Source of the DNA: a virus
Taxonomy: Duplodnaviria; Caudoviricetes
Strand: one strand, 5' to 3'
Length of the DNA stretch: 64,000 nucleotides
Virus record (IMG/VR): IMGVR_UViG_3300027991_000002
Span: 11,208 to 75,207 of that record
Both the position numbers and the translations under genes were made by a program. Positions 1 through 64,000 of the stretch are shown here, piece by piece. Under the pieces are notes generated by a model. That model was not told the DNA's origin. It did not search any database and was given only the letters and a program-made list of their open reading frames with translations. The number at the start of each line of letters is the position of its first letter. Positions within the stretch are counted from its first letter, which is position 1.

Positions 1-63
1 AGGAATGGATAATGCGTTGCAAATTTTAAAAAACTTTCAAAAAGATTTGCAATAATTCCTAAA

Positions 64-110
64 AATATTTCTTGCATTTGGAAAAATAATTGTTTACATT
101 TACACTCACA
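64..110 (+). promoter_or_regulatory. Bacteroidota-type early promoter (copy 1)
   Basis: AATATTTCTTGCAT (64-77), TACATTTA (95-102; -7 box TAnnTTTG-like) and CACTCACA (103-110); the same blocks recur at 7816-7861. Confidence 0.6.
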
Positions 111-123
111 AAACTACACTCAC

Positions 124-294
124 ATGGGATTTTTCTCAAACATAATTTCCGCCACCGTCAAAGTCGCGCTAACCCCTGTGGCGGTAGTGAAAGACGTGGT
201 GAACATCGCCACAGGCGAAGAAGCGGATGCTACAAAAGACTTACTCAAATCTGCGGGTGAAGACGCGGAAGAAGCAATGGAGGATATAACATGA
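124..294 (+). CDS. small phage protein (56 aa)
   Basis: Translated by hand, not in ORF track: MGFFSNIISATVKVALTPVAVVKDVVNIATGEEADATKDLL...; ATGA overlap with next gene. Confidence 0.75.
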   Translation: MGFFSNIISATVKVALTPVAVVKDVVNIATGEEADATKDLLKSAGEDAEEAMEDIT

Positions 295-482
295 AAAGAC
301 CTGTCCTCTCCCTGAGAAAAAAAATAATTTATCTCTACAACAACCTGATTCTCCGTGCCTGCTACGAACTCGCTCACATGAAAATAATCTCTAACAAAAC
401 TTTTGCCAAATGGTCGGACTCTCCGCGTGAAATAAAATGCAATCTCCAAACTTTCGGCAACACAACAAGAAAATTTAACTGA
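291..482 (+). CDS. hypothetical protein (63 aa)
   Basis: ORF track; translationally coupled to upstream ORF. Confidence 0.55.
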   Translation: MKRPVLSLRKKIIYLYNNLILRACYELAHMKIISNKTFAKWSDSPREIKCNLQTFGNTTRKFN

Positions 483-496
483 CCACATAAAAGAAC

Positions 497-718
497 ATGG
501 AAGAAACCCGAAACGAAATTCAAGATGGACAAGAAGTAAAACCGCAGTTTGAAACCGAACTCGCGGCACTCATCAACAAATTCTCCAAAGAGAACGGCAG
601 CAACACACCCGATTGGATTTTGGCGGAATACCTCCAACGATGCCTCGACAACTTTAACTACACTTCTCGCGCTCGTGAAAAATGGTACGGAAAAAGTTTA
701 TCAATAGGCGGAAACTAA
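497..718 (+). CDS. conserved small phage protein (SNTPDWILAEYL motif)
   Basis: Motif ENGSNTPDWILAEYL recalled from many phage hypothetical proteins. Confidence 0.75.
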   Translation: MEETRNEIQDGQEVKPQFETELAALINKFSKENGSNTPDWILAEYLQRCLDNFNYTSRAREKWYGKSLSIGGN

Positions 719-737
719 TTCCTGACAAATCCCCAAG

Positions 738-962
738 ATGAAAGACCCAATGACCGAAAAGGAAATCTACGATACCAACATAGCCGTCCTCGAACGCATC
801 ATCCTCACTTTCGCCAAGCAAATGAGAGACGATGGCGCGGCAATCTTCAACGATGAAACACTAAAACTCTACGTCAAACAATTTGTCGGCAACTTAGATA
901 ACACAGAAATAAATTACCCCCCTAACCACAATCACCAACACAGTAAGTGTCTTTTAAAATAG
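738..962 (+). CDS. hypothetical protein (74 aa)
   Basis: ORF track; same composition as neighbours. Confidence 0.6.
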   Translation: MKDPMTEKEIYDTNIAVLERIILTFAKQMRDDGAAIFNDETLKLYVKQFVGNLDNTEINYPPNHNHQHSKCLLK

Positions 963-1482
963 GTAAGTAAGTTGATGATAAAAGTAAGGGCTTACACCCC
1001 ATTTTTCGGGGCATACCTTTTCACTCAGGGAAATTCACTTTTAAACAACCCATCCCCCTTACTGAAATCTGACTTTTGAATTCTGAAAACAGAAATTAAA
1101 TATCTGTTGCAGGATGACAACAGGACTGCATTACGTTGCGAATATCAAGCGCAAGAGATAAGAGAATGATAATGTGTGTTTGAACGGGTGAAACGTTATT
1201 ACGCAATGTTATTCTATTGGCTTGCCGATGTGAACATGACAACATAAAAAAGTGTTTACCCGTATTTCTGAGCATATTTGCCACTATTTGCCTATGTTCA
1301 ACACGGAAATAATAATAAATTCGATGGCTAAAAGTGATTTGAAAAAGACCGCGAAAACAGTTTTTAGTTTGTGGTTAGGGTGAAAAGGGGTTGACCTCTT
1401 GTTAAATAAATTTGTTTTTAGTGTTAATTAGTTTTTACTTGTCAATATACAGGAGAATAAAAATAGTTTGTAATTTTGTCGT

Positions 1483-1668
1483 ATGACACGGGGGGCGATA
1501 GTACGTGAAAGATTGATAAATAATAGGCGTTTTGTGCCTTTGAGTGATTATGCGCGGCTTTGTCGTATCAGTAGGCAGGGGGCGCGACACCGGCTTTTAA
1601 ACAGTTTGCCAAAGGATAAAGTTTATCAGGATGATTTTTCGGCTTTGTGGTGGGTTTGTGTTGAGTAG
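1483..1668 (+). CDS. putative HTH DNA-binding protein (61 aa)
   Basis: LSDYARLCRISRQGARHRL resembles a helix-turn-helix. Confidence 0.45.
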   Translation: MTRGAIVRERLINNRRFVPLSDYARLCRISRQGARHRLLNSLPKDKVYQDDFSALWWVCVE

Positions 1669-1718
1669 TTCCTGACTATTGGCGGGCGTCTAATAAAGTT
1701 TTTAGCTCTGTCAATCTG

Positions 1719-1919
1719 TTAAGGTAGGGCGCGAAAGTTATCTGGGTTGCGTTCGCAGTAGCTTAGATGGCTGTTGATGAATTGGCGGACGTTGGTAATT
1801 TTTGTTTCCTTGTTTAGCTGTATTTGTTCGGGCAGGTTTGCCGCCTCGAAGTATGCGCGAAGGTCGTTAAGGGCTGCCGCGTTTTTTGGTTGTGGTTCAG
1901 GTGAACTTTCGTTACTCAT
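1719..1919 (-). CDS. small Bacteroidota hypothetical protein (DUF6965-like)
   Basis: LRAYFEAANLPEQIQLNKETKITNVRQFINSHL resembles a small Bacteroidota family; divergent from 2132. Confidence 0.5.
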   Translation of the reverse strand: MSNESSPEPQPKNAAALNDLRAYFEAANLPEQIQLNKETKITNVRQFINSHLSYCERNPDNFRALP

Positions 1920-2131
1920 CTGCTTATTATTTCAGTGTGTGAAAGTAAACAAAAGTTAGTCAATATGCAAGACATTTTTAATATTTATTTTTTATTTTCT
2001 CCTCTGTAAATGATAGTTTGGTATGATGTTTGTTTTAATCTTTTAACATTAAAATTTAAACTTTGAAAGATACAATAATATATTAGAATCGTCTATTGTT
2101 TTGCGTCCACAAATGAACGTAATTTGCACCC

Positions 2132-2281
2132 ATGAAACAAACAACTAAAAACGACCTGATGACAATAGCAGAATACGCAGCTACTAAAGGAGTAAGCGTA
2201 CAAACTATATATAATTGGATTGAGAAGAAAGATTTGAAAACGCGCAAGGTTGGAAAAATCACCTTAGTAATAGTGAACTAA
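2132..2281 (+). CDS. excisionase-like / MerR-type HTH protein (49 aa)
   Basis: Translated by hand: MKQTTKNDLMTIAEYAATKGVSVQTIYNWIEKKDLKTRKVGKITLVIVN. Confidence 0.75.
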   Translation: MKQTTKNDLMTIAEYAATKGVSVQTIYNWIEKKDLKTRKVGKITLVIVN

Positions 2282-2328
2282 TTTTTTTGTCTTATATATT
2301 GAAACTTTTAAACTTACAAACAGTAAAC

Positions 2329-2484
2329 ATGAAAAAGAAATATTCAACAGCCATTATGTTAGCTTGCTTAGGACTAACAAAAAATACATTCAGGAGCCAT
2401 GCCGATTTAGTACAGGCATTTAAGAAACAGCAAGCGAAGATACAAAAGGCGCAAGCATCTATAAATAAAATCTTTAATAACTGA
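2329..2484 (+). CDS. hypothetical protein (51 aa)
   Basis: ATG at 2329 inside track ORF 2287-2484, preceded by A-rich initiation region. Confidence 0.55.
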   Translation: MKKKYSTAIMLACLGLTKNTFRSHADLVQAFKKQQAKIQKAQASINKIFNN

Positions 2485-2535
2485 CAAGCCGAACACAGTC
2501 AACCAAAGTAGGCAACAAATTTAAACTACTACAAA

Positions 2536-2814
2536 ATGAAAACTATTACAACAAATCTTTACTCATTCGATGAACTGAGCGAAGAAGCAAAAAACAAGGC
2601 AATCATTGAACAGATTAACTTTGAGATTGAAGTAGCGGACGAAAATAGCCCGTTTATTCCAGTCTTTGAAGAAATGGAACGGATGCACACCCCGTGGTTC
2701 ACTGCTGCAACAATTTTTCACACACCGGAATATAAAAACATCATCATTGAAAATCTAAGAGTGAATGAATATACATTCCTCTCTGATGGTACAATGCAAA
2801 ACTCCCGGTCGTAG
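2536..2814 (+). CDS. early phage protein (92 aa)
   Basis: MKTITTNLYSFDELSEEAKNKAI N-terminus typical of phage early proteins. Confidence 0.75.
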   Translation: MKTITTNLYSFDELSEEAKNKAIIEQINFEIEVADENSPFIPVFEEMERMHTPWFTAATIFHTPEYKNIIIENLRVNEYTFLSDGTMQNSRS

Positions 2815-2950
2815 TAGTACGGGCGGCATCCCTTGTCGCGTCTTACTTAACTGATAAGACAGGCGTAACGGGCAACCGGAGCAAGGGAGCAAAAAATACC
2901 TGCCAGCTTCAACAGGAACAAATGAAGCGTAACTATTAACACACAACACA

Positions 2951-3547
2951 ATGAACAACACACAAACAGCAGTAAAAGAAATTGAATTTACCCGCATCAA
3001 CAATGATGTAAACGAAAATCCGCGCTTTGTCTGCCATTTCCTGAACTTTATTAACGAGCAAGACCGTAAGACCTTTTTCGGGTTTGAACTCGGTTACGAC
3101 CTTGCTATTGCGAAATCCCGCGAACTGGGAGGGCGGAAATTCCATAACAGGCAGTACGGAGGCGGAATAGTATTCCAAATGTATGACGGTGAAATTCCCG
3201 CAATGACGGAACGCGTCCGCGAAATTCAGAGCCGTACTATTAAATTCAAAACAGAATGGACGGACAAAGATTTTCGCAAAATGGAACGGGCAATAGCTAA
3301 ACACTTTAGCGGGCAAACCACCACAACGCGGGACGGGGTTTTCTATCTTGGCTCATTCAAAGAAATAGATAGCAACTTCGGGCTGGCTTACACTTCTTCG
3401 GGCGTTCATGCTTGCTACGGAATATGCAACACCGAAGTAAAATATAATGAGAAATACAACTATCAATTTTTCATCATGTCAGAGGACGGCAAACCGTATG
3501 CAGAACTTTGGGACACAAACGAAAACGAAAAATACATTCAACTATAA
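2951..3547 (+). CDS. early phage protein (198 aa)
   Basis: N-terminal RINNDVNENPRFVCHF...GGRKFHNRQYGGGIVFQ motif recalled from widespread phage proteins, plus a C-terminal extension. Confidence 0.8.
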   Translation: MNNTQTAVKEIEFTRINNDVNENPRFVCHFLNFINEQDRKTFFGFELGYDLAIAKSRELGGRKFHNRQYGGGIVFQMYDGEIPAMTERVREIQSRTIKFKTEWTDKDFRKMERAIAKHFSGQTTTTRDGVFYLGSFKEIDSNFGLAYTSSGVHACYGICNTEVKYNEKYNYQFFIMSEDGKPYAELWDTNENEKYIQL

Positions 3548-3648
3548 AAATGTGTGTTGCCTGTCAAACAACCCCGTAAGGTTTAAGATAGGAAGCAAAG
3601 AACGAACAAAAACAAAGTATAAATTTAACTATCAAAAATGAACAGACA

Positions 3649-4008
3649 ATGAAAAAAGAAACTCAAAATAATCAGCCGTTACCCTCGTACATTCTTAACC
3701 TTTTCGCCAAGTGCGAAGCACTGAAAGCGGAAGAAAGATTAACTACAACTTTTGGCGCGAATCATAGCTACGATATTTTTCGCTACGAAGGAAAATTTTT
3801 AATCCAACAAACGGGCAACTATTGGAAACGTGATGCAATTTATGAAAGTTTCAAATTTGCAACCGCAAAAGAACTTAATCAAAAACTGCGTACTATTCCG
3901 TATTACGATTGGTACGCTAAAAATCATTTCACAGGTAAAACGCAACACATGGATAATATTTCTAACTTCTGTAATGCGTTCAAACTTGAAACTGTTGAAA
4001 CTATCTAA
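3649..4008 (+). CDS. hypothetical protein (119 aa)
   Basis: ORF track; A-rich start context. Confidence 0.7.
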   Translation: MKKETQNNQPLPSYILNLFAKCEALKAEERLTTTFGANHSYDIFRYEGKFLIQQTGNYWKRDAIYESFKFATAKELNQKLRTIPYYDWYAKNHFTGKTQHMDNISNFCNAFKLETVETI

Positions 4009-4058
4009 CCCTCATCAGCGAACACAAAAAACAAACTGATTTAAAACTGAAAAAAACA

Positions 4059-4286
4059 ATGACAACCCGAAAGATGATTTTTAAGAATCAAGCAGAACTC
4101 GACAACTTCTTGGAAAACCACATTGCGCGAGCCGGAACTATTGAGCCGTTCTTTGATGGCAAGCTGGTAGTGAATATGATTTGCGTAGGATGTGAGCATA
4201 AGCATCACCCCGTTAATTCTGCCGTTCATTTTGACAGCGTTAATATAGATGATGAGTATAATGACTTCATAATGCCTCTGCAATGA
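4059..4286 (+). CDS. hypothetical protein (75 aa)
   Basis: ORF track; CxxC motif. Confidence 0.65.
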   Translation: MTTRKMIFKNQAELDNFLENHIARAGTIEPFFDGKLVVNMICVGCEHKHHPVNSAVHFDSVNIDDEYNDFIMPLQ

Positions 4287-4494
4287 GATACAGGCAACAG
4301 TATGAAGGCGAATGGGTTTACCCTCGAAGAAAAAGATATTTTATGCGCTGTTGCGATTGTGGCTTGGTTCATATTATTAATTTCAAACTTGTAAAACGCG
4401 GCAATGGAAAAGCAATTTTATTTCAGGCGTTCCGGCAACCAAAAAAGAAAAAATAAATTTCAATCTATCTAACTAATCCCTAAACACACCACAC

Positions 4495-4734
4495 ATGGAA
4501 CACACAACATTTATTGAAACTAACAGCCACCGCGCTCACCAGCAGTTTTTAAATACCAACGTGCCGTTTGACCGCCACACGGATATAAAAACTAAGCACC
4601 CGAAAAATAAAAATTGGTTTATATGTACGCGGGTGATTTATGAAATTCCGCGCGAAGCCCTTTACAGAGTGAAGCCGATAAAAGGGATAACAATATTTAA
4701 AAATAATCCTATCAAAGAACATAACAGACCGTAA
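4495..4734 (+). CDS. hypothetical protein (79 aa)
   Basis: ORF track. Confidence 0.6.
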   Translation: MEHTTFIETNSHRAHQQFLNTNVPFDRHTDIKTKHPKNKNWFICTRVIYEIPREALYRVKPIKGITIFKNNPIKEHNRP

Positions 4735-4966
4735 TCTGTAACCCGAAAATGTTTTTATGTGCCGTAACACATTAACATTTTTACCTCGATAAACTTACAA
4801 ATAAATTCTGAAAATAAGATGAAACAAACGCACCAATTAACTCCAAGTGATTTACGCCCCGTCCTTCCATCCATAGCGAGGCAAAACAAACTCAGACTCA
4901 ATAGACCAGTTGAGTATTTGAAAGCAGTACGGATATTTATTAAAAGCATTAAACAAAACTAAAACT

Positions 4967-5443
4967 ATGAAAATCAAAATCGAAGATTACAAAGGGCAAG
5001 AAATTTTTTACGAGGAAGATTACGACAAATTTACTTGCGACATTTCTATTGAGGATAAATATAAAAACGCAAAACGCGGTTCGCTTATTGATATGAGAAA
5101 AGAAATAGATGCTTTCATAAAACTAAATGTAAACTTTGTCCCGTTTAAAGCGATACGCAATCGATGGAGCGATTTTGAAATAGTAGAATTTGAATCTATC
5201 CGTACTGATGGAAAGTTTTTAGCGCGGAGAGAAAAAGCGTCAAACCGCGACCAAATTGGCAAAGATGAACAGAAAGAATATTTTGAATATAACCCTAAGT
5301 TAGTTGATGAATATAGGGAAGCGGAACGAATAAAAGATGAGGCGTATAAGGTTTATGAGAAAACAAAAAAAGATATTATTTCAAGATTGAAACCGCAAAG
5401 TTTTGCCAAGTATGACAGCATTATTAATAAGAACAAACAATGA
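4967..5443 (+). CDS. hypothetical protein (158 aa)
   Basis: ORF track; AAAACT-ATG start context. Confidence 0.8.
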   Translation: MKIKIEDYKGQEIFYEEDYDKFTCDISIEDKYKNAKRGSLIDMRKEIDAFIKLNVNFVPFKAIRNRWSDFEIVEFESIRTDGKFLARREKASNRDQIGKDEQKEYFEYNPKLVDEYREAERIKDEAYKVYEKTKKDIISRLKPQSFAKYDSIINKNKQ

Positions 5444-5820
5444 AAACAAAAATCCTAATCCTGTTATTTGCTTTTGCAAGTTGCAAGAAAGATTTGCCCG
5501 AACCAATGGAAACAGAACCTGAAAACCTGATGTCGGTACAAGCGACACCAGCTACGTTCCACCTCGACTTCCAAACCGCAGGAGTAAACATAACAAACTT
5601 ACCCGCCACAAGCGTTCAGACGTTAGATAACAACGGAGATGTAGGTAAAATGATAACATTCACTCAGGACAATTTCATCGTCTGTTTTTGCCGTCTTTAT
5701 TCAGGGGAGGTAATTCAGATAACAGGGAGTATAAATTCGCATCCGTTTGTGGTTATTAACGGAGCTATGAATATTTGTCACGGCAATCAACAACAATCAT
5801 TTACATATAAACTTTACTAA
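5440..5820 (+). CDS. putative lipoprotein (126 aa)
   Basis: MKTKILILLFAFAS-C-KKD type II signal peptide. Confidence 0.7.
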   Translation: MKTKILILLFAFASCKKDLPEPMETEPENLMSVQATPATFHLDFQTAGVNITNLPATSVQTLDNNGDVGKMITFTQDNFIVCFCRLYSGEVIQITGSINSHPFVVINGAMNICHGNQQQSFTYKLY

Positions 5821-5821
5821 C

Positions 5822-6145
5822 ATGAAAAAAAGAAACAAATTTACCATTGACTACTTCATAAAGAAGTTTCAAAAAATCCCATCGTCCGAAATAGGAAAAG
5901 GAAAATTGGCTGACCATTGCGCCATGTGGCACGTAGGAATAAAAGAACTTCGCAGTGATTATGTTGCTAAAACCGTAGAAGCAAAAGCATTTGTAAAAAT
6001 TTTCGGAAACTTTGAAAACATATATAATACAAATGACCGCGAAAGAAATTTCAACGGAATACACCTAACAGGAAGAACCCCGAAAGAGCGCATTTTACGC
6101 GCACTAAAAATGATAAAAAGTAAAAAAATAATTGTTAAATATTAA
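5822..6145 (+). CDS. hypothetical protein (107 aa)
   Basis: ORF track; abuts upstream stop. Confidence 0.7.
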   Translation: MKKRNKFTIDYFIKKFQKIPSSEIGKGKLADHCAMWHVGIKELRSDYVAKTVEAKAFVKIFGNFENIYNTNDRERNFNGIHLTGRTPKERILRALKMIKSKKIIVKY

Positions 6146-6285
6146 CAGCCATGAAAACTTATATTTTGTACAGCGACCACCATTCACCACACCATTTACT
6201 CCCGCTTCTCCCTTGCTTATTTGAAAGCGAAATTTGAACGTGCAGGAATAAGAGTTATGGAAATTGCCAATACCTACCTGTACAG

Positions 6286-6510
6286 ATGAACGAAATTTAC
6301 ATTGTTCCGCAAAATGGACGCTGGTACTTATTTAAAAGCGATAAATCAATCGCAGGTTCAAAGACAGGATACAAGAGTAAGCAAGCAGCAGAACGCGCAA
6401 AATGGTACTTAGAACAAGGCAGGGACACTATCAAGGCAACCTACGCTCAGAAAAGACAGATGAGCCAAGAGATGAGACACTTAAACCAAATCAGATATGA
6501 ACAAAGATGA
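6286..6510 (+). CDS. hypothetical protein (74 aa)
   Basis: ORF track. Confidence 0.65.
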   Translation: MNEIYIVPQNGRWYLFKSDKSIAGSKTGYKSKQAAERAKWYLEQGRDTIKATYAQKRQMSQEMRHLNQIRYEQR

Positions 6511-6874
6511 ATTAATGAAACCGCGTTACAAGGTTATTGCGCTATATCCTGATTCGCCTAATAAAATTGGCGACATTATCCACGTTTACGGACAGGGCTA
6601 TATTTATCCTGATAAAGTAGAAGCAAATTTTGACCGCTATCCACATCTGTTTAAAAAACTCCAATGGTGGGAAGAGAGAGAAATTTCAGAGTTGCCTGAA
6701 TATCTAAAGTGGAAAAACAATCCCGAAGTTTTTAAACCATACACTATTGAGATTTTAGGTTTCGGGCGATTTTATTTGTCCCGTGAAGATTATATTGCAA
6801 ACAACGATTACGATTTGAGCCACACCCTCCCCTCCTCTGTTGAGGAGTTTAACAATTTAAAACATAAAAAATGA
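6497..6874 (+). CDS. conserved Bacteroidota-phage protein (125 aa)
   Basis: PRYKVIALYPDSP...YPHLFKKLQWWEER motif. Confidence 0.75.
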   Translation: MNKDELMKPRYKVIALYPDSPNKIGDIIHVYGQGYIYPDKVEANFDRYPHLFKKLQWWEEREISELPEYLKWKNNPEVFKPYTIEILGFGRFYLSREDYIANNDYDLSHTLPSSVEEFNNLKHKK

Positions 6875-7206
6875 AACACACTAAAAGCGAATGGAAAACC
6901 GAAAACAACGGAGATGGCTTTACGCTGTTCACGGGCGACACTGACGGTTATCACACAATGATTGGCGAAATTTATTTGGACGATGGCAGTAACGGGATGC
7001 CTGATGTTCGCACAATCCCACCAGAGAAAGAAGCCGAAGCGAACGCGAAACTGATTTCCGCTGCCCCCGACCTGTTGCGCCTTGCGCTTGATTTTCAAAC
7101 CGCATTCAATGAGCGCGTTCAAATGAAGCCCGAACCGGAACACCTTAAATGGTTTGTTGAAGTTACAAGGCGAATGACTGATATAATTGCAAAAGCTACC
7201 GAGTAA
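6871..7206 (+). CDS. conserved phage protein (EANAKLISAAPDLL family)
   Basis: N-terminal HTKSEW and EAEANAKLISAAPDLL motifs. Confidence 0.75.
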   Translation: MKHTKSEWKTENNGDGFTLFTGDTDGYHTMIGEIYLDDGSNGMPDVRTIPPEKEAEANAKLISAAPDLLRLALDFQTAFNERVQMKPEPEHLKWFVEVTRRMTDIIAKATE

Positions 7207-7257
7207 ATCAAAGAACGATTTTACGAGTACAAAATAAAAAATCTAAATGAAACACAC

Positions 7258-7521
7258 ATGAAAGAAAATAACTGGATTCCTGTATCGGAGAGATTGCCCG
7301 AATTTGAAACCGAAGTTTTACTTTTTGGGCGTACCCAACATTTAGAACCTGACGAGGACGGTCAGCGCATCCCTGACACAACTTGGATAGCGGTTGGCGA
7401 ATTATCAGAAGTAAAAACATCTAAGTTGGGCAACAACTATTTATTTGAAGTAGATTTCACGGATGAGAAATGTGAAAACGTTACTCACTGGATGGAACTC
7501 CCCGCGCCTCCCGCCAAATAA
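7258..7521 (+). CDS. DUF551-family protein
   Basis: WIPVSERLPE ... VTHWMELPAPP signature. Confidence 0.85.
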   Translation: MKENNWIPVSERLPEFETEVLLFGRTQHLEPDEDGQRIPDTTWIAVGELSEVKTSKLGNNYLFEVDFTDEKCENVTHWMELPAPPAK

Positions 7522-7577
7522 TTTCAATGAACTTACAGAGAGCAATTTACAAAACTCAAATTAAATTTTCGTGAACA

Positions 7578-7817
7578 ATGGGTAGACAACTCACAAAAGA
7601 AAAGCAGGACGAAATCGCCTCCTTATATGAAAGAATAATGACAGGGGAAAAGCTGACAAGCAAACAGGTAAACGGCATAGCCGACAAACTCAACATCTTA
7701 AAAGGACGCGGATATAAATTCTCCTCTGAAAGAAATTCGCACACGGTACTCAAGACGTATTTTTGTACGGAGGTGGATGTGGAGATGAATAAACAAATAA
7801 GTAAAAATCGCAAATAA
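7578..7817 (+). CDS. hypothetical, possibly DNA-binding protein (79 aa)
   Basis: ORF track; basic. Confidence 0.6.
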   Translation: MGRQLTKEKQDEIASLYERIMTGEKLTSKQVNGIADKLNILKGRGYKFSSERNSHTVLKTYFCTEVDVEMNKQISKNRK

Positions 7818-7861
7818 TATTTCTTGCATATAGATAAACATTTACTATATTTGCACTCACA
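7816..7861 (+). promoter_or_regulatory. Bacteroidota-type promoter (copy 2)
   Basis: AATATTTCTTGCAT, TATATTTG (7846-7853, perfect TAnnTTTG) and CACTCACA. Confidence 0.7.
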
Positions 7862-7872
7862 TTTTAATCCAC

Positions 7873-8106
7873 ATGGCAAAGCAAAAAAACATCGCAGAGC
7901 ATAAATTAAAAATGCAGAAACTCTCGGAAGAACTGAAAGGGAATTTGCCACGCGTGGCAATGGAAGCGAAAGTAACAATTACCACCGTCATGCGCGTACT
8001 TAATAACGAGTATGTTAATTGGGAAGTAATCCGCGCAGCCATTAAAGTCAGAAACAAAATCATTCAGGAAAAACTGCAACAACAAAAACTGCTTTCAAAA
8101 ATATGA
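7873..8106 (+). CDS. Cro-like HTH protein (77 aa)
   Basis: LPRVAMEAKVTITTVMRVLNN helix-turn-helix pattern; first gene after promoter. Confidence 0.6.
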   Translation: MAKQKNIAEHKLKMQKLSEELKGNLPRVAMEAKVTITTVMRVLNNEYVNWEVIRAAIKVRNKIIQEKLQQQKLLSKI

Positions 8107-8285
8107 CCTACTCCCGCGCCCTGCTGACAAACTACTTAGCCGAACATCAGAAATGGTACAAGATAGGCGAAGCTCTGCTAAACTCCAACACAGACCGCAA
8201 AACAAAATCCGAAGTAAGAAAAGTTTTGAAAGTAAAAGAGAAGATAATTGCTGATTTGAAAACTTCTATAAAGAAACTGAAATAA
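8103..8285 (+). CDS. hypothetical protein (60 aa)
   Basis: ORF track; ATGA overlap. Confidence 0.65.
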   Translation: MTYSRALLTNYLAEHQKWYKIGEALLNSNTDRKTKSEVRKVLKVKEKIIADLKTSIKKLK

Positions 8286-8491
8286 TGGACACAACTACTC
8301 CCGCTTTTCCGTTACCACAGGAAAGCGATAATACAGAGAGACAAGGTTTAACCAAACGCGAATACTTTGCGGGACTTGCTATGCAGGGGATGTTAGCATA
8401 CGATAACCGACATGATATATCGGGATGGGATGCGATTGCAAAAGACGCGGTTAAATGTGCGGATGAACTTTTAAAAGAACTCGAACAATGA
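8285..8491 (+). CDS. conserved phage protein (GLTKREYFA family)
   Basis: PAFP...GLTKREYFAGLAMQGML signature. Confidence 0.85.
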   Translation: MDTTTPAFPLPQESDNTERQGLTKREYFAGLAMQGMLAYDNRHDISGWDAIAKDAVKCADELLKELEQ

Positions 8492-8706
8492 AAGCCACAG
8501 GCAAGTACGAATCCGAATGTTGTAGTAAACCGGCAGTAAACGTAAAACTGCTAATCAACGAGCATTACGGCTGGTGCGTAGTTTGCGGGAAGTATGGAAG
8601 AGTATTCGACACCGGACTAAGCCAACCCCTCACCCACGCAGAACTCATAGACGGATTTAAAAATAAAAAAGATGTGCACCCTGACACAAATCATAAACAA
8701 CTATAA
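8488..8706 (+). CDS. hypothetical Zn-ribbon-like protein (72 aa)
   Basis: SECC and CVVCG motifs. Confidence 0.55.
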   Translation: MKATGKYESECCSKPAVNVKLLINEHYGWCVVCGKYGRVFDTGLSQPLTHAELIDGFKNKKDVHPDTNHKQL

Positions 8707-8944
8707 CTACGTCAATGAACTTGACGACAAGCTGTTGGAAACAATGGAAACAATGAAAGTAGTCCCCGAAAGCGCAAGACGGCTTCACAGAATCTACGGC
8801 TCTGCACTTCAGCGGATAGACAAAGAACGAATCGAATGTATCAATTTCCTGTTCACTAAGTTCCGCAAGGTCGCGGCAGAAACCCCAAGAATCTGCACCA
8901 TCGAAGAAGATATGAGAATCACATACAATAAATCAAAACTATGA
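8672..8944 (+). CDS. hypothetical protein (about 90 aa, start uncertain)
   Basis: ORF track. Confidence 0.55.
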   Translation: MCTLTQIINNYNYVNELDDKLLETMETMKVVPESARRLHRIYGSALQRIDKERIECINFLFTKFRKVAAETPRICTIEEDMRITYNKSKL

Positions 8945-9008
8945 TACAAATATCCATCCTCATCACCATCTTAATTTTCAAACTTCTCATCTTCGGGAGG
9001 AAAGCAAA

Positions 9009-9188
9009 ATGAAAAACATTTTTAAAACCTACACCGCAGGGGAGGCAATCAAAAAACTCCGCCAAGACCAAAACAACTTGTGGGAGTTCATCATGAGGCA
9101 TCCTGAAATCAACTGCGAGGAGCAGAAAAAAAGATATTACGAAATTGAAAATGAGATTGAAAAACTTCAACCAAAAACAGAGCTATGA
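9009..9188 (+). CDS. hypothetical protein (59 aa)
   Basis: Translated by hand: MKNIFKTYTAGEAIKKLRQDQNNLWEF...; ATGA overlaps at both ends. Confidence 0.6.
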   Translation: MKNIFKTYTAGEAIKKLRQDQNNLWEFIMRHPEINCEEQKKRYYEIENEIEKLQPKTEL

Positions 9189-9364
9189 AAACAGATTTTC
9201 AACGCTACATGGACTTCATGCTTGCCCAGCGCGTAAAACTCGACAAGGAAATCATCAAAACATATTACCACGAAGAACTCATAAACCGAGTGGTAGAAAA
9301 AAAACTTCCAAGTGAAATATTAAAAAGCACATGGGAAGAAATATTTAACAGAAGTAATAACTAA
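9185..9364 (+). CDS. hypothetical protein (59 aa)
   Basis: Translated by hand: MKTDFQRYMDFMLAQRVKLDKE... Confidence 0.6.
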   Translation: MKTDFQRYMDFMLAQRVKLDKEIIKTYYHEELINRVVEKKLPSEILKSTWEEIFNRSNN

Positions 9365-9380
9365 CCTAAAACCTAAAACA

Positions 9381-10067
9381 ATGGGACTCAAAGACAAATC
9401 ACATGAAAAGACAACATTCCTGAATATCGTTCAGGGAGAATTTGCAAAGCGCGTATCCGAAGGAACGCCAAACGCAATACAAAGAGAAATTGAATATGAA
9501 GATGTAAAGAAAACCGTATGGGAAACACGCCACGAATCTCTGTCGGGCATAATCAAAAGTATCGAAATAAAAGAAGATGGAAAGTTTGGCGACCAGCTTC
9601 TCATCAACTTGCAGGACGGAATGGACGTATTTACGGTTTCGCTCGGACTTAGCTCCCGTGAAGCCAAAGGATTCATGCTATGCCTGCCCAACATAGACGT
9701 ATCGGAAGAACTCACTTTATCGCCCTACAATTATGAGCGCAAAAAAGACGGCAAAAAAATGATAGGGCTTGGCATCACCCAAGAATCAACAGGAGTAGGC
9801 GAGTTTAAAAATGTGCCATATTATTACACCAATGAAAACGGATTACCTCATGCTGATGTTGCCCCTGATGAAAAACTTGACAAGGATGAATTTAAAATCC
9901 TGATGGCGCAAATCACAATCTTCCTGAAAAAAGAAACTAAGAAATGGATTGCATTGCATGATGGAAAAGTTGAAGAACAGAAAGCCGTTGTTCCATCAGG
10001 CGGAAGCGAAACTACCGATGACCTCCCATTTAGATTTTCACCAAATCAGTTTAAGTTCAACCTATAA
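9381..10067 (+). CDS. putative single-stranded DNA-binding protein
   Basis: OB-fold-like beta-rich body, acidic flexible tail ending ETTDDLPF (SSB-type), adjacent to an exonuclease. Confidence 0.6.
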   Translation: MGLKDKSHEKTTFLNIVQGEFAKRVSEGTPNAIQREIEYEDVKKTVWETRHESLSGIIKSIEIKEDGKFGDQLLINLQDGMDVFTVSLGLSSREAKGFMLCLPNIDVSEELTLSPYNYERKKDGKKMIGLGITQESTGVGEFKNVPYYYTNENGLPHADVAPDEKLDKDEFKILMAQITIFLKKETKKWIALHDGKVEEQKAVVPSGGSETTDDLPFRFSPNQFKFNL

Positions 10068-10076
10068 ACCTAACCT

Positions 10077-11108
10077 ATGCAAGCAACAGAAACGAATGCC
10101 CTTGTTCAAGTAGTTGAAACAAGCGGACTCGAACAAACTAAAGGGCAAATCCTTTTAGGAATGTTCACCCCATACTTTAACCGTATGGCAGAAATTGAGG
10201 GTAAAATTAATTTGCTCAATAAAGAAAATCCATCTCCTCAAGATGTGAGCGCGGCAAGAGATATTCGTATCTCTCTGATGAAAGAGGTTCGCAAGCCAGC
10301 CGAGCGCGTGAAGGATGAAGGAAAAAAGTCAATCCTTATTGAAGGTCGCCTGTATGACAATCTATACGGAGTGATTAACAACACCTCCAAAGGGCTTGAA
10401 ATGCAATGTGAGCAAATTGAAAAGTTCGCTGAACTTCGAGATTTAAAAATGCGTGAAGAAAGAAAGGTTAAACGAGTAGAGCAACTTTCTCCCTATGTTC
10501 CTGATATTTCATTTTACGATTTACTCAATATGCCTGACGATGCTTTTAACTCATTACTTGCTACTCAAAAAGCAGGACAAGAGGCATTGTTAGCCCAACA
10601 AAAAAGAGAAGAAGAAGAAAGAATCGCAAAGGAAAAAGCTGATGCCGAAGCGCGTGAAGCACAGAGGGTAGAAAATGAACGGCTTAAAGCAGAGGCGGCA
10701 GAAAAGGAAAGGCAACTTGCCGAAGAACGCGCAAAAGTAGAAGCGGAGCGTAAAGCCGCAGAAGAAAAGTTACGCAAGGAAAGAGCCGAAGCCGATGCTA
10801 AAATAAAAGCCGCGCAGGAAGCGCAAGCCAAGGTTGAGGCAGAATTAAAAGCCAAAGCCGATGCAGAAGAAAAAGCGAAGCGTGAAGCCGAAGCAAAAGC
10901 AGCAGCCGAACTAAAAGCACAACAAGCCGCAGAAAAGAAAGCCGCGAAAGCACCTGACAAAGAAAAACTAAATAAATGGATTTCTGATTTTGACTTGCAA
11001 CCGCTTCTCACATTAAAAGATGCTGGCGCAAAACAAATTGAAGAAGATATAGTCAGAAAGTTTTCTGCATTTAAAACATGGGCATTGCAACAAATCGAAA
11101 CGCTATGA
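10077..11108 (+). CDS. coiled-coil protein (343 aa) of the recombination module
   Basis: Long Ala/Glu/Lys-rich helix; lies between SSB-like gene and nuclease. Confidence 0.75.
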   Translation: MQATETNALVQVVETSGLEQTKGQILLGMFTPYFNRMAEIEGKINLLNKENPSPQDVSAARDIRISLMKEVRKPAERVKDEGKKSILIEGRLYDNLYGVINNTSKGLEMQCEQIEKFAELRDLKMREERKVKRVEQLSPYVPDISFYDLLNMPDDAFNSLLATQKAGQEALLAQQKREEEERIAKEKADAEAREAQRVENERLKAEAAEKERQLAEERAKVEAERKAAEEKLRKERAEADAKIKAAQEAQAKVEAELKAKADAEEKAKREAEAKAAAELKAQQAAEKKAAKAPDKEKLNKWISDFDLQPLLTLKDAGAKQIEEDIVRKFSAFKTWALQQIETL

Positions 11109-12115
11109 ACACAAAAGATTTTGAAGAAGTAAAAACCGTTTGGACGGATGACATTATCATTCACAAACAGCCGTATACCGTTTACAGAATAAAAGTTGGC
11201 GGAGGAAGAATTTACTATACGCTGGATGCAGACAATAATCCTACGTTCTATATTTCGCTCACCACCCTTACCAAGCATACGCTCCCAACGGGAGAACAAT
11301 TAATAAAATGGATTGCTCAAACAGGGTACTATGAGTCTAAGAGATATATGAACGAAAGAGCAAACTACGGTACTTTAATGCACATGGCAATCGGACAATT
11401 CCTTATCTTAAAGTTTTGGAACTTTGAACAGTCCGAAGATTTTATTACCAACACTATTCAAGATGGGGCTATTGATGCTATTGAACCCGATAAGTATAAT
11501 GATGACCTGAATCGTGACGTTGCCGCATTCGCTCAATTTTGTGTAGAGCATAAAGTAAGACCATTGGCAATAGAACTTGTACTTGTATCTAATAAAGGGT
11601 ACGCTACTTTAATTGACCTTGTGTGCAGAATGACTATTGAGGAGAAAGGGTACTTTGGAGAAACGTACAAGTCAGGAGTACAAAAAGGAAATCCGAAAGA
11701 ATCAAAACGCGAAAAAGAAATCACCGCGCTGTTAAACTTTAAATCAGGCAAGAAAGGATTTTATGAGGAGAACGAAATTCAACTTGAGTTTGAAAAGAAA
11801 TTGTTTGAAGAAAATTATCCTGAAATAAAAATTGACAAGATATTTAATTGGTCGCCTAAAGATTGGAACAACTCACCAACATATAATCTGAAAGACCAAT
11901 CTGATTCATTGAACAAAGAAAAGGCAGATGCCCTACTTGCTATTGCCGCGATTGAGCTTATGAAAAAAACTCCGATGGAAAGAAAGTTAGTAGGCACACT
12001 TTCGCTTGGTCAAACTCCGCAAATTGAAGACAAAACTATTTATGATATTGTCAGGGAGCGAGCCGCGAAAAGGCACGTAGAGAATGTTCCGAAGAAAGAA
12101 GAAATGGCAATTTGA
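11105..12115 (+). CDS. PD-(D/E)XK (Cas4/RecB-like) exonuclease
   Basis: YGTLMH, ELVLVS-x-KGYATLIDLV, LNFKSG, EIQL motifs; start moved to ATG 11105 (ATGA overlap). Confidence 0.75.
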   Translation: MNTKDFEEVKTVWTDDIIIHKQPYTVYRIKVGGGRIYYTLDADNNPTFYISLTTLTKHTLPTGEQLIKWIAQTGYYESKRYMNERANYGTLMHMAIGQFLILKFWNFEQSEDFITNTIQDGAIDAIEPDKYNDDLNRDVAAFAQFCVEHKVRPLAIELVLVSNKGYATLIDLVCRMTIEEKGYFGETYKSGVQKGNPKESKREKEITALLNFKSGKKGFYEENEIQLEFEKKLFEENYPEIKIDKIFNWSPKDWNNSPTYNLKDQSDSLNKEKADALLAIAAIELMKKTPMERKLVGTLSLGQTPQIEDKTIYDIVRERAAKRHVENVPKKEEMAI

Positions 12116-12148
12116 AACAGTTGAATAGCCCCTCATGTAAACCAATAG

Positions 12149-12238
12149 ATAGAACGAAGAAGCACTAACGAATGTAAAATTTTTGCCATTGAAAACAGAC
12201 AGATTAAAAATTTTATTTCGCTTTGTGCTGTGTTATGC
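12149..12238. repeat. attC-like site A (90 bp)
   Basis: AAC gaaga AGCACTAACGAATGTAAAATTTTT ... AAAAATTTTATTTCGCTTTGTGCT gt GTT. Confidence 0.75.
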
Positions 12239-12324
12239 GAGTGCGCATGGATTTTATGCGGTGGGGTTCGTTCTTTTTTCTGTTTTCAATTTTTAGCGTT
12301 GGCATTAATTAAACAATCATAAAT

Positions 12325-12741
12325 ATGAAAAGGCAACAAACAATAGTATCGGAAAAAGAAATCCTGAAACTCGGTGGAGTTGATAAGGGATATAAATTTG
12401 AACGCACCAAGCATGAACATGGGGATAGAGAAAAAATATTCTATAAGCAATGGAAGAAGGAAAATAAGCAGTTACGATGGCTAAACTTCGGGCAGGGAAT
12501 ATTGCAGGATTTATTTGCCATTACTGGTAATAATCCTTTCAACTTTATGAGGGGAGGATTGATAGGTTGGAAATTAATAATCAACAGGAGGGATAGATAC
12601 ATTGTGGCAACAGTGATGCAATGGCTCGGAACAAATTGCGGTTGGTGCTGGCTTGAAGAAACACTTAGGAAGTGCGGGTACAGATTAGAAAAAATTGAGC
12701 GGGAGGAAAAAATTGAAAACAGAAAAAAGAATGTCGCATAA
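12325..12741 (+). CDS. cassette cargo, hypothetical protein (138 aa)
   Basis: Stop TAA lies inside TCGCATAAC of site B; VATVMQWLGTNCG motif. Confidence 0.8.
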   Translation: MKRQQTIVSEKEILKLGGVDKGYKFERTKHEHGDREKIFYKQWKKENKQLRWLNFGQGILQDLFAITGNNPFNFMRGGLIGWKLIINRRDRYIVATVMQWLGTNCGWCWLEETLRKCGYRLEKIEREEKIENRKKNVA

Positions 12742-12793
12742 CGGCAAACGCTTTATGCCGTTATTTTCAATGGCATTAAAGCGTATGTTCTAT
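12736..12793. repeat. attC-like site B (58 bp)
   Basis: AAC ggcaa ACGCTTT-ATGCC loop GGCATTAAAGCGT at GTT; one extrahelical base. Confidence 0.85.
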
Positions 12794-12818
12794 TTAGGTT
12801 TTTAAAATTCTTTGAGCG

Positions 12819-13031
12819 ATGGCAAACAAAATATGCAGAATAACAATATTAGCTTTCATGTTCGGAGATATACCGAAAGGAATTGAGAACGGATATGATG
12901 ATTGGGACTTAGAAAACGGAATACAATATTGTGAAGAATTGATGCGCTATGAAGGAATGACACATGAACCGATGGATAAGTTTGAGTTGAAGAAATATAT
13001 TGAATGGGCAAAACAGAAATTGAAAGAGTGA
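12819..13031 (+). CDS. cassette cargo, hypothetical protein (70 aa)
   Basis: ORF track; between sites B and C. Confidence 0.7.
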   Translation: MANKICRITILAFMFGDIPKGIENGYDDWDLENGIQYCEELMRYEGMTHEPMDKFELKKYIEWAKQKLKE

Positions 13032-13054
13032 GTGTGGCAATTTTAAAAACTTGA

Positions 13055-13391
13055 ATAGAACGTTGCTCGGATTGAAGAATGTAAATTAAAATTATAGCGA
13101 TGCACAAGAACAGAACAGCAAACGGATTAAGGTTGCAAGAGCAACATAACCAACGTTACAAGAAAATGTTGATAGGAAAAAAAGCGAAGGACGGGCGAAC
13201 GGTTATTAACACAGAATGGATTGGAAACAGCACATACGGATGTGTTCGATTATTTTTCGATAATCAAACCGATGATTTATGTAGTAGTACAATGGGATTT
13301 AAACCGACAAGAGAGGATTTTACAGACAGGTACGGAATTACATGGTGAGCGATGGCAATTTTAATTTATTTCTTTCAATCTGGTGTTAGTT
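13055..13391. repeat. attC-like site C (337 bp, gene in loop)
   Basis: GATTGAA-GAATGTAAATTAAAATT pairs with AATTTTAATTTATTTCTTTCAATC (13358-13380). Confidence 0.8.
13100..13348 (+). CDS. hypothetical protein inside attC C loop (82 aa)
   Basis: ORF track; bracketed by AGCGATG motifs. Confidence 0.7.
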   Translation: MHKNRTANGLRLQEQHNQRYKKMLIGKKAKDGRTVINTEWIGNSTYGCVRLFFDNQTDDLCSSTMGFKPTREDFTDRYGITW

Positions 13392-13421
13392 TTAGTTTTT
13401 AACAGGCAAACAAAATAGAAA

Positions 13422-13613
13422 ATGGAAAAGTTATCAGACAAAGCAGAAAAGAGAATTAAGAAAATCTATCCTGATGCGAGGGCAGAGAGGGATGGCGCAA
13501 TGTTCTTTATAGTAACTGACTTACTTAAAGGAGAGGACAGAACTTTAGGTGGTGGATTTAGCAGAGATGGCGCGTGGTGTAGCGCGGGTTGCTCTGTGCC
13601 TGTTAAAAATTGA
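13422..13613 (+). CDS. cassette cargo, hypothetical protein (63 aa)
   Basis: ORF track; ends in the outer arm of site D. Confidence 0.7.
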   Translation: MEKLSDKAEKRIKKIYPDARAERDGAMFFIVTDLLKGEDRTLGGGFSRDGAWCSAGCSVPVKN

Positions 13614-13959
13614 AACTAACGAGGAAGGATTTGTGAAGTAAAATTTTCGATTAAAAACTATAACCTTTAAAAACAGAAAAGCGATGGAAGTAAAAGGATT
13701 TTATATCAGAAGCAATGGCGACCCTTCGGTTGGTATATTCTCTGCTCAATGGGAATTGCGAAATGACTTCGTATTTGACGACATAGAAGATTTGGAATAT
13801 TTCAGGTCGGGGCTTGCGCGTTTGCTCGGTGAGCATTGCGGGGAGAGGTGCTATGTGCAAACTTTTGAGGAGTGGGCTGAACAAATTAAATTAGAAGAAA
13901 AAATGTGTAGTGACGCACAGAAGGAAGAAAATTTTATTTCATCAAATCCTGTGTTGTCG
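13614..13959. repeat. attC-like site D (346 bp)
   Basis: GGATTTG-TGAAGTAAAATTTT pairs with AAAATTTTATTTCATCAAATCC (13928-13949), then tgt GTT at 13953. Confidence 0.8.
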
Positions 13960-14046
13960 GATAGTTTGCCTTTTGATTTAGCAAGTCATCCTGACACAGA
14001 AGCTGACGGACATGTATTCTGCGGTAAATGTGGAAAAGAAAAGTGA
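13684..14046 (+). CDS. hypothetical protein reading through the attC D arm (120 aa)
   Basis: Peptide ENFISSNPVLSDSL is the attC arm; C-terminal CxxC. Confidence 0.7.
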   Translation: MEVKGFYIRSNGDPSVGIFSAQWELRNDFVFDDIEDLEYFRSGLARLLGEHCGERCYVQTFEEWAEQIKLEEKMCSDAQKEENFISSNPVLSDSLPFDLASHPDTEADGHVFCGKCGKEK

Positions 14047-14056
14047 GGCAAATTTC

Positions 14057-14588
14057 CGACAACGGGAAGGGGATTGAAGAATGTATTTTAATTTTTTAGC
14101 ATGGGCAAACTAATGGTAACACCAATATTCCAAAACGAAGCGTTCGCGTTCATCGAACAACACCACAGGCATCATAGAAAGCCAGTAGGCAGCGTGTTTC
14201 AGATTGCAGTGAGCGAGGGTGAGCGTGTGGCAGGGGTGGCGGTTGTTGGCAGACCAAACGGACGAAAACAGCAGGACGGATTTACATTAGAAGTTACACG
14301 GCTATGCACAGACGGAACTAAAAATGCCTGCTCAATGCTTTATGCAGCTTGCTGGAGAGCAGCCAAAGAATTAGGTTATCGAAAACTGATTACATACATA
14401 CTGAACACTGAGCCGGGGACATCATTAAAAGCAAGCGGGTGGAGATGCGTTGGGGAGCGCGGTGGCGGGAGTTGGAACGTACCGAGCCGCCCCCGTGTTG
14501 ACAAACATCCGTTGCAGAAAAAATTGTTATTTGAAATCGAGTAGCGCGATGGGAAAATTAAAATATTTCTTTCAATCCCATGTTGTTG
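14057..14588. repeat. attC-like site E (532 bp, gene in loop)
   Basis: GGGATTGAA-GAATGTATTTTAATTTT pairs with AAAATTAAAATATTTCTTTCAATCCC, then at GTT at 14582. Confidence 0.8.
14101..14544 (+). CDS. XF1762-family (Mom-like GNAT-fold) protein
   Basis: FIEQHHRHH, GVAVVGRP, TLEVTRLCTDGTKNACSMLY, LITYIL, GTSLKASGW motifs. Confidence 0.8.
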   Translation: MGKLMVTPIFQNEAFAFIEQHHRHHRKPVGSVFQIAVSEGERVAGVAVVGRPNGRKQQDGFTLEVTRLCTDGTKNACSMLYAACWRAAKELGYRKLITYILNTEPGTSLKASGWRCVGERGGGSWNVPSRPRVDKHPLQKKLLFEIE

Positions 14589-14621
14589 GCAGCGTAGCTG
14601 AGTTTGCTTTTCGCAAATTGC

Positions 14622-14831
14622 CAACAACGTCACGCAGGATTTATGAAGGATTTTTTACGATTTTAAAACCAACAAATATGAAAACACCAAAAGAAATTTT
14701 AGAAGGAAAACAAGCATTCAAAGATTTCCTGTATAAAGCACCCGACTGGATTAGGGAAGACATTATTGCAGCAATGATGGAATACGCATTGGAGCAAGTA
14801 AAAAATCTTTCATTAAATCCTGTTGTTGTTG
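14622..14831. repeat. attC-like site F (210 bp)
   Basis: AGGATTT-ATGAAGGATTTTTTAC pairs with GTAAAAAATCTTTCATTAAATCCT, then gtt GTT at 14825. Confidence 0.8.
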
Positions 14832-14938
14832 GGCGCAGCGAACAGTTAAAATCTGACTTGTACAAATTCAGGGATATGTATTGTCAAAATATTGACTTAG
14901 CTACCATAGATGAATATGTTGACGGCTTAGGATTTTAA
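14678..14938 (+). CDS. hypothetical protein reading through the attC F arm (86 aa)
   Basis: Start moved to ATG 14678 (A-rich context); VKNLSLNPVVVGRSEQL is encoded by the arm. Confidence 0.65.
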   Translation: MKTPKEILEGKQAFKDFLYKAPDWIREDIIAAMMEYALEQVKNLSLNPVVVGRSEQLKSDLYKFRDMYCQNIDLATIDEYVDGLGF

Positions 14939-14942
14939 TTGC

Positions 14943-15073
14943 CAACAACGTTCATCGGATTTATTCTCGTTGCATTAAATGATAAAAACTTAAACCATAA
15001 ATAAAACTCATTATGAAAAACAAACCTACGATTAAAAAGAAAGCCAGCAATGGAATGAAATCCGTTGTTCATG
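14943..15073. repeat. attC-like site G (131 bp)
   Basis: GGATTT-ATTCTCGTTGC pairs with GCAATGGAATGAAATCC, then gtt GTT at 15067. Confidence 0.7.
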
Positions 15074-15333
15074 GCAGTGCGGATAAATGGTCAAAAATTA
15101 AGTGGAGCAAAAAAGTTTTGCAAAAAGCGCAGGAAAATCATATCTGGTTGAACGCTTTTGATTGCGTAAGACCGACACCTGCATTCTGCGAAAGTCTTGG
15201 TAGGTCAATCATCAATAAATTACGGGATGAAGAAAATTTAATCCCGATGAGTGGCATTACATCGGATGTTGAAGCGATGCGAGAGATTGCAAAACTTACC
15301 CCGATAATGTACATGAGCATTAACAAGAGCTAA
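15013..15333 (+). CDS. hypothetical protein reading through the attC G arm (106 aa)
   Basis: ASNGMKSVVHGSA is encoded by the arm. Confidence 0.65.
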   Translation: MKNKPTIKKKASNGMKSVVHGSADKWSKIKWSKKVLQKAQENHIWLNAFDCVRPTPAFCESLGRSIINKLRDEENLIPMSGITSDVEAMREIAKLTPIMYMSINKS

Positions 15334-15347
15334 GATGTGAGCATTGC

Positions 15348-15404
15348 CATGAACGGTAGAGATTGTTGCCGTTAATTTCAATGGCATACAATCTAATGTT
15401 ATCT
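15348..15404. repeat. attC-like site H (57 bp)
   Basis: AGATTGT-TGCC gttaatttcaat GGCATACAATCT; loop nearly identical to that of site B. Confidence 0.85.
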
Positions 15405-15436
15405 GCCGTTTTGGATTAACTAAATAAATATAAATT

Positions 15437-15742
15437 ATGAAAGCAAAAGAGTATGCACAAAGGGTAACAAGTACAGAAAATGTTCAAGATGCAATGACTG
15501 AGCTTGGCAAATGCGGAAAAGATTTTTTCAACGAATTTATCGCAATGAGAAAATCACGTAACATAAAAACCGATGATGGATTATTAACGCTGGTGAAAGA
15601 GTTCGATAATAAATTCAGAACATTTTCTGTACTTGTGGATTCACACTACAAAGGGATGGTTAAACCAAATGGATTCATTGAACTGCTTCGGGAGTTTGTT
15701 CCTGTACTTGCTAATGAATATGAAAGGAAAAATGGCAGATAA
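15437..15742 (+). CDS. cassette cargo, hypothetical protein (101 aa)
   Basis: Stop TAA lies inside GCAGATAAC of site I. Confidence 0.75.
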   Translation: MKAKEYAQRVTSTENVQDAMTELGKCGKDFFNEFIAMRKSRNIKTDDGLLTLVKEFDNKFRTFSVLVDSHYKGMVKPNGFIELLREFVPVLANEYERKNGR

Positions 15743-16571
15743 CGGTTACGGCTTTAAGCAGTGGGGATTATTAGCACAAATGTTCAATCGAAGCGATAAA
15801 AAAAATAAAGAAAAATTTTTAGGGAGGCATTTTTAATTTAATCATTTAATCATAAATAAAACAAAATGGAAAAAGTAACAAACACAGCAAAGAACCCACG
15901 ACTTGAATGGTTGATGGGTGGAAATCCTAATGCTATTGAAGCACAGGAAGTGCAAGGACAAAAGGAACTTGTGAAATCATCACAACTACCAGCGAAAGTA
16001 AATTCGCCAAGAGGAGTGAACATTGAGGAGCAATACGCCTTGATGGGAATAAAAGTAATTGGCAAAACCAAAGGAGATGAATTATTCCTTGATGTGGAAT
16101 TGCCAAATGGGTGGAAGAAGGAAGCAACCGACCATTCAATGTGGAATAAATTGGTTGATGATAAAGGAAGGGAAAGGGCAAGTTTCTTTTACAAAGCTGC
16201 ATTTTATGACCGAGATGCTTTTGTGAATTTTAGCACACGGTATAATTGGAATGCCAATTACGAGGATAAGGACAATGTGAGCTACTTTGTAAAAGATAAC
16301 TCCATAGGTGAAATTGTATTTGAAACAGAAAAGATGAGTAAAGATGTAAAACAGCCGAACTACTTTAAAATACAGGATGAGTTACAAAACCAATGTAAAC
16401 AATTTCTGAAAGACAAGTTCCCTGAACACGAAAACATAAATGCTTATTGGAATTAAATCATTTAATCATTAAGAGCGTGGGCAAAAATTTTTCTTTATTT
16501 TTTTTCGTTCATATCAGCACGAACTTAAATATGGAGCGATACACCCCATTGCTTTAAAGCCGATGTTATGC
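15737..16571. repeat. attC-like site I (835 bp, gene in loop)
   Basis: CGGCTTT-AAGCAGTGGGG / CCCCATTGCTTTAAAGCCG plus AAAAAAAATAAAGAAAAATTTTT / AAAAATTTTTCTTTATTTTTTTT. Confidence 0.85.
15866..16456 (+). CDS. conserved phage protein inside attC I loop (196 aa)
   Basis: NPNAIEAQEVQGQKELV, LPNGWKKEATDHSMW, GRERASFFYKAAFYDRDA motifs. Confidence 0.85.
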   Translation: MEKVTNTAKNPRLEWLMGGNPNAIEAQEVQGQKELVKSSQLPAKVNSPRGVNIEEQYALMGIKVIGKTKGDELFLDVELPNGWKKEATDHSMWNKLVDDKGRERASFFYKAAFYDRDAFVNFSTRYNWNANYEDKDNVSYFVKDNSIGEIVFETEKMSKDVKQPNYFKIQDELQNQCKQFLKDKFPEHENINAYWN

Positions 16572-16733
16572 GAAGTTGCCAATACCAAATTCAAAAAGAC
16601 AAAAAACTCATTGGCAATTTTGCATAACGTTCGAGGATAAACGAAGTGCATGAGTAACCGAAAAATTAACTGAACAGCAAGTAAGAAATTTTAATAAAAA
16701 TATTTTTAGGGAGGGAATTTAAAAAACAACATT

Positions 16734-16892
16734 ATGAAAATAAACTTTGATGTGAACCTGCCGGATTGGTTTGTAATAACCGGACTTACTGTTTTTACAG
16801 TTTGGATGATTCTTGACATAATAAAAAACTGGCTCAAACTTATCATTTGGAATTATGAGAGGAAAATTAAAAAAATGGAAAACGAAAAGTAA
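16734..16892 (+). CDS. small membrane protein inside attC J loop (52 aa)
   Basis: Translated by hand; one hydrophobic helix; TAATG coupling to next gene. Confidence 0.6.
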   Translation: MKINFDVNLPDWFVITGLTVFTVWMILDIIKNWLKLIIWNYERKIKKMENEK

Positions 16893-17317
16893 TGGCAATC
16901 TTAAACTATACAACCTCCATTGATTCTGAAAAGACAATCGGAGAGATTCAAAAATGCTTAGTGAAGCACGGGGCAATGAAAATCACCACTGATTATCAGA
17001 ACGGGATTCCATGCGCTGTTACTTTCTGCCTAATCATCAAAGAGAATATGGTTGGGTTTGCATTGCCAGCAAATTATTCAGGCGTTCTCAGGGCAATGAA
17101 GCGAGATGGAAAAGTTCCGCGCTCAAAATGCACAGAGGAGCAGGCAATAAAAGTTTCATGGAGAATAGTGAAAGACTGGGTTGAAGCGCAGATGGCAATA
17201 GTTGAAGCTGAACTTGCACAGATGGCGGAAGTGTTTTTGCCGTATGCAGTTACAAAGAATGGAAACACTCTTTGGAAACAGATGGAAGGAAACGGAATGT
17301 TATTACTTAACTCTTAA
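16892..17317 (+). CDS. conserved phage protein inside attC J loop (141 aa)
   Basis: NYTTSI..EKTIGEIQ..L..HGA, VSWRIVKDWVEAQMA, EVFLPY motifs. Confidence 0.85.
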   Translation: MAILNYTTSIDSEKTIGEIQKCLVKHGAMKITTDYQNGIPCAVTFCLIIKENMVGFALPANYSGVLRAMKRDGKVPRSKCTEEQAIKVSWRIVKDWVEAQMAIVEAELAQMAEVFLPYAVTKNGNTLWKQMEGNGMLLLNS

Positions 17318-17485
17318 CCTTTTTACAATTTGAAAAATTGTGATGAGCGTAGGCAAAATATTTTTATTAAAATTTCTCTAACCGTAATTGACAGTACAGA
17401 TGGAAGCATTTCGTTTATCCTTTGTTATCAGATGAAAAATTATCCCTTTTGAGCGCGGGATGCTCGTAATTTAATAATTACAAAA

Positions 17486-17683
17486 ATGAAAACATGGGAA
17501 TATAAAATTAATAGCGTAAATGAATATGATGCTTTTGAAAATGTTGGCGGCTCGGTTGCCGAAAGAATTTTAGATGGAGCGTCAAAAGACGGATGGGAAT
17601 TAGTGTCTGTTGTCGGAATAAACACAATGGTAATTTTTTACTTTAAAAGAGAATTAAATAATGGAGGTGCGGTGGCGGGATAA
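17486..17683 (+). CDS. DUF4177-like small protein (cassette cargo)
   Basis: MKTWEYK ... DGWELVSV ... FYFKRE signature. Confidence 0.8.
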   Translation: MKTWEYKINSVNEYDAFENVGGSVAERILDGASKDGWELVSVVGINTMVIFYFKRELNNGGAVAG

Positions 17684-17692
17684 TTTTTTTTC

Positions 17693-17820
17693 TGATAACG
17701 GATGAAGATAAAAGAAGCAGCCCTAAATAGAATGTTCAGCGGGTACGTAACCGATAGGGTAACTGAACTTAGGCAGACCTCCGATTTTGCTCGGCTGTTT
17801 CTTTTTATCTTGTGTTGTGT
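17693..17820. repeat. attC-like site K (128 bp)
   Basis: AAC ggatg AAGATAAAA-GAAGCAGCC pairs with GGCTGTTTCTTTTTATCTT gt GTT. Confidence 0.85.
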
Positions 17821-17878
17821 GAGAGCATAGGGATTTCAGGCGATGGGCAGTTTTTAACTTAAAATAATTTTAAAGCGT

Positions 17879-18193
17879 ATGGCAAAGATTTATTTCAGCA
17901 AATACAATGATGAGGAAGTGGCTTATACATTGGACTATTGGAAAACTTACATGGAAGAAAACCTCATTGAAGAAATGACATTGTTTGAAGGCAAGCGAAT
18001 GACAGGCGAGGGCTATTTCTATTGTAAAGAATACTTTGAAGTTGGATTAGCGAGAGAGTCATGTGGAAAGATATGCGAGGGATATAAGCCGAACAATGGC
18101 AAGAATGGCAGATGCAAACATTATGGATATTGCTATGAGCCAACAGATAAAAGGTTGGTGTTGCAAGCGGGCGGAAAAATTATTTTAAGTTAA
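17879..18193 (+). CDS. cassette cargo, Cys-rich protein (104 aa)
   Basis: FYCKEY, SCGKICEGYKPNNGKNGRCKHYGYCY. Confidence 0.75.
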   Translation: MAKIYFSKYNDEEVAYTLDYWKTYMEENLIEEMTLFEGKRMTGEGYFYCKEYFEVGLARESCGKICEGYKPNNGKNGRCKHYGYCYEPTDKRLVLQAGGKIILS

Positions 18194-18200
18194 AAATTTC

Positions 18201-18260
18201 ACACAACAAATATATGTATTTTTCTCTTACAACTATTTGAAACTTAAACCATAACACCAT
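18201..18260 (-). other. attI-like site
   Basis: Last AAC (18205-18207) has no hairpin partner. On the minus strand: GTTATGG (18255-18249), GTTGTAA (18233-18227), then GTTGTGTGA, directly beside the integrase-domain gene. Confidence 0.6.
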
Positions 18261-18285
18261 GCAAAATTTTTTGTATATTTAAAAC

Positions 18286-18855
18286 ATGAATAACGCTCTC
18301 ATTTATGCTTTAGCTTGTCCGGAAACAGGTCAAATAAAATATGTTGGCAAAACAAATCATTCATTAAAAAGAAGATTGCAAAATCATATAAATAACAAGA
18401 GGTCAAAAAGCAGGTGCTCTTTTTGGATTAGAGAATTAAAAAGTAAAAATATCTATCCTGAAATAATATTACTTGAAACAGTAATTGATGGGCTATGGAG
18501 ATTTAGAGAATCAGAATGGATAAAAAACTTTGGCAGAGATAATTTATTAAATGAAAACGCAGGCGGTGGAGGAATGGGGACATCTAAGATAAATTATGTT
18601 TTTTCTTTTTCCGAATCTCTTTCACAATATTCTGAAAACACTAAGAGAAACTATTTAAGCATAGTAAAAATATTCTTACATGAACATGGATGCGTTTCAA
18701 CATCAGCAGTTATTATTAATAAAAAAATGATTGAAAATTATATGATGAGATTTAAGAATAGACACAGTTATAATCAAACCTTGTCTGCATTAAAAAAATT
18801 CTTTTTATTTTTAGGTCAACCAAGAAAATTAAATGCAATTAAATATTGGTATTAA
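18286..18855 (+). CDS. GIY-YIG nuclease fused to a tyrosine-integrase N-terminal (SAM-like) domain; no catalytic integrase domain
   Basis: IYALACPETGQIKYVGKT..RLQNH..ESEWI..LLNENAGGGG, then YSENTKRNYLSIVKIFL...SYNQTLSALKKFF (compare IntI STQNQALSALLF). Confidence 0.7.
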   Translation: MNNALIYALACPETGQIKYVGKTNHSLKRRLQNHINNKRSKSRCSFWIRELKSKNIYPEIILLETVIDGLWRFRESEWIKNFGRDNLLNENAGGGGMGTSKINYVFSFSESLSQYSENTKRNYLSIVKIFLHEHGCVSTSAVIINKKMIENYMMRFKNRHSYNQTLSALKKFFLFLGQPRKLNAIKYWY

Positions 18856-18940
18856 CTCTCTCCTTGCAAACTTATATTCACATGAGTTCAAAGATTGTAG
18901 CGAATGTGGTTACTCCGCTAAACTTTATCCGGCAGTCAGC

Positions 18941-19054
18941 TTAACCTTGTCCCCGATATTTTTTAAATGAATCGGACTTGTTACGGTGTTTTTTATGCTT
19001 CCCCCGCTTTCGTGATTTACTCACATACCCTTTTATCTTTTTTTCTTTTGCCAT
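18941..19054 (-). CDS. small basic protein (37 aa, KKYRGQG end)
   Basis: Translated by hand: MAKEKKIKGYVSKSRKRGKHKKHRNKSDSFKKYRGQG; overlaps the endolysin stop. Confidence 0.65.
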   Translation of the reverse strand: MAKEKKIKGYVSKSRKRGKHKKHRNKSDSFKKYRGQG

Positions 19055-19449
19055 CACTCAATAAATAAAACTTCTTGTTGGAAATTCTTATTCATGCCAA
19101 AATGAATACTTTTATTTTTGAAATTTATTCCAATTCGTTGCATACCTAATTTTAAAGCTGATTTTACATATAGATATGCTTTATGGCTGTCCCAAGTTCC
19201 AGCAGGTCTTTTGCAAAGAATATCGGCTACCTCTGTGGGTATAAACGTATGCTCATCTGTGGCGAATCCCCCTACTGCAACTGAATGTTCAGGAGTGGAA
19301 TAGGTTCGTGTGACAATTATCGGAACTCCTGCATCCTCGCGTATGTCATCCAATAGTTTTATGAATTCAAAAGTACACTTCTCAAAGTCAATGTTTTTAT
19401 CATTGAGCGATGAGAAGTGCTTAAAAGAATTTGCTTGGTCAGGTGTCAA
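19054..19449 (-). CDS. peptidase M15A-like endolysin (divergent)
   Basis: LLDDIREDAGVPI, VGG..DEH...ADI, RIGI...IH; Zn ligands H/D/H; next to a holin-like gene. Confidence 0.7.
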   Translation of the reverse strand: MTPDQANSFKHFSSLNDKNIDFEKCTFEFIKLLDDIREDAGVPIIVTRTYSTPEHSVAVGGFATDEHTFIPTEVADILCKRPAGTWDSHKAYLYVKSALKLGMQRIGINFKNKSIHFGMNKNFQQEVLFIE

Positions 19450-19709
19450 GCAGGTGTGTTGGCTGTTACAGCATTTGCTAATTCCTGTGCTTTGTCATGC
19501 ACTTGGGTTGCCAGCGCGTCAATAGCAGCTTGGTCGGGTTTGAGTTGCGCAATTTGCGCAGACAATCCATTGAGTAATGTGATGGCAGAATCAATGACTG
19601 TGTTTTCTGCGGCTACTTCGTTTTGGTTTAAAATTATTAAATTTAGTTTGTTAAGAATTAAATTTTCTTTTGAGTGATGGTGATAAATGTGAAAGGATAG
19701 CCATTTCAT
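19446..19709 (-). CDS. coiled-coil protein of the lysis region (87 aa)
   Basis: SAITLLNGLSAQIAQL...LANAVTANTPA. Confidence 0.7.
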   Translation of the reverse strand: MKWLSFHIYHHHSKENLILNKLNLIILNQNEVAAENTVIDSAITLLNGLSAQIAQLKPDQAAIDALATQVHDKAQELANAVTANTPA

Positions 19710-19963
19710 TTAACAGGTTCTTTTTTTCCGAACTCATCATTAGAATTTGTCCCTAACTGCTTTCCAAGATAAGATAAAAATCCTGTGGCAAATCCAATTC
19801 CAACTGCTTTACCAATAAGTGCAATAGTAATTACAGGCGCGGATAATGCAGGTATTATTGCCGATACAACTCCGACAATGCCTGCAAGCACAAGTCCTTT
19901 TGAAAGGTCATGTGTGGACACCTTTCCGAGAGGTGCGGGTTCTGGTGCAAGTAATGTTGTCAT
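19706..19963 (-). CDS. putative holin
   Basis: Two hydrophobic segments; DLSKGLVLA...FLSYLGKQLGTNS motif; upstream of the endolysin. Confidence 0.65.
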   Translation of the reverse strand: MTTLLAPEPAPLGKVSTHDLSKGLVLAGIVGVVSAIIPALSAPVITIALIGKAVGIGFATGFLSYLGKQLGTNSNDEFGKKEPVK

Positions 19964-20250
19964 TATTTGAGTTTTATGTTTACCTGAACATTTGCAGTGA
20001 GTGTGCTGTCGTGCGGAATCTGAATTTTAACTCCTCCGAATGTAGCCCATTCTCCGTTGATTAACTTTTGTGCTTCTGATGGAACATTAATATGCGCATC
20101 AACTTTTAACTTACCCGTGACAACAATATTAGAATCAGTTTGAAGATAAGAGATTAATTCTCCTGATGCTGTTGGAGTTTTACAGGTTGGCGCAAGGCAG
20201 ATAAACGTGGTTATCGCTCCTGCTGTAATTGTGAGTAATAGTTTTTTCAT
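19963..20250 (-). CDS. exported protein or lipoprotein (95 aa)
   Basis: N-terminal signal-like segment with Cys. Confidence 0.6.
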   Translation of the reverse strand: MKKLLLTITAGAITTFICLAPTCKTPTASGELISYLQTDSNIVVTGKLKVDAHINVPSEAQKLINGEWATFGGVKIQIPHDSTLTANVQVNIKLK

Positions 20251-20263
20251 GGCTGTAAAGATA

Positions 20264-21139
20264 CTAATTAATTGTTATGTTTATTGATTGTGATGATTCC
20301 TGATTGTTAAAATTAATCCCTGTGACAGTTATAATATGCTGACCGGGCGAAAGATTAGTTATCCAAAATTGTACTCCCGTAACAGGATTGAAATAAGGAC
20401 TTCTGTCGTGATTAGCCCAATATCCATTTGTTATTTTTTCCTGTCCATCCCAAAGAATTCTTACAACTTGTGCCTCTGCGGAAACATTTGCCGTTACCAT
20501 CAATGACCCCATTGCATCGGTTGAATAGCCGTTGTAAGGTGAAGTGATTGTAACCGTTGGAAGATTAGCATTCATTGTCCCCGCCAAAGTGTTCATGGTT
20601 TGATTGATAGAAATATATTCGCTTAAAGAGTAAGTTACATTCCACATACATGCCCCGTGATTACATGATGACTGCATAAAATAACTTCCTGTATGTTGGA
20701 AATACCATAATGTATGACTTATTTCATGTACTGCGCCCTCTCCCGAATTAATAGCATTATGATAACAAGCTCCACATAAACATACAGTTCCGCCTCCGCC
20801 TCCGCATATATTCTTTGACAACACAAGAATAAAATTAACATGGGGCAGATGAAAGGAATTTACCTCTGCCGCGACTTTTGAATCTGTGCAAGTGCCTCCG
20901 TCAAAGAATCCGCTTTCCTTGCATTGAAATTTATTTTGCCATGATAAAGGAATGAAGTTGAACTGTTGCTGCCGCTGACTGATTCTGATAAATAATTCTG
21001 ACTTTACATTTTGAAGGTCAGATAAGAATAATGCCTGCTCATTTCTGCCATAAGATTCCCCAACAACAGCGATGTCAATCGTTTGACTATAACTTTTTAT
21101 AGTCAATACAAGCGCAATAAATAAGATTATTTTTTTCAT
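20264..21139 (-). CDS. secreted zincin metallopeptidase (M64-like) with a C-terminal Ig-like domain
   Basis: Signal peptide; IDIAVVGESY; HEISH; PTVTITSP...LSPGQHIITVTG Big-type domain. Confidence 0.7.
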   Translation of the reverse strand: MKKIILFIALVLTIKSYSQTIDIAVVGESYGRNEQALFLSDLQNVKSELFIRISQRQQQFNFIPLSWQNKFQCKESGFFDGGTCTDSKVAAEVNSFHLPHVNFILVLSKNICGGGGGTVCLCGACYHNAINSGEGAVHEISHTLWYFQHTGSYFMQSSCNHGACMWNVTYSLSEYISINQTMNTLAGTMNANLPTVTITSPYNGYSTDAMGSLMVTANVSAEAQVVRILWDGQEKITNGYWANHDRSPYFNPVTGVQFWITNLSPGQHIITVTGINFNNQESSQSINITIN

Positions 21140-21143
21140 GGCT

Positions 21144-21410
21144 TTATGTATAAAATGTGAACTTTCCGTCTTCGTGTTTCACGTTGCTTTTTCGGGTGTT
21201 AGGAAAAAAATCGCTCCACTTAAACTCGTCAATTTTATGTCTCTTATTTTCGGTTGCTTTTATCTTTATCGTCTGTTTGATAATCTGCTCCGCCTGTTCT
21301 TTAGATGTGGCAGGTAAAGATACGTTTATTGTGCATCCTGAAACGGAGATGTTGACATTATAGTTTTTCAAGCCGTTCAATTTCTTTTTTGAGTTTTTTA
21401 ATTTCTTCAT
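21144..21410 (-). CDS. hypothetical protein (88 aa)
   Basis: ORF track. Confidence 0.55.
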   Translation of the reverse strand: MKKLKNSKKKLNGLKNYNVNISVSGCTINVSLPATSKEQAEQIIKQTIKIKATENKRHKIDEFKWSDFFPNTRKSNVKHEDGKFTFYT

Positions 21411-21490
21411 CGCTTAATGAGATAATTTCTTTTGCAGATTTCAATTCCGCTTCAAGCCGTTCAATGACTTTCATTAAGAATATGACAGGG

Positions 21491-21859
21491 CTATTCTCCT
21501 CCATCTTTCTTCTTTTTGTAATCTTTTTTTATTGTTGCAACAATCTCTCCAATAACTTCCGCGATTGAGTTTTGAGACTTGGCATTTAAAGCCGCTTCAT
21601 ATACCGTTTCTGTTGGCACATCACCCTCTTTGAGTTGTCGCGGGCTTTGGGCTTCAAGTAAATCTTTCAGTACGTTTAACGTAGCCAAATCAAGTTGTCG
21701 TTGATTATATTGTGAGATTAAATTCTTCTGCTCTTGAATAAAGTTAATAAGTTCAATCTCCTGCTGGACAAGTCCTACAAGGTCTATCACCTTTACATTG
21801 TAGGCGTTTTCCAAACTGTCCATTATTTCAGGGGTTAGTTCATTAGACACTTCGCTCAT
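21491..21859 (-). CDS. hypothetical protein (122 aa)
   Basis: ORF track; coupled to upstream gene. Confidence 0.7.
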   Translation of the reverse strand: MSEVSNELTPEIMDSLENAYNVKVIDLVGLVQQEIELINFIQEQKNLISQYNQRQLDLATLNVLKDLLEAQSPRQLKEGDVPTETVYEAALNAKSQNSIAEVIGEIVATIKKDYKKKKDGGE

Positions 21860-23133
21860 TGTACGTTATAATAATAAGTTGCTCTTAATCCGTTATCTTT
21901 TCCATAAGCAAATGATTGCGCTGATTGTCTTTGACCTACATATCCCTGTCCTGTATGCCATGCGTCCGTACCACTCATTGAACACAGTGTCCTTAAAACT
22001 ACTGTCTTGTTTTCTACTGTTGTGTTAAAAACTTTAATTCTTTCATGGTGTTTATCCCCTCTGTGAAACTCTCTGTATTTTGCTTTTGACCACCATTCGG
22101 GAACTTCGCTTGCCATGAGTAAAGGTAAGTCATTTTCCTTTTCTAAATTGCCGTGCGTTAATCCGATTAACGTATTGCCATACAAAAAGTATTTTCTTGC
22201 CGTTGGCTTGTTATTCACATTAACATCCATGCAATTATGAAACCAACATTCAATGGCATCTCCGAGATAAAACTCTGCTTGGTTAGCATGGTTTCCATAT
22301 ATTCCAATGGCTTCCACAGGGGCTACCTGCGCGAGAGTTTCAATTCCCTTAACTAAAAGTTTCCTTCCGCCCGTAAACATTTTCTGCCATCTCGAATCGG
22401 TATCTTGCGGTGTGCCTGCGGTGGTGGCATTGCTCTTTCCTTCTGAATTAAAAAAGTCATTACCAAAAACAAAAAGTATTTTTTCAATATTGTAAACCGA
22501 AACAGCACGTGAAATCAAATCTTTGAGCGCATCGTTAAATCTTTGTTCGGCTATTTTAGTGTCGTAATCCTTCCCGCTTTCTTCATGCCAGCATAACTTA
22601 GCGTAATGTAAGTCGTAAATTGAAATCTCAAGCATCACAGGTTCTTTGAAATTGTTTTTGTAAATTACCTTTGGGTATTTAGGTGCATAATTTTTTAAAT
22701 CTTCTTTTAACTCATTTAAAACTTCTGCCTGCTGTTTGTTTTTTAAAGGGATAAAACAACACGACATAATATATCCACCACTTGACTTGTCTTTGAACCA
22801 TACCATTGAAATGCGCCAATCCAAAGGGCTTCGTCCATACCGTTGAAATATTTCTTCATCTGTTAATTTTTTGTCAACAGTGTCTTTTATTTCTACCGAG
22901 CCGTCATTATTTCGTCTTTCAAAATACTCTACGGTATCTAATATTTCTTTTTTCAGGTTTTGCGTTCCTCCCTCAATTTCATCTCTATACCTATACAACC
23001 CTGTTTTTAATGCAATAAAACTATACTCTCCTTTATAAAAACCTACCAGTCGCCTAATCCATTCATTATCTTGTTCGTCAGGGAATCTTCTCAACACACT
23101 AAATATTTTATTCCAATCTTTTTTTGTACTCAT
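21856..23133 (-). CDS. calcineurin-like metallophosphoesterase
   Basis: DLHY, GNDFFN, GNH, THG, HRGDKHH metal-binding motifs. Confidence 0.8.
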   Translation of the reverse strand: MSTKKDWNKIFSVLRRFPDEQDNEWIRRLVGFYKGEYSFIALKTGLYRYRDEIEGGTQNLKKEILDTVEYFERRNNDGSVEIKDTVDKKLTDEEIFQRYGRSPLDWRISMVWFKDKSSGGYIMSCCFIPLKNKQQAEVLNELKEDLKNYAPKYPKVIYKNNFKEPVMLEISIYDLHYAKLCWHEESGKDYDTKIAEQRFNDALKDLISRAVSVYNIEKILFVFGNDFFNSEGKSNATTAGTPQDTDSRWQKMFTGGRKLLVKGIETLAQVAPVEAIGIYGNHANQAEFYLGDAIECWFHNCMDVNVNNKPTARKYFLYGNTLIGLTHGNLEKENDLPLLMASEVPEWWSKAKYREFHRGDKHHERIKVFNTTVENKTVVLRTLCSMSGTDAWHTGQGYVGQRQSAQSFAYGKDNGLRATYYYNVQ

Positions 23134-23272
23134 ACATACAATGGTGTTGAATTGTCAGGCGGTTTCGGTGGATTGAAAATACGATACAGTATTGCAACAG
23201 CCCAAATAGCAAATCCGAGTTTCCAACTCCATATTGCGATAATAAAAACTGTCAGGCAAAAAAGAAATATTT

Positions 23273-23503
23273 TCATACTGGAATCAGGGTTTTGTTATCA
23301 AGTATCTCACCTGACTGCCCGAAGGTGTGTGTAATATATTCCACACTTTCATGTTCTTCAAGTAAGTTATGTAAAAAAACTATCTCGTCATTGCCGTCTG
23401 TCCTTTGCTGGAAGCGGTCAGGGTTGCATAAACACTCTGCTTTCATCAGGTGTTTCTCCCATTCTTCTTTTGCGAGCGTATGGCGTATCACTAACACTTC
23501 CAT
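23273..23503 (-). CDS. hypothetical protein (76 aa)
   Basis: ORF track. Confidence 0.55.
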   Translation of the reverse strand: MEVLVIRHTLAKEEWEKHLMKAECLCNPDRFQQRTDGNDEIVFLHNLLEEHESVEYITHTFGQSGEILDNKTLIPV

Positions 23504-23567
23504 CTTTCTACAAAGGTTACGTTAGAAAGTGATAAAAGTCACATGGGTTTTGAAAAGTTTTAAACAA

Positions 23568-23596
23568 CAAAAAACCCCCACGTCAGGCAGGGGTTT
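23568..23596 (-). terminator. intrinsic terminator
   Basis: AAACCCC/GGGGTTT stem followed by a T-run on the minus strand. Confidence 0.65.
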
Positions 23597-23742
23597 CTAA
23601 AAACATCATCAACTCAACAAGAACTTAACATGAAAACTTTACAAAGATAACAGTTTTATTAAACCAAACAAGATAAATAAAAATAAAATTATCACAAACC
23701 ATACAAAGTTGCCTTTGTCATTGTGCATCACTCGTAGCCAAT

Positions 23743-24078
23743 TCATGGATTTAAAAATCTACTCTCAATCATACGGTCATTGTATTGTTTGTCATAATCA
23801 ACCCACCATTCTGCGCCTGTTTCAGAGTTTGATTTTGATGCTTCATATATAGAAGCTACTTTGATATTTAAAAGCTGGTCACCACGCTTTAAAGAGATAA
23901 TATCTTTATTGTTTTTATTAATTGCCGTGTCATGTTCCGCAATGTAAGTTAATATTTGATTTTGATTAGTGACAAGTTTTGTTCCTACTGTTGAAAGATA
24001 TGGAAGTCCAATTAACAGAAAAAAATTCACCAATGCTTTTACGGAATCTTTTGTAAAAAAAACTGTGGCTTTTGTCAT
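23743..24078 (-). CDS. membrane protein with coiled coil (111 aa)
   Basis: One N-terminal TM helix followed by a coiled coil. Confidence 0.7.
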   Translation of the reverse strand: MTKATVFFTKDSVKALVNFFLLIGLPYLSTVGTKLVTNQNQILTYIAEHDTAINKNNKDIISLKRGDQLLNIKVASIYEASKSNSETGAEWWVDYDKQYNDRMIESRFLNP

Positions 24079-24130
24079 ATCGCAAAACTACCTATTTGTA
24101 AGTTAATATGATTTTGGTCATGGGGAAGTT

Positions 24131-24514
24131 TTAAACATCAGTAAGATGTTCAAGGTAAGCGAATGTGGATTGGGCTGTCAGATATTTTACAATTACAGGC
24201 GAAGCATCAGAATTTATTTTATGAACTTCTAATTCAACTGTCGTATCATATAACTTTTGCTTATCCTCTACAAGTTGCTTTAACAGTTTTGATTTTTCTT
24301 CTTCTGTTGTTGCAGAGGGAATTGCTTCATTGTAAGCATTGTTCAACTCTATTTCCGCTTTGGAAAAACTTTCCATCAGCGGTTTTATTTTATTACGCGT
24401 TTTGTTAGCGGCATACACTACCGAATATGCATCTTTTAACTCTGCCTTGAGTTCTTTTGAATCACATATTTCAGTGATGGCTTTTGAAATTGAAACGAGG
24501 TCTATGTTTGTCAT
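24131..24514 (-). CDS. putative tail-fibre-associated chaperone (127 aa)
   Basis: Helical protein directly after the tail fibre gene; function inferred from position only. Confidence 0.45.
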   Translation of the reverse strand: MTNIDLVSISKAITEICDSKELKAELKDAYSVVYAANKTRNKIKPLMESFSKAEIELNNAYNEAIPSATTEEEKSKLLKQLVEDKQKLYDTTVELEVHKINSDASPVIVKYLTAQSTFAYLEHLTDV

Positions 24515-24521
24515 AAATTAT

Positions 24522-27500
24522 TTATTCTGCTTCCCAAAGGTAAACTTGCGCAGTAGGTGTTCCTACTTTTGTCCAAGCTATATCAAAGGTTGTTGATGTT
24601 ACATTTTGAACTACTCCTTGTATTGTATTTCCTGATGAGGTGGCGACAAAAATAGTAAAAGTAGTCGAAGATTGCGGGGCTTGAGTAGTTGTTCCTGCCG
24701 ATGTCATGTAAATACAAGTCTGTCCTCCTGCGGCTGTATAAACTCCCATTGAAACAGGTGTAGGTGTGGCAGAGGTGCTTGCTGTAAATGTTCCTATTCC
24801 ATATAAACGAATGGTGGTAGGTATTCTGCTGACATTATGTGTTACTGTTGTGGTTGTGGTGGTCGTTGCGGTGGCTGCCACTCCTGAGCGTGAGTTGACA
24901 CCTGAAATCCAATTTGTGCCATCGGATTTTAAAGTATTTCCTGATGTCCCCGGCACTGCCCATGTCTCTGTTGAATAAATATTGTTTGTGGCATCAGATA
25001 CAAGTATTGTTCTTGCTGCTCCACTTGCCGATGGATAGGTTGGCGTACTCCATGTAGGCACTGCACTTGCTCCACTTTGCAGAACCTTTCCTGCGGTTGC
25101 ATTAACAGCTAAAACTCCCATTGCATTTGAACCTGTTGCAACAAATATATCCCCTGTGTTAGCCGTATCAGGAATAGTTAATGTAGATGCTACAAAATTT
25201 GTAGCATTTCCTCTTGGGAATGTTCCTGCTGCTGCTGCGCTGCCAATTTGAAATCCCGCAAATGAATCAATACTTCCTGCTGTTGTTTTTATTCCGCTGC
25301 CAAACGAAAATATATCACTTGCGTTTAAATTGACTCCTAAGTTTGCACTGTTGGCAGCATTTCTCCAGTTTATTGCTCCAGTATTGGCAAGTCTAAATAC
25401 TCCGGCAGAAGCTGAATTAGCCGCAGAGCTTGTGAAGTTACCGCCCTTAAAACTTGAAGATGCTAATTGAACAGCAGACGAATCAAAAGTTAATGCTGAA
25501 TTGGTTTTGATTGCATTATTCGTAGTTGCCTGAGAAGTAAAAAAAGCAATAAAGCAAGTAGTGTCTGTGGATTCAACAGCAGTGGACATTGAATCTACTG
25601 TCATTACTGTTCCTGCGCCACTGACAGTAACATCTCCATAATCTGCATCTCCTAATACGGCTGTTGGAGCAGCCCATGTTGCATCTCCTCTCCAAAAAGT
25701 TGTATTGCTTGCGCTTGTTCCTGAGTTAAGATTTGCAACAGGAAGATTGCCTGAAACATCTGTTGCTAAAGCTACTTGTGCAAAAGATACTGTTGTCCCG
25801 TCTGTTCTTAAAACACGGTTGGCTACCGCTCCTGATGTAATAGACGGAACTCCTGTACTTGATGTCACCAAAGCTCCTGTATTAGCCGTTGCTAACGCTG
25901 AGATGACATTCGCTGCACTGGCATAAAGAATCGTGCTTATCGCGGCTGTATTAGGTAAGGTGAGAGTACTCCAAACGGGAGCAGTAGTCACTCCTCCGCT
26001 TCTTAAATAACTTCCCGCTGCCACATCTGCCAACGCTGAAAAGACATTAGTAGCAGAAGCATAAATAATATCTCCTGTGGTGTAAGTGTCAGGAATAGTA
26101 AACGTGCTGTAAACATTATTCGTTCCGTCACTTCTTAATACTTTCCCTGCTGTTCCGCTTGCGCTCGGATAAGTTGGGGTACTCCACGCAAGCCCTGTCG
26201 CTGCTGCGGAAGAAACCTGTAATATCTGCCCATCGGTTGCGCCTATCGCTAATCTTGTATTTACTGTGCTGAAAACAAAAATATCTCCTTTTGTGGTAAG
26301 TGGAGAAACATCGGCTGCTGTCACCGTACTCCATGCAGGAGCGGCACTCACCGCACCTGTTCCTGTCTGACTGAGGAACATTTTGGTAGTGGTGATGTTT
26401 CCCGCAAGTGCCAATAATTGTCCTGACGCGGGAGGCGTTGAGCCATAAAGTATATCTCCAAGTACATAAGAAACTAATCCTGTGCCTCCGTGATTAGCTG
26501 AGAGTGTTCCCGCGATGTCATTAGCTAAAGATACTGCTGCCCAACTTGGATTACCTGCTGCATTACCGTGTAAAACTGTTGTTGTTGTCCCTTGATTAAC
26601 AAAGTCTGCACTTGCAAGTGTAGGTGCTGCCCATGAAGTTATTCCACTTCCATCTGTCTTAAAAAACTCATTCGCATTACCATCACTATCAGGCAAAGTC
26701 AATGTCCATGTTCCTGCAATGGCTTTGGGTTGTATAGTCACAAGTCCCGATGTAGAGCCATAAAAACCTGCATTGCCGAGTGTGGTGTTTAAAGTGCCGA
26801 GTAAAAGTCCAACAGGTAACCTGACTTTTCCTGTTGAATCCCATTGTAAAGTAGTGGTGTGTGCGTGTGGTGCGCCTGCCAAGACGTTACTTTCAAGATA
26901 CATCGAAAATGTCCCTGTGGCGTTGTCAAGTTGCATTAATGCTCCATAACCATTTACCCCCGCTAAATATGCTCCGTCCGGTGTTGAATTGAATCCGATA
27001 CCTCCTACTCCTGCTCCTGCTGCTGATGCGTAAAAACCACCTACGCCTCCTGCTATATCCATTCCTGCGTTTAAAAGGATGTTGGTAGCATCGTTAAAAG
27101 TCAAATCAGCACTTGTCGTACCACCTGCTGTCACTCCATCGCCAAAGGGTATTCTTGTGGCTGCATAGATTGGTGCGCCTGCGCTTGCCGTCCAACTTAA
27201 ATTGCCTGCTCCGTCATTAGTCAACGCTCCTGCCGCGTTTGCAGGAATAGTATTTCCGTTTATCTTGGCTACCGTTGGATTTACATACGTTCCTGACAGG
27301 TCGCCCCCTGCGGCTATGCCCGCTATGGTGGTTAAATATCCTGAATCGTTGACAAATTGGGAAATGTTGGTTGAAGTCAGGTTAGCTGTCAAAACTCCTG
27401 CTGCTACATTTAAAGTAACGTCATTGCCTACGTTGCTTATCGAAGTAATAAATGCTGCTCCCCCTGCCGTAAATTCAAGTCCTGATTCATCGGCTTTTAC

Positions 27501-27791
27501 ACTGACTACTTTTGTTGCTTGTCCTACATAAGAATTGGGAACATCGGTTAATTGAGTGAACTTTGTTGCTCCGTATTTATTTATTAATCCTTCGGGTAAA
27601 AAATCAGTAGTCGCTAAAACTATCTGTTCTATTGCTTTCCATACATTTCCTGTGGGTTGGCGTTGCTGTTCGTAAAGAATCGAGGTGGCTAAATCAATCG
27701 CCTGAACACCTTTTTGAGCAGTTACTTCTGATGGTATTCCTGAATGAAGAAAGTCATTCGTGGCAACAGGATTTATTTTCTTTACCGCCAT
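24522..27791 (-). CDS. tail fibre protein (1089 aa)
   Basis: Gly/Ala/Thr/Ser-rich; internal repeats ([11 protein letters not shown] x2, TIPDTxxTGDI x2, GD-motif shaft repeats). Confidence 0.8.
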
Positions 27792-27971
27792 TTCGCAAAC
27801 TTAACTCAAATAGTAGCGGTTTCTACATGGAAGAAAAAAATATTTTTAACAAAATGTTGGAAGTGAATAAAAAGGTATTATCTTTGCATCGGCTTTTAGG
27901 TTTACGTTCTGTATCACATATCAATTATAAAAATAGTTATCGGGAAACCGAGCAACAAACCCTAACACCCT

Positions 27972-27999
27972 AAAAGCCCATTCTAACGTTTGGGTTTTT
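27972..27999 (+). terminator. intrinsic terminator
   Basis: AAAAGCCCA...TGGGTTTTT. Confidence 0.55.
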
Positions 28000-28415
28000 G
28001 TGTTTTAGGAAAATGAAGAATTGCAATATTGAAAATAGTTTCACGGGAGGTGTTCCGACTCAAGGAGGTGATGCGCTAACACGAAAGTGGAGGATGCAGG
28101 GTGTCGGAGGTATTGTAACATAAAAGAGTTACTTACTTTTGTAACTCAAAGCAAAATGAAAACGAGCAAACTTTTAAGATACTTAATTGGAACGCGCAAA
28201 AGCCCCCTGTTAGGGCGGAGCAATTTTGTTTTTCAGAGGGGGACTTTTTCTTTTCTTTTTAAGCTTCTTTGTAGTTGTTGCTTTTCTCTCTTTCTTTTCT
28301 TTTATTGCTGGTAGTTTAAGGTTGGTAGCATTAACTTAAATTATAGGTAACACAGAAGTAAATAATTCATATTCACCCCCAAAAAACTTTTTTTAACTTT
28401 ACAAAAATCTCTCCC

Positions 28416-28814
28416 ATGAAAAGTATATCGCTTTATTTGAAATACCTTTTGTTGTTATTGGCTTTGGGAGGGATGTGTTCGTGTGAGAAGTATGAACTGC
28501 GGAAAGAACAACGGGCAAAAAGTGTTCAGTCTCATCTTTACATCAGCGAAGGATTTGACATGCCTAATCAGATAACGCATCAGGATATTGTTAATATTTG
28601 TCAGCAATTAATAAACGAAAATCCGCAATATGATTCACTCTACATTAATAAACTACCCCCCGATGGAGAGCCAAGTACTTATACTGTTGTAGGTCATGTC
28701 AGGTTTATTTTTCATTTTTGGAGTGTGAAAGCAACTAACAATACTTCGATAAATATTCAATATGATTCTACAAATTACGACCTGACTAATTTAGGTCGTA
28801 TGCACGATGATTAG
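28416..28814 (+). CDS. lipoprotein (132 aa), counter-oriented moron
   Basis: MKSISLYLKYLLLLLALGGMCS-C signal; on the opposite strand to the flanking tail genes. Confidence 0.7.
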   Translation: MKSISLYLKYLLLLLALGGMCSCEKYELRKEQRAKSVQSHLYISEGFDMPNQITHQDIVNICQQLINENPQYDSLYINKLPPDGEPSTYTVVGHVRFIFHFWSVKATNNTSINIQYDSTNYDLTNLGRMHDD

Positions 28815-30523
28815 TAGTTGGCGCGATTGGTTTCGTAACTGTCAACACCTGCGCCTGTAATCAGAAAATCAATAAAATCAAAGTTCGCACCGACTCCTAC
28901 AAAAGCTATTGCCCCTTTTAGTCGAGGATTATTTGCCGCAAGTCCTGAGTTGATTGTAAGCGTTATTCCTGTGTCAGGAATCAATCTGAAATTTCTTGTA
29001 AGAGTGGCGGGTGCAGATGGTTTAACGATAGAATTAATGGTATAGGTGGGATTTGCCCCTTGTAAAACAAATGCGCCTGCAATAGTATATTTTTGAGGAA
29101 TCGTTAAAACATTTGCCGCAAAAATCGCTGCATCATCTAAGTCAAGATTAACTTTTAGAGTTGAAGTGTTGTTATCATTGGAATTGCTACTTCCGATAGT
29201 TTGTCCTGAAAAAGAATAATCAATCGTTGCGTTTATTCCACCACCTAAAAAAATATTTGAACTTAAATTATTTCCATTGGTAATATCAATAGTACCTCCT
29301 GCATCTATTATTGTTTGATTGTAAAAAACACCTTCATTAAGATTAGTAAAATAAAGAGTCGAACTCCCAATTAAATTATTGTCAGCTATAAATCCTCTTT
29401 GATTTAAACATGAAAGAGTTGAACCACTTTCAACAAAGTTTCCTGATACATTATCATTGCCCCATTGAAATACTGCAATAACTCCTGCATTATTCCCATC
29501 TGAAACTTTATTCTGTCTTTTGTCTGCACGGTAAACTAAAATGTCATCAGCAAATTTGTATTGTATGTCATCAACTTCATTTATGTAGCCGTTAGTCACA
29601 GACGGAGTAAGCAACTGATAAGCGGTATTGTTAGTAACGGGGTCTGTACCGTTGAAAGCTGTTTCATCAATCACCACGTAATGACTCCCATTCCAAAAAA
29701 CAACATTGCCATTTACAAGTATTGCAGGTGCAGGATAAGTAACCGTCAATTCATTTGCTGAAACTCCTGTCCCATTATCTATCGTATTGCCCGGCACGTA
29801 AAAGTTCGCAGGTGTCGTTCTGAATATCGTTATCGTGCTTCCGTCATCCGAGATACAAGTTCCTACTGCTCCGTTGGCGGCTTCCGTTATCGTCTCGCCT
29901 GCTACGAAATTACCGCCTATTAAAGTGTCGTAGGTTATCGTAACAAGTTCAAGTCCTGTATGCCATACGCCTGCATTGGCTGATGCTCCGTTGTAAAGAA
30001 CATAACCCGCAACTCCGCTATAATCACCTGCGCCTTGAAAATCGGGATTAAGAGCGTTCAACCATCCGTTTAAAAGAGGAGTATGAGTAGGGTTAGTTGA
30101 TGTATCAATAGGCAATAAAATACTGCGGTCTGTGATGTAGATTTTGTCGTAAAGAGTGGTATTGATTCCATTTGACAGCGCATTTGAAATATTGGTATAA
30201 GTATCTATCAACGTCCCGCCCCCTCCTGTACGAGCATGCCATTGGCGAACTCCGAAAGCGTCTGTGCCGTAATCATAATTAGGAGGTACTGTGGAAAGGT
30301 CATTCATTAATTCAAATGGTGCGCCCTGAGAACCGATACCTACTATTGAATTGCGAGTGAATAACTGACTGCCGAGCCATTTTAGGAAACCTGTAAAATC
30401 AGTTTGAAAATTCTCCCACAACTTTTGCCCTGTGGTTTGCCTTTGGGAAATACGCACTCTCTCTTTGCCTGTGATTTGCGAGGCATTGAGGAACTTTTCA
30501 GAACTTGTGGGTTTAGAACTCAT
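28811..30523 (-). CDS. tail spike or receptor-binding-like protein (570 aa)
   Basis: Asn/Gly/Thr-rich, beta-helix-like repeats; located in the tail region. Confidence 0.6.
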   Translation of the reverse strand: MSSKPTSSEKFLNASQITGKERVRISQRQTTGQKLWENFQTDFTGFLKWLGSQLFTRNSIVGIGSQGAPFELMNDLSTVPPNYDYGTDAFGVRQWHARTGGGGTLIDTYTNISNALSNGINTTLYDKIYITDRSILLPIDTSTNPTHTPLLNGWLNALNPDFQGAGDYSGVAGYVLYNGASANAGVWHTGLELVTITYDTLIGGNFVAGETITEAANGAVGTCISDDGSTITIFRTTPANFYVPGNTIDNGTGVSANELTVTYPAPAILVNGNVVFWNGSHYVVIDETAFNGTDPVTNNTAYQLLTPSVTNGYINEVDDIQYKFADDILVYRADKRQNKVSDGNNAGVIAVFQWGNDNVSGNFVESGSTLSCLNQRGFIADNNLIGSSTLYFTNLNEGVFYNQTIIDAGGTIDITNGNNLSSNIFLGGGINATIDYSFSGQTIGSSNSNDNNTSTLKVNLDLDDAAIFAANVLTIPQKYTIAGAFVLQGANPTYTINSIVKPSAPATLTRNFRLIPDTGITLTINSGLAANNPRLKGAIAFVGVGANFDFIDFLITGAGVDSYETNRANY

Positions 30524-30963
30524 CGTACAATAGCCACTTTAAACACTCCTCCGTCTAATACTAACGGGTCAACTGGTTTAGTATCCTGACCTGTAAATAC
30601 CGTAGGAGAAGCAGATACCGATTGTGCCGCCCCGTTGATATTTCCTGAACCGCTTGCAAGCTGTACAGAAATCTCTTTCGCGGCTGGCTTTAAAGTCCTT
30701 CGTAACGCTTGCGCTATCGTTATATCAGCCGTAAATTTTTCTTTGATGATACAATGAGTGTCATCCTGAACGGAAACTACCTGATGAGCTTCTTTGTTAG
30801 TGGTAGCATCAAGCAGCCAGTCGTAATTATGCAGTTCTGTTAGAAAAGCTGTTGCGATTCCAGTTACATACACTCCGCTTGTGGTGGCTGTGCCTGTTAA
30901 GGTGGTTGAGCGTGGAGCGGTGTCCACCCCTGATGCTTGTGAATAAAATTCTGAATTTGCCAT
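30520..30963 (-). CDS. virion structural protein (147 aa)
   Basis: TGTATTSGVYVTGIATAFLTEL motif typical of tail-associated domains. Confidence 0.6.
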   Translation of the reverse strand: MANSEFYSQASGVDTAPRSTTLTGTATTSGVYVTGIATAFLTELHNYDWLLDATTNKEAHQVVSVQDDTHCIIKEKFTADITIAQALRRTLKPAAKEISVQLASGSGNINGAAQSVSASPTVFTGQDTKPVDPLVLDGGVFKVAIVR

Positions 30964-31004
30964 AGTAAGTGTTTTTACAAATATAGATTATTGATTAATT
31001 GATT

Positions 31005-31184
31005 TTATGTTTTGTCAGATTTCTTTTTAACTTTTTTGTGCATGGAAGCGTAACCACTTGCGTGAGCGGGAAGTTTTTTCCCTTTACTTGCAGCGTTCCA
31101 TTCGTCAACGTCCACACCTTGTTTTTCAAGTTCTTTTTTATGGATGTTAAAGTATGCGGCTTGGGCAGCAGATTTGTACGGCAT
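31005..31184 (-). CDS. small conserved phage protein (59 aa)
   Basis: Translated by hand: MPYKSAAQAAYFNIHKKELEKQGVDVDEWNAASKGKKLP... Confidence 0.75.
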   Translation of the reverse strand: MPYKSAAQAAYFNIHKKELEKQGVDVDEWNAASKGKKLPAHASGYASMHKKVKKKSDKT

Positions 31185-31195
31185 AGTATTTAGTT

Positions 31196-34100
31196 TTAAC
31201 GGTTTCTGTTTTCTGTTCGGGTTTCTTGACGGTCTGTGGTTCTTGAAGATTGATTTTTAACAGGTGGCGCAACTCCTATTCTTGTTCCTGTAAATCCTGA
31301 AACCATTCCAATCCATAGTCCTGTAAAATAATCTTCTATCTGTGGCTCACTTACCCCCTTGTCGTGCATTTCAGTATAAACATCTCTTGCCCCCTCCGAT
31401 ACCGGAATAGGGGCTTGTGAAAATAAATATTCTTTCCACGTCATCTTATGATTGTATTTATGCGCAGGCGGAGCATCGGAAAATGGCAATGTATTTCCCG
31501 CGAAATCATGTTGTGTTAATACATCTGCTCCTGTGGATGCAAAAGGAGAAAGTTTGCCTCTTAAATACTTACCTGTTGTTTCATATAATTTATCTGCTTG
31601 CGTTTCCCCTTTTAATTCTTTCTTATCTAAAAATGGAAGTGAAATTAATACAGACAACAAGTGCATAGATGAAACAAGTCCTCCTGTTACATCTATTGTC
31701 TTATCTCCGATTTTATGTTTCATCCAATCGGATTCTAACGGATGAGTGAAGTTTATTTTTTTATCTGAACCTGATGCAGAAAGTAATCCTTGATTGACAG
31801 CAAGTGAAGCGATATATGTTGCTGACATTGCTCCAATTCCTTTTGCGATTATTTTCGCTGCGGCTTTTTCAGACGGAGTTGCGTTCTTCCAATTTGTAAA
31901 TGTTGTTACGGCTTTTGTCGGCTCTCCGATTAGTCTCGCCCATCGTGATGCTTCAAGACGCGGGGCGAATATCGCTGTGCCTACTGTTTCAGGAATAGGA
32001 ACTTTACTCGTTCCTGTGGAATGATTTACAAGTGTTGCAATTTCTTTTGCGGTATTAGGGTCTGCTTTTTCTACATCTGAAAGTTTATTATAAAAATTAT
32101 CAAACAAATCCTGACGAAAAACTTTTAATGCAAAAAATCCTCTGTCCCCTGCTGTACCGAATTTTCCAAAAAACTTTTTTAAGCCACCATAATCATCATA
32201 AATAGAATTAGGGTCATTGGCAAGTCCCGAACGTTTGGCTAAAATAAAATTAGGTCTGCTTTGCAAATCTTCTTTTGCCATTTCGTAGTCGGATGGCTTG
32301 AACATATATCGAAATTGTTTCCCAAAATCTGTCCAATAAGATTTCCATGTTGAGGGACGAAATATATTTGTTCCCGCGTGTGTAACCATTCCTACCGTTC
32401 CGTGACCTGCGATAGCTTTTTCAAAAAAGAACTTAGGGATGGCTTTGAATATCTTTGTCAGTCGCGGTGTATTGGTTGTCTTAACCCATTCTTTTGCTCT
32501 GCCGATTGCTTGATTTCGTTTGTATTGAGTGCGATACATTTCATCGGTGATTGCGCGTACTGCTTTGGGTTGTGAGATTGCATTACGAACCTGCTCCCTT
32601 GTTAATCCTAAATCTTTAGAAACACCGTTGAGCATATTTTCATAGATACCGTCTTTGTCGAGATAATTTTCTTTTGCATAATTCCAAATATCTCTGACCT
32701 CCTGTGTGGTAAACTTAGAATCTTTTTTATCTACAAACTTGGTCAGAATATCATCATTTGTAAATTCATTAAAGTGGTTTTTAAATGCGCTTTCTGCTTC
32801 ATCTTTTTTGTCAAAGTTTTTATACCAATCACTTGCTTTGATATGTGCAAGTCCGTCTGCGATTGCTTGCGCAACTGTTCCGCCTGCTTCAACAGTTTTT
32901 GCGGCAACTTCCAGTGCCCCGTCCCAAACTATTGATGCGGGCGAAGCGGCTGAAAAAACAGACGGTCGTGAAGTTTTCCCCTGACGAATTATGTTGGCAA
33001 TTTCTTTTGCTCTCTCCTTAATGTTCTTTGGAGTTTCTTCAACGGCTGCATTGAGAGCATCGGTTAATTTTTGTTTTAACTTTTCAACTTGATTTGTCAG
33101 AGTTTTTACTTTGCCCGAAAGTTCTTTTGCTTCTGCAATTTGTTTTGGAGTGGCTTTTTTACCATCCGCCTCTACCGCCCTGACAAGTCCTGTCCAACTA
33201 CCTGTATCAATATCTACTTCGCCTTGATGTGCCGCAAATGCTTTGTGCGCAAGAGTTGAAAGTGGTTTGACTTTTGCTAAATAATCATTCTCTTTTTGTT
33301 TTGCCACCTCGTATTCTTTACTGTTACTACCAAATTTATCTCCTGCTGCATTTGTTTCTCTGCCTAACTCATTAGCATAACTTTGAGCGATAGCAACTTT
33401 GTCGTGGAGTGGAATTGATTCATCGTTAATCATTGCGATAGGGTCTGCGCCTTTTGCTCGTAACTCATTGCCTCTTGCAAGGGCTTCTTCGCCTGTCCAT
33501 CCGACACCTGATTCGGCAGGTTCGTTTCCTAATGTTCCTGCTCGTTGCTCTCTTGCTTTAATGGAGATTCCTGTTGTTCCACTTGGGGGTTCGCCTGATT
33601 CTGCGGGAGGTTCTGGTGGATTCTGCGAAGTTGTTCTATCTCCAACATTCGTCTCGCTTTCTGCTTGGTGGTCAGATGCGGGTTTTGATGCTTCAAGTTC
33701 TGTTGCTCGTTGTTCATCTGTTAATGAATTAAACCAGTTATCGTAATCATTGGATAAAGTATTTTCGTTTCTTGTATCGTGCGGAATGTGTTCAAGTTCT
33801 TTTCCTATTGACTGCATGAAGTCATTGATAGGTACTTGAATATTTTCTCCGCTGTCGGGGTGTTTTAAAATTACTGTTCCGTTTTTTGCCTGCTCATCTA
33901 ATTGAGTTAAGAGTTCGTGCGCTCCGTTAGTAGGTCTGTCATTCACTACATCGCCCATTGCGGTTCTTATCTGTCTTTCAGACATCCGCTTGCCATCCAT
34001 TCCTACTATGACAGGAAACGCATGACTGCCAACTTCGTTCAGTTTATTAAATACCTCCTGCGTCTGCAAATCACGCCTCTCCAAAGGTACGAAATCTTCT

Positions 34101-35644
34101 TTGATTCCTTTGTTGTTAATATCAGTATTTACTGCACTTACTTTTTTGCCATTTTTATTTCTTAAAGTAATTCCGTTTTGCTTCTCGTCAATAGTCAATC
34201 CTAATTCTTGTGCTTTGATGACAATATCGTTTCTTGCTTTTGCGCCTTCGGAAGTTTTCTTTCCTAACCTTCCGTTTTTCATATCATTGTAATCGGCAAT
34301 TTGATTTACAAGATTGTTGATTTGTTTTTGACGAGGGGAAATTTGACTTGTTGTTTCTTCCGCTTGAGCATTTTCTGTCTTGTCAGATTTTGTCAAGTCA
34401 GGTTGTGGCTTAATGGCATCAATATTTTGCTGAATGTTATCAATAGCGGGCTGAACCACTTCTTTGCTTGCATCACTTAATCCGTTGGTTGCTTTTTCTA
34501 ATTCTGCTTTTGTGTCTTGGAGATGTGTTAGAGTTGCCGCGTCCTGTGCTTTACCTAACTGTTCATCGGCAACGCTTTTGTGTAGGTTGTCGGATTCGGC
34601 TTTTAAAACAGGTGCGAGTGGTGAGTCGGGATTTTTCTTAATATCCTCGTCTATCGCTGTGGCTTTTTCTTCTGCGGGATGCGGAGTGAAATTAGCTTCT
34701 GTTTTTTGTTCTGCCTTTTGTCTTTCTTCGGGAGTGGAATTGTCAATGACTTCTTTAGGAGTGAATTTTCCTTCTGCATATTTCGCGCCTCCGAACACCA
34801 CAAGGTTAGCTACAAAATCCGCTACGGCTGCCGCATTTTCTTTCCACTTAGGAACAGGAATATTTGCTTCCTTATATTTATCTTCAATTATTTTTTTTGT
34901 TGGCGACATCCACTCTGCTGCCTGCGGATTGGTTTCTTCAAGTCCCTGCGAAGCGATATTAAACGCGGCAAGTTCGGGAACTACGGCACTCGCCACTCCC
35001 AATGCTGTTTTGCCTAACCCAACTCCGACATTTAATAATCCTGATGCCATTCCTTCTTTAGCGTCTATGGCTTCGGTCTTTCCTAACTGTTCTATGCCTC
35101 CTTTTATGCCCTGTACGGCTGCGGTGGCTGCCGTTGGAATAGTTTCCCCTAAAGGATTAATCCCCTCTAAAATCCCTGATTGTGCTTCTTGCTTGGCATA
35201 AGGGTCAACCTGCATTAAAGCGGCTTGGACTTTCATATAATCCCTGCCACTGTATGGTTCTGCTAACTTATCCTTATACGCTTTTCTTACATTGGGATTA
35301 GCGAACATCGGGTCTTTAAAAGTTTCTGATGCTTGCTGTTGTAAGTAAGGCAGTTGTCTGTCTAAGCTGACAGATTTAATATCTCTTGTCGCACCACTCG
35401 GCTGCTCTTGTGAGCCATCTTGAACAGGCGGAGAAGAAATGTCTTCGGTAGGTGTAGTAGATTGATTTTGCTCTTGTGTAGAATTTTTTTTTACGTCCAC
35501 CTGTGAAGCGTAATCGGGATATTTGGCAATAATCTTATCCGTTAATACATCGTCAGGAATATCTTTATAGTCGGGGTATTTCGCTTTGATTTTGGCTGCG
35601 AAATCCTTAACTGATAGTTTGGGTTGGTCTATTACTTCGTCCAT
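31196..35644 (-). CDS. large internal virion / DNA-ejection protein (1482 aa)
   Basis: N-terminal FAAKIKAKYPDY motif; helical; LPD38-like C-terminus; last of three genes after the stabilization protein. Confidence 0.7.
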   Translation of the reverse strand: MDEVIDQPKLSVKDFAAKIKAKYPDYKDIPDDVLTDKIIAKYPDYASQVDVKKNSTQEQNQSTTPTEDISSPPVQDGSQEQPSGATRDIKSVSLDRQLPYLQQQASETFKDPMFANPNVRKAYKDKLAEPYSGRDYMKVQAALMQVDPYAKQEAQSGILEGINPLGETIPTAATAAVQGIKGGIEQLGKTEAIDAKEGMASGLLNVGVGLGKTALGVASAVVPELAAFNIASQGLEETNPQAAEWMSPTKKIIEDKYKEANIPVPKWKENAAAVADFVANLVVFGGAKYAEGKFTPKEVIDNSTPEERQKAEQKTEANFTPHPAEEKATAIDEDIKKNPDSPLAPVLKAESDNLHKSVADEQLGKAQDAATLTHLQDTKAELEKATNGLSDASKEVVQPAIDNIQQNIDAIKPQPDLTKSDKTENAQAEETTSQISPRQKQINNLVNQIADYNDMKNGRLGKKTSEGAKARNDIVIKAQELGLTIDEKQNGITLRNKNGKKVSAVNTDINNKGIKEDFVPLERRDLQTQEVFNKLNEVGSHAFPVIVGMDGKRMSERQIRTAMGDVVNDRPTNGAHELLTQLDEQAKNGTVILKHPDSGENIQVPINDFMQSIGKELEHIPHDTRNENTLSNDYDNWFNSLTDEQRATELEASKPASDHQAESETNVGDRTTSQNPPEPPAESGEPPSGTTGISIKAREQRAGTLGNEPAESGVGWTGEEALARGNELRAKGADPIAMINDESIPLHDKVAIAQSYANELGRETNAAGDKFGSNSKEYEVAKQKENDYLAKVKPLSTLAHKAFAAHQGEVDIDTGSWTGLVRAVEADGKKATPKQIAEAKELSGKVKTLTNQVEKLKQKLTDALNAAVEETPKNIKERAKEIANIIRQGKTSRPSVFSAASPASIVWDGALEVAAKTVEAGGTVAQAIADGLAHIKASDWYKNFDKKDEAESAFKNHFNEFTNDDILTKFVDKKDSKFTTQEVRDIWNYAKENYLDKDGIYENMLNGVSKDLGLTREQVRNAISQPKAVRAITDEMYRTQYKRNQAIGRAKEWVKTTNTPRLTKIFKAIPKFFFEKAIAGHGTVGMVTHAGTNIFRPSTWKSYWTDFGKQFRYMFKPSDYEMAKEDLQSRPNFILAKRSGLANDPNSIYDDYGGLKKFFGKFGTAGDRGFFALKVFRQDLFDNFYNKLSDVEKADPNTAKEIATLVNHSTGTSKVPIPETVGTAIFAPRLEASRWARLIGEPTKAVTTFTNWKNATPSEKAAAKIIAKGIGAMSATYIASLAVNQGLLSASGSDKKINFTHPLESDWMKHKIGDKTIDVTGGLVSSMHLLSVLISLPFLDKKELKGETQADKLYETTGKYLRGKLSPFASTGADVLTQHDFAGNTLPFSDAPPAHKYNHKMTWKEYLFSQAPIPVSEGARDVYTEMHDKGVSEPQIEDYFTGLWIGMVSGFTGTRIGVAPPVKNQSSRTTDRQETRTENRNR

Positions 35645-37201
35645 TTAAAAGAGTCCTAACGGGTCGGTTTTTTTAACAGGGGATGTTGTAGTATTTTTTC
35701 TACTTGCATATCCTTTTCTTTGTGGAAATGTGTCTTCTAATTTTTGTCTTACCAATGTGTTATACTTAGATTCAAGTGCTGCGTCTATTGGGGCAAGGTA
35801 TTGAACTGTTTCTGAACCTTTGGTAAATTTGCCTGTATCAATTAACTTTTGCTTAGTGTTCTCGTAAGCATCTTCTGATTTTTTAATATCATCCGCGCTT
35901 GCATCAGGGACTTGACCTGCAAGATAAGTTGCTTTGTCCGCCTCAGACATATTGCTTGTTATTTCTTTATTAGTCGGCTCGGTAGCTTTAGGATTTGGCG
36001 CGGTCATCATAAGGGCTGCATTGCCGTTTTTATCTATCGTCACCCCTGTCGGATGAAATGCCGCTTTCTCATCTGCTGAAACAGATGTAGTTTCATAATT
36101 GCCTTTTTTGTTTGACTCTACCTTATACACTTCATTGACAGGTAAATTTTTAAGTGCTTGTTCGTTCTGAAAAGTCAAAGGCGCATATTGGGAATAGTAA
36201 ACTTTCTTTCCTCCGTATTCCAGCGGAACATATTTCTCTCCTTCTTTGTTTGTTTCAGGAGCGGTGACGATAGCATCTATATTTACGGGCTGTCCTACTT
36301 CGCCTTTGGTTTTTTCAAATGCTCCTGATGCTTGGTCAGGAACACTTGAAGCAGTTGTTGATGTTCCTAAATGTGTGTCCCAAAGTTTTTTTGTATAATC
36401 AATAGCCGCCTGTCCTTTGATGCCTTGTCGCTCCAAATCTTTTAATCCGTACTGCCCTTCGGGACTTATAAGAAATGCGTGGAAGTTAGTGTCTGATGCT
36501 TCGGGAGGAACACCCTTGTAAGAGTACCCTGTTATCATTCCGTTTTTATCTGTAACTGTTTTTACATAGGTGGCAGCCGTAGTCTTTGCCATCTGCGCCA
36601 TCTTGGTCTGCCATTCAGGGTATGCTTCTTGCAACATCGGTCTGTCGCCTTCCTGTGAAAACTGTTGGTATGAATCCGCTAATGGCTTTTTATAAAAGTC
36701 AGAATTTGCTTTCATGCTTTCAGGGTCTATTTTATCTTCCTTCCCTTTGTAAGCATTTACATCTTGCGAGTGCCATTGTTTCACCTGCTCAGAGAAATTC
36801 TCCATCTCTTTTAACTGACTTAAATTTTTCTGAATGTCGAGGGCTTCCTTGGCTTGCTGCGCGTTACGCGGGTCAAATTCTTCCCAACTTCTGCCTCTGT
36901 ATTTTTGAAGATATGCACTTGCCTTGTCTAATAAATCGCTTTTTTGTTGATTGAGTTCAGTCAGGTGGTTAGCCCAGCCGTTTATCTTAATATCGTTTAA
37001 ATCTGATAGTGCTTTCCGCGCTGCCTGCTGATTTCTTTTTCTGTTTAAGTCCTCCTGTTGGATAGCGTGCCACAACACCTTTTGCGGAGTGAGTTCGCCT
37101 TGTGGTAAGACAATAGCCGAGCCAGTCGTGTCAATAGGTTTGCTATTAACAAGTCCCTCAGCGGTTGACCCTGCTACGTCTGTATTTAATACTTCATCCA
37201 T
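35645..37201 (-). CDS. internal virion / ejection protein (518 aa)
   Basis: Position and low-complexity helical composition. Confidence 0.6.
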   Translation of the reverse strand: MDEVLNTDVAGSTAEGLVNSKPIDTTGSAIVLPQGELTPQKVLWHAIQQEDLNRKRNQQAARKALSDLNDIKINGWANHLTELNQQKSDLLDKASAYLQKYRGRSWEEFDPRNAQQAKEALDIQKNLSQLKEMENFSEQVKQWHSQDVNAYKGKEDKIDPESMKANSDFYKKPLADSYQQFSQEGDRPMLQEAYPEWQTKMAQMAKTTAATYVKTVTDKNGMITGYSYKGVPPEASDTNFHAFLISPEGQYGLKDLERQGIKGQAAIDYTKKLWDTHLGTSTTASSVPDQASGAFEKTKGEVGQPVNIDAIVTAPETNKEGEKYVPLEYGGKKVYYSQYAPLTFQNEQALKNLPVNEVYKVESNKKGNYETTSVSADEKAAFHPTGVTIDKNGNAALMMTAPNPKATEPTNKEITSNMSEADKATYLAGQVPDASADDIKKSEDAYENTKQKLIDTGKFTKGSETVQYLAPIDAALESKYNTLVRQKLEDTFPQRKGYASRKNTTTSPVKKTDPLGLF

Positions 37202-37936
37202 TTATAGCGAAGATAATTCCCATGAATAAGGGTAGCGTCCGTTTTTAATTTTGAACTGCTCCATCTTTTGTTGAGTATTTAATCCTTGTATCGGAACGTT
37301 TTTTTGTGACATATCCAATGTGGTATTTGTATTGTTCGGCTGAATTGGTGTTTTATTTCCACCTCCCGTATCATTCTGCCCCATTCCGTAATATCCTGCT
37401 GCGGCTGCGCCAAGTAAATCTTGTGTTGCTCCGTACTTATTAGCTTCTGAACCATATCTCAATGCTGATTCAGCTTGCTTGGCTTGGGTGTATGGTTGGT
37501 ATTTATTCCATTCGCTTGCCTGATTCTGCCACGAAGCAAATGCTCCTAACTGTCCTGTTAGATTCTGTATGTTTTGATTTTGATTCTCTGCGCCTTTGAT
37601 TGCTAAATCTCCTAACTGATTTTGCTCGTTGCCTATCATCGCTGAACCTGTCGCAAGTGCATCCACAGGGCTTCCTGCGGTCTCGGTGGCATATCGTAAT
37701 CCTCCTGCGGTGGCTGCTCCGATTTTTTGTTCCATAAGTGGCTGACCGGGGAGTGTCGTTGCTAACGCTCTGTATTTAGCTATCTGTAATGCTTGTTTTG
37801 CCGCATCAGGGATTTCAAAAGGTGGACGCTTGATATGAGATAGCGCATCAGCTTCTCTTTTCTGTTTGTTAGCAAGCTCATTCTTTTGATATGCGCTGTA
37901 CGCTGCTAATGCTGCAAGGACGATTGGGAATGGCAT
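37202..37936 (-). CDS. pilot / ejection protein (244 aa)
   Basis: Hydrophobic Ala/Gly N-terminus; Gln/Asn/Ala-rich. Confidence 0.6.
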   Translation of the reverse strand: MPFPIVLAALAAYSAYQKNELANKQKREADALSHIKRPPFEIPDAAKQALQIAKYRALATTLPGQPLMEQKIGAATAGGLRYATETAGSPVDALATGSAMIGNEQNQLGDLAIKGAENQNQNIQNLTGQLGAFASWQNQASEWNKYQPYTQAKQAESALRYGSEANKYGATQDLLGAAAAGYYGMGQNDTGGGNKTPIQPNNTNTTLDMSQKNVPIQGLNTQQKMEQFKIKNGRYPYSWELSSL

Positions 37937-37959
37937 GGGTTATAGTTTTGCAAATGTAA

Positions 37960-40900
37960 TCATTGACGAATATTGTCTGACAACGGTGAATAGATAGTTA
38001 TTAAGTCCACCGCGTACATCTCTACAAGATTTGTATTGCTGTTGGTTAGTTTTACTGTTGCTACTGCTGAACGCATTTTATCTCCGTTGATTCTTGCTTC
38101 ATCCGCGCTTGGAAAGTTAGGCGTATTCATGTCGCGTAAAATTGCTCCATACAATATACCTTCCTTTTTTATGAACATATTTTTTCCGAGAATAGTCATT
38201 TGTCCGAGTGGACGAGTGACATCAGGAGCGATAGTCATTTCCATTTCCCAAACATCGGTTGACTCTTCCGATATTGCCTGCCAACTCTTCACTTCAGATG
38301 GATTGTCGTTTGCTACAACTGTAATTACAGAATCATATTGTACTCCGTAGAAATTATTTTTTATCGGTGAATCATGCACCCACAACTCTCCATTCTTAAA
38401 ACTTAAAAATGTATTTCCGATTTTTCCGTAACACTCTGGTATAAATGGAAAGAATTGCGTCCACCGTGTCTTTCCCCCTTCTTCTGCACCCTCGTTGAAA
38501 GCAATAGTTTCTCCATCTATATTCGGTAAATCTCCCCACGTTACAACTAACAGGTTGTGGTAGGCATCGTATCCCGCAATGATATTAGGATTTGTTTTCA
38601 TCCCTCTGTCGTTAAAAAAACTCTGTACTTTGTAATTTGAAATAGGAAAAAGTCCGTTGCTTGAATATCTTATCTCCGCACCTTTACTTTGGTCGTTCCA
38701 CCAAGCGTTGTTGTTGTAGTCATCACAACTTAATTTATGCTGCGTCCCCCATGAGCCAATAAGCGTATCGGCTGTATTTAAAACTGAATCTGCTAACGCA
38801 AGTATTAATTCTCCCTGTGGGCTTCTCACCATTTGTTTTTTAACATAAAACGTTTGAGTCTTATGCTCACATATAACAAGCAAAACGGATTGCGCCATAA
38901 GTCGCATCCACATGATTTTTCCGAATGAAACTTCAATGTCATAATTTTGATTGAGTGCTTCAAAGGAACTGAATCCGTTGGTTTGTGTGCCGACAAAGAA
39001 CTGATTTGAAAATCTTATTTGTCCTTCTTGAAATATTTGTTTTGAATTTTTGTCAAGTATCTGCGGGCGACCTGTCTGTGTAGTAAACGATTCGTAAAAA
39101 TCATTCACACTTGAATCTTCAATGTATTTTGCTCCGCCTAAAACAAAGTTTCGGAATCTGTAATACACATCTCCTGACTTGAATGTTCCTGTGGCGGGTT
39201 GGGTTGCGGTTTGGTCTTGCGTGCTTCCTCTGTGATACTTTACTCCGTTTAACTCGTAGATTTCATAACATTCTCCGAACTCGTAGTACCTTGTTTGGTC
39301 TGCTGGTTTAGGGGTGTAGATTTCAAACAGAGTGCCTACATCGGGGCGGAAATTAACATTGTTAATCAACACTTCAATAAAACTACCATCAGGTTCTTGG
39401 TAAACGATTTCAGCGTCTTGGTAAGTGGTGAAAAGGTTGCCTGCTCCGTTGCTTATTAATCGTATTCTGTCGCCTTGTTCCCATGTGTAATTAAGTTGTG
39501 CATTGGGATAACGAGTATGATAATCGGCTATTGATGTTGTTGTGATTCTGACTTTAGTAAAATTATTAAGATATGTTACTCCGTGAGTATTGATTTGTAA
39601 GAAACTCGGTACAGTATGTTTTCGCACTATCTGATAATGCGTAGCCCAACTTGGGGGCAGAGAAGAAATCGCCCAACTTATTTCTGCAAATCCTGTCAGG
39701 TGATTCTCTGTGTAAAACGGAACGTATAAATCTCTGATATGTTCTTGTACGGTTGTCTGACGGTTTTCTCTGTCGTAATAGATAACTGCAAATGTTTCGT
39801 TGAGCCCGCGTTTCCATGCGGAGATGGATTGAAATTCTTCGAGTAAGTCAGCAAGTAAATTTAACAGGTGATACCACTTTGATTTGATAGAAAAATCTAC
39901 ATTGTTATAATTTACCGCATCAATAGTTAATGCAAGGAAAAAAGAATCTTGCGCAAAATTGTAAACGATAAAATTATTTACTGAACTAAAAACTACATCT
40001 GAATTTCTATCAGTGACGGGAAATCCTGCAATAAATGTTCCCGCGAAAGTGTCTATGTAATCAGGAACATAAAAATACCCTTGTTGGTCAGTAGATACCC
40101 AAGAGCCAAGAGAATTTATTACCGAGACATTTGCCTGTGGAATATTTCCGTCTAAAACAAATCCATCAATAAAAGTTCTCGACAATGTTTTTACTTGTGA
40201 ACTACCATTGCGAAACGCTATTTTATTAAAAGAACCACCACCAAAGTTAGTGGTAAAATCTATAATTGTTGTACCATTAAATGCCTGTGCAATAGATAAA
40301 AGATTTCCGCCAACAGTTATTCCTTCGATTCTGTTAAATGGCGGATTCACATTCGCTACATAATAAAAAAATCCATTGTGGTCTGTCACAGCCATGTGGT
40401 TTACCCATGCTCTCTGTGACCAATTAGGTTGTAGTCCGTTGAAAGTGCAATGAGTAGGAATTATCGCTGGCGATGATAAAGAAAAAGACAATAACGCCCT
40501 TTCTATTCGTGTGTCTTCCAATATCTGAGTAGAACTTGTCGGAGTGATTGGTAAATCCGAATCACAAACATTACCCTCGAATACAGTTACATTTTGCGAA
40601 AGTATTCCGGCAAACCATGTCTGTATAGACGAATGATTAAATTTTATTGTCCATAAGTCCGCGATTGCGCTACATCCCACATAAATTGTGTTGTCAGCAT
40701 TTTGCGCCTGTACTGCATCATGTGATATTTCAGTCGCCCCTACCTTTATTTTCATCTCAAATCCCTGCGGAACATTGCCTGAATAGGTATTTGAAGCAGA
40801 GCCGACAGATATAACAGGAGCAGATGTTTTTTGATACCCTCTATTGCTTAAATCACCTGCCGTTGTTTCTGCGCCTGCTATTCTGATAATATATTCTCCT

Positions 40901-42729
40901 TCGGGAACTCCATCAATTTCAAATGTGCTATAAATATTATTCCCAAATGCAGAATCGTTTGCAGTATCTCCGATATAATTTCCATTTTGGTCACGTGAGG
41001 CAGAACCAAGATTAAAAGGATTTCTTGACCTGTATGCGTAGTCATTATTTGTATTGGAAAAGTTTTCTGAAAAAGCATCGTTTATTCCAGCAGGCATATT
41101 CCATGTACCATCGGAGTTTTGATGATTACTCCAACTCGACATATTCTGCTTAGATACTCCGTAAAAATCTGTCCCTGCTAAATAAAATACAAACCCCGGC
41201 AATCCCATTATTTGTCCTGTCATTGCGGTGGGAACTCCAAACGATAATCCGCCAAAAAAAGGAATCCCGTCAACGGGGTCTGCGCTTCCCCTCCATATAG
41301 GAGTATTAACTCCAAAACTTGTGTTACCTCCGTCATTAAGAAACAACGGTCTTATCACCACTATCCCTTTTATCTTATAAAGCTGTGGCGGTTTTTTAAA
41401 ACTCAAACTTAAACTTAAATCTACGCACTCTGAATCATACCCTTCTTTATTTCCTCCGTACATCATCCTGTTGTCAGCGACTTCCTGTGCTTCGCTTGTA
41501 ATAGGAATGGCTTCAAAAAGTTTTACTGCAAACGCATCATCAACTGCATTGTACGCTTGGTCGTTATAGAATTTAAAAACATTTGTTCGTGATGGCGATA
41601 ATGGATTGTAGCCGAACTGAAATCTTTCCAACTCTGTTACAAAACACCACTTGCCTAACTCTCCTTGTTTGACATAAATCTGTACTCCTTTTATTATCGT
41701 CAGGTTCTCATCGTTTAATCTTGAATCAGTGAAATCTATTTCTACATAATTACCCACTCCGTTTGAAACAATAGAAATCGGAGAGAGGGATGACTGTTGC
41801 GCGTCAACTCCTTTGTATGCAAGTCTGAACTGAAATATCTTGCTGACAATAAAATTTGTGTTCTTAGTTGTATCAGTCAACACTCTTATTGCAGGTTCGC
41901 ATATCGGTGGATTGAAATCCGCGTTGATAAAGGTTTCTAAGAATCCGTCAGGATAAATGTTAATAAAAACTCTTACCGCTGGCGAACTCGGAAGTCCCGT
42001 GTTTATATTCGTTTCAACTTGTAGGGTGACATCGTAAATCCCCGCCACATCAAACTCCACTTCAATAAACTGCTCACATGACTTAGCGTGAAAGTCTGTT
42101 TGGTTGTTATTAATCGCATCAACAAAATTCGCTATCCCTTGCTCTAAAGTCTGGTCTGTCGGTGATACATATAATAGCGTATTGATATTCGAGTATAATA
42201 AGCTATATGCGTCACCTGCTCTGAAATTAACAAAGTCAAAGTAAATATTAAATTTTACTTTTTTGAATACTCCGTTTTCATCCTGCCGTTGTGCGCGGTC
42301 AATATTTATTGACCTCTGCGGGACTGTGCCTTCTGTCCAGCTCAGTAAATCATCAACTAAATTTACCGAACCTATTTTACTGTTGAGGTCAAACTTTAAA
42401 AGTGGCTCATTCTTTACTATCGGTACTATTAAATTAGTTGACTTGTAATACCTGAGTATGTTATGATTGAGATTAGAGTTCCATACAAGATAAATGCACG
42501 TTTCTTTTTTTGTGTCTTCAAATCTGCCGATGACTTCATTTGTCCCTGCGGGGAGTGTGTAAGGAACTAACCTGTTCCCGTCTGCGTTCTGAACGATGTT
42601 ATGCTTCTGAACTTTGGAAACTCCGTTGTAAATAGAAGAAGCGTAGATGTAATCTTCGGGCGGAACTATTTTAATGGAATCATCCAAATTTAATCCGCCC
42701 TGCGCGATGCGCTTCGTTTCTCTTATCAT
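37960..42729 (-). CDS. tail stabilization / nozzle (muzzle) protein (1589 aa)
   Basis: GGLNLDDS N-terminus; beta-propeller-like C-terminal part; P22 gp10 / crAss-like position. Confidence 0.75.
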   Translation of the reverse strand: MIRETKRIAQGGLNLDDSIKIVPPEDYIYASSIYNGVSKVQKHNIVQNADGNRLVPYTLPAGTNEVIGRFEDTKKETCIYLVWNSNLNHNILRYYKSTNLIVPIVKNEPLLKFDLNSKIGSVNLVDDLLSWTEGTVPQRSINIDRAQRQDENGVFKKVKFNIYFDFVNFRAGDAYSLLYSNINTLLYVSPTDQTLEQGIANFVDAINNNQTDFHAKSCEQFIEVEFDVAGIYDVTLQVETNINTGLPSSPAVRVFINIYPDGFLETFINADFNPPICEPAIRVLTDTTKNTNFIVSKIFQFRLAYKGVDAQQSSLSPISIVSNGVGNYVEIDFTDSRLNDENLTIIKGVQIYVKQGELGKWCFVTELERFQFGYNPLSPSRTNVFKFYNDQAYNAVDDAFAVKLFEAIPITSEAQEVADNRMMYGGNKEGYDSECVDLSLSLSFKKPPQLYKIKGIVVIRPLFLNDGGNTSFGVNTPIWRGSADPVDGIPFFGGLSFGVPTAMTGQIMGLPGFVFYLAGTDFYGVSKQNMSSWSNHQNSDGTWNMPAGINDAFSENFSNTNNDYAYRSRNPFNLGSASRDQNGNYIGDTANDSAFGNNIYSTFEIDGVPEGEYIIRIAGAETTAGDLSNRGYQKTSAPVISVGSASNTYSGNVPQGFEMKIKVGATEISHDAVQAQNADNTIYVGCSAIADLWTIKFNHSSIQTWFAGILSQNVTVFEGNVCDSDLPITPTSSTQILEDTRIERALLSFSLSSPAIIPTHCTFNGLQPNWSQRAWVNHMAVTDHNGFFYYVANVNPPFNRIEGITVGGNLLSIAQAFNGTTIIDFTTNFGGGSFNKIAFRNGSSQVKTLSRTFIDGFVLDGNIPQANVSVINSLGSWVSTDQQGYFYVPDYIDTFAGTFIAGFPVTDRNSDVVFSSVNNFIVYNFAQDSFFLALTIDAVNYNNVDFSIKSKWYHLLNLLADLLEEFQSISAWKRGLNETFAVIYYDRENRQTTVQEHIRDLYVPFYTENHLTGFAEISWAISSLPPSWATHYQIVRKHTVPSFLQINTHGVTYLNNFTKVRITTTSIADYHTRYPNAQLNYTWEQGDRIRLISNGAGNLFTTYQDAEIVYQEPDGSFIEVLINNVNFRPDVGTLFEIYTPKPADQTRYYEFGECYEIYELNGVKYHRGSTQDQTATQPATGTFKSGDVYYRFRNFVLGGAKYIEDSSVNDFYESFTTQTGRPQILDKNSKQIFQEGQIRFSNQFFVGTQTNGFSSFEALNQNYDIEVSFGKIMWMRLMAQSVLLVICEHKTQTFYVKKQMVRSPQGELILALADSVLNTADTLIGSWGTQHKLSCDDYNNNAWWNDQSKGAEIRYSSNGLFPISNYKVQSFFNDRGMKTNPNIIAGYDAYHNLLVVTWGDLPNIDGETIAFNEGAEEGGKTRWTQFFPFIPECYGKIGNTFLSFKNGELWVHDSPIKNNFYGVQYDSVITVVANDNPSEVKSWQAISEESTDVWEMEMTIAPDVTRPLGQMTILGKNMFIKKEGILYGAILRDMNTPNFPSADEARINGDKMRSAVATVKLTNSNTNLVEMYAVDLITIYSPLSDNIRQ

Positions 42730-43490
42730 CTGCGCGGTGTGCTTCTAACGGAACTTAGGTACGAATCAACAGCTTCCGAACCTGTAAACGAATTTACAAA
42801 CGTCACCACCTTTTCGTATTCTACTAAGTAATCTCTGCGGGCTGTTTCCCTACCCTCGTCATCAGTCAGCGAGTGCCATACAATAAATGCTGTAATCGCT
42901 TCGGTAGTGTAATCAGGAACATTAGTCTGTCCGCAAAGATTCTTCCCGCTCGAAGTGTATTCGAGAACTATTTCTGTTGCAGGAAATACGCTTGATAATT
43001 GAATGACTCCTGCGTTGTAATCGAATCGGTAATATCCTCTTAGGTTTTGTCCGGCAGGAATACCATATTGCTCTCCTACCCATTGTCCGTTTCGCCACGC
43101 GGGAAGAAAGAAATATCCTAATGCTAACGGCTCTACCCCTTTTGGAAGGTCTGTCTGTGTCTGTCCTGAAATCGGATTGCCACAAGAATCGCATCCGTGC
43201 GCTAAACAAATATCTTCGCACAGAGTCAGCGTTACCATCTGTCCGTTTATACAAACTCCTACGGCTCGGTAGTCAACAAAATCTTTCGGAAGTTTAACTT
43301 GCAGTAAATCATTCGGAGTCAGATAAACCGTTCTGTAATTAGTCCTTACTCCTGCAAATCGGTTCATGTCACCGTTATAACAGCGATATGCTCTCTGTAA
43401 GCACCTTTGATAGTTAGTCGTAGTGTGATAGTCAAGACGAGGGTCTTGCATCGCTTGTTTTACTGCGTAATCTAACGGATAGCTTCTCAT
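42726..43490 (-). CDS. tail ring / adaptor protein (254 aa)
   Basis: LPKDFVDYRAVG and C-terminal VLEYTS motifs; position. Confidence 0.6.
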   Translation of the reverse strand: MRSYPLDYAVKQAMQDPRLDYHTTTNYQRCLQRAYRCYNGDMNRFAGVRTNYRTVYLTPNDLLQVKLPKDFVDYRAVGVCINGQMVTLTLCEDICLAHGCDSCGNPISGQTQTDLPKGVEPLALGYFFLPAWRNGQWVGEQYGIPAGQNLRGYYRFDYNAGVIQLSSVFPATEIVLEYTSSGKNLCGQTNVPDYTTEAITAFIVWHSLTDDEGRETARRDYLVEYEKVVTFVNSFTGSEAVDSYLSSVRSTPRR

Positions 43491-44074
43491 TACGGTTTCT
43501 CTTCGTCTTTAAGTGGTACGGTTTCCTGAATCTGTAATTTACTCAACACATAATCCAAAATCTCCTGTTCGAACATTTGCGGTACAGGAAAAGTGTCGGT
43601 GTCCGATAAATTAGATATGTTGGCAATCATCTTAACAAGAACTTCTGAGTTGTGATATTGCGATTCTAAACCTTTAAATATAACTTTTTTATTTTCCACC
43701 TTGTACGATGTCTGTCCTTCCATATTCTCCGCGTCAAGTCCTTTAAACAACCACTCATCCCCCGAAAGAGTGTGAATGAATTGTACGCTGTCATTTTGAA
43801 CAGGAGAGATAATTATAAATGATTCTCTCAGTTTAACGAACCCTGCGGGTAAATTCAAATACCACTTGCTTCTTATCGGGTCAAATTTTGTCTTGACATA
43901 AAATGGCGAATAAAATTCTGCCATCAAATCGTGATGCGATTCAAGATACCGTCCCATTGCTCCGTTACGGGCAATGTCAGCAAGTATATCTACCTCGCGG
44001 AAGTCAGGGCGTTTGAGAGAATTGGTATTCCCTGCCTGCCATAAACTGACCGCCAACTCATGGAATTCTGCCAC
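43490..44074 (-). CDS. tail ring / adaptor protein (194 aa)
   Basis: YLNLPAGFVKL; paralogous-looking ring protein. Confidence 0.55.
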   Translation of the reverse strand: MAEFHELAVSLWQAGNTNSLKRPDFREVDILADIARNGAMGRYLESHHDLMAEFYSPFYVKTKFDPIRSKWYLNLPAGFVKLRESFIIISPVQNDSVQFIHTLSGDEWLFKGLDAENMEGQTSYKVENKKVIFKGLESQYHNSEVLVKMIANISNLSDTDTFPVPQMFEQEILDYVLSKLQIQETVPLKDEEKP

Positions 44075-44093
44075 TAAAATGGTGTTACTCCTT

Positions 44094-44762
44094 TCATATT
44101 ACTTGTTTAGATTGTGCCGCATAATTTTGCAACATTTCACTGCTGAGGTTCACGCCTATTTTTCTCAAGAGAATATCACATACCGATTCATGTGTTATGT
44201 CCGGTAGCTCAAGTTGAACTGAATTAGCCGAATCATACACAGGAACTCCGTTGACTATCGTGTAAGCAAACACAGGAGTTACAGGATACCTTAAATAATA
44301 AAGTTTATAATTCCCTTGTGGGTTAAATTCTATCTGTGTTCCGTGCCACTTGCATATCGGATATTCAATGGTTGGTTTTTTTATTTGAGCGATACTTCTG
44401 AATGTCCACTCATCGTCATCCACTACTTCGACAGGAAACTCTACTTTCTTTTTGTTATCACAGTCATCGGTTATAGTAGCAGGAAGTCCAAGTGCTGTGG
44501 TATACATATAATCCACAGGGACAGTCGCTAATCCGTTGGTGACTGTAAGTGTAACTGATGTCTTAAATATCCTTAGATTGTTTGGGATTAGAAGTATAGG
44601 TCTGCCATCATTCTTTTCAGGTGAGATACCAAGTGAGTTGGTGATGTAATCGAGTTGGGCAGTAGGAATTAATAAGTTTGCCTCCGATGGCGACAGTGTA
44701 TTTCCGCTCTGTTCCTTATTGGCGCAAAAATTTACGAAGGCGATGACTTGAAAAATATTCAT
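44094..44762 (-). CDS. tail tubular / head-tail adaptor protein (222 aa)
   Basis: ANKEQSGNTLSPSEANL, PVDYMY, YLRYPVTP, LELPDITHE motifs. Confidence 0.65.
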   Translation of the reverse strand: MNIFQVIAFVNFCANKEQSGNTLSPSEANLLIPTAQLDYITNSLGISPEKNDGRPILLIPNNLRIFKTSVTLTVTNGLATVPVDYMYTTALGLPATITDDCDNKKKVEFPVEVVDDDEWTFRSIAQIKKPTIEYPICKWHGTQIEFNPQGNYKLYYLRYPVTPVFAYTIVNGVPVYDSANSVQLELPDITHESVCDILLRKIGVNLSSEMLQNYAAQSKQVI

Positions 44763-44844
44763 ACATAAATATTATCTTCAAATACCTCTATTGTTGTCAT
44801 GGTCGAAACAAATTCGTAATCAAGAGGGGCTGCCGTGTTATTCA

Positions 44845-45954
44845 TTAATCTTGTTTTTGATAGATAAGTGAACCGCTTGCTGTCGCTGTTTCTGCTCCAC
44901 CTAATGTGAAGATGAAATTAACCACATCTCCCGCGCTGCCCGAAGCATTTGCCGTGATTGCCGTTCCTTGATTGTTAGTATTAGCCGGGTCGGCTGCGGT
45001 GAAACTTACTACTCCGCCTGTTACTGGTGTACCGTTAATGTCCATTGCGACTGAAATATTATTTGCTGCCGCGCTATCTAAGTTCAACCAAATATCTGTG
45101 AGAGTGAAATTATCTCCCATTGTGATTGAGAACTTTCCTGTGCTTAACGCAAAGTCAAGATAGACAGGGAGTGATTGAGTATTGGCGTTTGCAGATTCTT
45201 TACTTGGAGTGATTGCATTTGTTTGAATTGTCAACGCACCTGTATTAGCGATTGCTCCGTCAGAACTCAAAGTTTTTATTTGAGCTATGCTTCCCGCGCC
45301 TGTGTTTCCTGTTATCACTTGCCCGTCAGTCATTGCTTCAAGTTTCTTAACTTCTATTCCTGCCGTGTCACTTATGTCCGCATTGGTAATTACTTTAGAT
45401 GCAAAAGTTGAATTGCCTGCTTTGTCAACATCTACAACTCCTGTAATGACGTTTGCTGCAACGACTCCACCTGCCTGACCCATTGGGATTACTGAGTCTG
45501 CGCTTATGTCTAAAGGAGCAGGGCGATTTGAAACTCCAACTAAAATACTCCCGCTTGCAAGGTCAGCCATCTTACCTACTGTAACTGCTTTATCCGTAAT
45601 GTCTGTCGTTCCTAAATTTGCGTTGCCGTTGATACTTGGTTTTATAACCGTTGCCAGTGAACCTCCTAATTTATATCCTGTCACTTCAAAGTTATTTGAT
45701 GCTACTCCACTTGTGATGTTGTTTCCAAATATGGTGAAGTTGTGACCGTTGAGAATCACCGAACCTAAAAATACCATAGGAAACTCTGCGTAGTCAGGTG
45801 TAGTTCCGTCTGCTGTGATAGTCCAGTCGGCAGCTAACGTCACCGTTCCTGTTGTCTTTAGAAAATATTTTTGCTTGCCATCAGAAGGAAGTAACGTTGC
45901 CGTCCCGCCTCCTGCGGTGATGTCTATGACTCGTCCACTTGGATATATTGCCAT
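44845..45954 (-). CDS. virion structural protein (369 aa)
   Basis: Fibre-like Gly/Thr/Ala repeats (ITDKAVT, ITNADIS). Confidence 0.6.
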   Translation of the reverse strand: MAIYPSGRVIDITAGGGTATLLPSDGKQKYFLKTTGTVTLAADWTITADGTTPDYAEFPMVFLGSVILNGHNFTIFGNNITSGVASNNFEVTGYKLGGSLATVIKPSINGNANLGTTDITDKAVTVGKMADLASGSILVGVSNRPAPLDISADSVIPMGQAGGVVAANVITGVVDVDKAGNSTFASKVITNADISDTAGIEVKKLEAMTDGQVITGNTGAGSIAQIKTLSSDGAIANTGALTIQTNAITPSKESANANTQSLPVYLDFALSTGKFSITMGDNFTLTDIWLNLDSAAANNISVAMDINGTPVTGGVVSFTAADPANTNNQGTAITANASGSAGDVVNFIFTLGGAETATASGSLIYQKQD

Positions 45955-45956
45955 GA

Positions 45957-46673
45957 TTAGAAGTTATAAAGTGTTACTGTGAAAAATCTTGCCGTTCCTG
46001 TCCCTGCGCATTTTAATTTTATCGGAATGATGTTCGCGCTTAAATCAGATACCGCTTGTGATGAGTTTTGAAAGTCGCTGATGCCATATCCCATAATGTT
46101 GAAGAATCCTAACGAAGTTGCATCTCTCCAAATCTGAATAGTGGTAGCGTCAATCCTGAATACTCTTAGCTTTCCTTTTGCTCCGTAAGTGTTTACGTCT
46201 GCGCCTAAAATGATTGTTGTAGAAACACTCTCAACATCTATCTTTACTTGGTCAGATGAATCAGTGGTTGAAATGTTTAAGAAGAAATCAATATCAATAT
46301 AATCTCCGTCTGACTTTAAAGAATTGGCAGGCATTTGGAATGTAAACACATCGGCTAATGCTCCTGAAAACGCTACTCCTGCGGGAGATGCTATTAAACT
46401 ATTATAGATTACTGCCGAACCACTTGCGCCTGTTGCACCGGGGTCGCCTTGCATGGCAAATCCTTCATCCACCCATCCCGCTCCGCTAAAACTCCACATT
46501 TCCCCTGCGGGAGTGGAATCTCTTTGGATATAAACATCTCCTGCTTTATCAGTGGAGATTATTGTTGGTAGTCCATCGCCAAAACGTGTGGTTGAACCGT
46601 CCACGCCAGCAGGACAGGTGCAAGTTTCTTCTGTTTCGGATGCGCCGCATCCACATGGATTTGTTTCGATCAT
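45957..46673 (-). CDS. virion structural protein (238 aa)
   Basis: Cys-rich N-terminus and a short collagen-like GDPGATG stretch. Confidence 0.6.
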   Translation of the reverse strand: MIETNPCGCGASETEETCTCPAGVDGSTTRFGDGLPTIISTDKAGDVYIQRDSTPAGEMWSFSGAGWVDEGFAMQGDPGATGASGSAVIYNSLIASPAGVAFSGALADVFTFQMPANSLKSDGDYIDIDFFLNISTTDSSDQVKIDVESVSTTIILGADVNTYGAKGKLRVFRIDATTIQIWRDATSLGFFNIMGYGISDFQNSSQAVSDLSANIIPIKLKCAGTGTARFFTVTLYNF

Positions 46674-47308
46674 TTGCAGTTGCAGATATTTTGCAAGACG
46701 GATAAAGTGTACTCCGCTTGCTTTGTTAATTTATTTTTTACTTGTTGTTTTAAGCCGTACAGAAGCACAAATGCCTGCATAGCTTTAAATGATTTTCCTT
46801 TGTTTGAACAAGAGCAATCACAGATATTCGGGCATTTACACATCACTTCCAAAGCTGCATCTGCCATCAGTTGTGACACGCAACATTCAAGTGCGCATCC
46901 TACTAATATTAAGCACCAAACTTTATAGGTAAATGGATTTCCTGCATCATCAATCCCTGTCACCGTGTAAATAATCTTCAACACCTGTGTTGGAATACTT
47001 GTGGTGTATCCTATCATCGCAGGTGTTACTGTGAATATCGCTCCTGTAATATTTGGTAAAGTCGGATACACATCAACCACATAGGGTATTGCGGTGTCTT
47101 TTGTGGTGATGGTTAAAGTTGCGGTAACGGAATTTCCTATTGTAACATTAGGTAGCCCCCACCCTGTTAAGTTGGTTGGATTTACGTTTGAGTAAACGCC
47201 ACTAACGTCCGTTACTTTTAACGAAGCGCAATCACCTGTCGCTACTGCGAATTTGAGTTGTAGAGCCATTAGAATGGTACAAAAGGAATTATATCGGATG
47301 GTGCGCAT
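46670..47308 (-). CDS. structural protein (212 aa, Cys-rich C-terminus)
   Basis: ORF track; start uncertain. Confidence 0.6.
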   Translation of the reverse strand: MRTIRYNSFCTILMALQLKFAVATGDCASLKVTDVSGVYSNVNPTNLTGWGLPNVTIGNSVTATLTITTKDTAIPYVVDVYPTLPNITGAIFTVTPAMIGYTTSIPTQVLKIIYTVTGIDDAGNPFTYKVWCLILVGCALECCVSQLMADAALEVMCKCPNICDCSCSNKGKSFKAMQAFVLLYGLKQQVKNKLTKQAEYTLSVLQNICNCK

Positions 47309-48459
47309 ACCGTATTAAACGGAGGCGAACCACATTGCGTATTTACAATCTGAACTATGTAGGTTTGCGCTGTTGACAATCCTGTAAGGTCATAAAAACT
47401 AACTCCGCTTACAGGAACTACTGTCCATGTAGGGCTTCCGAGTAAACGGTATTGAACATTGTTATTTGTTACTCCACCAAAACAGGGCGCAACAAAATTC
47501 CAATTAACACGCACTGATGTTGGCAATACGTTTGTAATTGTTACAATAGGTGCTTCGCACTCAAATGGAAATGGAGGAGGCAAAGTGTCGTGATAAGCAA
47601 TATCCATAGCCCAAAGAATGTTGGTTAAATTAGGAGGTGCTGTTGCGTCAAAGTTTAACGTGAAAAATGTCGCTTGATTTGCTATCAACGCTTTTATGTC
47701 GCTTAATACATCCAGTCCTGCCATCGTCTGTAAGGCATTACAATTTGCAAGTGCTGTCAGTGTAGAATTAAAATAAGTAAAATTCCCTCTTGAAGAGAGA
47801 TACCCTGCTCCCGCACAATTTCCGTTTCCTGTCGTACTTCTAATGGTTGTACCCAATGTAGTTCCATTTACTTTTATCGTTGCAGCGTCACTGCTTATAT
47901 TGCAGATATGCGATGTGTCTAACCCTACCGCAACAGGAACTGTATTGTCAATGGGAATAACAAAGTTTAAAGGATATTGCAAAGTCGTACTTGTCATATT
48001 GTACGCATTGAGAAACATACAGTAATTAACTAAATCCATTGCAGGATTTTCATATTCTACCACAAGAGTAAAAGAGGCAAACCTTGCATTTGTAGTTGAT
48101 ACGGTTTGCGCTGGAACAATAAGCGTATAGTTGTTTATTAAAGGAGATATGTCATTGGTGATGTCTATAACATGAACTGCTGACGTTGAACCGTATCCAT
48201 TTGACCAACTATTAGTGACTTGATTGCTTGCGTCAAATGTATAGTTAAATGCGGATGCGCCATTTAAAGTCACCGTTATTGGAGGGCAAACTAAGAATGG
48301 CGCAGATATTTTACCTGCTCGTAAATATGCTTTTCTAATCGTACACCCTGCGGGAATGGAAATAGAAAACGCCCCTGTAGTTGGCAGTATGTCACACGGA
48401 GGCGTATAGCCGCCTACGGACACACCTCCTTTCCATCTGTCTATAACGTAGAATGCCAT
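47269..48459 (-). CDS. surface or decoration protein with C-terminal FN3 domain (396 aa)
   Basis: CEAP...TSVRVNW...VQYR...YDLTGLSTAQTYIVQI FN3 pattern. Confidence 0.7.
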   Translation of the reverse strand: MAFYVIDRWKGGVSVGGYTPPCDILPTTGAFSISIPAGCTIRKAYLRAGKISAPFLVCPPITVTLNGASAFNYTFDASNQVTNSWSNGYGSTSAVHVIDITNDISPLINNYTLIVPAQTVSTTNARFASFTLVVEYENPAMDLVNYCMFLNAYNMTSTTLQYPLNFVIPIDNTVPVAVGLDTSHICNISSDAATIKVNGTTLGTTIRSTTGNGNCAGAGYLSSRGNFTYFNSTLTALANCNALQTMAGLDVLSDIKALIANQATFFTLNFDATAPPNLTNILWAMDIAYHDTLPPPFPFECEAPIVTITNVLPTSVRVNWNFVAPCFGGVTNNNVQYRLLGSPTWTVVPVSGVSFYDLTGLSTAQTYIVQIVNTQCGSPPFNTVCAPSDIIPFVPF

Positions 48460-49185
48460 TTAATTACCTCCCTCCCTTTCTTCTATATTGCCAGTTTCGC
48501 GCAATTCGACATTGGAATCTCCCGACAAATCTTCACAATCATCAACAGCAGGAATAGGGTGAACTTTGTCGCAACATTTCACATTCTTTGTCATCCACGT
48601 ACTCGTTTCAACCATTTGGTCGTACTGGGTTGTAGTGATGCAGTTATCAGATTCAGTTTGGTATTTCGCTGGAATCTCAGGTGCTATGCCACCACTCATG
48701 GTAACATTCATTTCAATATTACCTAACAGAAACTCTTGTGTGACCGTAACAACTAAGTTTACCGTGTCTCCGTTTTGTGTATAAGGAGCGCAAAATAAAG
48801 CCCCCCATTGGCTTGTCGGAGTGTAACTCCATTGTACTCCGCTTGCTTGTGTTAAAGCATCTACCACTGCGTCCTCTAAATCAGAGAAAGATGTATAAAT
48901 CTCTCCTAAGATTATCGGGTTGCCGTTGTAGGTAAAAGTGATGGCATCGAAATCCGTAGGGAGATTCGGGTCTATCGGAGCGAACAGTAATACCGAATTA
49001 GTATTCCCGCAAGCGTTCTGTCCGGGGTCGCTGATTAGCGTACCAACGGGTATGTAAGCATTAAATGTCGGCTGGGATGCTACAAGCCATGAGAGTTTAC
49101 AAAATAAGTTATCCGCACATTCTCTGCCGTTTTTTAACAGGTATGCGTATTCATACGTTAATACTCCGATTTGGCATCCATTCAT
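48460..49185 (-). CDS. structural protein (241 aa)
   Basis: ORF track; Cys-containing termini. Confidence 0.6.
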   Translation of the reverse strand: MNGCQIGVLTYEYAYLLKNGRECADNLFCKLSWLVASQPTFNAYIPVGTLISDPGQNACGNTNSVLLFAPIDPNLPTDFDAITFTYNGNPIILGEIYTSFSDLEDAVVDALTQASGVQWSYTPTSQWGALFCAPYTQNGDTVNLVVTVTQEFLLGNIEMNVTMSGGIAPEIPAKYQTESDNCITTTQYDQMVETSTWMTKNVKCCDKVHPIPAVDDCEDLSGDSNVELRETGNIEEREGGN

Positions 49186-50084
49186 CCCACTGTTTCAGTT
49201 TCAAGAAATGAGGTTAATTGCTTTCGCCAATCTCCGCTTTTTACGGATTGCAGCCATATTATAAGCGATTCTTCGGGTTGCTCGGATGCGTTGTGAACAA
49301 AGATTTTTTCTCCTGTTTCTTTTTTTCCGTTGCCTAAATCAATCTGAACATACCACGCTCTTTCTACGGGTTGGTAGATAATCTTTCCTTTTTCTTTTGC
49401 TTCGTAAACAAGTGAAGTGACTTTGAATTGGTCAGTTTTCATCTTTGCCAAGAAATTGGTCGGATTGGCTTTTGCCATCGTCATCAACTCATCTCTCAAC
49501 ACAACTTCTTTTTTATTTTCGGTATCGGCAATCTGAAATCCTCTTGCAGTGACTCTTAACTGTTCGATGCCTGTAATGTCTTCGATAGACATAATGGCTC
49601 TTGCTTCTGCGCGTTGACGGTCAACTTTTTCCTGTGATTCTTTTTCTGCATCAAAAACATAGAACAAGTATTCACCTTTGGGTTTTCTTATCTTATTTAA
49701 CTCACTGCCTTTTAAATCAGGATGCTCAAGTAAATAAAATGCCGCGTCAAAATCGGTTATCACAATAGGTCGTGTGTAATAAAACTTTAATTCGTGTCGT
49801 GTGTGAACGGCTTTCTCGCCACCTACGGCTGGTGTGTAGTTAAGAACATACGCTACCTGCCTATTGTCTTTGTCCCAATATCTCCATGACACTCCTTTAG
49901 AAGCTGACGCGCTTAATCTCTTATCTCCTTTTTCGTTTTCCTGCATGAAGAAGTCCGCAGGATTCCTTCGGAGTTCAATATTTATATTTCCTTCTTGCAA
50001 GTTGTGTTTTTCCAAAAATGTTTTTTTCATCTTTAGACCGTCACCTTTGGTGAAGTCTATAATCTGGTCGTTAATTACTATCAT
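49182..50084 (-). CDS. conserved protein downstream of the capsid gene (300 aa)
   Basis: LRDELMTMAKANPTNFL motif; crAss-like position after the MCP. Confidence 0.65.
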   Translation of the reverse strand: MIVINDQIIDFTKGDGLKMKKTFLEKHNLQEGNINIELRRNPADFFMQENEKGDKRLSASASKGVSWRYWDKDNRQVAYVLNYTPAVGGEKAVHTRHELKFYYTRPIVITDFDAAFYLLEHPDLKGSELNKIRKPKGEYLFYVFDAEKESQEKVDRQRAEARAIMSIEDITGIEQLRVTARGFQIADTENKKEVVLRDELMTMAKANPTNFLAKMKTDQFKVTSLVYEAKEKGKIIYQPVERAWYVQIDLGNGKKETGEKIFVHNASEQPEESLIIWLQSVKSGDWRKQLTSFLETETVG

Positions 50085-50167
50085 TGTTTTAGCTATTATT
50101 AAGGATGGAAAGACTTATTACTCCTCACCCTGTTATCTGTAAATCGGTACAGACACCGTATTGTAGA

Positions 50168-50198
50168 AATAAGAGGGGGTATCGCTCCCCCTCTTATT
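50168..50198 (-). terminator. intrinsic terminator after the major capsid gene
   Basis: Perfect 12-bp stem AATAAGAGGGGG/CCCCCTCTTATT with a 7-nt loop. Confidence 0.75.
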
Positions 50199-50208
50199 GG
50201 AATTTTAA

Positions 50209-51588
50209 TTAGACACTGAATAATCCAAACAACTGATTACCTGCGGTGAACTCAAATCCGCCTTCTGCGCGGATATTGTGTTTCGCTATATCATTGTCGG
50301 TCACGTACTGCGAGGAATTTCCTCCGCTACCTGACGTATCCCATATTTCCATCATACGGTTGTTGCCCGCATAATTTCTGTAACGGTAACGGATGGTAGG
50401 CAGGTATCCTTCCTGTGACTGTGATGAACCCATCGGCATAAAGAGCATGGTGAAACGGTCTTTAAAGCCCGGTGCGCCTCCTTGTTTTGGATTCCAGAAC
50501 AATGGCTGTTGTTGGAAATAATAATTGCGTTCGTTGAACACAATCGCGTTGAATCCGAGATTAGCCACAAGTTTTGAGTTACCTGCGAAATACTGTTCTT
50601 TCAAATGCTCTGTCGCATATTGAACGTTGGTATTTTTGAGGTAGTTTTGAAGCACTTGGTCTTTTTCGTTGGATGCTTTGTCGCCAATCCAAACCATGAT
50701 GTCATTGCCCGTGAACTCTTGGATGATGGTTTCATCAACTCCATAGAAATCAAGGATTGACATCAGACCCGGTGTGTAGGTGTCTGTGTGTCCTTTTCTT
50801 TTAATGTAGTTAATGTAACCTTCTCCTGTGATGTACGGAGCAGGGTTGCCGTTGGCTGTGGTGTCGGGGTCAGTGATTGACACGGTGTTGCTCTGTCCAT
50901 ATAATCCTGATGCTGATTGAGCAAGTGCCATTCGGATACTTGCTTCCCATACACCGAGAATATAAGGGGTCATTGCATTTTGTCCAAGCGAAGTAGTTGT
51001 CCACCAAAGGGCTTCTGAACCACCTGCTTGTTGTACGGCTTCTGACCAAATCTGAGTTTTGAAGTTGTCTTTGTCGTACAAACGGAAAACTCCGGGAGGG
51101 GTCTTACCACCCGAGCCTGAGATGTGACCGATAATCGTTATGGTCTCACCTGCTACAAGGGCTGGTAAGTTAGTCGCTGTCAGCGAACGGACTGTCACCG
51201 TTGACAGAGGACTTGAAAGTGCTGTTACAACACCTGTTACGTCTGCTGAAAGAGGGGTTGCGTTAGGATACCTGACAACATCACCTATTCTTACATAAGA
51301 CGAACCTGATACTATATCGGCTGCCTGCAAGGTGATAACCTGCGTTGCGCCTGCGGCTACAACACCGTTTGAGTGAAATGTTTCATAAATAAACCCTGCC
51401 GTGAACGTTGAAAATATCGGTTGGGTAGTTGGGGCTTTGGCGTTCATCGCTAAAAGCGTGTCGAACATCTTGCCTCCTTGGTCTCCGCGGGCTTCGATAA
51501 GCTGTGCGAGGATTTCGGGTTTTAAGGAATCGGGGATGAGTAAGGCGTTGACCGCATCACTACTCATCGCTACTATTGTATCTGCCAT
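50209..51588 (-). CDS. major capsid protein (459 aa)
   Basis: Size; position after portal and scaffold; strong terminator behind it; HK97-like composition. Confidence 0.75.
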   Translation of the reverse strand: MADTIVAMSSDAVNALLIPDSLKPEILAQLIEARGDQGGKMFDTLLAMNAKAPTTQPIFSTFTAGFIYETFHSNGVVAAGATQVITLQAADIVSGSSYVRIGDVVRYPNATPLSADVTGVVTALSSPLSTVTVRSLTATNLPALVAGETITIIGHISGSGGKTPPGVFRLYDKDNFKTQIWSEAVQQAGGSEALWWTTTSLGQNAMTPYILGVWEASIRMALAQSASGLYGQSNTVSITDPDTTANGNPAPYITGEGYINYIKRKGHTDTYTPGLMSILDFYGVDETIIQEFTGNDIMVWIGDKASNEKDQVLQNYLKNTNVQYATEHLKEQYFAGNSKLVANLGFNAIVFNERNYYFQQQPLFWNPKQGGAPGFKDRFTMLFMPMGSSQSQEGYLPTIRYRYRNYAGNNRMMEIWDTSGSGGNSSQYVTDNDIAKHNIRAEGGFEFTAGNQLFGLFSV

Positions 51589-51610
51589 TTGAGTTTAGTT
51601 TAAAGTTAAA

Positions 51611-52741
51611 TTAACGACCATTTCTTATTGCTTTCACGGTGTTAAAGAACTGCGTGGTCACTGCGTCAGGTTCTTTACCCTTGTTTTCGGTTTTTTCTCC
51701 TGCTTTATTAGGAGAATGAATTGCTGTCTTAACCCTTTCTCTCTCTGCTGCTATGGCTGTATTTACCATGCGGGTTGCTATCGCTTCAAAGTTTTCTCCC
51801 AAAATTTTTGTCCTTACTTCACTCGGTATGGTATCCATTGCATTTTTTTCATTGTAAGGGATGCCTTGCGATGTGAAGTATTCCACCGTTCCGTCAATAA
51901 ATTGATTCACCTTTTGGGTTGCTTCACCCTCAACAGCGAACTTGACGTTTAATTCAGTCACGCTTTTGTCGGGGTTTTCAACTTTAAAAGGAATAGTGAT
52001 GTCTTTAGGAACAAACTTGGATGCGTGAGGTTTCCATGTCTCGCGGATTTCGTTTTGTACCTTTTGAACATCGGGAACTTGAGGTACTTCTTGGGATTTT
52101 ACTTTAAGAGTTGATAGAAACTCTTTGGCTTTTTTGCCATTGGCTTTCAGTTCACCTTGCGCTAAATAGATATTCTCTAATTCTTCTTCAAGGCGCGATT
52201 TTTCATCGGGGTCAACAGATTCATTTATCTTACCTTGCAAAGCGTTGATGTCTTTTCCTGTTTTGTAGAGAATTTTAACCTTGCGGTCAGCGTCTTGAGA
52301 TGTCAGACCATCTTGGAATTGCCACATGAGTTTTACCGCGTCAGCTTCCGTAAGTGATTGCGGGTCTATTCCTCTCATTTGCAAAAACAGGTCAACATTT
52401 CCTTTTGACTGCTTCATCTCGTTGAACTTGATGACTTCTTCGTCTGCGGGCTTGATATAACCGTTGTAATCAGAAAGTTTCTTTTTGGCTTCCTCTAATT
52501 CAACTTGATACTTGTCTCTTTCAGAGAGGAAGATTTTAATGTCTTCAGGCGTAGCGATACGCTCGTCTATGGTCTTGAAATCAAAAACAGGGGTTTCAAC
52601 TTTTGGTTGCTCCGCAGGAGTTTCAACTATCGGTGTTTTCACTTCAGGTTGTTCTAATGGAGTTTCAATTTTCGGCTGTTCCGATTTTACTTCGGGTTTG
52701 GCTTCTAATGCTTCTGTGATAAAAGTTGGAATACCTTGCAT
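51611..52741 (-). CDS. putative scaffolding protein (376 aa)
   Basis: Acidic EQP(K/E)VETP-type N-terminal repeats; helical; immediately upstream of the MCP. Confidence 0.6.
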   Translation of the reverse strand: MQGIPTFITEALEAKPEVKSEQPKIETPLEQPEVKTPIVETPAEQPKVETPVFDFKTIDERIATPEDIKIFLSERDKYQVELEEAKKKLSDYNGYIKPADEEVIKFNEMKQSKGNVDLFLQMRGIDPQSLTEADAVKLMWQFQDGLTSQDADRKVKILYKTGKDINALQGKINESVDPDEKSRLEEELENIYLAQGELKANGKKAKEFLSTLKVKSQEVPQVPDVQKVQNEIRETWKPHASKFVPKDITIPFKVENPDKSVTELNVKFAVEGEATQKVNQFIDGTVEYFTSQGIPYNEKNAMDTIPSEVRTKILGENFEAIATRMVNTAIAAERERVKTAIHSPNKAGEKTENKGKEPDAVTTQFFNTVKAIRNGR

Positions 52742-52836
52742 AGATTTTTATTTAGGTTACAAAATTGTTCACAAGTTATACGGAATCAAAATAGCATACT
52801 ATTATTTTTGAATTATTTTCGCACAAACAAAATGCA

Positions 52837-53055
52837 ATGTCATTCAGTAAACTGAAAGAGGAAAGAAAGAAAAAACAAATGAGCCAATTTGAGTTGGCGG
52901 ATATTGTCAGTACCACTCAAGGTACAATACACCAATTAGAAACAGGACAAATAAAAGAACCGAATGTTTACCTTGTTCTGAAAATTGCAATGGTGTTTAA
53001 AAGAGATGCAACTTATTTTTTGGATGCAGATAAATTAAAAATTGAATTGATATGA
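52837..53055 (+). CDS. XRE-family HTH regulator (72 aa)
   Basis: LKEERKKKQMSQFELADIVSTTQGTIHQLETG. Confidence 0.85.
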   Translation: MSFSKLKEERKKKQMSQFELADIVSTTQGTIHQLETGQIKEPNVYLVLKIAMVFKRDATYFLDADKLKIELI

Positions 53056-53366
53056 AAATATATCCTGAAATAGAAATCCGTCCTTATGATAAAGGAGGGC
53101 TTATTGTCTCTACCTTAGTACGAGTATTCCGCGATGGAGAATATTACCTTATCCCAGTTCTTGAAACAGGATGGGTAGAGGGAAGTAAATTGTCGCATGA
53201 ACTTATGAACAGATTTTTAATGAACGTTGTTTTCACTCAACACTTTTGGCAAAAAGGTGAACTGAGTGGTGGAGAAAAAAAAGATGAAAGTCAGATTGAC
53301 GAAAAAGAAAGAATACAAAATTTATCTCCGCGATTTACGCCGCAATCCTCTTCGGCTTCATCTTAG
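53052..53366 (+). CDS. hypothetical protein (104 aa)
   Basis: ATGA-coupled to the XRE gene; 3' end overlaps the portal 3' end. Confidence 0.55.
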   Translation: MKIYPEIEIRPYDKGGLIVSTLVRVFRDGEYYLIPVLETGWVEGSKLSHELMNRFLMNVVFTQHFWQKGELSGGEKKDESQIDEKERIQNLSPRFTPQSSSASS

Positions 53367-55728
53367 CAAGTGTCGTTTCGTGTTGGCGTTCCTTTTCTGT
53401 CTCGGAAATCTCATGCTGATGTTCCTTATTTTGTTCCGCTAATTTTGTACTTGATATTTGCTCTTGGTTAATAATCTTTGTATGTGCTTTCAATTCCTCC
53501 GCTTGTAACATTCCTGCGGTCTGATTGTCTTTACCTTGTTTTACTATCGTGTGTTGCAGTCCTAATTCTTCCATCTTATACTGATGAAGTTTTGCATCAC
53601 GCGCATCATTTATTTCCGCTTCGGCTTGTAGTAATGCTAACTGCCGTTGTGTTTCCATGTCGGCTTTTTCTTTGTCGGCTGCCGCGACTTGTTGTTGCAG
53701 TTGAATGTTCTGTTGTCCCTGCGCCTGAATGTTTTGTTGCTGATTGTCCTGTGCGCGTTTTATATTTTCTTCTACATAATAAGAGAGTAAAAGTTCTGCC
53801 ATCTTGAGTGAGTAGTAATTTCCTTTCTGCACGTAATTGTAAACCTCGAAATAATTAGCATAACTTATTCCCCCTTGCTCAAGCGGAACACTTAATGCCT
53901 TTACTGCCGCATCCATGATTAACTTTTTCTCCTCATCGGTAACAACAGGAACAACCTGTATCTGACACTCCGCATCTTCATACGATGAATCTATCGCGTT
54001 AAAAAGCGCATCACCTAAAATGTTTCTGTAATATTCAAATCCGTCTTTTCGTGCTTGGATTCTTCTGATTACATTCTTGGCGAAATCTACTTTGAGATAT
54101 AACGCTCCCGCGTACATGGGTTGTAATGCCCTATTAGTTGCCGCTTGCATACTCTCGCCTATTCCAACAGGAAGTTTGGGGTTGGGAGTTGAGGCATCGG
54201 TAACTTCGTTTAATCCTATCGCTCCTCTGATAACGTTTTCACATCGTTGAATAACAAAAATTAATTCGTTCAGATAATTTCCTATTCCCCCTTCGAGTTC
54301 TGCGACAGGTCGTGAGGCGTTCGGATTTATGACTTGCGAGTGATGAGTTGTGGAACGATAGTAAAGTCGCCCTGTGTCATCCATTATCTTCATCACCTCC
54401 ATCGGTTTTAATTCTTTGTCGCCTCCGATGTTTAAGTTTTGAATTGTCGGAATATCTACAATAACTTTTTTTCCTGACTTGGTTGCCGATTCGTTTCTGA
54501 TTTTTCTCACCGCAAGTTGTATCTCGTCAATACTTGAAATACAGGTTTCGGTAATTGACCTGTCGGCTACCTTATAAACATGATACGTTCCGCAAGCGTA
54601 ATCTTTATACTTTCCTTTCTGCGTAGTTTCTCTCGGCATATCATTTACGTTTCCTTCTTCCCAAATCATTTCAGTGCCGATAATCCACTTACATTTTTTC
54701 TTGACGTTCAACATTGAACCTTCCCACTCATCATTGGAATCAAATTCCGCATCCATATACCATACTATGAATTGGTCGTAAGGATAAAAACCATATTGAT
54801 TATAATAATTATTAAACATATTCATACCGAAAGTAAACAAAGCGTTACCCGCTACTGCTGAATACCTGTTAGCGATTTTGCTAATGTCTTCTTCGGTGTA
54901 TCCGGCTTCAATTAGTTGTGGTCTTAAAACAGAAAGTTTTTCTGCTTTTACTTCTGCGTTGAAAGGTGATAGTTCAAAAGTCCTGCGGTGTGTGGCAAGA
55001 GTTATGTAATTAATCATATCCACATATCTCGCGCAAATCTTTCCGTCTTCTACATAATCTTTATGTCCCGCAAATCCGCAGTTTAAAAAGTCAAGATAGA
55101 TTTCGGTTTCGATGTCGTCCCAATTTGAAATGTAAAGCGAATCTTCGATACATTTATTGAAAGCGATTTCTTTGAGTAAAGTGTTTGGAGCAGAGTACAG
55201 CATTTCCAACTGTTGCATATTTCTCGGCTTTACAGGCATATCTTCGGCTTGCATCTGAATCCCCATGCCTTCGAGTTGTATCTTAGCCCATGTCTGCCAT
55301 TTTTTTTCTTCGCGTTCTGCCGATGAAGAAGCATCGTTAGCATAAACAGCCATATCGTGCTTGGCTTCTTTCATCATTGAAAGATAGATACGAACGAACT
55401 TTTGATAAACCGCTTCGTTGTCGTTGGAGATATTTCCGAAGAATTTTCTTTCGCCTGTTTTTCTGTCCTTTACTGAAAGCCGTTCTAAATATTTAGTGGT
55501 CGGTTGCGCATCCTGTCCATACAGTCTGTTTAACCACAAATCATTTCTTCGTGAATAAGGAATTACAGTTGTTCCTTTTATCCAAGCGTTATATCCGTAT
55601 TCACAAATTGTCCTGAACCACTTCTTGTCTTTTTTTGCAGGGTCGGTTTCTTTAAATGGCAAACCTGAATACTTTGAACTGTCTTTCAGTTCATAAACTT
55701 TTGCGTTATAAAAACTTGGAGCTTCCAT
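53335..55728 (-). CDS. portal protein (797 aa)
   Basis: Size; position after the terminase; Gln-rich coiled-coil barrel at the C-terminus. Confidence 0.75.
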   Translation of the reverse strand: MEAPSFYNAKVYELKDSSKYSGLPFKETDPAKKDKKWFRTICEYGYNAWIKGTTVIPYSRRNDLWLNRLYGQDAQPTTKYLERLSVKDRKTGERKFFGNISNDNEAVYQKFVRIYLSMMKEAKHDMAVYANDASSSAEREEKKWQTWAKIQLEGMGIQMQAEDMPVKPRNMQQLEMLYSAPNTLLKEIAFNKCIEDSLYISNWDDIETEIYLDFLNCGFAGHKDYVEDGKICARYVDMINYITLATHRRTFELSPFNAEVKAEKLSVLRPQLIEAGYTEEDISKIANRYSAVAGNALFTFGMNMFNNYYNQYGFYPYDQFIVWYMDAEFDSNDEWEGSMLNVKKKCKWIIGTEMIWEEGNVNDMPRETTQKGKYKDYACGTYHVYKVADRSITETCISSIDEIQLAVRKIRNESATKSGKKVIVDIPTIQNLNIGGDKELKPMEVMKIMDDTGRLYYRSTTHHSQVINPNASRPVAELEGGIGNYLNELIFVIQRCENVIRGAIGLNEVTDASTPNPKLPVGIGESMQAATNRALQPMYAGALYLKVDFAKNVIRRIQARKDGFEYYRNILGDALFNAIDSSYEDAECQIQVVPVVTDEEKKLIMDAAVKALSVPLEQGGISYANYFEVYNYVQKGNYYSLKMAELLLSYYVEENIKRAQDNQQQNIQAQGQQNIQLQQQVAAADKEKADMETQRQLALLQAEAEINDARDAKLHQYKMEELGLQHTIVKQGKDNQTAGMLQAEELKAHTKIINQEQISSTKLAEQNKEHQHEISETEKERQHETTLAKMKPKRIAA

Positions 55729-55737
55729 TTTGCAATA

Positions 55738-55977
55738 TTAAGGTATTATTTGTCCGATTTGGTCATCACCCAAATCAATCTTTTCAACACCATCGGGAAT
55801 TAACATGGTCTGATAGAACATCTGCTGATTAACTTTCCTCTTTTTTGTTCCTTCCATCAGAACTTTCTCTGTGCCGATTTTTGCGCCTTCGATTATGGTT
55901 GCGCCTGCAAGTAAGTATTCGTTTACCTTTCGGGCTAACTTTATTTCGGATGCGCTTTTGAAAATTTCGTATTTCAT
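55738..55977 (-). CDS. DUF1737-like small protein (79 aa)
   Basis: YEIF...LARKVNEYL..G....G...FYQTML. Confidence 0.6.
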   Translation of the reverse strand: MKYEIFKSASEIKLARKVNEYLLAGATIIEGAKIGTEKVLMEGTKKRKVNQQMFYQTMLIPDGVEKIDLGDDQIGQIIP

Positions 55978-58085
55978 ACAACTTGTCCTTCATATAAGTA
56001 ATCATCCAAGTCAGCAAATTGAACGGGCTTGTTCATCATCTCGTCTTTCTGTGCTGCCATCAAAGCATACCCTCCCGCGATAAACCTGTCGAATTTATTG
56101 GGCGCATCGTCAATCTCTGAAAGTTCGTGAATCAACTCTCTGTGCCTTTCTCTTAACCCGTTCACCTGAATATATGTTCTCCATAGGTTCATCAGTTGTG
56201 CAAAGGTTTTAGTTTGTGTCGAACTTCCTGCTTCAGTTTGTAACTTCTGTGTCTTGGGGTTGTAAGGATAATACAAGTACCCTCCGAATCCCCTGTTAAG
56301 AATGTACTCATTTATACCTCTTACGTTAGTTTCAGGAAACACCTGCACTCCGTAATATACACATACTTTCAAAACATCTTCATAAAATTCTTCTACTGTC
56401 GGTTGTCTAAATCTGTACGTGCAACAGAAAGTGTCTGTTTTGTGATTGACTCTTAAAATCTTTCCGTCATCAATAACTGGCACAACACCTTCTTCGTCAT
56501 ACATCCTGTCGAACTTCCTGTAAACACAAACACTGCCGTCCGAATGGTCTTTTGTTTTTTTCTCTCCGTGTAATGACTTGGAAAATGTATCGCACCCTGC
56601 CACTCCGAAATTAGTGTTTAAAGGATAACGTCCAACTCCGTCAAAACCCATCCTGTTGGCGTAAGCCGGATTCTCAAAAAGATAAGAAACTATGTACCGT
56701 CCGTTTTCGTCAGGGAAAAATTGTACTTGTTGGTCTTTAATAGTCCACTCGAAATTGCCTTGAATGGTTGTCGGGCAGTCAGCAGTTACTTTCCAAATAT
56801 ACGGCTCGTTCTTAGTTGAAATATAATAAGGAGCATAATGCTCTAATACTCGGTTAAGGTTGTATGTGTTGAAGTGAGATTGCTCTGATGTTATTGCAAA
56901 GGCATCGCGTAAATTTCTTGGGTGCTTTCGCCTGTACGATGCTCTTTCATTAGGTGGCAGTCTATTATATTCTTGTTCCCAAATCTGATTTGCTTTTTCT
57001 TCATCTGCTATACCGTATTGGTCGCGGAATCGCGCTTTGAAGTCGGGAAGAAAATATTGCATCAACATTGTTGTTCCTTCTATTCCACTTTGATTCCATA
57101 ATTCTTTCGCGCGTTGACCACCTTTCTTTTCCATAAACTCAATGGTGGAAGTGTAGATAGCTTTGCCTCTTGGTTTTTTTGTGTTCTGATTTATTAATGA
57201 TGGTTTTACAAATCCCCATGAATCAAAAATATCTACGTCATCGCCAGCCATTTTTCCGAACTCATCACGAACATAAATTTTTAATGTAGCACTATCGTAA
57301 GCATTTGCTGTTGAAGATGCGTAGTCAACCTGTGAAAACATTTGTGCTTTACGTGGTTCTTGTTCGAGAATTTTCATTTGTGAGTCCCAATCCATCATTA
57401 ACGCTTTTGCGGCTTCGCCTCTGCGAGTCGGGTTCTTGAAGTAAAGTGCATCTGTCGGGTCGTCAGAGTTGTCGAACTTCGGCTGAAAGAAGTACGGAAG
57501 GTTTCTCCATGCGTACAGAATATCGTTTCTAAAAAACTTATCCGCGTCTTTATCGGTCTTGCTCTGCATACCTCCGCGAACACGGAAATCTCTGAATACT
57601 TCGTAATATAATAAGAACGCGGCTTTTGCCGTTTTTCCGCCTTGCCGGTTCTCAATGTCAATCATCCCTACACACTTGTCATTTTTCTTTACCCACTCCC
57701 AATAATGAAAGTAATCGTGGTCGCTCATCCAAAACTGAGGGAAGCCAAATTCTTTTGTCCTCCACCATTTCAGATACATATAGTGCGCTCCGCTTAGATA
57801 AACTATTTTACCGTTGTTCATAAAATAGTGTCCGTGAGTTATTCTACGCCACTCCTCGTCTATGTATCCTCTCTTTCTGACATTATCCCATTTATGAAAA
57901 TTGGGAGGGAGCGGTTTTCTCCACCACATCTGCATACTCTGACTGCGGTTGTATCCTTCGATGTCTTTAAGCGGTGGCGGAGCAGGTAACGTAATCTCCA
58001 CAGGTGTCATATCCTCTATACCTTCAAAGAGAACTAACTTCTCGTTAAAGGTTGCGGAGTATTTATGGAATTTGCGTTCAATCAT
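55974..58085 (-). CDS. terL: terminase large subunit
   Basis: Walker A-like NRQGGKT; Walker B YVRDEFGK; C-terminal RNase H-like GCDTF and DRFIAGGYALMA. Confidence 0.9.
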   Translation of the reverse strand: MIERKFHKYSATFNEKLVLFEGIEDMTPVEITLPAPPPLKDIEGYNRSQSMQMWWRKPLPPNFHKWDNVRKRGYIDEEWRRITHGHYFMNNGKIVYLSGAHYMYLKWWRTKEFGFPQFWMSDHDYFHYWEWVKKNDKCVGMIDIENRQGGKTAKAAFLLYYEVFRDFRVRGGMQSKTDKDADKFFRNDILYAWRNLPYFFQPKFDNSDDPTDALYFKNPTRRGEAAKALMMDWDSQMKILEQEPRKAQMFSQVDYASSTANAYDSATLKIYVRDEFGKMAGDDVDIFDSWGFVKPSLINQNTKKPRGKAIYTSTIEFMEKKGGQRAKELWNQSGIEGTTMLMQYFLPDFKARFRDQYGIADEEKANQIWEQEYNRLPPNERASYRRKHPRNLRDAFAITSEQSHFNTYNLNRVLEHYAPYYISTKNEPYIWKVTADCPTTIQGNFEWTIKDQQVQFFPDENGRYIVSYLFENPAYANRMGFDGVGRYPLNTNFGVAGCDTFSKSLHGEKKTKDHSDGSVCVYRKFDRMYDEEGVVPVIDDGKILRVNHKTDTFCCTYRFRQPTVEEFYEDVLKVCVYYGVQVFPETNVRGINEYILNRGFGGYLYYPYNPKTQKLQTEAGSSTQTKTFAQLMNLWRTYIQVNGLRERHRELIHELSEIDDAPNKFDRFIAGGYALMAAQKDEMMNKPVQFADLDDYLYEGQVV

Positions 58086-58691
58086 TTAGTTCTTCATCAA
58101 CTCCTGTTTTCTTTCAGGTGTCAAATATTTGTAAGCAAACTCCTCATGGATTCCTTCTTCTTCTTCAAAGAAAAGTTCCGCCACAGGGTTGTCGCCTGAA
58201 AAGTATTTCTTTTTTAAATCCATGATTGTTTCAAGTTGGTCAAGCAATCCTTTTTTTAGTTTCTCTTTATCTTGCGCATCATGTAATGGCGAGTCATAAA
58301 TTTTATCTAATTGAATCAACGCAAGTGTTCTGTAATAATCGTCTGACAGAACTGCAAGGGTAGCTAATTCATGTCCTCCGATTAACCGACAAATCCTCAT
58401 TGCCAGATTATTCACTTCTTCATCCCGACAGTGAATCATGTCAATGGTTTCTTTGCTTGCGGGGTATTTTAATTCGTTTACTACTGCTGTTTTTCGTTTG
58501 ATAACATCGTCAAATTCCCTAAAGTAGGGTGAGTGCGGGTCGTAAACCAGCGTCACGTATTTCACTTCTTTTATGTGGCAGTTAAATTCGGAATACTTTT
58601 TAAGCGATGGATATTTTTCAATAAACTCGGATATGTCGGTCATGTTGTGAGCGACATACTTCATGTGCTTATAATCTTCCGATGGATACAT
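58086..58691 (-). CDS. possible terminase small subunit (201 aa)
   Basis: Helical protein directly upstream of terL; position only. Confidence 0.45.
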   Translation of the reverse strand: MYPSEDYKHMKYVAHNMTDISEFIEKYPSLKKYSEFNCHIKEVKYVTLVYDPHSPYFREFDDVIKRKTAVVNELKYPASKETIDMIHCRDEEVNNLAMRICRLIGGHELATLAVLSDDYYRTLALIQLDKIYDSPLHDAQDKEKLKKGLLDQLETIMDLKKKYFSGDNPVAELFFEEEEGIHEEFAYKYLTPERKQELMKN

Positions 58692-59383
58692 TAATGAAAA
58701 ATATAATTCTTACTGCAAAGATATTCAATATTTTTAAAGTCTTTTTCATCGGGCAACCTACGATATAAGTTAATTTCTTTCGCTGTCAGATTTAAAATCT
58801 CCATCATATAAAACGTGGCAGTAGAAACCGTATGAATGTTAGTAGCGTTCTCAATTACCATTCCCCAATCCAAAATAGTGAATCCGCTTATCGGTTGCAT
58901 CTCCACATTTCTTAATCCGTTGTCTATATTTATTTCTGCCTGTCCCGATAAATCATATCTGAAACTTTTGTTGATGAAATTGTATTCTTCTCCGTCACTC
59001 AGACCTAATACTTCGTAAAAAAGTTTTTTTTCATTCTCCCAATCTCTCTCCCATCTTAAATTTCTCCATGTTTCAAGTGGTAGTCCTGCGTATAGGTACT
59101 TAGAACGCATACAGTCAGCATAAGGAACATTTAATATTGAATCCGTAAACCGCAATGGAATCACTATTGCATTCTCGAACCTGTATTCGTCTTTGCGTGT
59201 GTAGTCAATATTTAATAATCGCTTATCCATAAATGTTACTTGCGGAAAATGCTTTTCAATAGGAAGTATATGTGTCATCACAGCCCATAATACCTTGTGT
59301 CCTTCTGAGATATACTTATCTGCAATCGGCATTTCAAATAAAAGGTCTCCGATTGTGTGGAATTGGTTTATGATTACTACCAC
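58691..59383 (-). CDS. GT-B-fold glycosyltransferase-like protein (230 aa)
   Basis: N-terminal QFHTIGDLLF (GT9-like); DWGMVIENATNIHTVST. Confidence 0.6.
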   Translation of the reverse strand: MVVIINQFHTIGDLLFEMPIADKYISEGHKVLWAVMTHILPIEKHFPQVTFMDKRLLNIDYTRKDEYRFENAIVIPLRFTDSILNVPYADCMRSKYLYAGLPLETWRNLRWERDWENEKKLFYEVLGLSDGEEYNFINKSFRYDLSGQAEINIDNGLRNVEMQPISGFTILDWGMVIENATNIHTVSTATFYMMEILNLTAKEINLYRRLPDEKDFKNIEYLCSKNYIFH

Positions 59384-60729
59384 CTGAAAAATGTACTGTT
59401 AGCTGGTGAGGGAGAATGTACTTCAATGTTTTTTATTTCATGTTCAGATTTTTTCTCTACTGGTCTCTTGGGGATATGTGGAAGGTCTGCATTTGTAAAA
59501 TCTATGTTGTATCCGTGAAAGCCAAATGCGCCATTATACTTTTTACCTCCATGATGCGCTGAGTTCCCCCATGCTTCGATAGAAAACCTGTTTGCTACTT
59601 CTTCGGGCGCGAATTTTATCTCAAGTTCTTTTTCTAACCTTTTGCGATGCAGTCGGCAAATCTGCTCATCTTCGGGAAAGTAATTTGCTATCAACGGGTC
59701 TTGAGCCACAATTTCCATTAAAACTTTTGACCTTAATGAAAAACCCCCGTTGCCTACATTCATGTTATCCTTAAACCACCATGTCGCACCGATATAATCA
59801 TATTTTAAAAACTCATTATCCCATGCTTTATAATTTAAAACATACCCATCATGCTGTATTAAAAGCAAATGCGAAGTTTCGACATATCTGTAAAGTTCTT
59901 TGATTACAAACTTACAGTATTCTTCTTTGCTTCGTATGTTTTTATCGGTGATTAATTTTACCGCTCCGAAGTTTATATTTCGTTGTGAAATGTCTGCGGC
60001 TTTTTTTAGTAGGTCAGGATGGATGGAATCTACTCCTATTAAAGTTACATTAAGTAAATTTATTTTTTCATCGAAGTCATCTGCCACATCCGGTGGTTCA
60101 ACCCCTGTGTGTCCCATCGATGACTTGAATCCGATGTGCTGAACTACACTTGGGCTTGTCGCGATTATCGGCTTGCCGTCTTTAAGTGAGTTGATACAAG
60201 TGTTCGCGTCCCAATTTCCAACTACCGATAGTGTCGGTAGCATCCATTTCTCGTATTCTTTTTTATTCATTAACATATTCACCCCGCCTACGCTTCTTTT
60301 TTTTATCCATCCTTTGCCGCGTTCAATTACAGGGTGTCTTTCTGCTCCGTTTAAACTTTTGGTTTCGCAGTTGAATCCTGTGATTATGTTTTCGGGAAAT
60401 TGGCGTTTTAAGTTTAGAAGTTTTTTGACGAAATCTTTTTTAACGAGCGTGTCTGAATCTAAGTTAATTGCAAATTCGCACATTTCAAATGCTTTCTCGT
60501 AACCATATTTTAGATTTAATTTTATCCCTTGATTTTTTGTATTAAGATGTTTTAATATAGGAATTCCTGTGACATTAAAATCTTCAAACTGTTTATTAGT
60601 GTCTTCGTCTGTGCTTGCGTCATTGATTAAAATGAGGAGAACATCGGACAGGTCGGCTTCGTGCAAACTGTTTAGGGTTTGGCGGAGTTCTTCGCTTCTA
60701 TTAAAACACGTAATTATTAACGCTGTCAT
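59377..60729 (-). CDS. GT2 glycosyltransferase fused to DUF5672
   Basis: IITCFNRSEEL, INDASTD, NLDSD; then LIQHDGYVLN, YDYIGATW, VGNGGFSLRS, PED, FGFHG. Confidence 0.85.
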   Translation of the reverse strand: MTALIITCFNRSEELRQTLNSLHEADLSDVLLILINDASTDEDTNKQFEDFNVTGIPILKHLNTKNQGIKLNLKYGYEKAFEMCEFAINLDSDTLVKKDFVKKLLNLKRQFPENIITGFNCETKSLNGAERHPVIERGKGWIKKRSVGGVNMLMNKKEYEKWMLPTLSVVGNWDANTCINSLKDGKPIIATSPSVVQHIGFKSSMGHTGVEPPDVADDFDEKINLLNVTLIGVDSIHPDLLKKAADISQRNINFGAVKLITDKNIRSKEEYCKFVIKELYRYVETSHLLLIQHDGYVLNYKAWDNEFLKYDYIGATWWFKDNMNVGNGGFSLRSKVLMEIVAQDPLIANYFPEDEQICRLHRKRLEKELEIKFAPEEVANRFSIEAWGNSAHHGGKKYNGAFGFHGYNIDFTNADLPHIPKRPVEKKSEHEIKNIEVHSPSPANSTFFRW

Positions 60730-60889
60730 TTCAATGAGAATTTTTGCTTTTCTTCGTCTGAAAGATTGTCAAAATTGGCAAGTCGGTTATTATTTTCTAT
60801 TATCCGCGCAAATCGCTGACAAGAAAAATCCCCTCTCATAAATATCTCGAAAGGAATTAAGAGGAACGACAAATAGTAACAACGCTTCA

Positions 60890-61069
60890 TCATGGCTTTA
60901 TTAATTCCATTATTCGTTCGGGAGTTGCCGCGCCAAGTTTCACAAGATTATCTTTTAGCAACTGAATTAATTCTTTCTCAAGAGGAGTTAATTCATGCGT
61001 CTGAAACATTGTGTTTTCTAATTTCAGAACTCCAAGTTGGAGGTCGTCAAGAATTGATTGTTGTAACAT
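60890..61069 (-). CDS. hypothetical protein (59 aa)
   Basis: Translated by hand: MLQQSILDDLQLGVLKLENTMFQ... Confidence 0.5.
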   Translation of the reverse strand: MLQQSILDDLQLGVLKLENTMFQTHELTPLEKELIQLLKDNLVKLGAATPERIMELIKP

Positions 61070-61079
61070 TATTTTGAGT

Positions 61080-61676
61080 TTATATAATTGCTAAATACTG
61101 CTTATGGCTTAAATTGTCTGCATATTTCAACTCCCCTTTATACGTTGGTTCTTTATCACTGAAAAATTCATCCACCGCTTTCTTTGCGCCTTTGGTACTC
61201 TCCCATCCGTAATCGTCAAATAACATGATGCCGCCTTTTACCATTCGAGGATAAAAGAAATTACAGGCATCCATGACGGAGTTGTAGAGGTCAACGTCTA
61301 TGTGGACGAAAGAAAAAGCTGCATCATTAAATTCATCAAATATTTGAGGAGACCATCCTTTTTTTAATGTTACATTTCCGTAATTATCGCTAAGATATTT
61401 TTGTATAAATGCTCCATCTGTATCTCGGAAATCACCTTCTTTATGAGTGTCATGTTCGCTTGGCTTTGGCAGTCCTTCAAAAGAATCAAACCCGAATACA
61501 TCTATCAGTTTATTTGATTTTGCGATACTTGCCAATAGTTCCAATGAACCGCCTCTATACACTCCAAATTCAGCCCAATAATTCGCCCCCTTTATTAAGC
61601 TCGCCCGATAAGCATACATGACGATGTTGGCTAATCTGCCGTCATCAATAAGGGAGGGGAGTGTTGTGAGTTTCAT
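61080..61676 (-). CDS. TylF/MycF-like sugar O-methyltransferase
   Basis: AEFGVYRGGS, FGFDSFEGLP, KGW, FVHIDVDLYNS, FDDY. Confidence 0.9.
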   Translation of the reverse strand: MKLTTLPSLIDDGRLANIVMYAYRASLIKGANYWAEFGVYRGGSLELLASIAKSNKLIDVFGFDSFEGLPKPSEHDTHKEGDFRDTDGAFIQKYLSDNYGNVTLKKGWSPQIFDEFNDAAFSFVHIDVDLYNSVMDACNFFYPRMVKGGIMLFDDYGWESTKGAKKAVDEFFSDKEPTYKGELKYADNLSHKQYLAII

Positions 61677-62415
61677 TTATCAGGTGTTTAAATTTTTCTT
61701 TGTTCTCTACTACATACTTGGGTAAGTCAGGTTCTTTCACTTCGATAGGAATACACCTTGCATCTCCGTTGTGCCAAAATATTTTTCTCTCGCTCATTCT
61801 GTCTTCGATGCGTTCTGTTTGTTGATTGTCCTTAGTATTTAATTCTGTGTGCGCGAATGACTTCAGTTTCTCTTTTATCTTTTCCGTCCCACCTAACCAT
61901 CCGAAATGCCATCCTGCGTGTTCGACAACTTTTCCTCTTGGCATCTTCACCCTTTCTTCGGAAAGATTTTTTTCTTTGAGATATTTCCACTTCCCTCCAT
62001 ACGCCCCGCTCCATCCCTGATATTCGGAAACAAAGTTAAGATAATAGTAGAAGTCATCCATCACAAAGTGAGTTATTTCTTCAACATTTATTTTTTCTAA
62101 TCTTGGAATTTCATCTGCATCTGCGATGATAATCGTGTCTTCGTCTTGGGCTATGTCGTTTAATATTTTGCTGATATAATTTCTCTGAAATCTTTCGCGT
62201 CCCCATGCGTCAAGTCCTTTGGGGAAATCAACTATTTTGTGAATGATGTTATACTTGGCAAAATCTTTTTTGTTCTCTTGGAAGTATAATGGTTTTGGTA
62301 AACCCGAATGAGTCAGGTTGCTTTCGACAAGAATATGAATTACACCCTTTAGTTCTTCGCATCTGATTTCAAGTTGCGCGAACTCATTGAAAAATGGAAA
62401 TGCGTCCCAAATCAT
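61645..62415 (-). CDS. GT17-like (beta-1,4-GlcNAc transferase family) glycosyltransferase
   Basis: DAFPFFNEF, LVESNLTHSGLPKPLYF, RERFQRN, IADADEIP, GWHFGWLG, KLKSFAHTE. Confidence 0.9.
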   Translation of the reverse strand: MIWDAFPFFNEFAQLEIRCEELKGVIHILVESNLTHSGLPKPLYFQENKKDFAKYNIIHKIVDFPKGLDAWGRERFQRNYISKILNDIAQDEDTIIIADADEIPRLEKINVEEITHFVMDDFYYYLNFVSEYQGWSGAYGGKWKYLKEKNLSEERVKMPRGKVVEHAGWHFGWLGGTEKIKEKLKSFAHTELNTKDNQQTERIEDRMSERKIFWHNGDARCIPIEVKEPDLPKYVVENKEKFKHLINETHNTPLPY

Positions 62416-63110
62416 AATAGCAGTAATGCGTGGTTATCGTTATTGTTCATCGCTTCAACAAAGTCTCCTTCTTTTATCTCTGCGGAAGCCTGTGCATTGA
62501 GAACTTTGTAAATCGGATAGATAGTGTCAGATATTTTTTCCATGTCGCTTTCGGACATATAAAGCGGGTGCATCGAAAGATAAATCTTGGGTTTGTACTT
62601 TTCAAGAAAATTTTTTGAAGAAGGTATAACAAACAATTCTGACCCTTCTATATCTGCCTTAATCAAACAAATTTCTTCGGGATTTATTTTGTGGCTTTCA
62701 ACATATCCTTCAAGCGTATCTGTTGGTGTTGTCTGCCTTTTTGTTCCTGTCAGTAAACTGCTTTCTGAATTTCCGAAATCATTACTCAGTAAATTTGTCC
62801 ATCCTTTTTTATCAGAGATAGCTACTTGGCTCGTTACAAAATCCATTTTATTGGCTTCTCTGTTTTCTACAAGTTCGCTCCATGCGGTGTCATCGGGTTC
62901 GATAGCGTAAACTTTTGCGCCAAGTAAATGAGCGTAAATTGACAAGACTCCATTCCAGCTTCCCAAATCTAAAAATACTTTTCCTTTTTCAATGTACTTG
63001 TCGAGTATATCAAAACTATAAGATTCCCATTTACCCGATTCAACCGTTTTCCAAAATGGGTCACGTTGGGAATACTTTATGGTATGACCTCTGAAATTTA
63101 TCTCGCTCAT
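62412..63110 (-). CDS. FkbM-family methyltransferase
   Basis: FLDLGSWNG, YAIEPD, LIKADIEGSE. Confidence 0.9.
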   Translation of the reverse strand: MSEINFRGHTIKYSQRDPFWKTVESGKWESYSFDILDKYIEKGKVFLDLGSWNGVLSIYAHLLGAKVYAIEPDDTAWSELVENREANKMDFVTSQVAISDKKGWTNLLSNDFGNSESSLLTGTKRQTTPTDTLEGYVESHKINPEEICLIKADIEGSELFVIPSSKNFLEKYKPKIYLSMHPLYMSESDMEKISDTIYPIYKVLNAQASAEIKEGDFVEAMNNNDNHALLLL

Positions 63111-63601
63111 TTTTCGGCTATAACTGCAAATGAATTATTCAAATCAACTCCTGTTGAAAATATATTTTTATACGCTCTGTCTTTTAGATAGTCAATAATA
63201 GTTTCTGCATTTAAATTGTGAATGTGCTTTCTGTTATTCCAACTTCGCCAGTACTGAGAATCGTAGTGCGGTAAATAAAGGAACAAAACTCCCTTGCTTT
63301 TTAACCGGCTTCCCCAATGCTCAAGTGCATCTACCCAGTTTGGAAGATGCTCTAAGCAATGTGAACTGAAAATAAAATCTACCATTAACTCAGGAAGTTT
63401 TAGCGCGTCTTGTCGTGGCTCTATACTTATATCCCATGCCATTGCATTTGGCAACTTCCATTCTTCTCTATTACATCCTAAATCGTACCCTACCCCTTTG
63501 CATACTTCAAGTGCGAATGGAATAATAAAACGAGAGGCATTGCCCGTAGCTTGCCACGCAGGGCAAGAGATTCCGTTGAATGAAATTAAGTCAATAGGCA
63601 T
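63107..63601 (-). CDS. class I SAM-dependent methyltransferase
   Basis: GYDLGCN, DFIFSSHCLEHL, LKSKGVLFLYLP. Confidence 0.85.
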   Translation of the reverse strand: MPIDLISFNGISCPAWQATGNASRFIIPFALEVCKGVGYDLGCNREEWKLPNAMAWDISIEPRQDALKLPELMVDFIFSSHCLEHLPNWVDALEHWGSRLKSKGVLFLYLPHYDSQYWRSWNNRKHIHNLNAETIIDYLKDRAYKNIFSTGVDLNNSFAVIAEK

Positions 63602-63999
63602 CAGTGTTGATTGTAAAAGTAAAGTGTTTCAAGAATAAATGCGCATCGCTTTCCCTTCAATACTTCTGCCATTTTTTTCCACCAAACAACATCTTCGTCT
63701 TTAGTTATGTCAGGAAATTCAACACATAATTCTTTCAGAATAGGTTGAATGTGCGTTATAGGTTTAAAGATACAATCAGGGAAACTTATCGGAGTTGTCA
63801 CCGCGCTTGTGCATATCATCGGGATAATATGTTTTCCGAATCTGAACTCTATGACAAAACCTACTGCCGCATTTTTGCCGTCAAGGTACTTGAAAATTTT
63901 ATCGAAGTAATTATAACTTGGCTCGTCATCGTCATCGAATGAAACAATGTACTTTCCTTTTGCGGCTTTGATTAATTCATTCCTTTTGTACCCAGTAGT
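63601..63999 (-). CDS. GT2-family glycosyltransferase (5' end outside the window)
   Basis: Open frame from the window edge: TTGYKRNELIKAAKGKYIVSFDDDD...DED...YFY; the track shows only its last 72 aa. Confidence 0.8.
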   Translation of the reverse strand, partial: TTGYKRNELIKAAKGKYIVSFDDDDEPSYNYFDKIFKYLDGKNAAVGFVIEFRFGKHIIPMICTSAVTTPISFPDCIFKPITHIQPILKELCVEFPDITKDEDVVWWKKMAEVLKGKRCAFILETLYFYNQH

Positions 64000-64000
64000 C

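Follow-up and report, generated by a model that had tools for sequence, protein, structure and literature searches.

A probable integron-like array of 11 mobile gene cassettes, with its recombinase lost, in a phage genome

A stretch of about 6 kb in this phage genome is built as a chain of 22 stems, which raises the question of whether it is a shuffleable library of integron-like cassettes, as the original prediction held, or a run of genes whose flanks pair for some other reason. The window (the whole 64,000-nucleotide stretch of DNA that was analyzed) contains an 11-unit array at positions 12155-18206, and we regard it as probable that these units are mobile gene cassettes, integron-like, whose recombinase has been lost. 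At the level of sequence, this reading is supported mostly through relatives, by natural variation and gene linkage. Each cassette would begin at the C of an AAC and end at the AA of the following one; it would consist of a hairpin or giant stem-loop (AAC-spacer-arm...arm-spacer-GTT) and, behind this, another stem-loop, GTT-y...y'-AA. The units are as follows.

12155-12741, + strand: cassette 1; hairpin A (12153-12234), then a GTTATGCGA...TCGCATAA unit with ORF 12325-12741, whose stop codon TAA ends at the AA of the next AAC.
12742-13060, + strand: cassette 2; hairpin B (12740-12789, loop GCCGTTATTTTCAATGGC) precedes a 23-nt repeat unit, in which ORF 12819-13031 lies.
13061-13619, + strand: cassette 3; giant hairpin C, whose loop contains ORF 13100-13348; the 24-nt repeat unit that follows holds ORF 13422-13613.
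13620-14062, + strand: cassette 4; ORF 13684-14046 begins within loop D and continues across both the 3' arm and GTT.
14063-14627, + strand: cassette 5; giant hairpin E around a Mom-like gene (14101-14544), then an empty 46-nt GTTGTTGGCA...TGCCAACAA unit.
14628-14948, + strand: cassette 6; ORF 14678-14938 starts in loop F, crosses the arm, and extends into the following unit.
14949-15353, + strand: cassette 7; hairpin G; ORF 15013-15333 extends across GTT.
15354-15742, + strand: cassette 8; hairpin H (15352-15400, loop motif as in B), then ORF 15437-15742, whose stop codon TAA ends at the AA of the next AAC.
15743-16627, + strand: cassette 9; ORF 15866-16456 between imperfect arms of ~90 nt; the 63-nt unit that follows is empty.
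16628-17698, + strand: cassette 10; ORFs 16734-16892 and 16892-17317 between ~90-nt arms; the 23-nt repeat unit that follows holds ORF 17486-17683.
17699-18206, + strand: cassette 11; hairpin K; the unit behind it holds ORF 17879-18193.

The pairing of each GTT side with the AAC of the next site, predicted for all 11 sites, is present in 11/11 at the predicted coordinates. With G.T pairs tolerated and the AAC of the next site taken as cognate, the scores in site order are 9, 21, 22, 9, 10, 8, 13, 14, 17, 19, and 10, a total of 152, versus a summed score of 47 against the site's own AAC. Non-cognate pairings score 4.0 on average and 10 at most, and none of 100,000 permutations with random partner assignment reached 152. 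Outside the array, no GTT..AAC pair in the 75-kb genome scores 13 or more. The repeats that flank genes are often longer than first noted, an example being a perfect 24-nt pair (12271-12294/12708-12731). None of the called genes crosses the junction between AA and C, and two stop codons end exactly there; an open frame (14549-14938) spans junction F if an upstream ATG is used.

The sites share the predicted spacing, AAC-(5-8 nt)-arm ... arm-(2-4 nt)-GTT, and the extra base, expected in 10 of the 11, is found in most of them, in the 3' arm. Only AAC and GTT are invariant across the 11 sites, the remaining sequence being hardly shared. The boxes (e.g., GTTCTAT, GTTATGC, and GTTGTCG) do not follow the RYYYAAC/GTTRRRY core-site consensus; the family has a consensus of its own, ATTG-N5-6-AAC paired with GTT-N5-6-TAGT. 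While all 11 predicted palindromes do pair, the compact hairpins, of 49-123 nt, are limited to A, B, G, H, and K; in C, D, E, F, I, and J, the "loops" measure 200-830 nt and take in genes or gene starts. Apart from these six loops, the boxes, unpaired spacer, extrahelical base, and strand-specific folding are those of attC-type architecture. A search of Rfam, which contains no attC family, gave no match. The loop motif of hairpin B is common to at least 48 metagenome sites, and the site of cassette 8 has 85% identity with one site in a relative, G001.

What lies on either side of the array bears on how it could move. The border features are these.

11078-12115, + strand: exonuclease gene (phrog_298, E 2.6e-19), the conserved left border of the array.
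18207-18285, + strand: attI-like stretch behind the final AAC, which is unpaired (AAC followed by AAATATATGTATTT...).
18286-18855, + strand: gene for a 189-aa protein with a GIY-YIG nuclease domain and an integrase-type SAM-like core-binding domain.
18873-18932, + strand: possible remnant, the last ~20 codons of a lost tyrosine recombinase (YIHMSSKIVANVVTPLNFIR).

Similarity to the closest relative, L035 (83% at the amino acid and ~71% at the nucleotide level), stops at the 3' end of the exonuclease gene, downstream of which L035 has no array. Of the adjacent SSB and exonuclease genes that had been predicted, and that might help to supply single-stranded DNA for recombination, the latter is in place; no SSB was found among the ORFs scanned beside the array. 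The attI-like stretch resembles stretches in the same place in L170 (AAC followed by ATATATCTGTATTT) and L173, as well as an AT-rich palindrome after the last AAC in G001, L026, L029, and L175. The 189-aa protein (PF01541, E 1.3e-7; PF02899, 22.9 bits versus a cut-off of 22.3) combines a free-standing GIY-YIG domain with a DNA-binding domain, as GIY-YIG homing endonucleases do, any cleavage or homing activity being putative; the GIY-YIG motifs look intact, and ~14 clusters of relatives of 174-224 aa match over the full length. No tyrosine recombinase catalytic domain (PF00589) was detected in this genome. The remnant at 18873-18932 is the genome's best tblastn match to the recombinases of both L170 and L173, a weak one (E 0.7-1.6), and it lies where the recombinase gene of these loci would be. 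By these traces, the recombinase gene is apparently deleted from this genome, leaving the GIY-YIG/SAM-like gene and a weak C-terminal trace. The array would therefore be an orphan, comparable to a CALIN, and shuffling today would need an enzyme supplied in trans.

Distant phage contigs have the same architecture with the recombinase in place: a conserved attI-like stretch closes the array, and behind it comes a tyrosine recombinase that either forms a fusion with a GIY-YIG and core-binding-domain protein or has such a protein encoded ahead of it. The same stem chain in G001 leads to a 394-aa GIY-YIG+SAM+PF00589 fusion protein (E 9e-28); there are 15 such fusions. In the contexts examined for two relatives of the 189-aa protein (P0242 and P0246; loci L170-L174), a tyrosine recombinase gene lies directly 3' of the 189-aa-type gene in L170, L173, and L174; L173 has 10 units followed by this two-gene form. 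Array, attI-like stretch, and recombinase stand in one locus in L175, and recombinase and attI adjoin the array in G001, L026, L170, L173, and L175; at that place this genome has only the attI-like stretch, the GIY-YIG/SAM gene, and the weak remnant. The recombinase of the relatives scores 132 bits against TIGR02249 (cut-off, 265), its best match being the XerA-like NF040815, and its alignment with VchIntIA (2a3v) splits into 15-207 and 246-306, with the IntI insertion unmatched. Judged by these alignments, the enzyme is Xer-like and lacks the IntI-specific insertion, so the system is not a true integron. With at least 48 canonical sites in 118 metagenome stretches, the system appears to be widespread in uncultured phages, probably those of Bacteroidota; among 185,579 species genomes, there was 1 canonical site.

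The relatives also contain traces of cassette movement (a slash marks the breakpoint). G001 and L026 each carry three to five identical copies of a 144-nt non-coding mini-cassette, inserted at x'AA/...AA/CGG, and each x' pairs with the upstream GTT-y. Contigs L029, L031, L032, and L033 start within a few nucleotides of an AAC junction just 5' of the recombinase gene; L030 has the same recombinase and a different upstream sequence. Among metagenome contigs that share a hairpin and the sequence following it, identity begins at (T)AAC in 12/12 comparisons, breakpoints that could also stem from homologous recombination inside the shared 48-nt hairpin. Such homology does not explain the pair L175 and L176, since the hairpins beside their breakpoints differ: the shared blocks are 99.9-100% identical, the two arrays differ in a 787-nt cassette and in their neighbors, and 4/4 breakpoints fall within 2 nt of AAC/G. 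In relatives, then, neighbors change at the conserved triplet (G/TT, equal to AA/C).

The prediction of an integron-like, shuffleable array is accordingly supported in its core, through relatives, by gain and loss at AAC/G and changes of neighbor there and by the linkage to recombinase and attI, although this genome has no recombinase and that of the relatives is Xer-like rather than IntI. Likewise, relatives with gain, loss, and changed neighbors were found (L175/L176), while none of the window's own cassettes was found in another order, their genes being unmatched among ~170 loci, a set distinct from L175 and L176. The gene of cassette 9 (421 homologues) has a 76%-identical (nucleotide) copy in the polymorphic arrays L175 and L176. 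Its stem-loop occupies the AAC..GTT position here and the GTT..AAC position in L175, a switch that is unexplained by the simple cassette model.

How would such cassettes move? In a circularized cassette, y' would pair with y, AAC with GTT, and arm with arm, so that the circle could form a single long imperfect hairpin of the + strand in which a spacer stays unpaired and one base is extrahelical, like the bottom strand of attC. Strand exchange after AA would be carried out by a tyrosine recombinase whose gene lies immediately 3' of the array; its substrates would be the folded single-stranded sites and the attI-like site beside its own gene. The enzyme would be Xer-like, not IntI, and partnered, by fusion or as a neighboring gene, with the GIY-YIG nuclease carrying an integrase-type core-binding domain; the GIY-YIG domain perhaps resolves the one-strand exchange. 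From these features we infer the single-stranded substrate, the circular intermediate, the acting enzyme, and any GIY-YIG role. We lean slightly toward the broader proposal of a separate, phage-centered analogue of integrons, in which a Xer-like recombinase and a GIY-YIG nuclease with a core-binding domain borrowed from the recombinase capture and reshuffle cassettes at folded coding-strand sites, both stem-loops of the dumbbell can hold genes, and the non-coding mini-cassettes are parasites that spread through the system.

Folding counts in favor of the cassette reading and bears also on a different one, in which the stems would have their function in RNA. When DNA parameters are used, the 22 stems, whose sequences all differ and still pair, have a median z of -6.6 versus shuffled arms, and folding both strands, as had been proposed, makes the + strand the more stable in 20/22, the mismatches being mostly G.T on that strand. 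With RNA parameters, the totals are -600 (+) versus -497 (-) kcal/mol, with 62 versus 23 G.U pairs. As the + strand is also the mRNA strand, a role in RNA is possible: the ORF flanks would pair in a polycistronic early transcript as processing or stabilizing helices (RNase III-like), and the cassette look would be secondary. That the folded strand is the sense strand, the surplus of G.U pairs, the 20-24-bp stems around ORFs, and the retention of the stems in a genome devoid of the recombinase all suit this explanation. It leaves unexplained the identical mini-cassettes at AA/C, the gain and loss at AAC/G between 100%-identical arrays, the linkage to a tyrosine recombinase and attI-like stretch, and AAC/GTT as the sole invariant bases; moreover, folded single-stranded DNA tolerates G.T pairs too, and roles in RNA and DNA could coexist. 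As the main explanation we consider it improbable.

Equally small is the chance that general recombination shuffles the genes, as in T4-type phages, where PeSLs, conserved promoter-plus-terminator sequences, are recombined by homology (Arbiol et al. 2010, PMC2839356; PMC4122927). Conserved intergenic motifs would then serve as homology patches for an exonuclease and annealing protein, with no dedicated site-specific enzyme. Both settings are variable phage regions full of small ORFans, shuffled at repeated intergenic stem-loops, and circles were proposed for PeSL cassettes, whose mini-circles offer a precedent (PMC2839356). Here, an exonuclease gene adjoins the array, a single 48-nt hairpin is near-identical across dozens of contexts, the motif G-N-GCG-NN-GGCA(A) lies beside nearly every ORF, and L097 and L139 have a common leader and diverge just before the ORF start. 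However, the 11 sites are nearly unalike beyond AAC/GTT and thus offer no homology for recombination, the offset complementarity would have no role, the sites, unlike PeSLs, are linked to a tyrosine recombinase in relatives, and on one side of the L175/L176 breakpoints the hairpins differ. Nor are expression signals enriched in the array: promoter-like sites number 20 (23.8 expected from shuffles) and terminator-like sites 6 (4.6 expected), and no Bacteroidota-type -33/-7 promoter was found in it. Homologous exchange may be a second layer that swaps ORFs inside cassettes.

It is likewise doubtful, to the same degree, that exchange is driven by the nuclease, the GIY-YIG protein recognizing junctions through its core-binding domain and nicking or cutting them so that repair replaces cassettes in a homing-like manner, here as the only remaining activity: the full-length conservation of its ~200-aa GIY-YIG+SAM family, the intact look of its motifs, and the constant position of its gene at the array end agree with this, but a tyrosine recombinase directly follows in the P0242/P0246 contexts and is fused in the G001 family, L175 and a Bizionia locus have array and recombinase with no GIY-YIG match within the locus examined (so that the nuclease looks like an accessory), and the precise AA/C junctions suit strand exchange better than repair.

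Among known systems, the array that we read as integron-like comes closest to integrons, with several likenesses. Integrons, too, are arrays of mostly single-gene promoterless cassettes with imperfect hairpin sites (AAC...GTT, unpaired spacer, extrahelical base), in which the sequence beyond the triplet belongs to the neighboring cassette and crossover occurs after AA (G/TT on the other strand); recombinase gene and attI-like site lie at one end with the same placement relative to site polarity, and orphan arrays without an integrase (CALINs) occur. In contrast to integrons, the recombinase of the relatives is Xer/XerA-like without the roughly 38-residue IntI insertion, an extra domain of ~35-40 residues that other tyrosine recombinases lack, and it comes with a GIY-YIG/core-binding protein, either fused or encoded ahead of it. 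The outer stems here have 9-24 bp, not 7, hairpin loops can hold whole genes and at 200-830 nt far exceed those of any attC, the cassette genes lie on the folded strand, pointing toward attI, and the element is carried by phages, with cellular genomes almost devoid of it. Xer-dependent integration of folded single-stranded DNA, known from CTX phage and other IMEX elements, shares with the present system a Xer-type tyrosine recombinase and a hairpin of one DNA strand; in the pdif modules of Acinetobacter plasmids, short recombination sites in alternating orientation delimit the modules. Such systems rely on host XerC/D and a dif-like 28-bp site and integrate a whole element once. Unlike them, the system described here has a phage-encoded recombinase (in relatives) and builds arrays of many cassettes. 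The architecture was originally thought undescribed in Bacteroidota phages; attC clusters in phages, including a Polaribacter (Bacteroidota) phage, have been published (Qi et al. 2023, PMC9892861), yet these comprise two to three sites, were detected by integron tools, and lack a linked recombinase of the present type.

The cargo of the array consists mostly of ORFans plus one DNA-modification gene, the Mom-like gene of cassette 5 (phrog_1384, E 1.4e-38; also PF25680), and that of relatives includes methyltransferases and Tad6, which suggests anti-defense genes. Under the broader proposal, the system would appear to stock anti-defense genes such as Mom, methyltransferases, and Tad6.

The IMG/VR record totals 75,207 bp, of which the window covers bases 11208 to 75207; the ends of the record share 127 bp of identity, which looks like an assembly overlap. 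Large structural-type genes occupy the minus-strand half of the window, and the array is located in a run of small plus-strand genes that extends from an exonuclease gene to a GIY-YIG gene:

11078-12115, plus strand: exonuclease gene (phrog_298), left neighbor of the array
18286-18855, plus strand: GIY-YIG gene, right neighbor of the array

The array is a chain of 22 consecutive stems, in which AAC-spacer-arm...arm-spacer-GTT units (sites A to K) alternate with GTT-y...y'-AAC units. The original prediction described 11 imperfect palindromes, and each AAC...GTT interval is indeed additionally closed by its own inverted repeat, although only sites A, B, G, H, and K form compact hairpins; sites C, D, E, F, I, and J span loops of 200 to 830 nt holding genes or gene starts. 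Three genes read through the 3' arm and the GTT. No called gene in the array crosses AA|C, and in two cases a stop codon ends exactly at this point. Ten cassette ORFs of the window matched no PHROGs family. A 129-codon open frame (14549-14938), whose ATG lies inside the post-ORF motif of cassette 5, is in frame with the 86-aa ORF of cassette 6 and crosses junction F if the upstream ATG is used; it represents either chance or a longer gene spanning two cassettes.

Offset pairing, in which the flank after a GTT is complementary to the flank before the next AAC, had been claimed for all 11 sites and is present at 11 of 11. When every GTT flank in the array was compared with every AAC flank, the next site's AAC flank was the best partner in each case (scores of 9 to 22 per pair, 152 in total), versus a total of 47 for own-site pairing and a mean of 4.0 for noncognate flanks. 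None of 100,000 random partner assignments reached 152, and in a scan of the whole genome GTT/AAC pairs scoring at least 13 were confined to 12.2 to 18.2 kb. With DNA parameters, the stems had a median z of -6.6 relative to shuffled arms. Permutation and shuffling, the latter being a control proposed with the original prediction, thus rule out a chance origin of the pairing. Folding on both strands, also proposed there, favored the plus strand, which was more stable in 20 of the 22 stems with DNA parameters. Since the mismatches are mostly G·T on the plus strand, one particular strand appears to fold. RNA parameters gave stem totals of -600 versus -497 kcal/mol and 62 versus 23 wobble pairs (plus versus minus strand). 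Less probably, the stems may have a role in RNA. Neither the window nor the distantly related contig G001 contains a match to an RNA family (Rfam). Between the exonuclease stop codon and the first AAC (12116-12155) lie GTTGAATAGC and CAATAGATAGAAC, both similar to CTTGAATAGAAC, the y' box of cassette 2. The first AAC flank also gives a score of 9 when paired with the GTT flank of site B, and the stretch possibly retains a vestige of a previous cassette order.

If the stems act as folded single-stranded DNA, each cassette would have the form C-[stem-loop 1]-GTT-[stem-loop 2]-AA. In a closed circle, y' would pair with y, AAC with GTT, and arm with arm, giving a dumbbell whose central stem would comprise an R-box, a spacer, an L-box, and an extrahelical base, as in the bottom strand of attC. 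The predicted joints (y'AA|C-hairpin) are ...TCGCATAA|CGAAGAAGCAC for cassette 1 and ...AATGGCAGATAA|CGGTAGAGATT for cassette 8. By analogy with integrons, and given the strand bias, the likeliest reaction would be a recombinase-driven exchange of a single strand after AA, with either a second folded site or an attI-like site as partner.

No isolated phage resembling the region or closely related was found, and the evidence from relatives comes from metagenome-derived contigs, one of which (L034) carries a Nextera transposase adapter at bases 1 to 42 (…AGATGTGTATAAGAGACAG), an assembly artifact. In IMG/VR, the 189-aa GIY-YIG protein retrieved nothing and the exonuclease retrieved one distant relative; an exonuclease with 90% identity (P0121) is also known, for which no contig is recorded. 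The closest relative by exonuclease (L035; 83% amino acid identity) has no GTT..AAC chain in L035:11002-16822, where small unrelated genes are tightly packed. The whole array is therefore a variable module, and cassette order is not comparable in a near relative. The cassette proteins of the window matched nothing in a comparison with about 170 loci other than L175 to L177.

A search with the loop motif of hairpins B and H recovered G001 (74.7 kb), which shares almost no genes with this phage and yet has the same chain of stems, 5.6 kb in length. Its wobble positions agree with those of the array here (GTT-N5-6-TAG opposite TTG-N5-6-AAC), and one of its sites is 85% identical to site H. The sites thus appear to outlast the genes. 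G001 also contains a noncoding mini-cassette of 144 nt, with partial copies at the contig ends, and a different noncoding mini-cassette, likewise of 144 nt and in identical copies, is present in another contig, L026:

L009:1748-1891 (G001): mini-cassette, identical internal copy
L009:3187-3330 (G001): mini-cassette, identical internal copy
L009:3768-3911 (G001): mini-cassette, identical internal copy
L009:4765-4908 (G001): mini-cassette, identical internal copy
L026:455: mini-cassette of L026, copy 1
L026:2859: mini-cassette of L026, copy 2
L026:3282: mini-cassette of L026, copy 3

Each copy is inserted between x'AA and CGG (x'AA|..AA|CGG); the flanks share only 3 to 5 nt outside the unit, and in each case x' is complementary to the GTT-y of the preceding cassette. 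When the G001 unit, which has AAT/ATT where others have AAC/GTT, is circularized, the reverse complement of the resulting junction, GCTTTTGGGGAA|TGCGATCCGCTT, is identical to an internal 24-mer. The L026 unit holds a small hairpin-plus-unit nested in its own hairpin loop. Within IMG/VR, the G001 mini-cassette is confined to this one record.

More than 118 metagenome stretches contain the loop motif, and 48 of the loci fetched have the canonical site AACGG-N3-arm-GCCGTTATTTTCAATGGC-arm-TGTT. In all 12 comparisons of contigs that share a hairpin and its downstream sequence, (T)AAC marks the start of identity; on its own, this pattern might also come from homologous exchange inside the hairpin they have in common. 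At the level of sequence, the clearest test of mobility is offered by two contigs, L175 and L176, whose shared blocks are 99.9 to 100% identical; a 787-nt cassette (L176:779-1565) and the neighbors on either side set the two apart. All four breakpoints are within 2 nt of AAC|G, and the adjacent hairpins differ between the alternatives. Cassette gain and loss, which the original prediction expected among relatives, is thus seen at AAC|G in this pair, although not for the window's own cassettes. Recombinase-bearing contigs almost always start 48 to 92 nt upstream of the recombinase gene (first 100 nt of L027 to L033), four of them (L029, L031, L032, and L033) within a few nucleotides of an AAC junction. 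In L030, which comes from a sister sample and carries the same recombinase, the sequence upstream is different. The array edge seems to be a place where assemblies are interrupted.

One comparison fits the simple cassette model less well. For the 196-aa product of cassette 9, 421 homologues were found, many of them encoded on short contigs, and a 76%-identical copy of its gene is present in L175, L176, and L177. The stem-loop of this gene lies in an AAC..GTT unit here, whereas that of its homologue lies in a GTT..AAC unit in L175, a swap that the model leaves unexplained; the two kinds of unit seem to be interconvertible. Between window 15743-16567 and L175:1215-2066, the stem reads AAGCAGTGGGGATT... 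here and AACCAGTAGGGATT... in L175.

A further motif, G-N-GCG-NN-GGCA(A), forms a direct repeat at both ends of nearly every ORF, abutting the AT-rich stem arms, and its upstream copy often holds the start codon (GCG ATG GCA A..):

12295-12304: motif copy
12815-12824: motif copy
13348-13357: motif copy
16474-16483: motif copy
12258-18180: about 20 looser copies within this interval

The strict form AGCGNKGGCA occurs four times in the array (plus strand), versus 0.46 expected in the whole window. Two loci, L097 and L139, have the hairpin, y box, and leader in common and diverge just before the ORF start, ~25 nt after GAGCG(A/T)TGGCAAA, and L030 (L030:1-30) starts exactly at such a motif. Taken together, these observations hint that ORFs are swapped within cassettes as a second layer of exchange.

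The 189-aa protein of the window has a GIY-YIG domain and a SAM-like domain. At the end of the G001 array, a 394-aa protein combines a GIY-YIG-like N terminus, a SAM-like core-binding domain, and the catalytic domain of tyrosine recombinases (PF00589, E 9e-28); its N-terminal part is 39% identical to the GIY-YIG domain of the window, while the Pfam GIY-YIG model gave no hit at E 0.01. Fifteen such fusion proteins were found. In three other contigs (L170, L173, and L174), the GIY-YIG gene is followed at once by a separate tyrosine recombinase gene (276 to 279 aa). This two-gene form, with the existence of a family of ~200-aa proteins conserved over their full length to which the 189-aa protein belongs, rules out a simple truncation of the fused enzyme. 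L173 is a 66-kb phage contig with 10 GTT-y...y'-AAC units upstream of its recombinase, and its called array genes include two methyltransferases and a Tad6-family protein. In L175, an attI-like stretch and the gene for a 266-aa tyrosine recombinase close the array. As a speculation, the GIY-YIG partner might process the intermediate of one-strand exchange or nick the sites.

The recombinase itself is missing: no PF00589 domain was found in this phage's genome, which retains the 189-aa protein and, just after its gene, the genome's best, though weak, match to the recombinase C-terminal tail (YIHMSSKIVANVVTPLNFIR; E 0.7 to 1.6). From these sequences we read the recombinase gene as having been deleted; the array in this genome is an orphan. 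The attI-like stretch that follows the last AAC (AAC|AAATATATGTATTT) has similar counterparts at the same place in other arrays: AAC|ATATATCTGTATTT in L170 and an AT-rich palindrome in G001, L026, L029, and L175.

Among 185,579 species genomes, a single canonical site turned up, in strain ADA-4 of Bizionia myxarmorum (Flavobacteriaceae), as part of a three-cassette chain (L163, reverse strand, 246-2389). The adjacent tyrosine recombinase gene faces the array, and its product is 33 to 37% identical to the phage enzymes. In tblastn, this 6-kb locus gave no match to the GIY-YIG parts of the query proteins. The nearest bacterial recombinase (P0043, from Rufibacter) is in an ordinary chromosomal context with no array. 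The near absence from cellular genomes fits Bacteroidota hosts and a mainly viral home.

Gene collection and reshuffling in bacteria is, in the textbook view, the work of integrons, whose defining feature is a single enzyme family, IntI. The recombinase of the relatives best matches an XerA-like model, below its cutoff, and scores 132 bits against the integron-integrase model (cutoff, 265); its alignment to 2a3v skips residues 208 to 245, so that the IntI insertion is absent. The relatives' enzyme is thus ruled out as a true integron integrase. Geometrically, the plus strand of the array is the counterpart of the bottom strand in integrons, with attI and the recombinase gene on the 3' side. 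The cassette genes, however, lie on the folded strand and run towards attI, opposite to the arrangement in integrons; the R-box consensus is unlike, and the loops can carry genes. The system most likely works like an integron without being a member of that family, and the original prediction was largely right as to kind, although the array is an orphan here and the enzyme is not IntI. Among phages, the closest precedent is offered by the T4 type, whose PeSL cassettes consist of promoter-terminator repeats that recombine by homology (PMC2839356); the sites here show no promoter or terminator signal, and this lack of enrichment rules out promoter/terminator cassettes. In phages, among them Polaribacter phage P12002L, Qi et al. 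(2023) described 17 CALINs with two or more predicted attC sites apiece, and they showed recombination by IntI1 at 5 of 6 sites tested (PMC9892861). Clusters of attC in phages are therefore not new; in the literature found, we saw no description of this recombinase, its GIY-YIG partner, mini-cassettes, or arrays of this size.

For this window the meaning is narrower: the array is real and the recombinase is missing. The logic is that of integrons, with putative folded single-strand sites, crossover at AAC, an array beside a recombinase, and orphan arrays, while the system would rest on a different tyrosine recombinase and a nuclease partner in virulent-looking phage genomes. If the system is confirmed, the cassette strategy would have emerged or been transplanted on more than one occasion. 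The system would then account for the breaks of phage metagenome assemblies at arrays and offer a concrete mechanism for ORFan-rich "hyperplastic" phage regions and for the rapid turnover of anti-defense genes.

Follow-up and report, generated by a model that had tools for sequence, protein, structure and literature searches.

Can a recombination site of the integron attC type hold a whole gene in the loop of its hairpin? This question is raised by the window, a 64,000-nucleotide stretch of a 75-kb phage genome with terminal repeats, in which a run of small genes is interspersed with imperfect palindromes, several of them large enough to enclose complete open reading frames (ORFs). Classical attC sites are about 57-141 bp long with a non-coding terminal structure, and both attC search models and cassette definitions rest on such short hairpins. 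From the sequence, we consider it reasonably likely that positions 13055-17430 form the core of an integron-like array of gene cassettes borne by the phage, laid out as follows:

12232..18207, + strand: whole integron-like array, with ~14 small + strand genes and GTT...AAC units alternating with AAC...GTT sites
13055..13391, + strand: site C, 337 bp; arms 13068-13093 and 13357-13382; ORF 13100-13348 (82 aa) in the loop
13614..13959, + strand: site D, 346 bp; arms 13626-13648 and 13927-13950; start of ORF 13684-14046 in the loop
14057..14588, + strand: site E, 532 bp; arms 14070-14095 and 14554-14579; ORF 14101-14544 (147 aa) in the loop
14582..14628, + strand: empty GTT...AAC hairpin unit after site E, 47 nt; its 5' arm can alternatively pair with 14941-14949
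14622..14831, + strand: site F, 210 bp; arms 14635-14658 and 14798-14822; start of ORF 14678-14938 in the loop
15737..16571, + strand: site I, 835 bp; outer arms 15749-15766 and 16544-16562; ORF 15866-16456 (196 aa) in the loop
16565..16628, + strand: empty GTT...AAC hairpin unit after site I, 64 nt
16622..17430, + strand: site J, 809 bp; outer arms 16634-16649 and 17406-17421; ORFs 16734-16892 (52 aa) and 16892-17317 (141 aa)

Boxes were located by script and each span was counted from R'' to R'. The lengths that the first-pass annotation had assigned to the six giant sites match the script-found boxes exactly, and the ORFs and gene starts that it had described inside them are present. AAC and GTT core triplets stand at both ends of the imperfect palindrome in 9/9 sites; the full heptamer consensus (RYYYAAC / GTTRRRY) is not kept (boxes include ATAGAAC, CGACAAC, GTTCTAT and GTTGTCG), and the triplets alone are invariant. 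Each GTT-started unit complements its own AAC end and not that of its neighbor, which we read as the footprint of a crossover at the triplet. An Rfam search returned no match.

In six of the nine sites the terminal region spans 139-662 nt, instead of a loop of 6-60 nt. It contains a whole gene in sites C, E, and I, two genes in site J, and the first two thirds of a gene in sites D and F; the 3' arm of site D is itself coding sequence. The ORF of site E belongs to the XF1762 family (NF045478, 199.7 bits versus a cut-off of 50). Known attC terminal loops range from 3 to ~100 nt (PMC2727003; 10.1101/030866) and are non-coding, whereas those of the six phage sites are far longer and carry genes; thus, models built on known attC loops would plausibly miss the giant sites. 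We found no description in the literature of a gene-in-loop layout for integrons.

At their base, the giant sites share the design of short sites A, G, and K in the same array. For comparison we drew on four other viral or metagenome contigs (G001, L128, L132, and L134), one of which, the phage G001, has no relation to this phage in the rest of its genes. The short sites are:

12736..12793, + strand: short site A, 58 bp; reference architecture
15348..15404, + strand: short site G, 57 bp; apical 29 nt match a G001 site at 97% identity
17693..17820, + strand: short site K, 128 bp; branched terminal structure

Five sites (A, B, G, H, and K) had been placed in the classical attC size range; this holds for A, G, and K (57-128 bp), and B and H were not located. 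Among 13 short sites drawn from four arrays, 12 have an asymmetric spacer of 5-6 nt on the 5' side versus 2-3 nt on the 3' side, and the same spacers were found in 9/9 giant sites tested. In most short sites one unpaired base also bulges out of the 3' arm (+ strand) at ~7-9 bp up the stem; among the giant sites, C, D, E, F, and I carry this bulge at 7-8 bp, and J has none. A giant site in the unrelated phage (G001:1045) shows the same spacer and bulge geometry as the short sites. In attC, extrahelical bases are likewise confined to one arm (PMC2727003).

Chance can be excluded as the source of these palindromes, because dinucleotide shuffling yields far fewer of them. We counted inverted repeats with a length of 16 nt or more, complementarity of 85% or higher and a separation of 100-1500 nt, and found 10 in positions 12200-18250, against a mean of 0.47 and a maximum of 3 in 300 shuffles, none of which gave a repeat with more than 19 matched bases. 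These 10, concentrated in the 6 kb of the array, make up two thirds of the genome-wide total of 15. When each giant site was folded in full, its closing arms fell within the minimum-energy structure (pair probability 0.74-1.0), with DNA or RNA parameters alike. The perfect 23-bp inner repeat reported for site J is indeed present (16684-16706 and 17355-17377, 23/23), and site I has its equal (15798-15820 and 16483-16505, 23/23). The "about 70 bp" of paired arms claimed for site I proved slightly fewer, at 58 paired positions in arms of ~80 nt (DNA folding parameters).

Inner repeats of this kind measure 21-29 bp, are often perfect and lie 0-45 nt from the ORFs. Long perfect copies also flank genes outside the loops, in the cassette "body" (12325-12741 and 17879-18193), and the suggestion that they compensate for a large loop therefore does not hold as a specific role. 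A G-rich motif ([AT]GCGNNGG) is strand-specific (66 occurrences on the + strand versus 2); it brackets "body" genes as well and adjoins both arms in most gene-bearing units. A model of attC function alone does not predict inner repeats and this motif around "body" genes.

Several features suggest that the + (coding) strand is the one that folds and that exchange takes place at AA/C (the stroke marks the crossover). Arm mismatches are read as G.T on the + strand in 98 cases versus 14 as A.C, compared with a ratio of ~1:1 elsewhere in the same genomes, and the bulge sits in that strand's 3' arm. Furthermore, a 144-nt element is present in G001 in four copies that are 100% identical, and its limits fall exactly after AA and at AA/C; its first hairpin has a branched terminal structure. 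An earlier assignment of polarity was consequently reversed: it is the coding + strand that carries the geometry of the classical bottom strand. With this geometry and crossover, a cassette would therefore consist of a site plus its downstream body.

The same arms occur with other contents. A search for alternative loop content recovered arm families both with short loops and with unrelated genes, and the idea of "two cargo bays" (loop and body) is thus fair as a structural description. The arms of sites C and E are homologous (83% and 79% identity) around unrelated loop genes, and sites D and F likewise hold unrelated genes within one arm family. The outer-arm family of I and J encloses genes at G001:499 and G001:5210, and closes loops of 5-25 nt, with compensatory changes, at G001:1893, L128:594, and L128:2998. 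Homologues of the loop genes elsewhere lack comparable frames: such arms were found at 0/15 loci for the 196-aa gene, and repeats, all merely 12-14 nt, at 6/80 loci for XF1762. In the distant relative G002, the corresponding genome position is occupied by a different array. We observed no polymorphism of cassettes; a second assembly is identical over 16.6 kb, and two other contigs carrying the array's proteins are not established as distinct contexts.

The array ends at a gene that links it to a recombinase:

18286..18855, + strand: cut-down array-end gene; GIY-YIG plus integrase-type SAM-like core-binding domain, catalytic domain absent

In each of the four comparison contigs the array lies directly upstream of a gene fusing a GIY-YIG domain to an Xer-like tyrosine recombinase, so that arrays and this family are linked at five loci, four with the full fusion and one, in the window, with the truncated version. 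Next to the recombinase gene, where an integron would have its attI site, a ~20-nt stretch after the last AAC is similar in G001 and L128, and loosely so in the window. An integron integrase was ruled out as the associated enzyme: the fusion has no IntI insert, a full-length relative lacks a counterpart of residues 208-245 of VchIntIA (2A3V), and the TIGR02249 score of 131.8 bits stays below the cut-off (265). No tyrosine-recombinase catalytic domain was found anywhere in the genome of this phage. Its array is probably frozen unless the enzyme is supplied in trans, and may be inert, as the recombinase gene is reduced to its nuclease and core-binding parts.

The sequences show the anatomy of the sites, its recurrence, the strand asymmetry and a crossover position marked by the multicopy element; from these we infer that giant-loop sites may be active recombination substrates. 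In the proposed mechanism, each site would fold when the + strand becomes single-stranded, and the GIY-YIG plus Xer-like recombinase would bind two duplex boxes and cut the + strand at AA/C. A cassette would run from one AA/C to the next, and the excised circle would take a dumbbell shape centered on the crossover site. Cargo might then sit in either lobe, past the box stem ("body") or past the site stem ("loop"), and the inner repeats would zip large lobes shut. Tentatively, these arrays may represent an undescribed integron-like class in phages, with an Xer-like/GIY-YIG enzyme without IntI insert, a recombinogenic coding strand and a repeat-zipped loop that carries a gene and has two single-stranded G-rich motifs at its foot, the nuclease resolving the half-exchanged junction or loading the loops. 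If so, the loading of genes into loops by a nuclease would bear on how cassettes are born; the empty hairpins likewise suggest a route of birth by insertion of a gene into an empty hairpin. The nuclease-recombinase fusion with its arrays offers a new recombinase design to test.

The sites share with integron attC imperfect palindromes, AAC/GTT triplets, an unpaired spacer, a one-arm bulge and a terminal structure that varies. In both, the start of each cassette complements its own far box, arrays of small, mostly uncharacterized genes run in the same direction, and arm sequences vary from site to site, as in attC sites recognized by structure. In contrast to integrons, the box stems reach 23-27 bp (7-11 bp in attC), the genes lie on the strand with bottom-strand geometry, and the recombinase gene follows the array on its downstream side, in the same orientation, and encodes an enzyme with a GIY-YIG domain. 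Vibrio cholerae repeats (VCR) are also large with a branched terminal part, as in site K and the first hairpin of the G001 element, but they are well under 150 bp and contain no ORF.

Xer-based systems offer further parallels. The attP of CTX phage is a folded single-stranded hairpin recombined by XerCD, and resembles the sites here in its Xer-type recombinase and in its hairpin from one phage strand; however, it serves a single integration site in the host chromosome and has no gene in its hairpin loop, whereas the window has a cassette array with genes in hairpin loops. The pdif modules of Acinetobacter plasmids, which have one 28-bp site sequence in common, similarly place genes between inverted recombinase sites and chain modules with alternating site orientation, but here the arm pairs are all different and only the 3-nt cores are common. 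Xer/dif-type modules (one ~28 bp site with two 11-bp arms and a 6-bp spacer) were rejected on the same ground, and direct-repeat families are small.

Alternatively, the stems could act in polycistronic mRNA, each closing one cistron, in RNase III-type processing or stabilization or in translation insulation, with recombination restricted to the short hairpins and boxes; we regard this as unlikely. RNase III processing stems enclose 16S and 23S rRNA, and such sites lie between the early genes of phage T7. There, long-range or intergenic stems roughly two helical turns long set off individual products along a polycistronic transcript, as the stems here may, but the rRNA and T7 stems have no recombinase link and no AAC/GTT boxes, and to our knowledge stems enclosing each mRNA cistron are not a feature of any phage. 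Sense-strand folding predicts stems of 21-29 bp, about the size of a minimal RNase III substrate (~20 bp or more of double-stranded RNA) and close to the ORFs, including perfect repeats around "body" genes, and the + strand duplex is the more stable in 17/20 units with RNA parameters. Read-through transcription is plausible, since neither promoter-like sites (20 versus 24.8 expected) nor terminator-like sites are enriched, and the stems are intact despite the truncated recombinase gene. The bias of mismatches toward G.T (G.U in RNA) on the sense strand and the strict strand specificity of the G-rich motif fit an RNA role equally well; however, a DNA hairpin of the + strand, too, tolerates G.T better than any other mismatch, and the bias thus fails to separate the two. 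An mRNA role leaves unexplained the exact spacer and bulge geometry of short sites in the giant ones, the AAC/GTT alternation, the complementarity of unit ends and the recombinase linkage. T4-type promoter-stem-loop (PeSL) cassettes, which repeat the same promoter and stem-loop sequence between genes, were rejected given unit-specific arms and the lack of promoter enrichment.

Somewhat less likely still, the giant sites could be dead relics, once-short sites in which genes landed or across which cassettes fused, with arms persisting through recency. The ORFs of sites D and F run through the 3' arm and GTT box into the following unit, as fusion predicts, and this phage has lost the catalytic domain. 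Long terminal structures are also disfavored in classical integrons, where recombination in replicative conditions drops by as much as four logs (PMC8946536). On the other hand, giant sites recur in G001 alongside an intact recombinase and the recently multiplied element, perfect pairing extends over 21-24 bp in several arms, and the mismatches are nearly all wobble pairs, unlike random decay, at positions conserved across phages (by eye, among the listed arms). If the giant sites are active, as we favor, the rule that long terminal structures cripple folding would have to be modified for phage replication, a setting rich in single-stranded DNA.

The least probable reading has two tiers of modularity: start-to-stop gene modules would be swapped at the direct G-rich motif just within each arm, through recombination that is either short-homology or nuclease-stimulated, and hairpin frames would be reusable holders for which loop or body is irrelevant. 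Against it, no two of the compared arrays share a gene, leaving no mappable swap breakpoint, and motif copies within a unit are by eye no more alike than between units. Its appeal lies in the similarity of C and E, which spans the boxes to the start codon and resumes after the stop codon so that the ORF alone differs, a pattern repeated between the frame at 17424-17699 and two L132 units. The motif placement at both arms, motif-like sequences at the loop start and end of the empty hairpin of the L128 element, and the fused GIY-YIG nuclease domain are also in keeping with it.

Qi et al. (2023, PMC9892861) reported that virulent phages carry clusters of attC sites without integrase (CALINs). A CALIN is defined by at least two attC sites called by the IntegronFinder covariance model and no intI nearby; by structure alone, the three short sites would qualify. 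If gene-in-loop sites work, surveys that rely on models of short sites would undercount such cassettes. The arrays could serve lytic phages as a site-specific gene-shuffling device; their cargo here includes the XF1762/Mom-like protein, and methyltransferases are reported among phage-borne cassettes (Qi et al., PMC9892861).

The 75,207-bp viral record, whose bases 11208-75207 form the window, has direct terminal repeats of 127 bp. Large genes on the minus strand occupy its right two thirds, and the array of attC-like hairpin sites (A to K) lies at 12232-18207, within a block of small plus-strand genes; coordinates are those of the window unless another locus is named. Two kinds of unit alternate in the array. 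The first runs from GTT to AAC, and the opening 8-27 nt are complementary to the last nucleotides of the same unit and not to those of its neighbor; the second is the interval from an AAC to the next GTT, which the first-pass annotation had called a site. Both kinds are hairpins, and either can hold a gene or nothing. Cutting the array at each AA|C, the proposed crossover point, yields ten cassettes, seven of which carry one gene. This single gene lies in the site loop in cassettes E and I, where an empty GTT...AAC hairpin of 47 or 64 nt follows; in the body (the GTT...AAC unit) in the cassettes after A, after G and after K, and in one body without a preceding site; and across loop and body in cassettes D and F. 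Two cassettes (C and J) have genes in loop and body alike.

The giant sites measured with a box script span 337 (C), 346 (D), 532 (E), 210 (F), 835 (I) and 809 bp (J), exactly the lengths first reported for them, and the enclosed ORFs match those first listed; the same script gives 58, 57 and 128 bp for the short sites A, G and K. The 147-aa enclosed protein belongs to the XF1762 family and also has a weaker Mom-family match. The 23-bp inner repeat noted in J is indeed perfect, as is one of the same length in I; site I does have long paired arms, with 58 paired positions in the computed fold rather than the roughly 70 bp first estimated. A whole-genome scan for inverted repeats (at least 16 nt, at least 85% complementary, 30-2000 nt apart) found 15 pairs, 10 of them within 12271-18196. 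Nine of these 10 bracket one ORF (two ORFs in one case), and one lies inside an ORF. A chance origin is excluded by 300 dinucleotide shuffles of 12200-18250, in which the repeat count averaged 0.47, did not exceed 3, and never included a repeat reaching 20 matched bases. A perfect 19-bp inverted repeat (15467-15485 and 15618-15636) falls entirely within ORF 15437-15742, away from unit boundaries.

Exact matches to two of the loop-gene proteins occur in three contigs of about 75 kb, and the one context compared was 100% identical over 16.6 kb. A loop motif common to sites A and G led to a 74.7-kb phage (G001) that is unrelated to the window phage save for two short protein matches, but whose positions 200-5600 have the architecture of the window array. 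An all-against-all ORF comparison of six arrays found no common cassette gene except one weak pair. A protein search with the flanking 345-aa gene returned one relative. A distant relative of the window phage (G002, locus L005; proteins 35-60% identical) has bracketed ORFs of the GTTATG type at the same position, downstream of its homologue of the 345-aa gene, and it has no cassette gene in common with the window:

L005 13542-15242, bracketed ORFs
G002 116-2210, bracketed ORFs
G002 7639-8594, bracketed ORFs

Thirteen short sites, drawn from four arrays, were folded with DNA parameters. In 12 of the 13, a 5' spacer of 5-6 nt is combined with a 3' spacer of 2-3 nt, and in most of the sites one base bulges from the 3' arm about 7-9 bp above the spacer. 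Giant sites C, D, E, F and I and site 1045 in G001 repeat the short-site spacers in their outer arms and have the bulge at 7-8 bp; the bulge was absent from the folded outer arms of J. Folding of giant sites as a whole places the long-range arms in the minimum-energy structure, with mean pair probabilities of 0.74-1.0 under either RNA or DNA parameters. The two automatic site and unit parsers gave too much noise with G.T pairs allowed, and no result rests on them.

The same arms are found around different contents. Those of C and E are 83% and 79% identical, whereas the enclosed genes are unrelated, and D and F behave likewise. Members of the outer-arm family seen in I and J close genes in G001 too (sites 499 and 5210), as well as loops of only 5-25 nt (G001:1893, L128:594 and L128:2998, L128 being a further contig with an array), with compensatory base changes from member to member. 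In L132, another such contig, two different ORFs are surrounded by the leader and arms of unit 17424-17699 at 89-92% identity. By contrast, no such bracketing surrounds the loop-gene homologues of other viral contigs: none of 15 loci for the 196-aa gene had arms, and the repeats at 6 of 80 XF1762 loci were all of chance size (12-14 nt). The contexts of both sets hold background or low-complexity repeats only, which rules out that the arms travel with these genes. Since the arms accompany alternative contents and the homologues lack them, the arms are part of the scaffold and not of the genes. The first-pass annotation had named arms confined to a single loop content as evidence against its reading, and the arms seen here are not so confined. 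The reading of the giant sites as members of one site family, with cargo on either side of the crossover, holds; as recombination substrates they are putative. As a side observation, the unrelated ORFs 13684-14046 and 14678-14938 have a 40-nt segment in common (13913-13952 and 14784-14823, 75% identity), where sites D and F have their 3' arm and GTT box translated.

Two arrays contain multicopy elements of distinct sequence. In G001, a GC-rich element of 144 nt is inserted exactly at the AA|C of box sequences, and in L128 an element of about 140 nt has an insertion point of the same kind:

L107 (G001) 1745-1895, 3185-3335, 3768-3915 and 4765-4910, four 100%-identical copies of the 144-nt element
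L107 (G001) 1-130, partial copy of the 144-nt element
L128 455-593, 2855-2997 and 3278-3420, three copies of the ~140-nt element

The G001 element, which has no Rfam match, is predicted to fold into a site-like three-way-junction hairpin followed by a second, empty box hairpin (z = -5.4), and the same two-domain fold is predicted for the L128 element (z = -9.3). These models suggest a conserved, structured non-coding cassette.

Arm mismatches in the six arrays are biased on the plus strand (G.T 98 versus A.C 14), whereas repeats elsewhere in the same genomes have the two at about 1:1, and several wobble positions in the listed arms read as conserved between phages. The bulge is on the plus-strand 3' arm, a geometry that classical sites show on their recombined bottom strand (PMC2727003), and the 100% identity of the four G001 copies stops exactly at AA| and AA|C. 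Together these observations point to the plus strand as the probable folded strand, and the polarity assigned in the first-pass annotation needs correcting. With the plus strand folded and crossover at AA|C, a cassette would consist of a site followed by its downstream body, with the recombinase gene standing at the insertion end.

A common dif-like site is ruled out because every arm pair differs, as are classical intrinsic terminators or sigma-70 promoters as the cause of the hairpins, neither being enriched; Rfam at permissive thresholds gave nothing credible in the window or G001 arrays. The main alternative is that the gene-bracketing stems act in polycistronic mRNA, for example through RNase III-type processing, and not in recombination. 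Inner perfect repeats of 21-29 bp surround body genes as well, and most gene-bearing units have the motif [AT]GCGNNGG, which sometimes contains the start codon, in direct orientation immediately inside each arm. The six arrays have 66 copies on the plus strand and two on the minus strand (7-12 times background); within 12257-18074 the counts are 16 and 0, respectively. Examples are:

12295, plus strand, [AT]GCGNNGG
12815, plus strand, [AT]GCGNNGG
13348, plus strand, [AT]GCGNNGG
13680, plus strand, [AT]GCGNNGG
16474, plus strand, [AT]GCGNNGG
17346, plus strand, [AT]GCGNNGG
17452, plus strand, [AT]GCGNNGG

The loop of the empty hairpin in the L128 element begins and ends with motif-like sequences, and this hairpin looks like an unloaded holder. 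A read-through mRNA with each cistron closed by a stem fits these data: an RNA role agrees with the G.U pairs, with the strand specificity and with stem lengths of about two helical turns, and the lack of promoter and terminator enrichment is consistent with read-through. A DNA and an RNA role are not separated by the inner repeats, the motif or the strand bias.

Clusters of attC sites that recombine with IntI1 were reported in 2023 from virulent phages, including a Polaribacter phage (PMC9892861), so a phage-borne array is not new. The smallest known terminal structures have 3 nt and the largest are branched forms of about 100 nt (PMC2727003; 10.1101/030866). Long ones cost up to four logs of recombination when the DNA is replicating, but not on single-stranded delivery (PMC8946536). 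Our full-text literature searches found no paper on genes inside an attC loop or on a cassette-linked GIY-YIG-recombinase fusion.

Such a fusion is encoded directly downstream of the G001 array: a 394-aa protein with a GIY-YIG domain, a SAM-like core-binding domain and a tyrosine-recombinase catalytic domain. It has about fifteen full-length relatives, among which the residues at positions read as both catalytic sets appear conserved, and an array lies directly upstream in all three with readable upstream DNA (L128, L132 and L134). XerA/XerC-type enzymes are the closest match to the recombinase part, whose alignment to VchIntIA skips residues 208-245, the integron-specific insert; the first-pass annotation needs correcting on the enzyme as well, which is a GIY-YIG and Xer-like fusion lacking this insert. 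At the end of the window array stands a shorter gene, for which a protein search found no relative:

18286-18855, plus strand, GIY-YIG domain with conserved motifs plus integrase core-binding domain, ending there

No catalytic tyrosine-recombinase domain was found anywhere in the window phage genome. The enzyme of this phage is broken, and the domain layout of 18286-18855 is that of a putative site-directed nuclease.

The nearest cellular homologues of the recombinase are in Bacteroidota, and some adjoin more conventional repeat arrays. Upstream of one, in a Saprospiraceae MAG (L141 5958-6885), near-identical hairpin sites with 21-nt arms and 113-nt loops recur with a period of about 390 bp, separated by ORFs of 58-59 aa. 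Seven fusion recombinases (P0007-P0009, P0011, P0012, P0014 and P0015) have an extra, conserved extension of about 70 aa at the C terminus (alignment A1, columns ~400-485). Between the last AAC and the recombinase gene, L107 (~5625-5689) and L128 (~3418-3483) resemble each other over about 20 nt, and this stretch is a candidate attI-like primary insertion site. Finally, a second, XerD-like tyrosine recombinase and an N6/N4 DNA methyltransferase (L114 1117-2861; G001 72481-74225) lie just upstream of the G001 array start, across the genome ends.

Follow-up and report, generated by a model that had tools for sequence, protein, structure and literature searches.

Early regions of phage genomes encode many tiny proteins with no assigned function, many of them acting in counter-defence, and how these regions diversify so rapidly is an open question. 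The locus described here puts that question in a concrete form, since three of its small ORFs run across the borders of what look like exchangeable units. What kind of border is this, and can it serve at the same time as coding sequence? An earlier note on this DNA took the borders to be attC sites that are translated. Throughout, "the window" is the whole stretch that was analysed, 64,000 nucleotides of a virus of the class Caudoviricetes (positions 11,208 to 75,207 of IMG/VR record IMGVR_UViG_3300027991_000002).

Genomic context and the module array

The source phage is of the Bacteroidota type, and its genome is complete at 75,207 bp, with direct terminal repeats. Every small ORF of the array at 12.2–18.2 kb is bracketed by unique long-range helices of 10–37 bp. 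Between 12 and 18 kb there are 26 long-range inverted repeats (1–6 in 20 shuffles), and this enrichment is confined to that part of the 64-kb window. A module can be pictured as a stretch of 50–800 nt with mutually complementary ends, and there would be two classes: those that start with GTT and end with AAC, and those that fill the interval from an AAC to the GTT that follows. In the array, the cargo lies inside its own inverted repeat, which extends the GTT/AAC core with a pair-specific, covarying sequence; the cargo is sense-oriented, and there is no integrase. As far as we found, such helix-closed GTT...AAC cassettes of Bacteroidota phages are unpublished. The array and two of its elements are as follows.

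12232..18257, + strand: module array, about 20 helix-closed modules, all cargo ORFs on the + strand
14582..14630, + strand: small GTTGTTGGCA...TGCCAACAAC hairpin, which resembles a copy of the ORF2 C-module with an internal deletion
15398..15743, + strand: module M9, a member of the widespread GTTATNTGCCGTTTT...AAAATGGCANATAAC cassette family, here as the C/G variant

A 15-nt direct repeat, AATTGCCAACAACGT, occurs at 14616 and 14937, flanks the ORF2 unit, and begins at the 3' end of the small hairpin. Nucleotide searching of phages with the array gave only a weak 177-nt match, and Pfam and PHROG scans of ORF1–3 and their neighbours found no family for any of the three. Short upstream ORFs traverse left arms (window positions 15381–15419, and also locus L006).

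Three ORFs that cross module borders

The ORFs at 13684–14046, 14678–14938, and 15013–15333 are present as the earlier note listed them, and the peptides that it quoted are indeed coded by the arms. Their parts are listed below.

13684..14046, + strand: ORF1, 120 aa, read as a composite of M5 and M5b
13626..13950, + strand: M5; left arm 13626–13648 (5'UTR), loop with ATG 13684 and the ORF1 N-domain, right arm 13927–13950 (ENFISSNP)
13952..14064, + strand: M5b, GTT...AAC type; left arm 13952–13972 (VLSDSLP), loop coding a conserved 26-aa tail and the stop TGA 14044–14046, right arm 14045–14064 ending AAC-G
14678..14938, + strand: ORF2, 86 aa, read as a composite of M7 and M7b
14634..14823, + strand: M7; left arm 14634–14658 (5'UTR), loop with ATG 14678 and the ORF2 N-half, right arm 14798–14823 (VKNLSLNPV linker)
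14822..14951, + strand: M7b, GTT...AAC type; left arm GTTGTTGTTGGGC at 14822–14834 (in-frame VVVG), loop coding a conserved C-domain with the stop at 14936–14938, right arm TTGCCAACAAC at 14941–14951
15013..15333, + strand: ORF3, 106 aa, read as a composite of M8 and M8b
14956..15064, + strand: M8; left arm 14956–14973, loop with ATG 15013, right arm 15047–15064 (SNGMKS)
15065..15356, + strand: M8b, GTT...AAC type; left arm 15065–15080 (in-frame VHGSA), loop with the ORF3 body and the stop 15331–15333, right arm 15341–15356 (arm match 13/14)

In each case the ATG (13684, 14678, or 15013) is inside the loop of a helix-closed module. The frame continues across the right arm of that module, enters the following module, which is of the GTT...AAC type, through its left arm (13952–13972, 14822–14834, and 15065–15080), and stops 14–21 nt upstream of its AAC (14062, 14951, and 15354). 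The upstream module would thereby give the 5'UTR, the start codon, and the N-terminal part, with its right arm translated as a linker; the downstream module would give the C-terminal domain and the stop codon, with its left arm translated and its right arm just beyond the stop. Translation across the linkers would yield peptides such as ENFISSNPVLSDSL and VKNLSLNPVVVGR. The core GTT had been described as an in-frame Val codon in all three ORFs. This is correct for ORF2 (GTT codons at 14822, 14825, and 14828) and ORF3 (15064 and 15067), but not for ORF1, where the Val codon is GTG (13951–13953) and the GTT of the arm (13953–13955) straddles two codons.

RNA folding of the three ORF regions returns the two-module structure in the MFE and the centroid alike, with z-scores of −3.2, −4.0, and −3.0 and no equally stable fold in 100 shuffles. 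The pairing of the 5'UTR with the last codons exceeds that in 200 of 200 shuffles for each of ORF1–3, and the arm pairings of M5 (22 nt) and M8 (18 nt) were matched in 0/200.

Exchange of modules among relatives

If the borders are joints, the two halves of each ORF should be found with other partners at the same Val codon, as the earlier note had predicted. That is what is seen for ORF2; for ORF1 it is seen in part, the switch lying five codons further on in relatives that have no arms; and a search for ORF3 homologues found none.

At least six metagenomic proteins match ORF2 in its C-terminal 37 residues only, from VVGRSEQL onward, and have unrelated N-halves. At the DNA level these relatives show no relationship upstream of the first GTT and hardly any variation from there on: in loci L008 and L011 the C-modules differ at 3/111 nt, whereas the N-halves (45 and 30 aa) cannot be aligned. 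An exhaustive HMMER search placed the 30-aa ORF2 domain at the C-end, in the middle, or at the N-end of 26 representative proteins, and it also ends a protein of 373 aa. In L247 and L248 it is found in the upstream module, with another C-module following at an in-frame GTT; the arms of M7 are homologous to arms of these two loci, which hold other cargo. Some N-halves of the family are weakly similar, also in the linker (P0006/P0012, E = 0.001; P0008/P0013, E = 4e-4), so the variety of N-halves may in part reflect old divergence and not swapping. The family alignment hit 0 loci in IMG/VR and a single locus, L009, in a metagenome scan. An invertible segment was considered and rejected, as the opposite strand of 14835–14940 encodes no alternative C-terminus and the cargo has one orientation in 54/54 members of the 15-nt arm family described below.

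The last 26 residues of ORF1 are found again, about 90% identical, behind two N-parts that are unrelated (P0002 and P0003), with the switch point five codons past the Val; no significant arms surround this tail in L002 or L003.

Where the same cassettes occur in other contexts, identity ends exactly at AAC (L059/L070, L043/L115, and L050/L064) or at GTT (L018/L062 and L001/L122). Homology breaks at both ends of every helix, and the unit that travels together is a hairpin plus its downstream gene. L006 and L004 differ by a two-module indel flanked by AACGTTTTGC. Of the ORFs that continue into a GTT...AAC module, 95 in a count that includes related cassettes and some doubtful ORFs, 59 have the GTT in frame 0, 13 in frame 1, and 23 in frame 2.

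These comparisons show that modules have evidently been recombined with other partners, the joint falling precisely at the base of the helix and usually at a GTT that is an in-frame Val codon. As no enzyme could be linked to the arrays, it is solely from homology breakpoints that we infer exchange "at" the helix base. Because genes cross the module borders and related phages join the same pieces to other partners there, the border sequences double as module ends and coding linkers. Our main reading, to which we give a probability of about 0.65, is that ORF1–3 are composite genes, and that the modules of their array are exchangeable, closed by helices, and of a kind typical for a large group of Bacteroidota phages. 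Helix ends would then be preferred recombination breakpoints between co-infecting phages, so that whole genes and protein domains would be swapped as units. Three causes are candidates: strand exchange guided by the structure of folded single-stranded DNA, homology (or microhomology) at the conserved arms, and selection that keeps helices in the mRNA intact. Selection against broken helices would yield the same breakpoints as exchange at helix bases.

A further step is more speculative, and we put it forward tentatively: these phages may possess an undescribed sub-gene module-exchange system, in which helix-closed units that share a frame convention could follow one another in any order, with small domains being fused in frame as a result. 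Under that convention the helix-base GTT would encode the first Val, and the upstream arm would encode the linker (e.g., VKNLNIPA and KPALNKGA). Such a system would be the counterpart of exon shuffling in prokaryotic viruses, driven by folded single strands together with an unrecognised enzyme, or with none.

Conservation of pairing and evidence of translation

Among 11 two-module genes that come from independent contigs, 10 have a 5'UTR that pairs with the codons directly preceding the GTT, and the sequence differs from pair to pair; nine of the 11 beat all 200 shuffles in this pairing and one more beats 196. Arm mismatches in the arrays, read on the sense strand, are G·T in 35 cases versus A·C in 4 (13 versus 0 for the window's share), whereas control regions gave 11 versus 14 and 7 versus 6. 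The + strand also folds more stably than the − strand (−1574 versus −1302 kcal/mol). In one covarying arm family, GTTAT[G/A/C]TGCC pairs with GGCA[C/T/G]ATAAC. M7b differs from its counterparts in L004, L008, L009, and L011 by a compensatory change, T/A versus A/T, being GTTGTTGG/CCAACAAC in the window and GTTGTAGG/CCTACAAC in those loci. The same 15-nt arms, with the same G·T wobble and differing cargo, were found in 37 viral and 17 genome-contig elements; since matches to the 15-mer arm pattern in IMG/VR and genome contigs are mostly due to chance, they were counted only with the partner arm. The cargo of this family is rich in methyltransferases. The helices are thus maintained through compensatory change and a tolerance of G·T on the sense strand.

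Codon differences in the ORF2 C-module divide into synonymous and non-synonymous as 14:4, 15:4, and 8:6, and those in the ORF1 tail as 12:3 and 16:2. This large excess of synonymous changes over replacements shows, on comparative grounds, that both C-modules are translated.

The integron question

Recombination of the integron type, at attC, had been assumed for these junctions. Membership of that class is unsupported, as there is no tyrosine recombinase, little beyond AAC and GTT fits the core sites, and homology breaks at both helix ends; "attC" is here a label, not an observation. PF00589 had no match at E <= 0.1 in the 75,207-bp genome (the control was detected in 14/14 genomes) and is missing from 4/5 other cassette-bearing viral records. 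No Xer-like or other tyrosine recombinase was found on the array contigs of four MAG genomes, a sample too small to exclude one.

AAC and GTT triplets occur at nearly every junction, with the flanking four bases mostly off the RYYYAAC/GTTRRRY consensus (e.g., ATAGAAC/GTTAGTT and CGACAAC/GTTGTTG). The R'' and R' of a single junction pair over 3–7 bp only, and full complementarity is restricted to CAACAAC/GTTGTTG (14624–14630/14822–14828). An Rfam scan of 12000–18500, in a database from which the HattCI and IntegronFinder models are absent, gave one sub-threshold chance match only. Junction hairpins of 49–110 nt do exist (14582–14630, 15355–15397, and 16565–16628, and 8611–8690 in L043). In ORF1–3 the hairpin "loop" is coding and 130–280 nt long; the attC reference is an imperfect hairpin of 57–141 nt that has L''/L' boxes, a central spacer left unpaired, and extrahelical bases. 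Nor do the units follow the attC rule, by which a gene precedes its attC and exchange occurs only between the G and TT of R'.

The ORF at 18286–18855, at the end of the array, encodes a GIY-YIG domain with an integrase-type SAM-like N-domain and no catalytic domain. It was rejected as a general array enzyme, having no homologue in the fetched loci or in 4/5 whole cassette-bearing records; the sole match among those records is an ordinary integrase N-domain.

Were the array a canonical integron all the same, an integrase supplied by the host or since lost by the phage would act between the G and TT of junctions that are true attC sites, and the in-frame fusions would be a by-product of cassette insertion. 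The order AAC, spacer, long imperfect hairpin, spacer, GTT (L043; window 15352–15404) does resemble R''-L''...L'-R'. In the passages of PMC9892861 cited here, CALINs of virulent phages are reported, that of P12002L included, and one of the attC sites predicted in P12002L was recombined by IntI1 in E. coli; P12002L shows equal bracketing of genes, and the cassette cargo seen here is methyltransferase-rich, as it is in PMC9892861. Against this stand the missing PF00589 and the poor fit of the cores, and also that the strongest pairing (15–37 bp) spans the cargo rather than the junction, that homology breaks between AAC and G as often as just before GTT, and that a hairpin travels with its downstream gene, the reverse of an integron cassette. 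We consider this explanation unlikely; the module array is probably not a canonical integron.

Other explanations

The helices might instead act at the RNA level, in a polycistronic early mRNA, where they would insulate or regulate units by folding independently of context, by protecting ends, or by an opening coupled to translation, like that of the long-range pairing in RNA phage MS2; apparent exchange units would then arise because recombinants that split a helix are selected out. Much of the pairing evidence suits this: it is always the sense strand that admits G·T but not A·C; an identical G·U is retained in about 50 copies of one arm family; left arms are always 0–45 nt 5' of the start codon, with an A/U-rich leader in the loop and co-oriented cargo, and some are read by short upstream ORFs (15381–15419; L006). 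As each helix has a unique sequence, it is pairing rather than sequence that is conserved. However, among DNA mismatches, too, G·T is the most stable, and RNA and single-stranded DNA therefore cannot be told apart by the strand bias. An RNA role also leaves without reason the conserved GTT/AAC at helix bases and the identical 15-nt arms around unrelated cargo, and, were they RNase III sites, helices of 20–25 bp within ORFs would do harm. We regard it as possible, though not the explanation we would favour.

It is far less probable that nothing has been shuffled, that is, that fast-evolving N-halves adjoin conserved C-domains, the sharp boundary marks a change of constraint, and the arms are incidental. 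The weakly similar N-halves and linkers mentioned above would fit, but L008 and L011 would not, with nearly identical C-modules and N-halves beyond alignment; nor would the N-terminal and mid-protein positions of the ORF2 domain, its place at the end of a 373-aa protein, or arms far above chance. Least credible of all is that the ORFs are not real across the boundary, translation starting downstream or stopping upstream and the read-through frames being due to chance. ORF3 does have an internal ATG (15055) just before the boundary, and it lacks homologues; yet in relatives neither the ORF1 nor the ORF2 C-module has its own start codon, both are under clear purifying selection, and gene callers gave the fused forms on independent contigs.

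Significance

In composite genes of exchangeable modules, the exchange unit, which can be an entire gene or just one protein domain, shows up in the DNA as a module closed by a helix, with joints that are usually in frame. If true, this would provide a sequence rule by which cassette and domain borders can be located in uncultured Bacteroidota phages, account for small phage proteins that have only a short linker or a tail of 26–37 residues in common, and offer a testable case of one nucleic-acid element with structural and coding roles.

Comparison with known systems

In the Mu G/Gin, P1 C/Cin, and R64 Rci shufflon systems, segments are inverted within one genome by a dedicated recombinase at sites of fixed sequence. 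As in the window, sites inside coding sequence join one N-part in frame to alternative C-parts; here, however, no recombinase was found, and the alternative partners are seen only between genomes.

A complete integron consists of the tyrosine recombinase IntI (PF00589 with an IntI-specific insertion), encoded beside the cassettes, an attI site and a Pc promoter at their head, and attC sites of the R''-L''-L'-R' type, and its cassette ends are complementary over 7 bp. Its cassettes share with the window promoter-poor single-gene units, structure-defined sites, strand-specific folding, GTT at the exchange point, and complementary cassette ends. The window differs in having no IntI and apparently no attI, end complementarity of 10–37 bp, hairpins that move upstream of the gene, exchange on the AAC side as well, and boundaries inside reading frames with a frame convention.

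PeSLs of T4-type phages are said to be direct repeats that contain an early promoter, with exchange by homology between them. The unit ends in the window are inverted repeats, mostly unit-specific, and some are inside ORFs. Shared features, to judge from the passages of PMC2839356 cited here, are small accessory ORFs in a hyperplastic early region and short, conserved, structured borders that are breakpoints for insertion, deletion, and replacement between related phages.

The closest published relatives, going by the cited passages of PMC9892861, are the integrase-less attC clusters (CALINs) reported in virulent phages, including Polaribacter phage P12002L. Those passages treat the sites as ordinary attC predicted by HattCI/Infernal, and they do not describe the cargo-closing helices, two-end exchange, or boundary-composed ORFs of the window. 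The P12002L CALINs nonetheless resemble the window in their rows of co-oriented accessory genes (methyltransferases and Mom) in a lytic phage of the Bacteroidota type, with imperfect AAC/GTT hairpins between the genes and no integrase. Our own scan of this cultured phage found its methyltransferase and Mom genes bracketed by the same kind of inverted repeats, and the phage "CALINs" of the literature may be something other than ordinary integron debris.

Genome setting and module array

In the 75,207-bp phage genome record, of which the window covers 64 kb, the first and last 127 bases are identical (overlapping assembly ends), meaning that the assembly is circular or has direct terminal repeats; IMG/VR classes the genome under direct terminal repeats. 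In the window, the plus strand carries small early genes up to ~19 kb, and the minus strand carries the structural genes. The following features should be kept in mind.

Immediately upstream of the module array: exonuclease (phrog_298)
12232-18257: module array
13684-14046, +: ORF1 (120 aa)
14101-14544, +: Mom-family DNA-modification protein (PF25680, E = 2.6e-7), cargo of module 14070-14579
14678-14938, +: ORF2 (86 aa)
15013-15333, +: ORF3 (106 aa)
15749-15781/16529-16562, enclosing 15799-15820/16483-16504: example of nested helices
18286-18855, +: 189-aa protein with a GIY-YIG domain (residues 5-84) and a tyrosine-integrase-type SAM-like core-binding domain (114-176), adjoining the last array module

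Between 12 and 18 kb there are 26 long-range inverted-repeat pairs with at least 12 matches, versus 1-6 when this DNA is shuffled; in the rest of the window, such repeats are near zero. The region is tiled by modules, that is, stretches of DNA each closed by its own inverted repeat (a left and a right arm), so that every small ORF has its own helix around it, no two helices being alike in sequence; perfect helices among them pair 24/24, 23/23, 23/23, and 21/21. When 12100-18320 is folded as RNA, ~20 modules appear, consecutive or nested, and the plus strand is more stable than the minus strand by 272 kcal/mol. Two module classes alternate in the window: class 1 starts with GTT and ends with AAC, and class 2 lies between AAC and the next GTT, with arms that begin GGATT and end AATCC. 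In places (15749-16562 and 16633-17422), a module has two or three helices, one inside the other, as if modules had entered the loops of older modules.

ORFs across module borders

ORF1, ORF2, and ORF3 pass from a module of the AAC/GTT-flanked class (GGATT...AATCC arms) into a GTT...AAC module. Each has its ATG inside the loop of the first module and its stop 14-21 nt upstream of the closing AAC of the second, and the coding sequence includes the right arm of the former and the left arm of the latter. Both the MFE and centroid folds of these regions have a two-domain structure (z = -3.2, -4.0, and -3.0). The earlier note had described the ORFs as translated through attC arms; the reading through paired arms is real, and the arm-encoded peptides it quoted match the translated arms exactly. 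It erred in one frame: the core GTT is an in-frame Val codon in ORF2 and ORF3, but ORF1 uses GTG for this Val, its arm GTT being out of frame.

The relatives of ORF2 have in common only the last 37 residues, from an invariant VV, and their DNA goes from unrelated to near-invariant exactly at GTT (GTTGTAGGGCGAAGC...). Within this C-module (the downstream GTT...AAC module with the C-terminal domain), synonymous differences predominate (14:4 and 15:4); the copies in two relatives, L008 and L011, differ at 3/111 nt, and their N-halves (45 and 30 residues) are unalignable. When its profile was run against 1.84 billion representative proteins, the domain turned up in 26 of them, where its position is C-terminal, central, or N-terminal; in one case it ends a protein of 373 residues. 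In contigs L247 and L248, it sits within the upstream module, which has arms homologous to the arms of window module 14634-14823, and a different C-module follows it, joined at an in-frame GTT (GTTATAAAC...GTTTATAAC). Just 5' of ORF2, a small GTTGTTGGCA...TGCCAACAAC hairpin (14582-14630) resembles an internally deleted copy of its C-module, and a 15-nt direct repeat (~30 nt with few changes) lies on either side of the whole ORF2 unit (14616-14630/14937-14951).

Two metagenomic proteins end in a version of the last 26 residues of ORF1 (88-92% identity) and are unrelated over their other 70-100 residues. The tail DNA differs from these relatives at 19-23 of 78 positions, nearly all synonymous (synonymous:non-synonymous codon differences of 12:3 and 16:2); the tail is thus a conserved, translated peptide domain. 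No homologue of ORF3 was found. The earlier note's proposal that N- and C-terminal modules are swapped in frame at the border is therefore supported for ORF2, whose C-domain occurs on unrelated N-halves from GTT on, and half-supported for ORF1, whose 26-residue tail occurs on two unrelated N-parts. For ORF2 and its relatives, these comparisons show in-frame recombination of protein modules.

Evidence for selected pairing

Of 11 two-module genes from independent contigs, 10 have a 5'UTR that pairs, over 11-24 nt, with the final codons ahead of GTT; the sequence differs from pair to pair, and nine beat 200/200 shuffles while one beats 196. The arms of the ORF2 C-module covary (GTTGTTGG/CCAACAAC in the window versus GTTGTAGG/CCTACAAC elsewhere), the left-side change falling on a synonymous third-codon position. 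When all mismatch types are weighted alike in the scoring, sense-strand mismatches inside arms are G·T in 35 cases versus A·C in 4, as against 11:14 and 7:6 in control regions. The helices thus form within one strand, that of sense polarity, be it the mRNA or the corresponding DNA strand. The module helices are maintained on the sense strand, and the arms are also translated.

Small ORFs of 12 and 28 codons (window 15381-15419, plus strand, and ~1319-1408 of contig L006) lie upstream of the main genes. They run across the left arm of the next cassette, end 8-20 nt ahead of the main start codon, and may provide translation-coupled helix opening.

Spread of the cassettes and their breakpoints

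Module 15398-15743 has arms of a wider family, GTTATNTGCCGTTTT ... AAAATGGCANATAAC, with 37 complete arm pairs in IMG/VR and 17 in genome contigs (mostly Bacteroidota MAGs). These arms lie 130-1480 nt apart, with the same G·T wobble throughout and compensatory G/C, A/T, and C/G variants, and enclose many different sense-oriented genes, often DNA methyltransferases. Among MT-A70-like methyltransferase cassettes (IMG/VR loci), a near-identical upstream hairpin can accompany dissimilar cargo; L012, L018, L030, L047, L054, L062, and L095 have identical 15-nt arms and methyltransferases only ~65% identical in DNA.

Breakpoints were mapped by comparing copies of one cargo across different contexts. 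In the pairs L059/L070, L043/L115, and L050/L064, one homology end falls exactly after AAC and the other ~12 nt before GTT or where an 80-90-nt upstream hairpin begins; L018/L062 and L001/L122 have the hairpin in common and different cargo. L006 carries, relative to the near-identical L004, a two-module insertion flanked by AACGTTTTGC. These homology ends and the L006/L004 indel show that both ends of every helix, the helix bases, are breakpoints. The fetched loci contain 95 ORFs that enter a GTT...AAC module and finish at its right arm, a set in which related cassettes and a few doubtful ORFs are counted. Their GTT reads in frame 0 in 59 cases, in frame 1 in 13, and in frame 2 in 23. Recurrent linkers encoded by the upstream arm include KPALNKGA|V and VKNLNIPA|V, the bar marking the module border. 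A tRNA-like sequence, judged by eye, lies in the cassette row directly 3' of a module boundary (L004 ~755-860; L006 ~1690-1800).

Helix bases would be where exchange occurs or is tolerated. Candidate explanations are structure-guided, integron-like exchange on folded single-stranded DNA; recombination via the short conserved arms; and selection that keeps mRNA helices intact as insulators of each unit.

Comparison with integrons and related phage cassettes

A complete integron was rejected, and the attC label of the earlier note is not earned. No tyrosine recombinase was found in the phage genome, in four of the five further viral records that carry cassettes, or, in a small sample of four MAG genomes, on the contigs that hold arrays, and the match to attC cores is limited to the AAC/GTT triplets. 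Unlike in integrons, the main pairing spans the cargo rather than the junction, and the hairpin lies upstream of its gene and moves with it. The GIY-YIG/SAM-like protein lacks a catalytic integrase domain; it was ruled out as a general array factor because no homologue turned up in the other records with cassettes that were checked.

The closest published description (PMC9892861) is that of CALINs (integrase-less attC clusters) in virulent phages, including Polaribacter phage P12002L, one of whose predicted attC sites was recombined by IntI1 in E. coli. Our inverted-repeat scan of P12002L revealed methyltransferase and Mom genes bracketed by inverted repeats as here, the Mom-like gene at 37255-38046 of its record. 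The nearest functional analogue is the PeSL (promoter/stem-loop) cassette of T4-type phages (PMC2839356).

Follow-up and report, generated by a model that had tools for sequence, protein, structure and literature searches.

A candidate attI-type junction at the end of an integron-like cassette array in Bacteroidota-associated phages

The cassette array and its junction with the platform

The window analyzed here (64,000 nt of the IMG/VR virus record IMGVR_UViG_3300027991_000002, positions 11,208 to 75,207) contains an ~6-kb array of hairpin-bounded gene cassettes (12149–18207, + strand), and a 94-base stretch at 18193–18286 forms the junction of this array with a conserved platform site. The platform gene that follows (18286–18855, +) encodes a GIY-YIG nuclease domain (residues 5–84; Pfam match E = 1.3e-7), a Gly-rich linker and a SAM-like core-binding domain of the tyrosine recombinase type (residues 114–176). 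The protein ends after the core-binding domain, without a catalytic recombinase domain, and an M15 peptidase gene in convergent orientation lies downstream. A preliminary description of this DNA had read the minus strand as an integron in canonical order, with a divergent integrase gene, attI and then cassettes. Platform genes that diverge, an attI-like site and cassettes are indeed found in that order, but the neighboring gene encodes the GIY-YIG fusion rather than an integrase. No match to the recombinase family PF00589 was found in the complete record (75,207 bp, with direct terminal repeats); the same search scores in 14 of 14 control genomes. Given this absence of a tyrosine recombinase from the 75 kb, the site in this phage is probably orphaned or served in trans, and cannot work autonomously here.

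The array comprises 11 hairpins (A to K) and 12 AAC cores. All 11 hairpins have the form AAC-(5–8 nt)-arm...arm(+1 base)-(2–4 nt)-GTT in a single polarity, the long spacer (5–8 nt) always on the AAC side and the short one (2–4 nt) on the GTT side, with an extra base 5–9 bp into the stem in the GTT-side arm of 10 of them (the exception is J). Hairpin A (12149–12234, +) stands at the distal end and consists of an ATAGAAC core (AAC at 12153–12155), a GAAGA spacer, 24-nt arms, GT and a GTT at 12232 (z = −2.07). Measured from the last base of AAC to the first base of GTT, the hairpins run from 12155 to 12232 (A), 12742 to 12787 (B), 13061 to 13385 (C), 13620 to 13953 (D), 14063 to 14582 (E), 14628 to 14825 (F), 14949 to 15067 (G), 15354 to 15398 (H), 15743 to 16565 (I), 16628 to 17424 (J) and 17699 to 17814 (K). 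Hairpin K (17700–17813, +) is the attC-like site of the platform-proximal cassette, with AAC at 17697–17699, a 5-nt spacer, an 18-nt 5' arm, a 19-nt 3' arm that includes the extra base, and a 2-nt spacer (z = −3.55). Relative to shuffled sequences, hairpins A, B, H and K fold with z-scores of −2.1 to −3.8, and all four are bulged in the 3' arm. Mapping relied on alignment-based scoring, as a strict scanner missed most sites owing to bulges and mismatches. High-scoring hairpins of the array form are confined to 12153–17816, with two weak matches elsewhere in the window, and an Rfam scan of the window returned no relevant family (the attC covariance model is not part of Rfam).

Arm sequences vary from site to site, and what is kept is an AATK box, the AAC and GTT triplets and the base next to them, G after every internal AAC and T before every GTT. 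Downstream of each GTT the sequence is the reverse complement of that preceding the next AAC, and such GTT-x/x'-AAC matches of 7–10 nt flank nine cassette bodies in the window; the same chain logic was found in related loci (L003, L006, L009, L024 and others). Loops range from ~20 nt to ~0.8 kb and may enclose whole genes (ORF3, ORF6, which is Mom-like, ORF10 and ORF11-12). All cargo ORFs lie on the + strand, some of them within hairpin loops, and ORFs can run through hairpin arms. The features of attC-type sites, namely AAC...GTT cores, an extrahelical base, a variable loop and uniform orientation, are thus all present, together with a non-canonical spacer asymmetry and loops of up to ~0.8 kb that hold genes. 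The distal flank of the array, AATAGATAGAAC, resembles that of a group of related phages typified by L024, AATAGATAGATAAC. A TAGATAG motif considered as a marker of this flank was discarded as too common, although at the distal border it occurs only in the L024 group and the window.

The relationship of ORFs to cores had been put forward as support for crossover at AAC, on the grounds that no ORF spans any of the 12 AAC sites, that two stop inside them and that three cross GTT sites. These observations hold: none of the 12 AAC sites is crossed (ORF7 would do so only from a questionable earlier start at 14549), ORF1 and ORF9 have stop codons that overlap AAC, and ORF5, ORF7 and ORF8 cross GTT sites. 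By hand calculation the difference (0 of 12 AAC vs 3 of 11 GTT sites) corresponds to about P = 0.09, which is weak when taken alone.

The body of the platform-proximal cassette (17814–18207, +; GTTGTGTGA ... TCACACAAC) carries ORF14 (17879–18193) and ends in ...AAATTTCACACAAC. Its terminal core box (18194–18207, +) reads AATT-TCACAC-AAC and fits the pattern AATK-N6-(T)AAC common to cassette ends in the window and in relatives. As described previously, an array that opens with the complete hairpin A closes with a lone AAC at 18205–18207 (+), where CACACAAC also ends; this triplet is the presumptive crossover point between array and platform, and relatives diverge exactly there. There is no GTT in the 78 bases that remain before the ATG at 18286 (18208–18285), and the fold of 18201–18286 is no better than that of shuffled sequences on either strand (z = −0.7 and −0.2). 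Within the platform site, a weak CAAATA...TATTTG pairing is the sole candidate for a hairpin or inverted L box, and it is neither significant nor conserved. The same 78 bases hold five AAC triplets (starting at 18231, 18241, 18247, 18253 and 18283), compared with a mean of 1.85 in shuffles (P(≥5) = 0.015).

On the platform side, the lone AAC is followed by the conserved motif AAATATATGTAT (18208–18219, +; family consensus TAYTATATGTA), a second AAC box, TTACAAC (18227–18233, +), 26 nt from the first, and an A-rich box, TATTTGAAAC (18234–18245, +), which is conserved and takes the form TTTRAAAAC in relatives. This A-rich element may serve as an additional binding site, or it may belong to the promoter or leader of the platform gene. 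Two additional GTT boxes upstream on the minus strand had been likened to the accessory repeats of attI1, and both are present. The first, GTTGTAA (18233 to 18227), is the complement of TTACAAC, and its column holds AAC in seven of nine aligned relatives; the second, GTTATGG (18255 to 18249), corresponds to CCATAAC (18249–18255, +), 48 nt from the junction GTT, and is not conserved. The best-conserved elements of the platform are instead ATATGTAT and TTTRAAAAC, neither of which had been listed.

The conserved motif stands at promoter distance from the platform gene and could represent a promoter or operator, a recombinase site, or both. Searches for expression signals gave little. Matches to sigma-70-type promoters in the window are not above shuffles, and the Bacteroidota −7 consensus TAnnTTTG is not enriched there (80 matches vs 74 expected). 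A lone −7-like TATATTTG on the minus strand at 18207–18214 is not conserved in relatives.

Recombinase and cassette exchange in related phages

Neither a megablast search of GenBank phages with the array nor a pattern scan of IMG/VR with the GIY-YIG protein found a close relative of this phage, and a word-indexed protein search returned only the protein of the window itself. The flanking 345-aa gene led to one distant locus (L001, 40% identity) with some polar hairpins, which offered no useful comparison. An exhaustive profile-free search recovered ~14 full-length relatives of the GIY-YIG/core-binding protein at 36–45% identity, and turnover at 18207 itself is therefore extrapolated from phages that share ~40% identity in the platform protein. 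These relatives lie downstream of the same polar hairpin chains, with small + strand genes followed by the GIY-YIG gene, and in several loci (L003/4/5, L008, L009/10 and L011) a gene for a tyrosine recombinase of 264–279 aa begins directly after the GIY-YIG gene or overlaps its end. The C-terminal domain of the GIY-YIG protein cross-matches the N-terminal domain of this recombinase (E about 1e-16).

The recombinase of the relatives has the full catalytic set R-K-H-R-H-Y and is matched best by the XerA, XerD and integron-integrase models, below every curated cut-off (for TIGR02249, 136 bits vs a cut-off of 265). Its best solved relatives are VchIntIA (2A3V) and XerA. The alignment with VchIntIA forms two blocks separated by 27 residues where IntI has 69, or ~42 fewer, so the relatives' recombinase is without the IntI-specific segment. 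Scanning IMG/VR with an alignment of the recombinase yielded 49 loci, most of them without a GIY-YIG gene. Across 33 loci, hairpins upstream of the platform were overwhelmingly of one polarity (115 forward, 4 reverse); those downstream were at background (6 forward, 10 reverse). Metagenome-assembled contigs with the closest recombinases were binned with Chitinophagaceae and other Bacteroidota, and the isolate genome of Mesonia aquimarina MCCC 1A11700 (locus L069) carries a related recombinase with a TAAC-TACTATATATA junction. N6_N4_Mtase cassettes also occur in the relatives.

The platform site is a feature of the family. A (T)AAC followed by TAYTATATGTA(A/C) was found in ~30 related phage contigs, including the window (as AAC-AAATATATGTAT), always 40–140 nt upstream of either the gene for the Xer/IntI-clade tyrosine recombinase or the GIY-YIG/core-binding-domain gene that precedes it. 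In an alignment of the nine most similar junctions the site reads TAAC-ATA-N-TATATGTAT, followed by an AAC-ending box ~26–28 nt on and by TTTRAAAAC. A homolog of ORF14 (53% amino acid identity) is present in L031/L032 within a hairpin-plus-body unit with other core sequences, upstream of the recombinase.

Closely related contigs allow cassette movement to be followed directly. The platforms of contigs L019–L028 are 100% identical from the AAC onward, and four different sequences precede that AAC. Comparing contigs of the L024/L027/L020 type with those of the L022/L026/L028 type, we identified four cassettes of 287–340 nt (98.8–100% identity) at other positions, in another order and at other distances from the platform; one cassette occupies the fifth place from the platform in L024 and the first in L022. 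All block borders fall between (T)AAC and the following G and never at GTT, and where matches run 10–25 nt past this border the neighboring cores or arms happen to be alike. Borders at AAC were also seen between L003 and L058, which carry a window-like form of the site. In L024 each unit has one + strand ORF within its AAC borders, and several of these ORFs stop in TAAC. Since the borders all lie at TAAC before G, the mobile unit extends from AAC to AAC, with a hairpin traveling together with the body on its right. Such a unit is what crossover at AAC, and not at the + strand GTT, would predict, and the comparison accordingly favors crossover at AAC, as had been proposed from the ORFs: four cassettes abut one identical platform at that triplet. 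Mobile cassettes exchanged at a core triplet next to the platform were found in the relatives only.

Two observations complicate this picture. The preliminary description had suggested comparing related phages for the end at which cassettes change; exchange at the platform-proximal AAC was found, but so was turnover at the distal end, where cassettes differ among L024-group relatives to the right of the conserved flank (...AATAGATAGATAAC, then G). This distal turnover can be explained by excision. There is also a second mode of exchange between L003 and L058, in which the gene enclosed by a hairpin loop differs, the swapped stretch being bordered by its start codon and by the leader of the following gene; not all shuffling is therefore at AAC.

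The array has its platform at the AAC end, and in the minus-strand reading the platform genes diverge from it. In the window and the relatives alike, every cargo ORF is directed toward the platform, antisense to the array direction, which bears out the reversed polarity noted previously. As the cargo runs in the same direction as the early genes of the phage and the genes of the platform, we infer that it is transcribed toward the platform, possibly by read-through from the early operon as had been proposed.

Interpretation of the junction

We consider it probable that the stretch 18193–18286 is the attI-type end of an integron-like cassette platform. Its parts would be the AATT-TCACAC-AAC core, the crossover AAC and a platform-side recognition sequence made up of ATATATGTAT, the second AAC box and TATTTGAAAC; this sequence may coincide in part with the promoter or leader of that gene. 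Alignment of the related contigs demonstrates cassettes that have moved as AAC-to-AAC units, each a polar hairpin with the body to its right, recombining at AAC. The likely enzyme is the Xer/IntI-clade tyrosine recombinase encoded just downstream of the site in the relatives, whose predicted substrates are the platform site and the hairpin folded from a single strand, in the manner of IntI with attI and attC. Counted from the platform on the minus strand, the order is divergent platform genes, attI-like site, repeated cassette plus hairpin, and a final complete hairpin. The present phage lacks the recombinase gene and retains only the GIY-YIG nuclease with its copy of the recombinase core-binding domain, leaving a site that may be a fossil, may be used in trans during co-infection or may be a target of the nuclease. 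The attI-like junction, AAC crossover and reversed cargo polarity are supported at the level of the family by comparative sequence evidence, and from the family we infer the activity of the site in this particular phage.

The strand on which the array should be read is a separate question. The extra base had been placed in the first (L''-equivalent) arm, and it is indeed found there in 10 of 11 hairpins, as in attC (PMC3053210), when the minus strand is read, but that reading puts the longer spacer on the side opposite to that expected. The two asymmetries disagree, and the argument from the extra base is by itself ambiguous and does not fix the strand.

It is possible, though in our view unlikely, that 18193–18286 is simply the end of the last gene module joined to the promoter and 5' leader of the GIY-YIG gene, with ATATGTAT and TTTRAAAAC as transcription signals and the AAC as the chance start of variable DNA. 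The distance from the motif to the start codon is fairly fixed (50–67 nt) in most recombinase-only loci, another conserved block (TAATAAAATCAATAC) is found closer to that codon, and attI sites of integrons overlap promoters too. A chance boundary is harder to reconcile with contigs of identical platform that diverge exactly at TAAC, or with the use of TAAC before G as the border of four internally shuffled cassettes far from any platform promoter, and TAnnTTTG, which is not enriched in the window, has no + strand match in 18208–18285. A promoter role is moreover compatible with a role in recombination.

The platform gene itself suggests another explanation, that the conserved site is the target of the GIY-YIG/core-binding protein acting as a free-standing homing endonuclease and that arrays change near the platform by double-strand-break repair and co-conversion during co-infection instead of by site-specific recombination. 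Phage enzymes of the Seg/I-TevI type join a GIY-YIG domain at the N terminus through a linker to a DNA-binding domain at the C terminus, an architecture like that found here. Judged from its sequence, the gene has the marks of such an endonuclease: intact catalytic residues (12 relatives all share Y19, R30, H34, E75 and N89), a separate DNA-binding domain and a presence/absence polymorphism, the GIY-YIG gene being a clean 620-nt difference between L003 and L058 located between the conserved site and the recombinase gene. The contigs in which cassettes are shuffled (L019–L028) are nevertheless without a GIY-YIG gene, and break repair does not predict internal cassettes reordered with exact AAC borders, so that homing as the main process appears very improbable; it can be an added layer and not a true rival of the attI-type reading.

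That the inverted repeats act in RNA, as stems in an early polycistronic transcript for RNase III-type processing or cistron stability with 18193–18286 as the last unpaired linker, would suit cargo that lies all on one strand with each ORF in a stem-closed loop or between paired cores, but it leaves unexplained the relocation of whole units at 99–100% identity with AAC borders, the linkage to a recombinase gene and the strict DNA-level AAC/GTT cores, finds no Rfam match, and can be given hardly any credence.

Extending the attI-type reading to the family as a whole is a proposal on which we are evenly divided. It would hold that a Bacteroidota-linked phage family carries an integron analog without an IntI-type integrase, in which a compact Xer/IntI-clade recombinase without the I2 segment shuffles hairpin cassettes at an AAC core and inserts them at the conserved platform site, with cargo transcribed toward the platform, and that in a subset of members, this phage among them, a GIY-YIG nuclease with a captured core-binding domain may target the same sites. 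Such a nuclease may drive cassette exchange or marker exclusion once the recombinase is lost.

Comparison with known cassette systems and significance

Integrons, exemplified by class 1 elements with attI1 and by the VCR arrays of Vibrio, resemble the present system in several respects. Both have small, promoter-poor cassettes bounded by AAC/GTT cores, in which the first bases of the cassette pair with the core before its own hairpin; imperfect palindromes of variable sequence that share one structure, an extra base in one arm and one orientation; cassettes that move as units with crossover at the core triplet; and an array that ends in a complete hairpin. In the relatives a conserved non-palindromic site also lies beside a divergent gene for an Xer/IntI-clade recombinase. 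There are also differences. Some 42 residues of the IntI-specific region are missing from the relatives' recombinase, and the present phage encodes no such enzyme at all; the cargo is antisense to the array direction and no Pc promoter was seen, whereas in integrons the cassette genes follow that direction and are transcribed from Pc; the spacers are lopsided (5–8 vs 2–4 nt), gene-holding loops reach 0.8 kb and ORFs pass through arms; the platform site has no clear inverted L/R pair of the kind found in attI1; and some members have a GIY-YIG/core-binding-domain gene in the platform, the carriers being Bacteroidota-associated phages. Being without the IntI-specific insertion, the system is not an integron by membership, and it departs from integrons both in its integrase and in cargo orientation relative to Pc.

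A literature search for described phage systems of this kind returned only PMC9892861 and papers on integrons in general. The integron is commonly viewed as a device of bacteria that is defined by IntI, and phage reports so far concern captured bacterial integrons or small CALINs (PMC9892861). The CALINs reported from phages (Qi et al. 2023, PMC9892861) are clusters of attC-type sites without an integrase in virulent-type phages, including one that infects Polaribacter, a member of the Bacteroidota; they comprise 2–3 sites predicted by canonical attC models and tested with IntI1, and their cassettes sometimes carry DNA methyltransferases. The present array is similar in having clustered attC-type sites without a neighboring integrase and, in relatives, methyltransferase cassettes, but differs in its 11 sites, conserved platform site, family recombinase in relatives and comparative evidence of cassette shuffling. 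With 11 sites in series and no recombinase it would correspond in structure to a CALIN, a definition that rests on attC model calls, whereas the sites here come from hairpin scoring.

Other phage and plasmid systems offer partial parallels. The pdif modules of Acinetobacter plasmids are bracketed by conserved 28-bp XerC/XerD sites in inverted orientation, and CTX phage has a folded single-stranded attP that is used by XerCD. A Xer-type recombinase, modules bracketed by inverted sites and, for CTX, a folded single strand are points in common; unlike in pdif modules, the arms here differ and only the structure and AAC/GTT are kept, and the arrays are strictly polar with a dedicated platform. A reading of the array as pdif modules was rejected, there being no conserved 28-bp XerC-spacer-XerD sites and arms that differ from site to site. 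The PeSL (promoter-early stem-loop) cassettes of T4-type phages are exchanged by homologous recombination between near-identical promoter/terminator repeats, with no dedicated recombinase or platform. They too are small early genes shuffled at repeated regulatory or stem-loop elements, and they resemble the exchange at start codon and leader between L003 and L058, but the family described here has a platform site and, in relatives, a recombinase.

If the proposed reading is correct, these phages possess a native platform with its own recombinase clade, its own site and reversed cargo, and would represent an independent or sister solution to cassette shuffling. The I2 segment is thought necessary for reading a folded attC, and the system allows a direct test of whether the IntI insertion is needed for structure-specific recombination of single strands. 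The AAC-to-AAC rule provides a way to delimit cassettes in metagenomic phage contigs. An active platform would also help to explain the hyperplastic early regions of these phages, and would make the arrays a large reservoir of small early genes with possible roles in host takeover or counter-defense, such as the Mom-like and methyltransferase cassettes.

Loop-gene exchange and start regions

Two relatives of the window phage that carry a similar junction site, L003 and L058, differ in the gene held within a hairpin loop, which has been swapped (L003:5949-6277 versus L058:8119-8772) with retention of both hairpin arms. The swap is bordered on one side by the loop gene's own ATG and on the other by the leader, TTTTTAAAAAGCGATGG, of the gene that follows. 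It is a second mode of module exchange, based on leaders. Many cargo genes of the window receive their start codon (M-A-...) from a (TTTT)AGCGATGGCA motif (12815-12826, 13348-13358, 14098-14108, and 17874-17885), which is also found in a relative with 53% protein identity (L031:9084-9096) and looks like a common translation-start or leader module. Two further 27-nt stretches of the window (11054-11080 and 18262-18288), 78% alike and both ending in ATTTAAAACATG, precede the gene for a 345-aa protein (11078) and the GIY-YIG gene, respectively, and may represent a shared start region.

Array borders and cassette cores

The distal border of the window array is AATAGATAGAAC|G (12144-12155) and that of the L024/L022/L026 group, relatives whose platforms are identical to one another and whose cassettes are shuffled, is AATAGATAGATAAC|G (L024:4950-4970). 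A terminal site at the distal end may therefore be conserved; TAGATAG, a short motif in this border, is also common elsewhere. Within the array, two "empty" cassettes have core-to-core bodies of 47 nt (14582-14628) and 64 nt (16565-16628), and the 10-nt core TGCCAACAAC is present twice, in successive cassettes (14619-14628 and 14940-14949). Exactly at the array/platform junction, the minus strand carries TATATTTG (18207-18214), which fits the TAnnTTTG consensus of the Bacteroidota -7 promoter box and is directed into the array. No conservation of this box was found in the relatives, and no good -33 TTTG lies at the usual spacing from it.

Platform variation among relatives

The GIY-YIG/core-binding-domain gene is present in L003 (7039-7658) and missing from L058 (9967-9999) as a clean 620-nt difference, lying after the conserved platform site and before the start codon of the recombinase. 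Free-standing homing endonuclease genes typically show such a pattern. The L058 recombinase gene is also mosaic relative to that of L003: the opening 376 nt are 99.5% identical, the sequence that follows is unrelated, and identity then returns at 100%. In the same contig as this mosaic or truncated gene, the L058 junction core (9903-9920) is TATC rather than TAAC, and the platform there may be decayed.

Chromosomal relatives and cargo functions

Two bacterial chromosomal contigs, Mesonia aquimarina MCCC 1A11700 (L069; NZ_RCNV01000001.1) and a Flavisolibacter MAG chromosome (L071), contain related recombinases (37-39% identity) whose junctions read TAAC-TACTATATATA; some polar hairpins are also present. 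These units may be a prophage or chromosomal version of the system in a culturable host. Within the loop of hairpin E, ORF6 (14101-14544) gives a hit to the Mom family of proteins (Pfam PF25680, E = 2.6e-7), and cassettes encoding an N6_N4 DNA methyltransferase and Tad6-family proteins were found in relatives. The cargo thus includes genes for DNA modification and, probably, for counter-defence.
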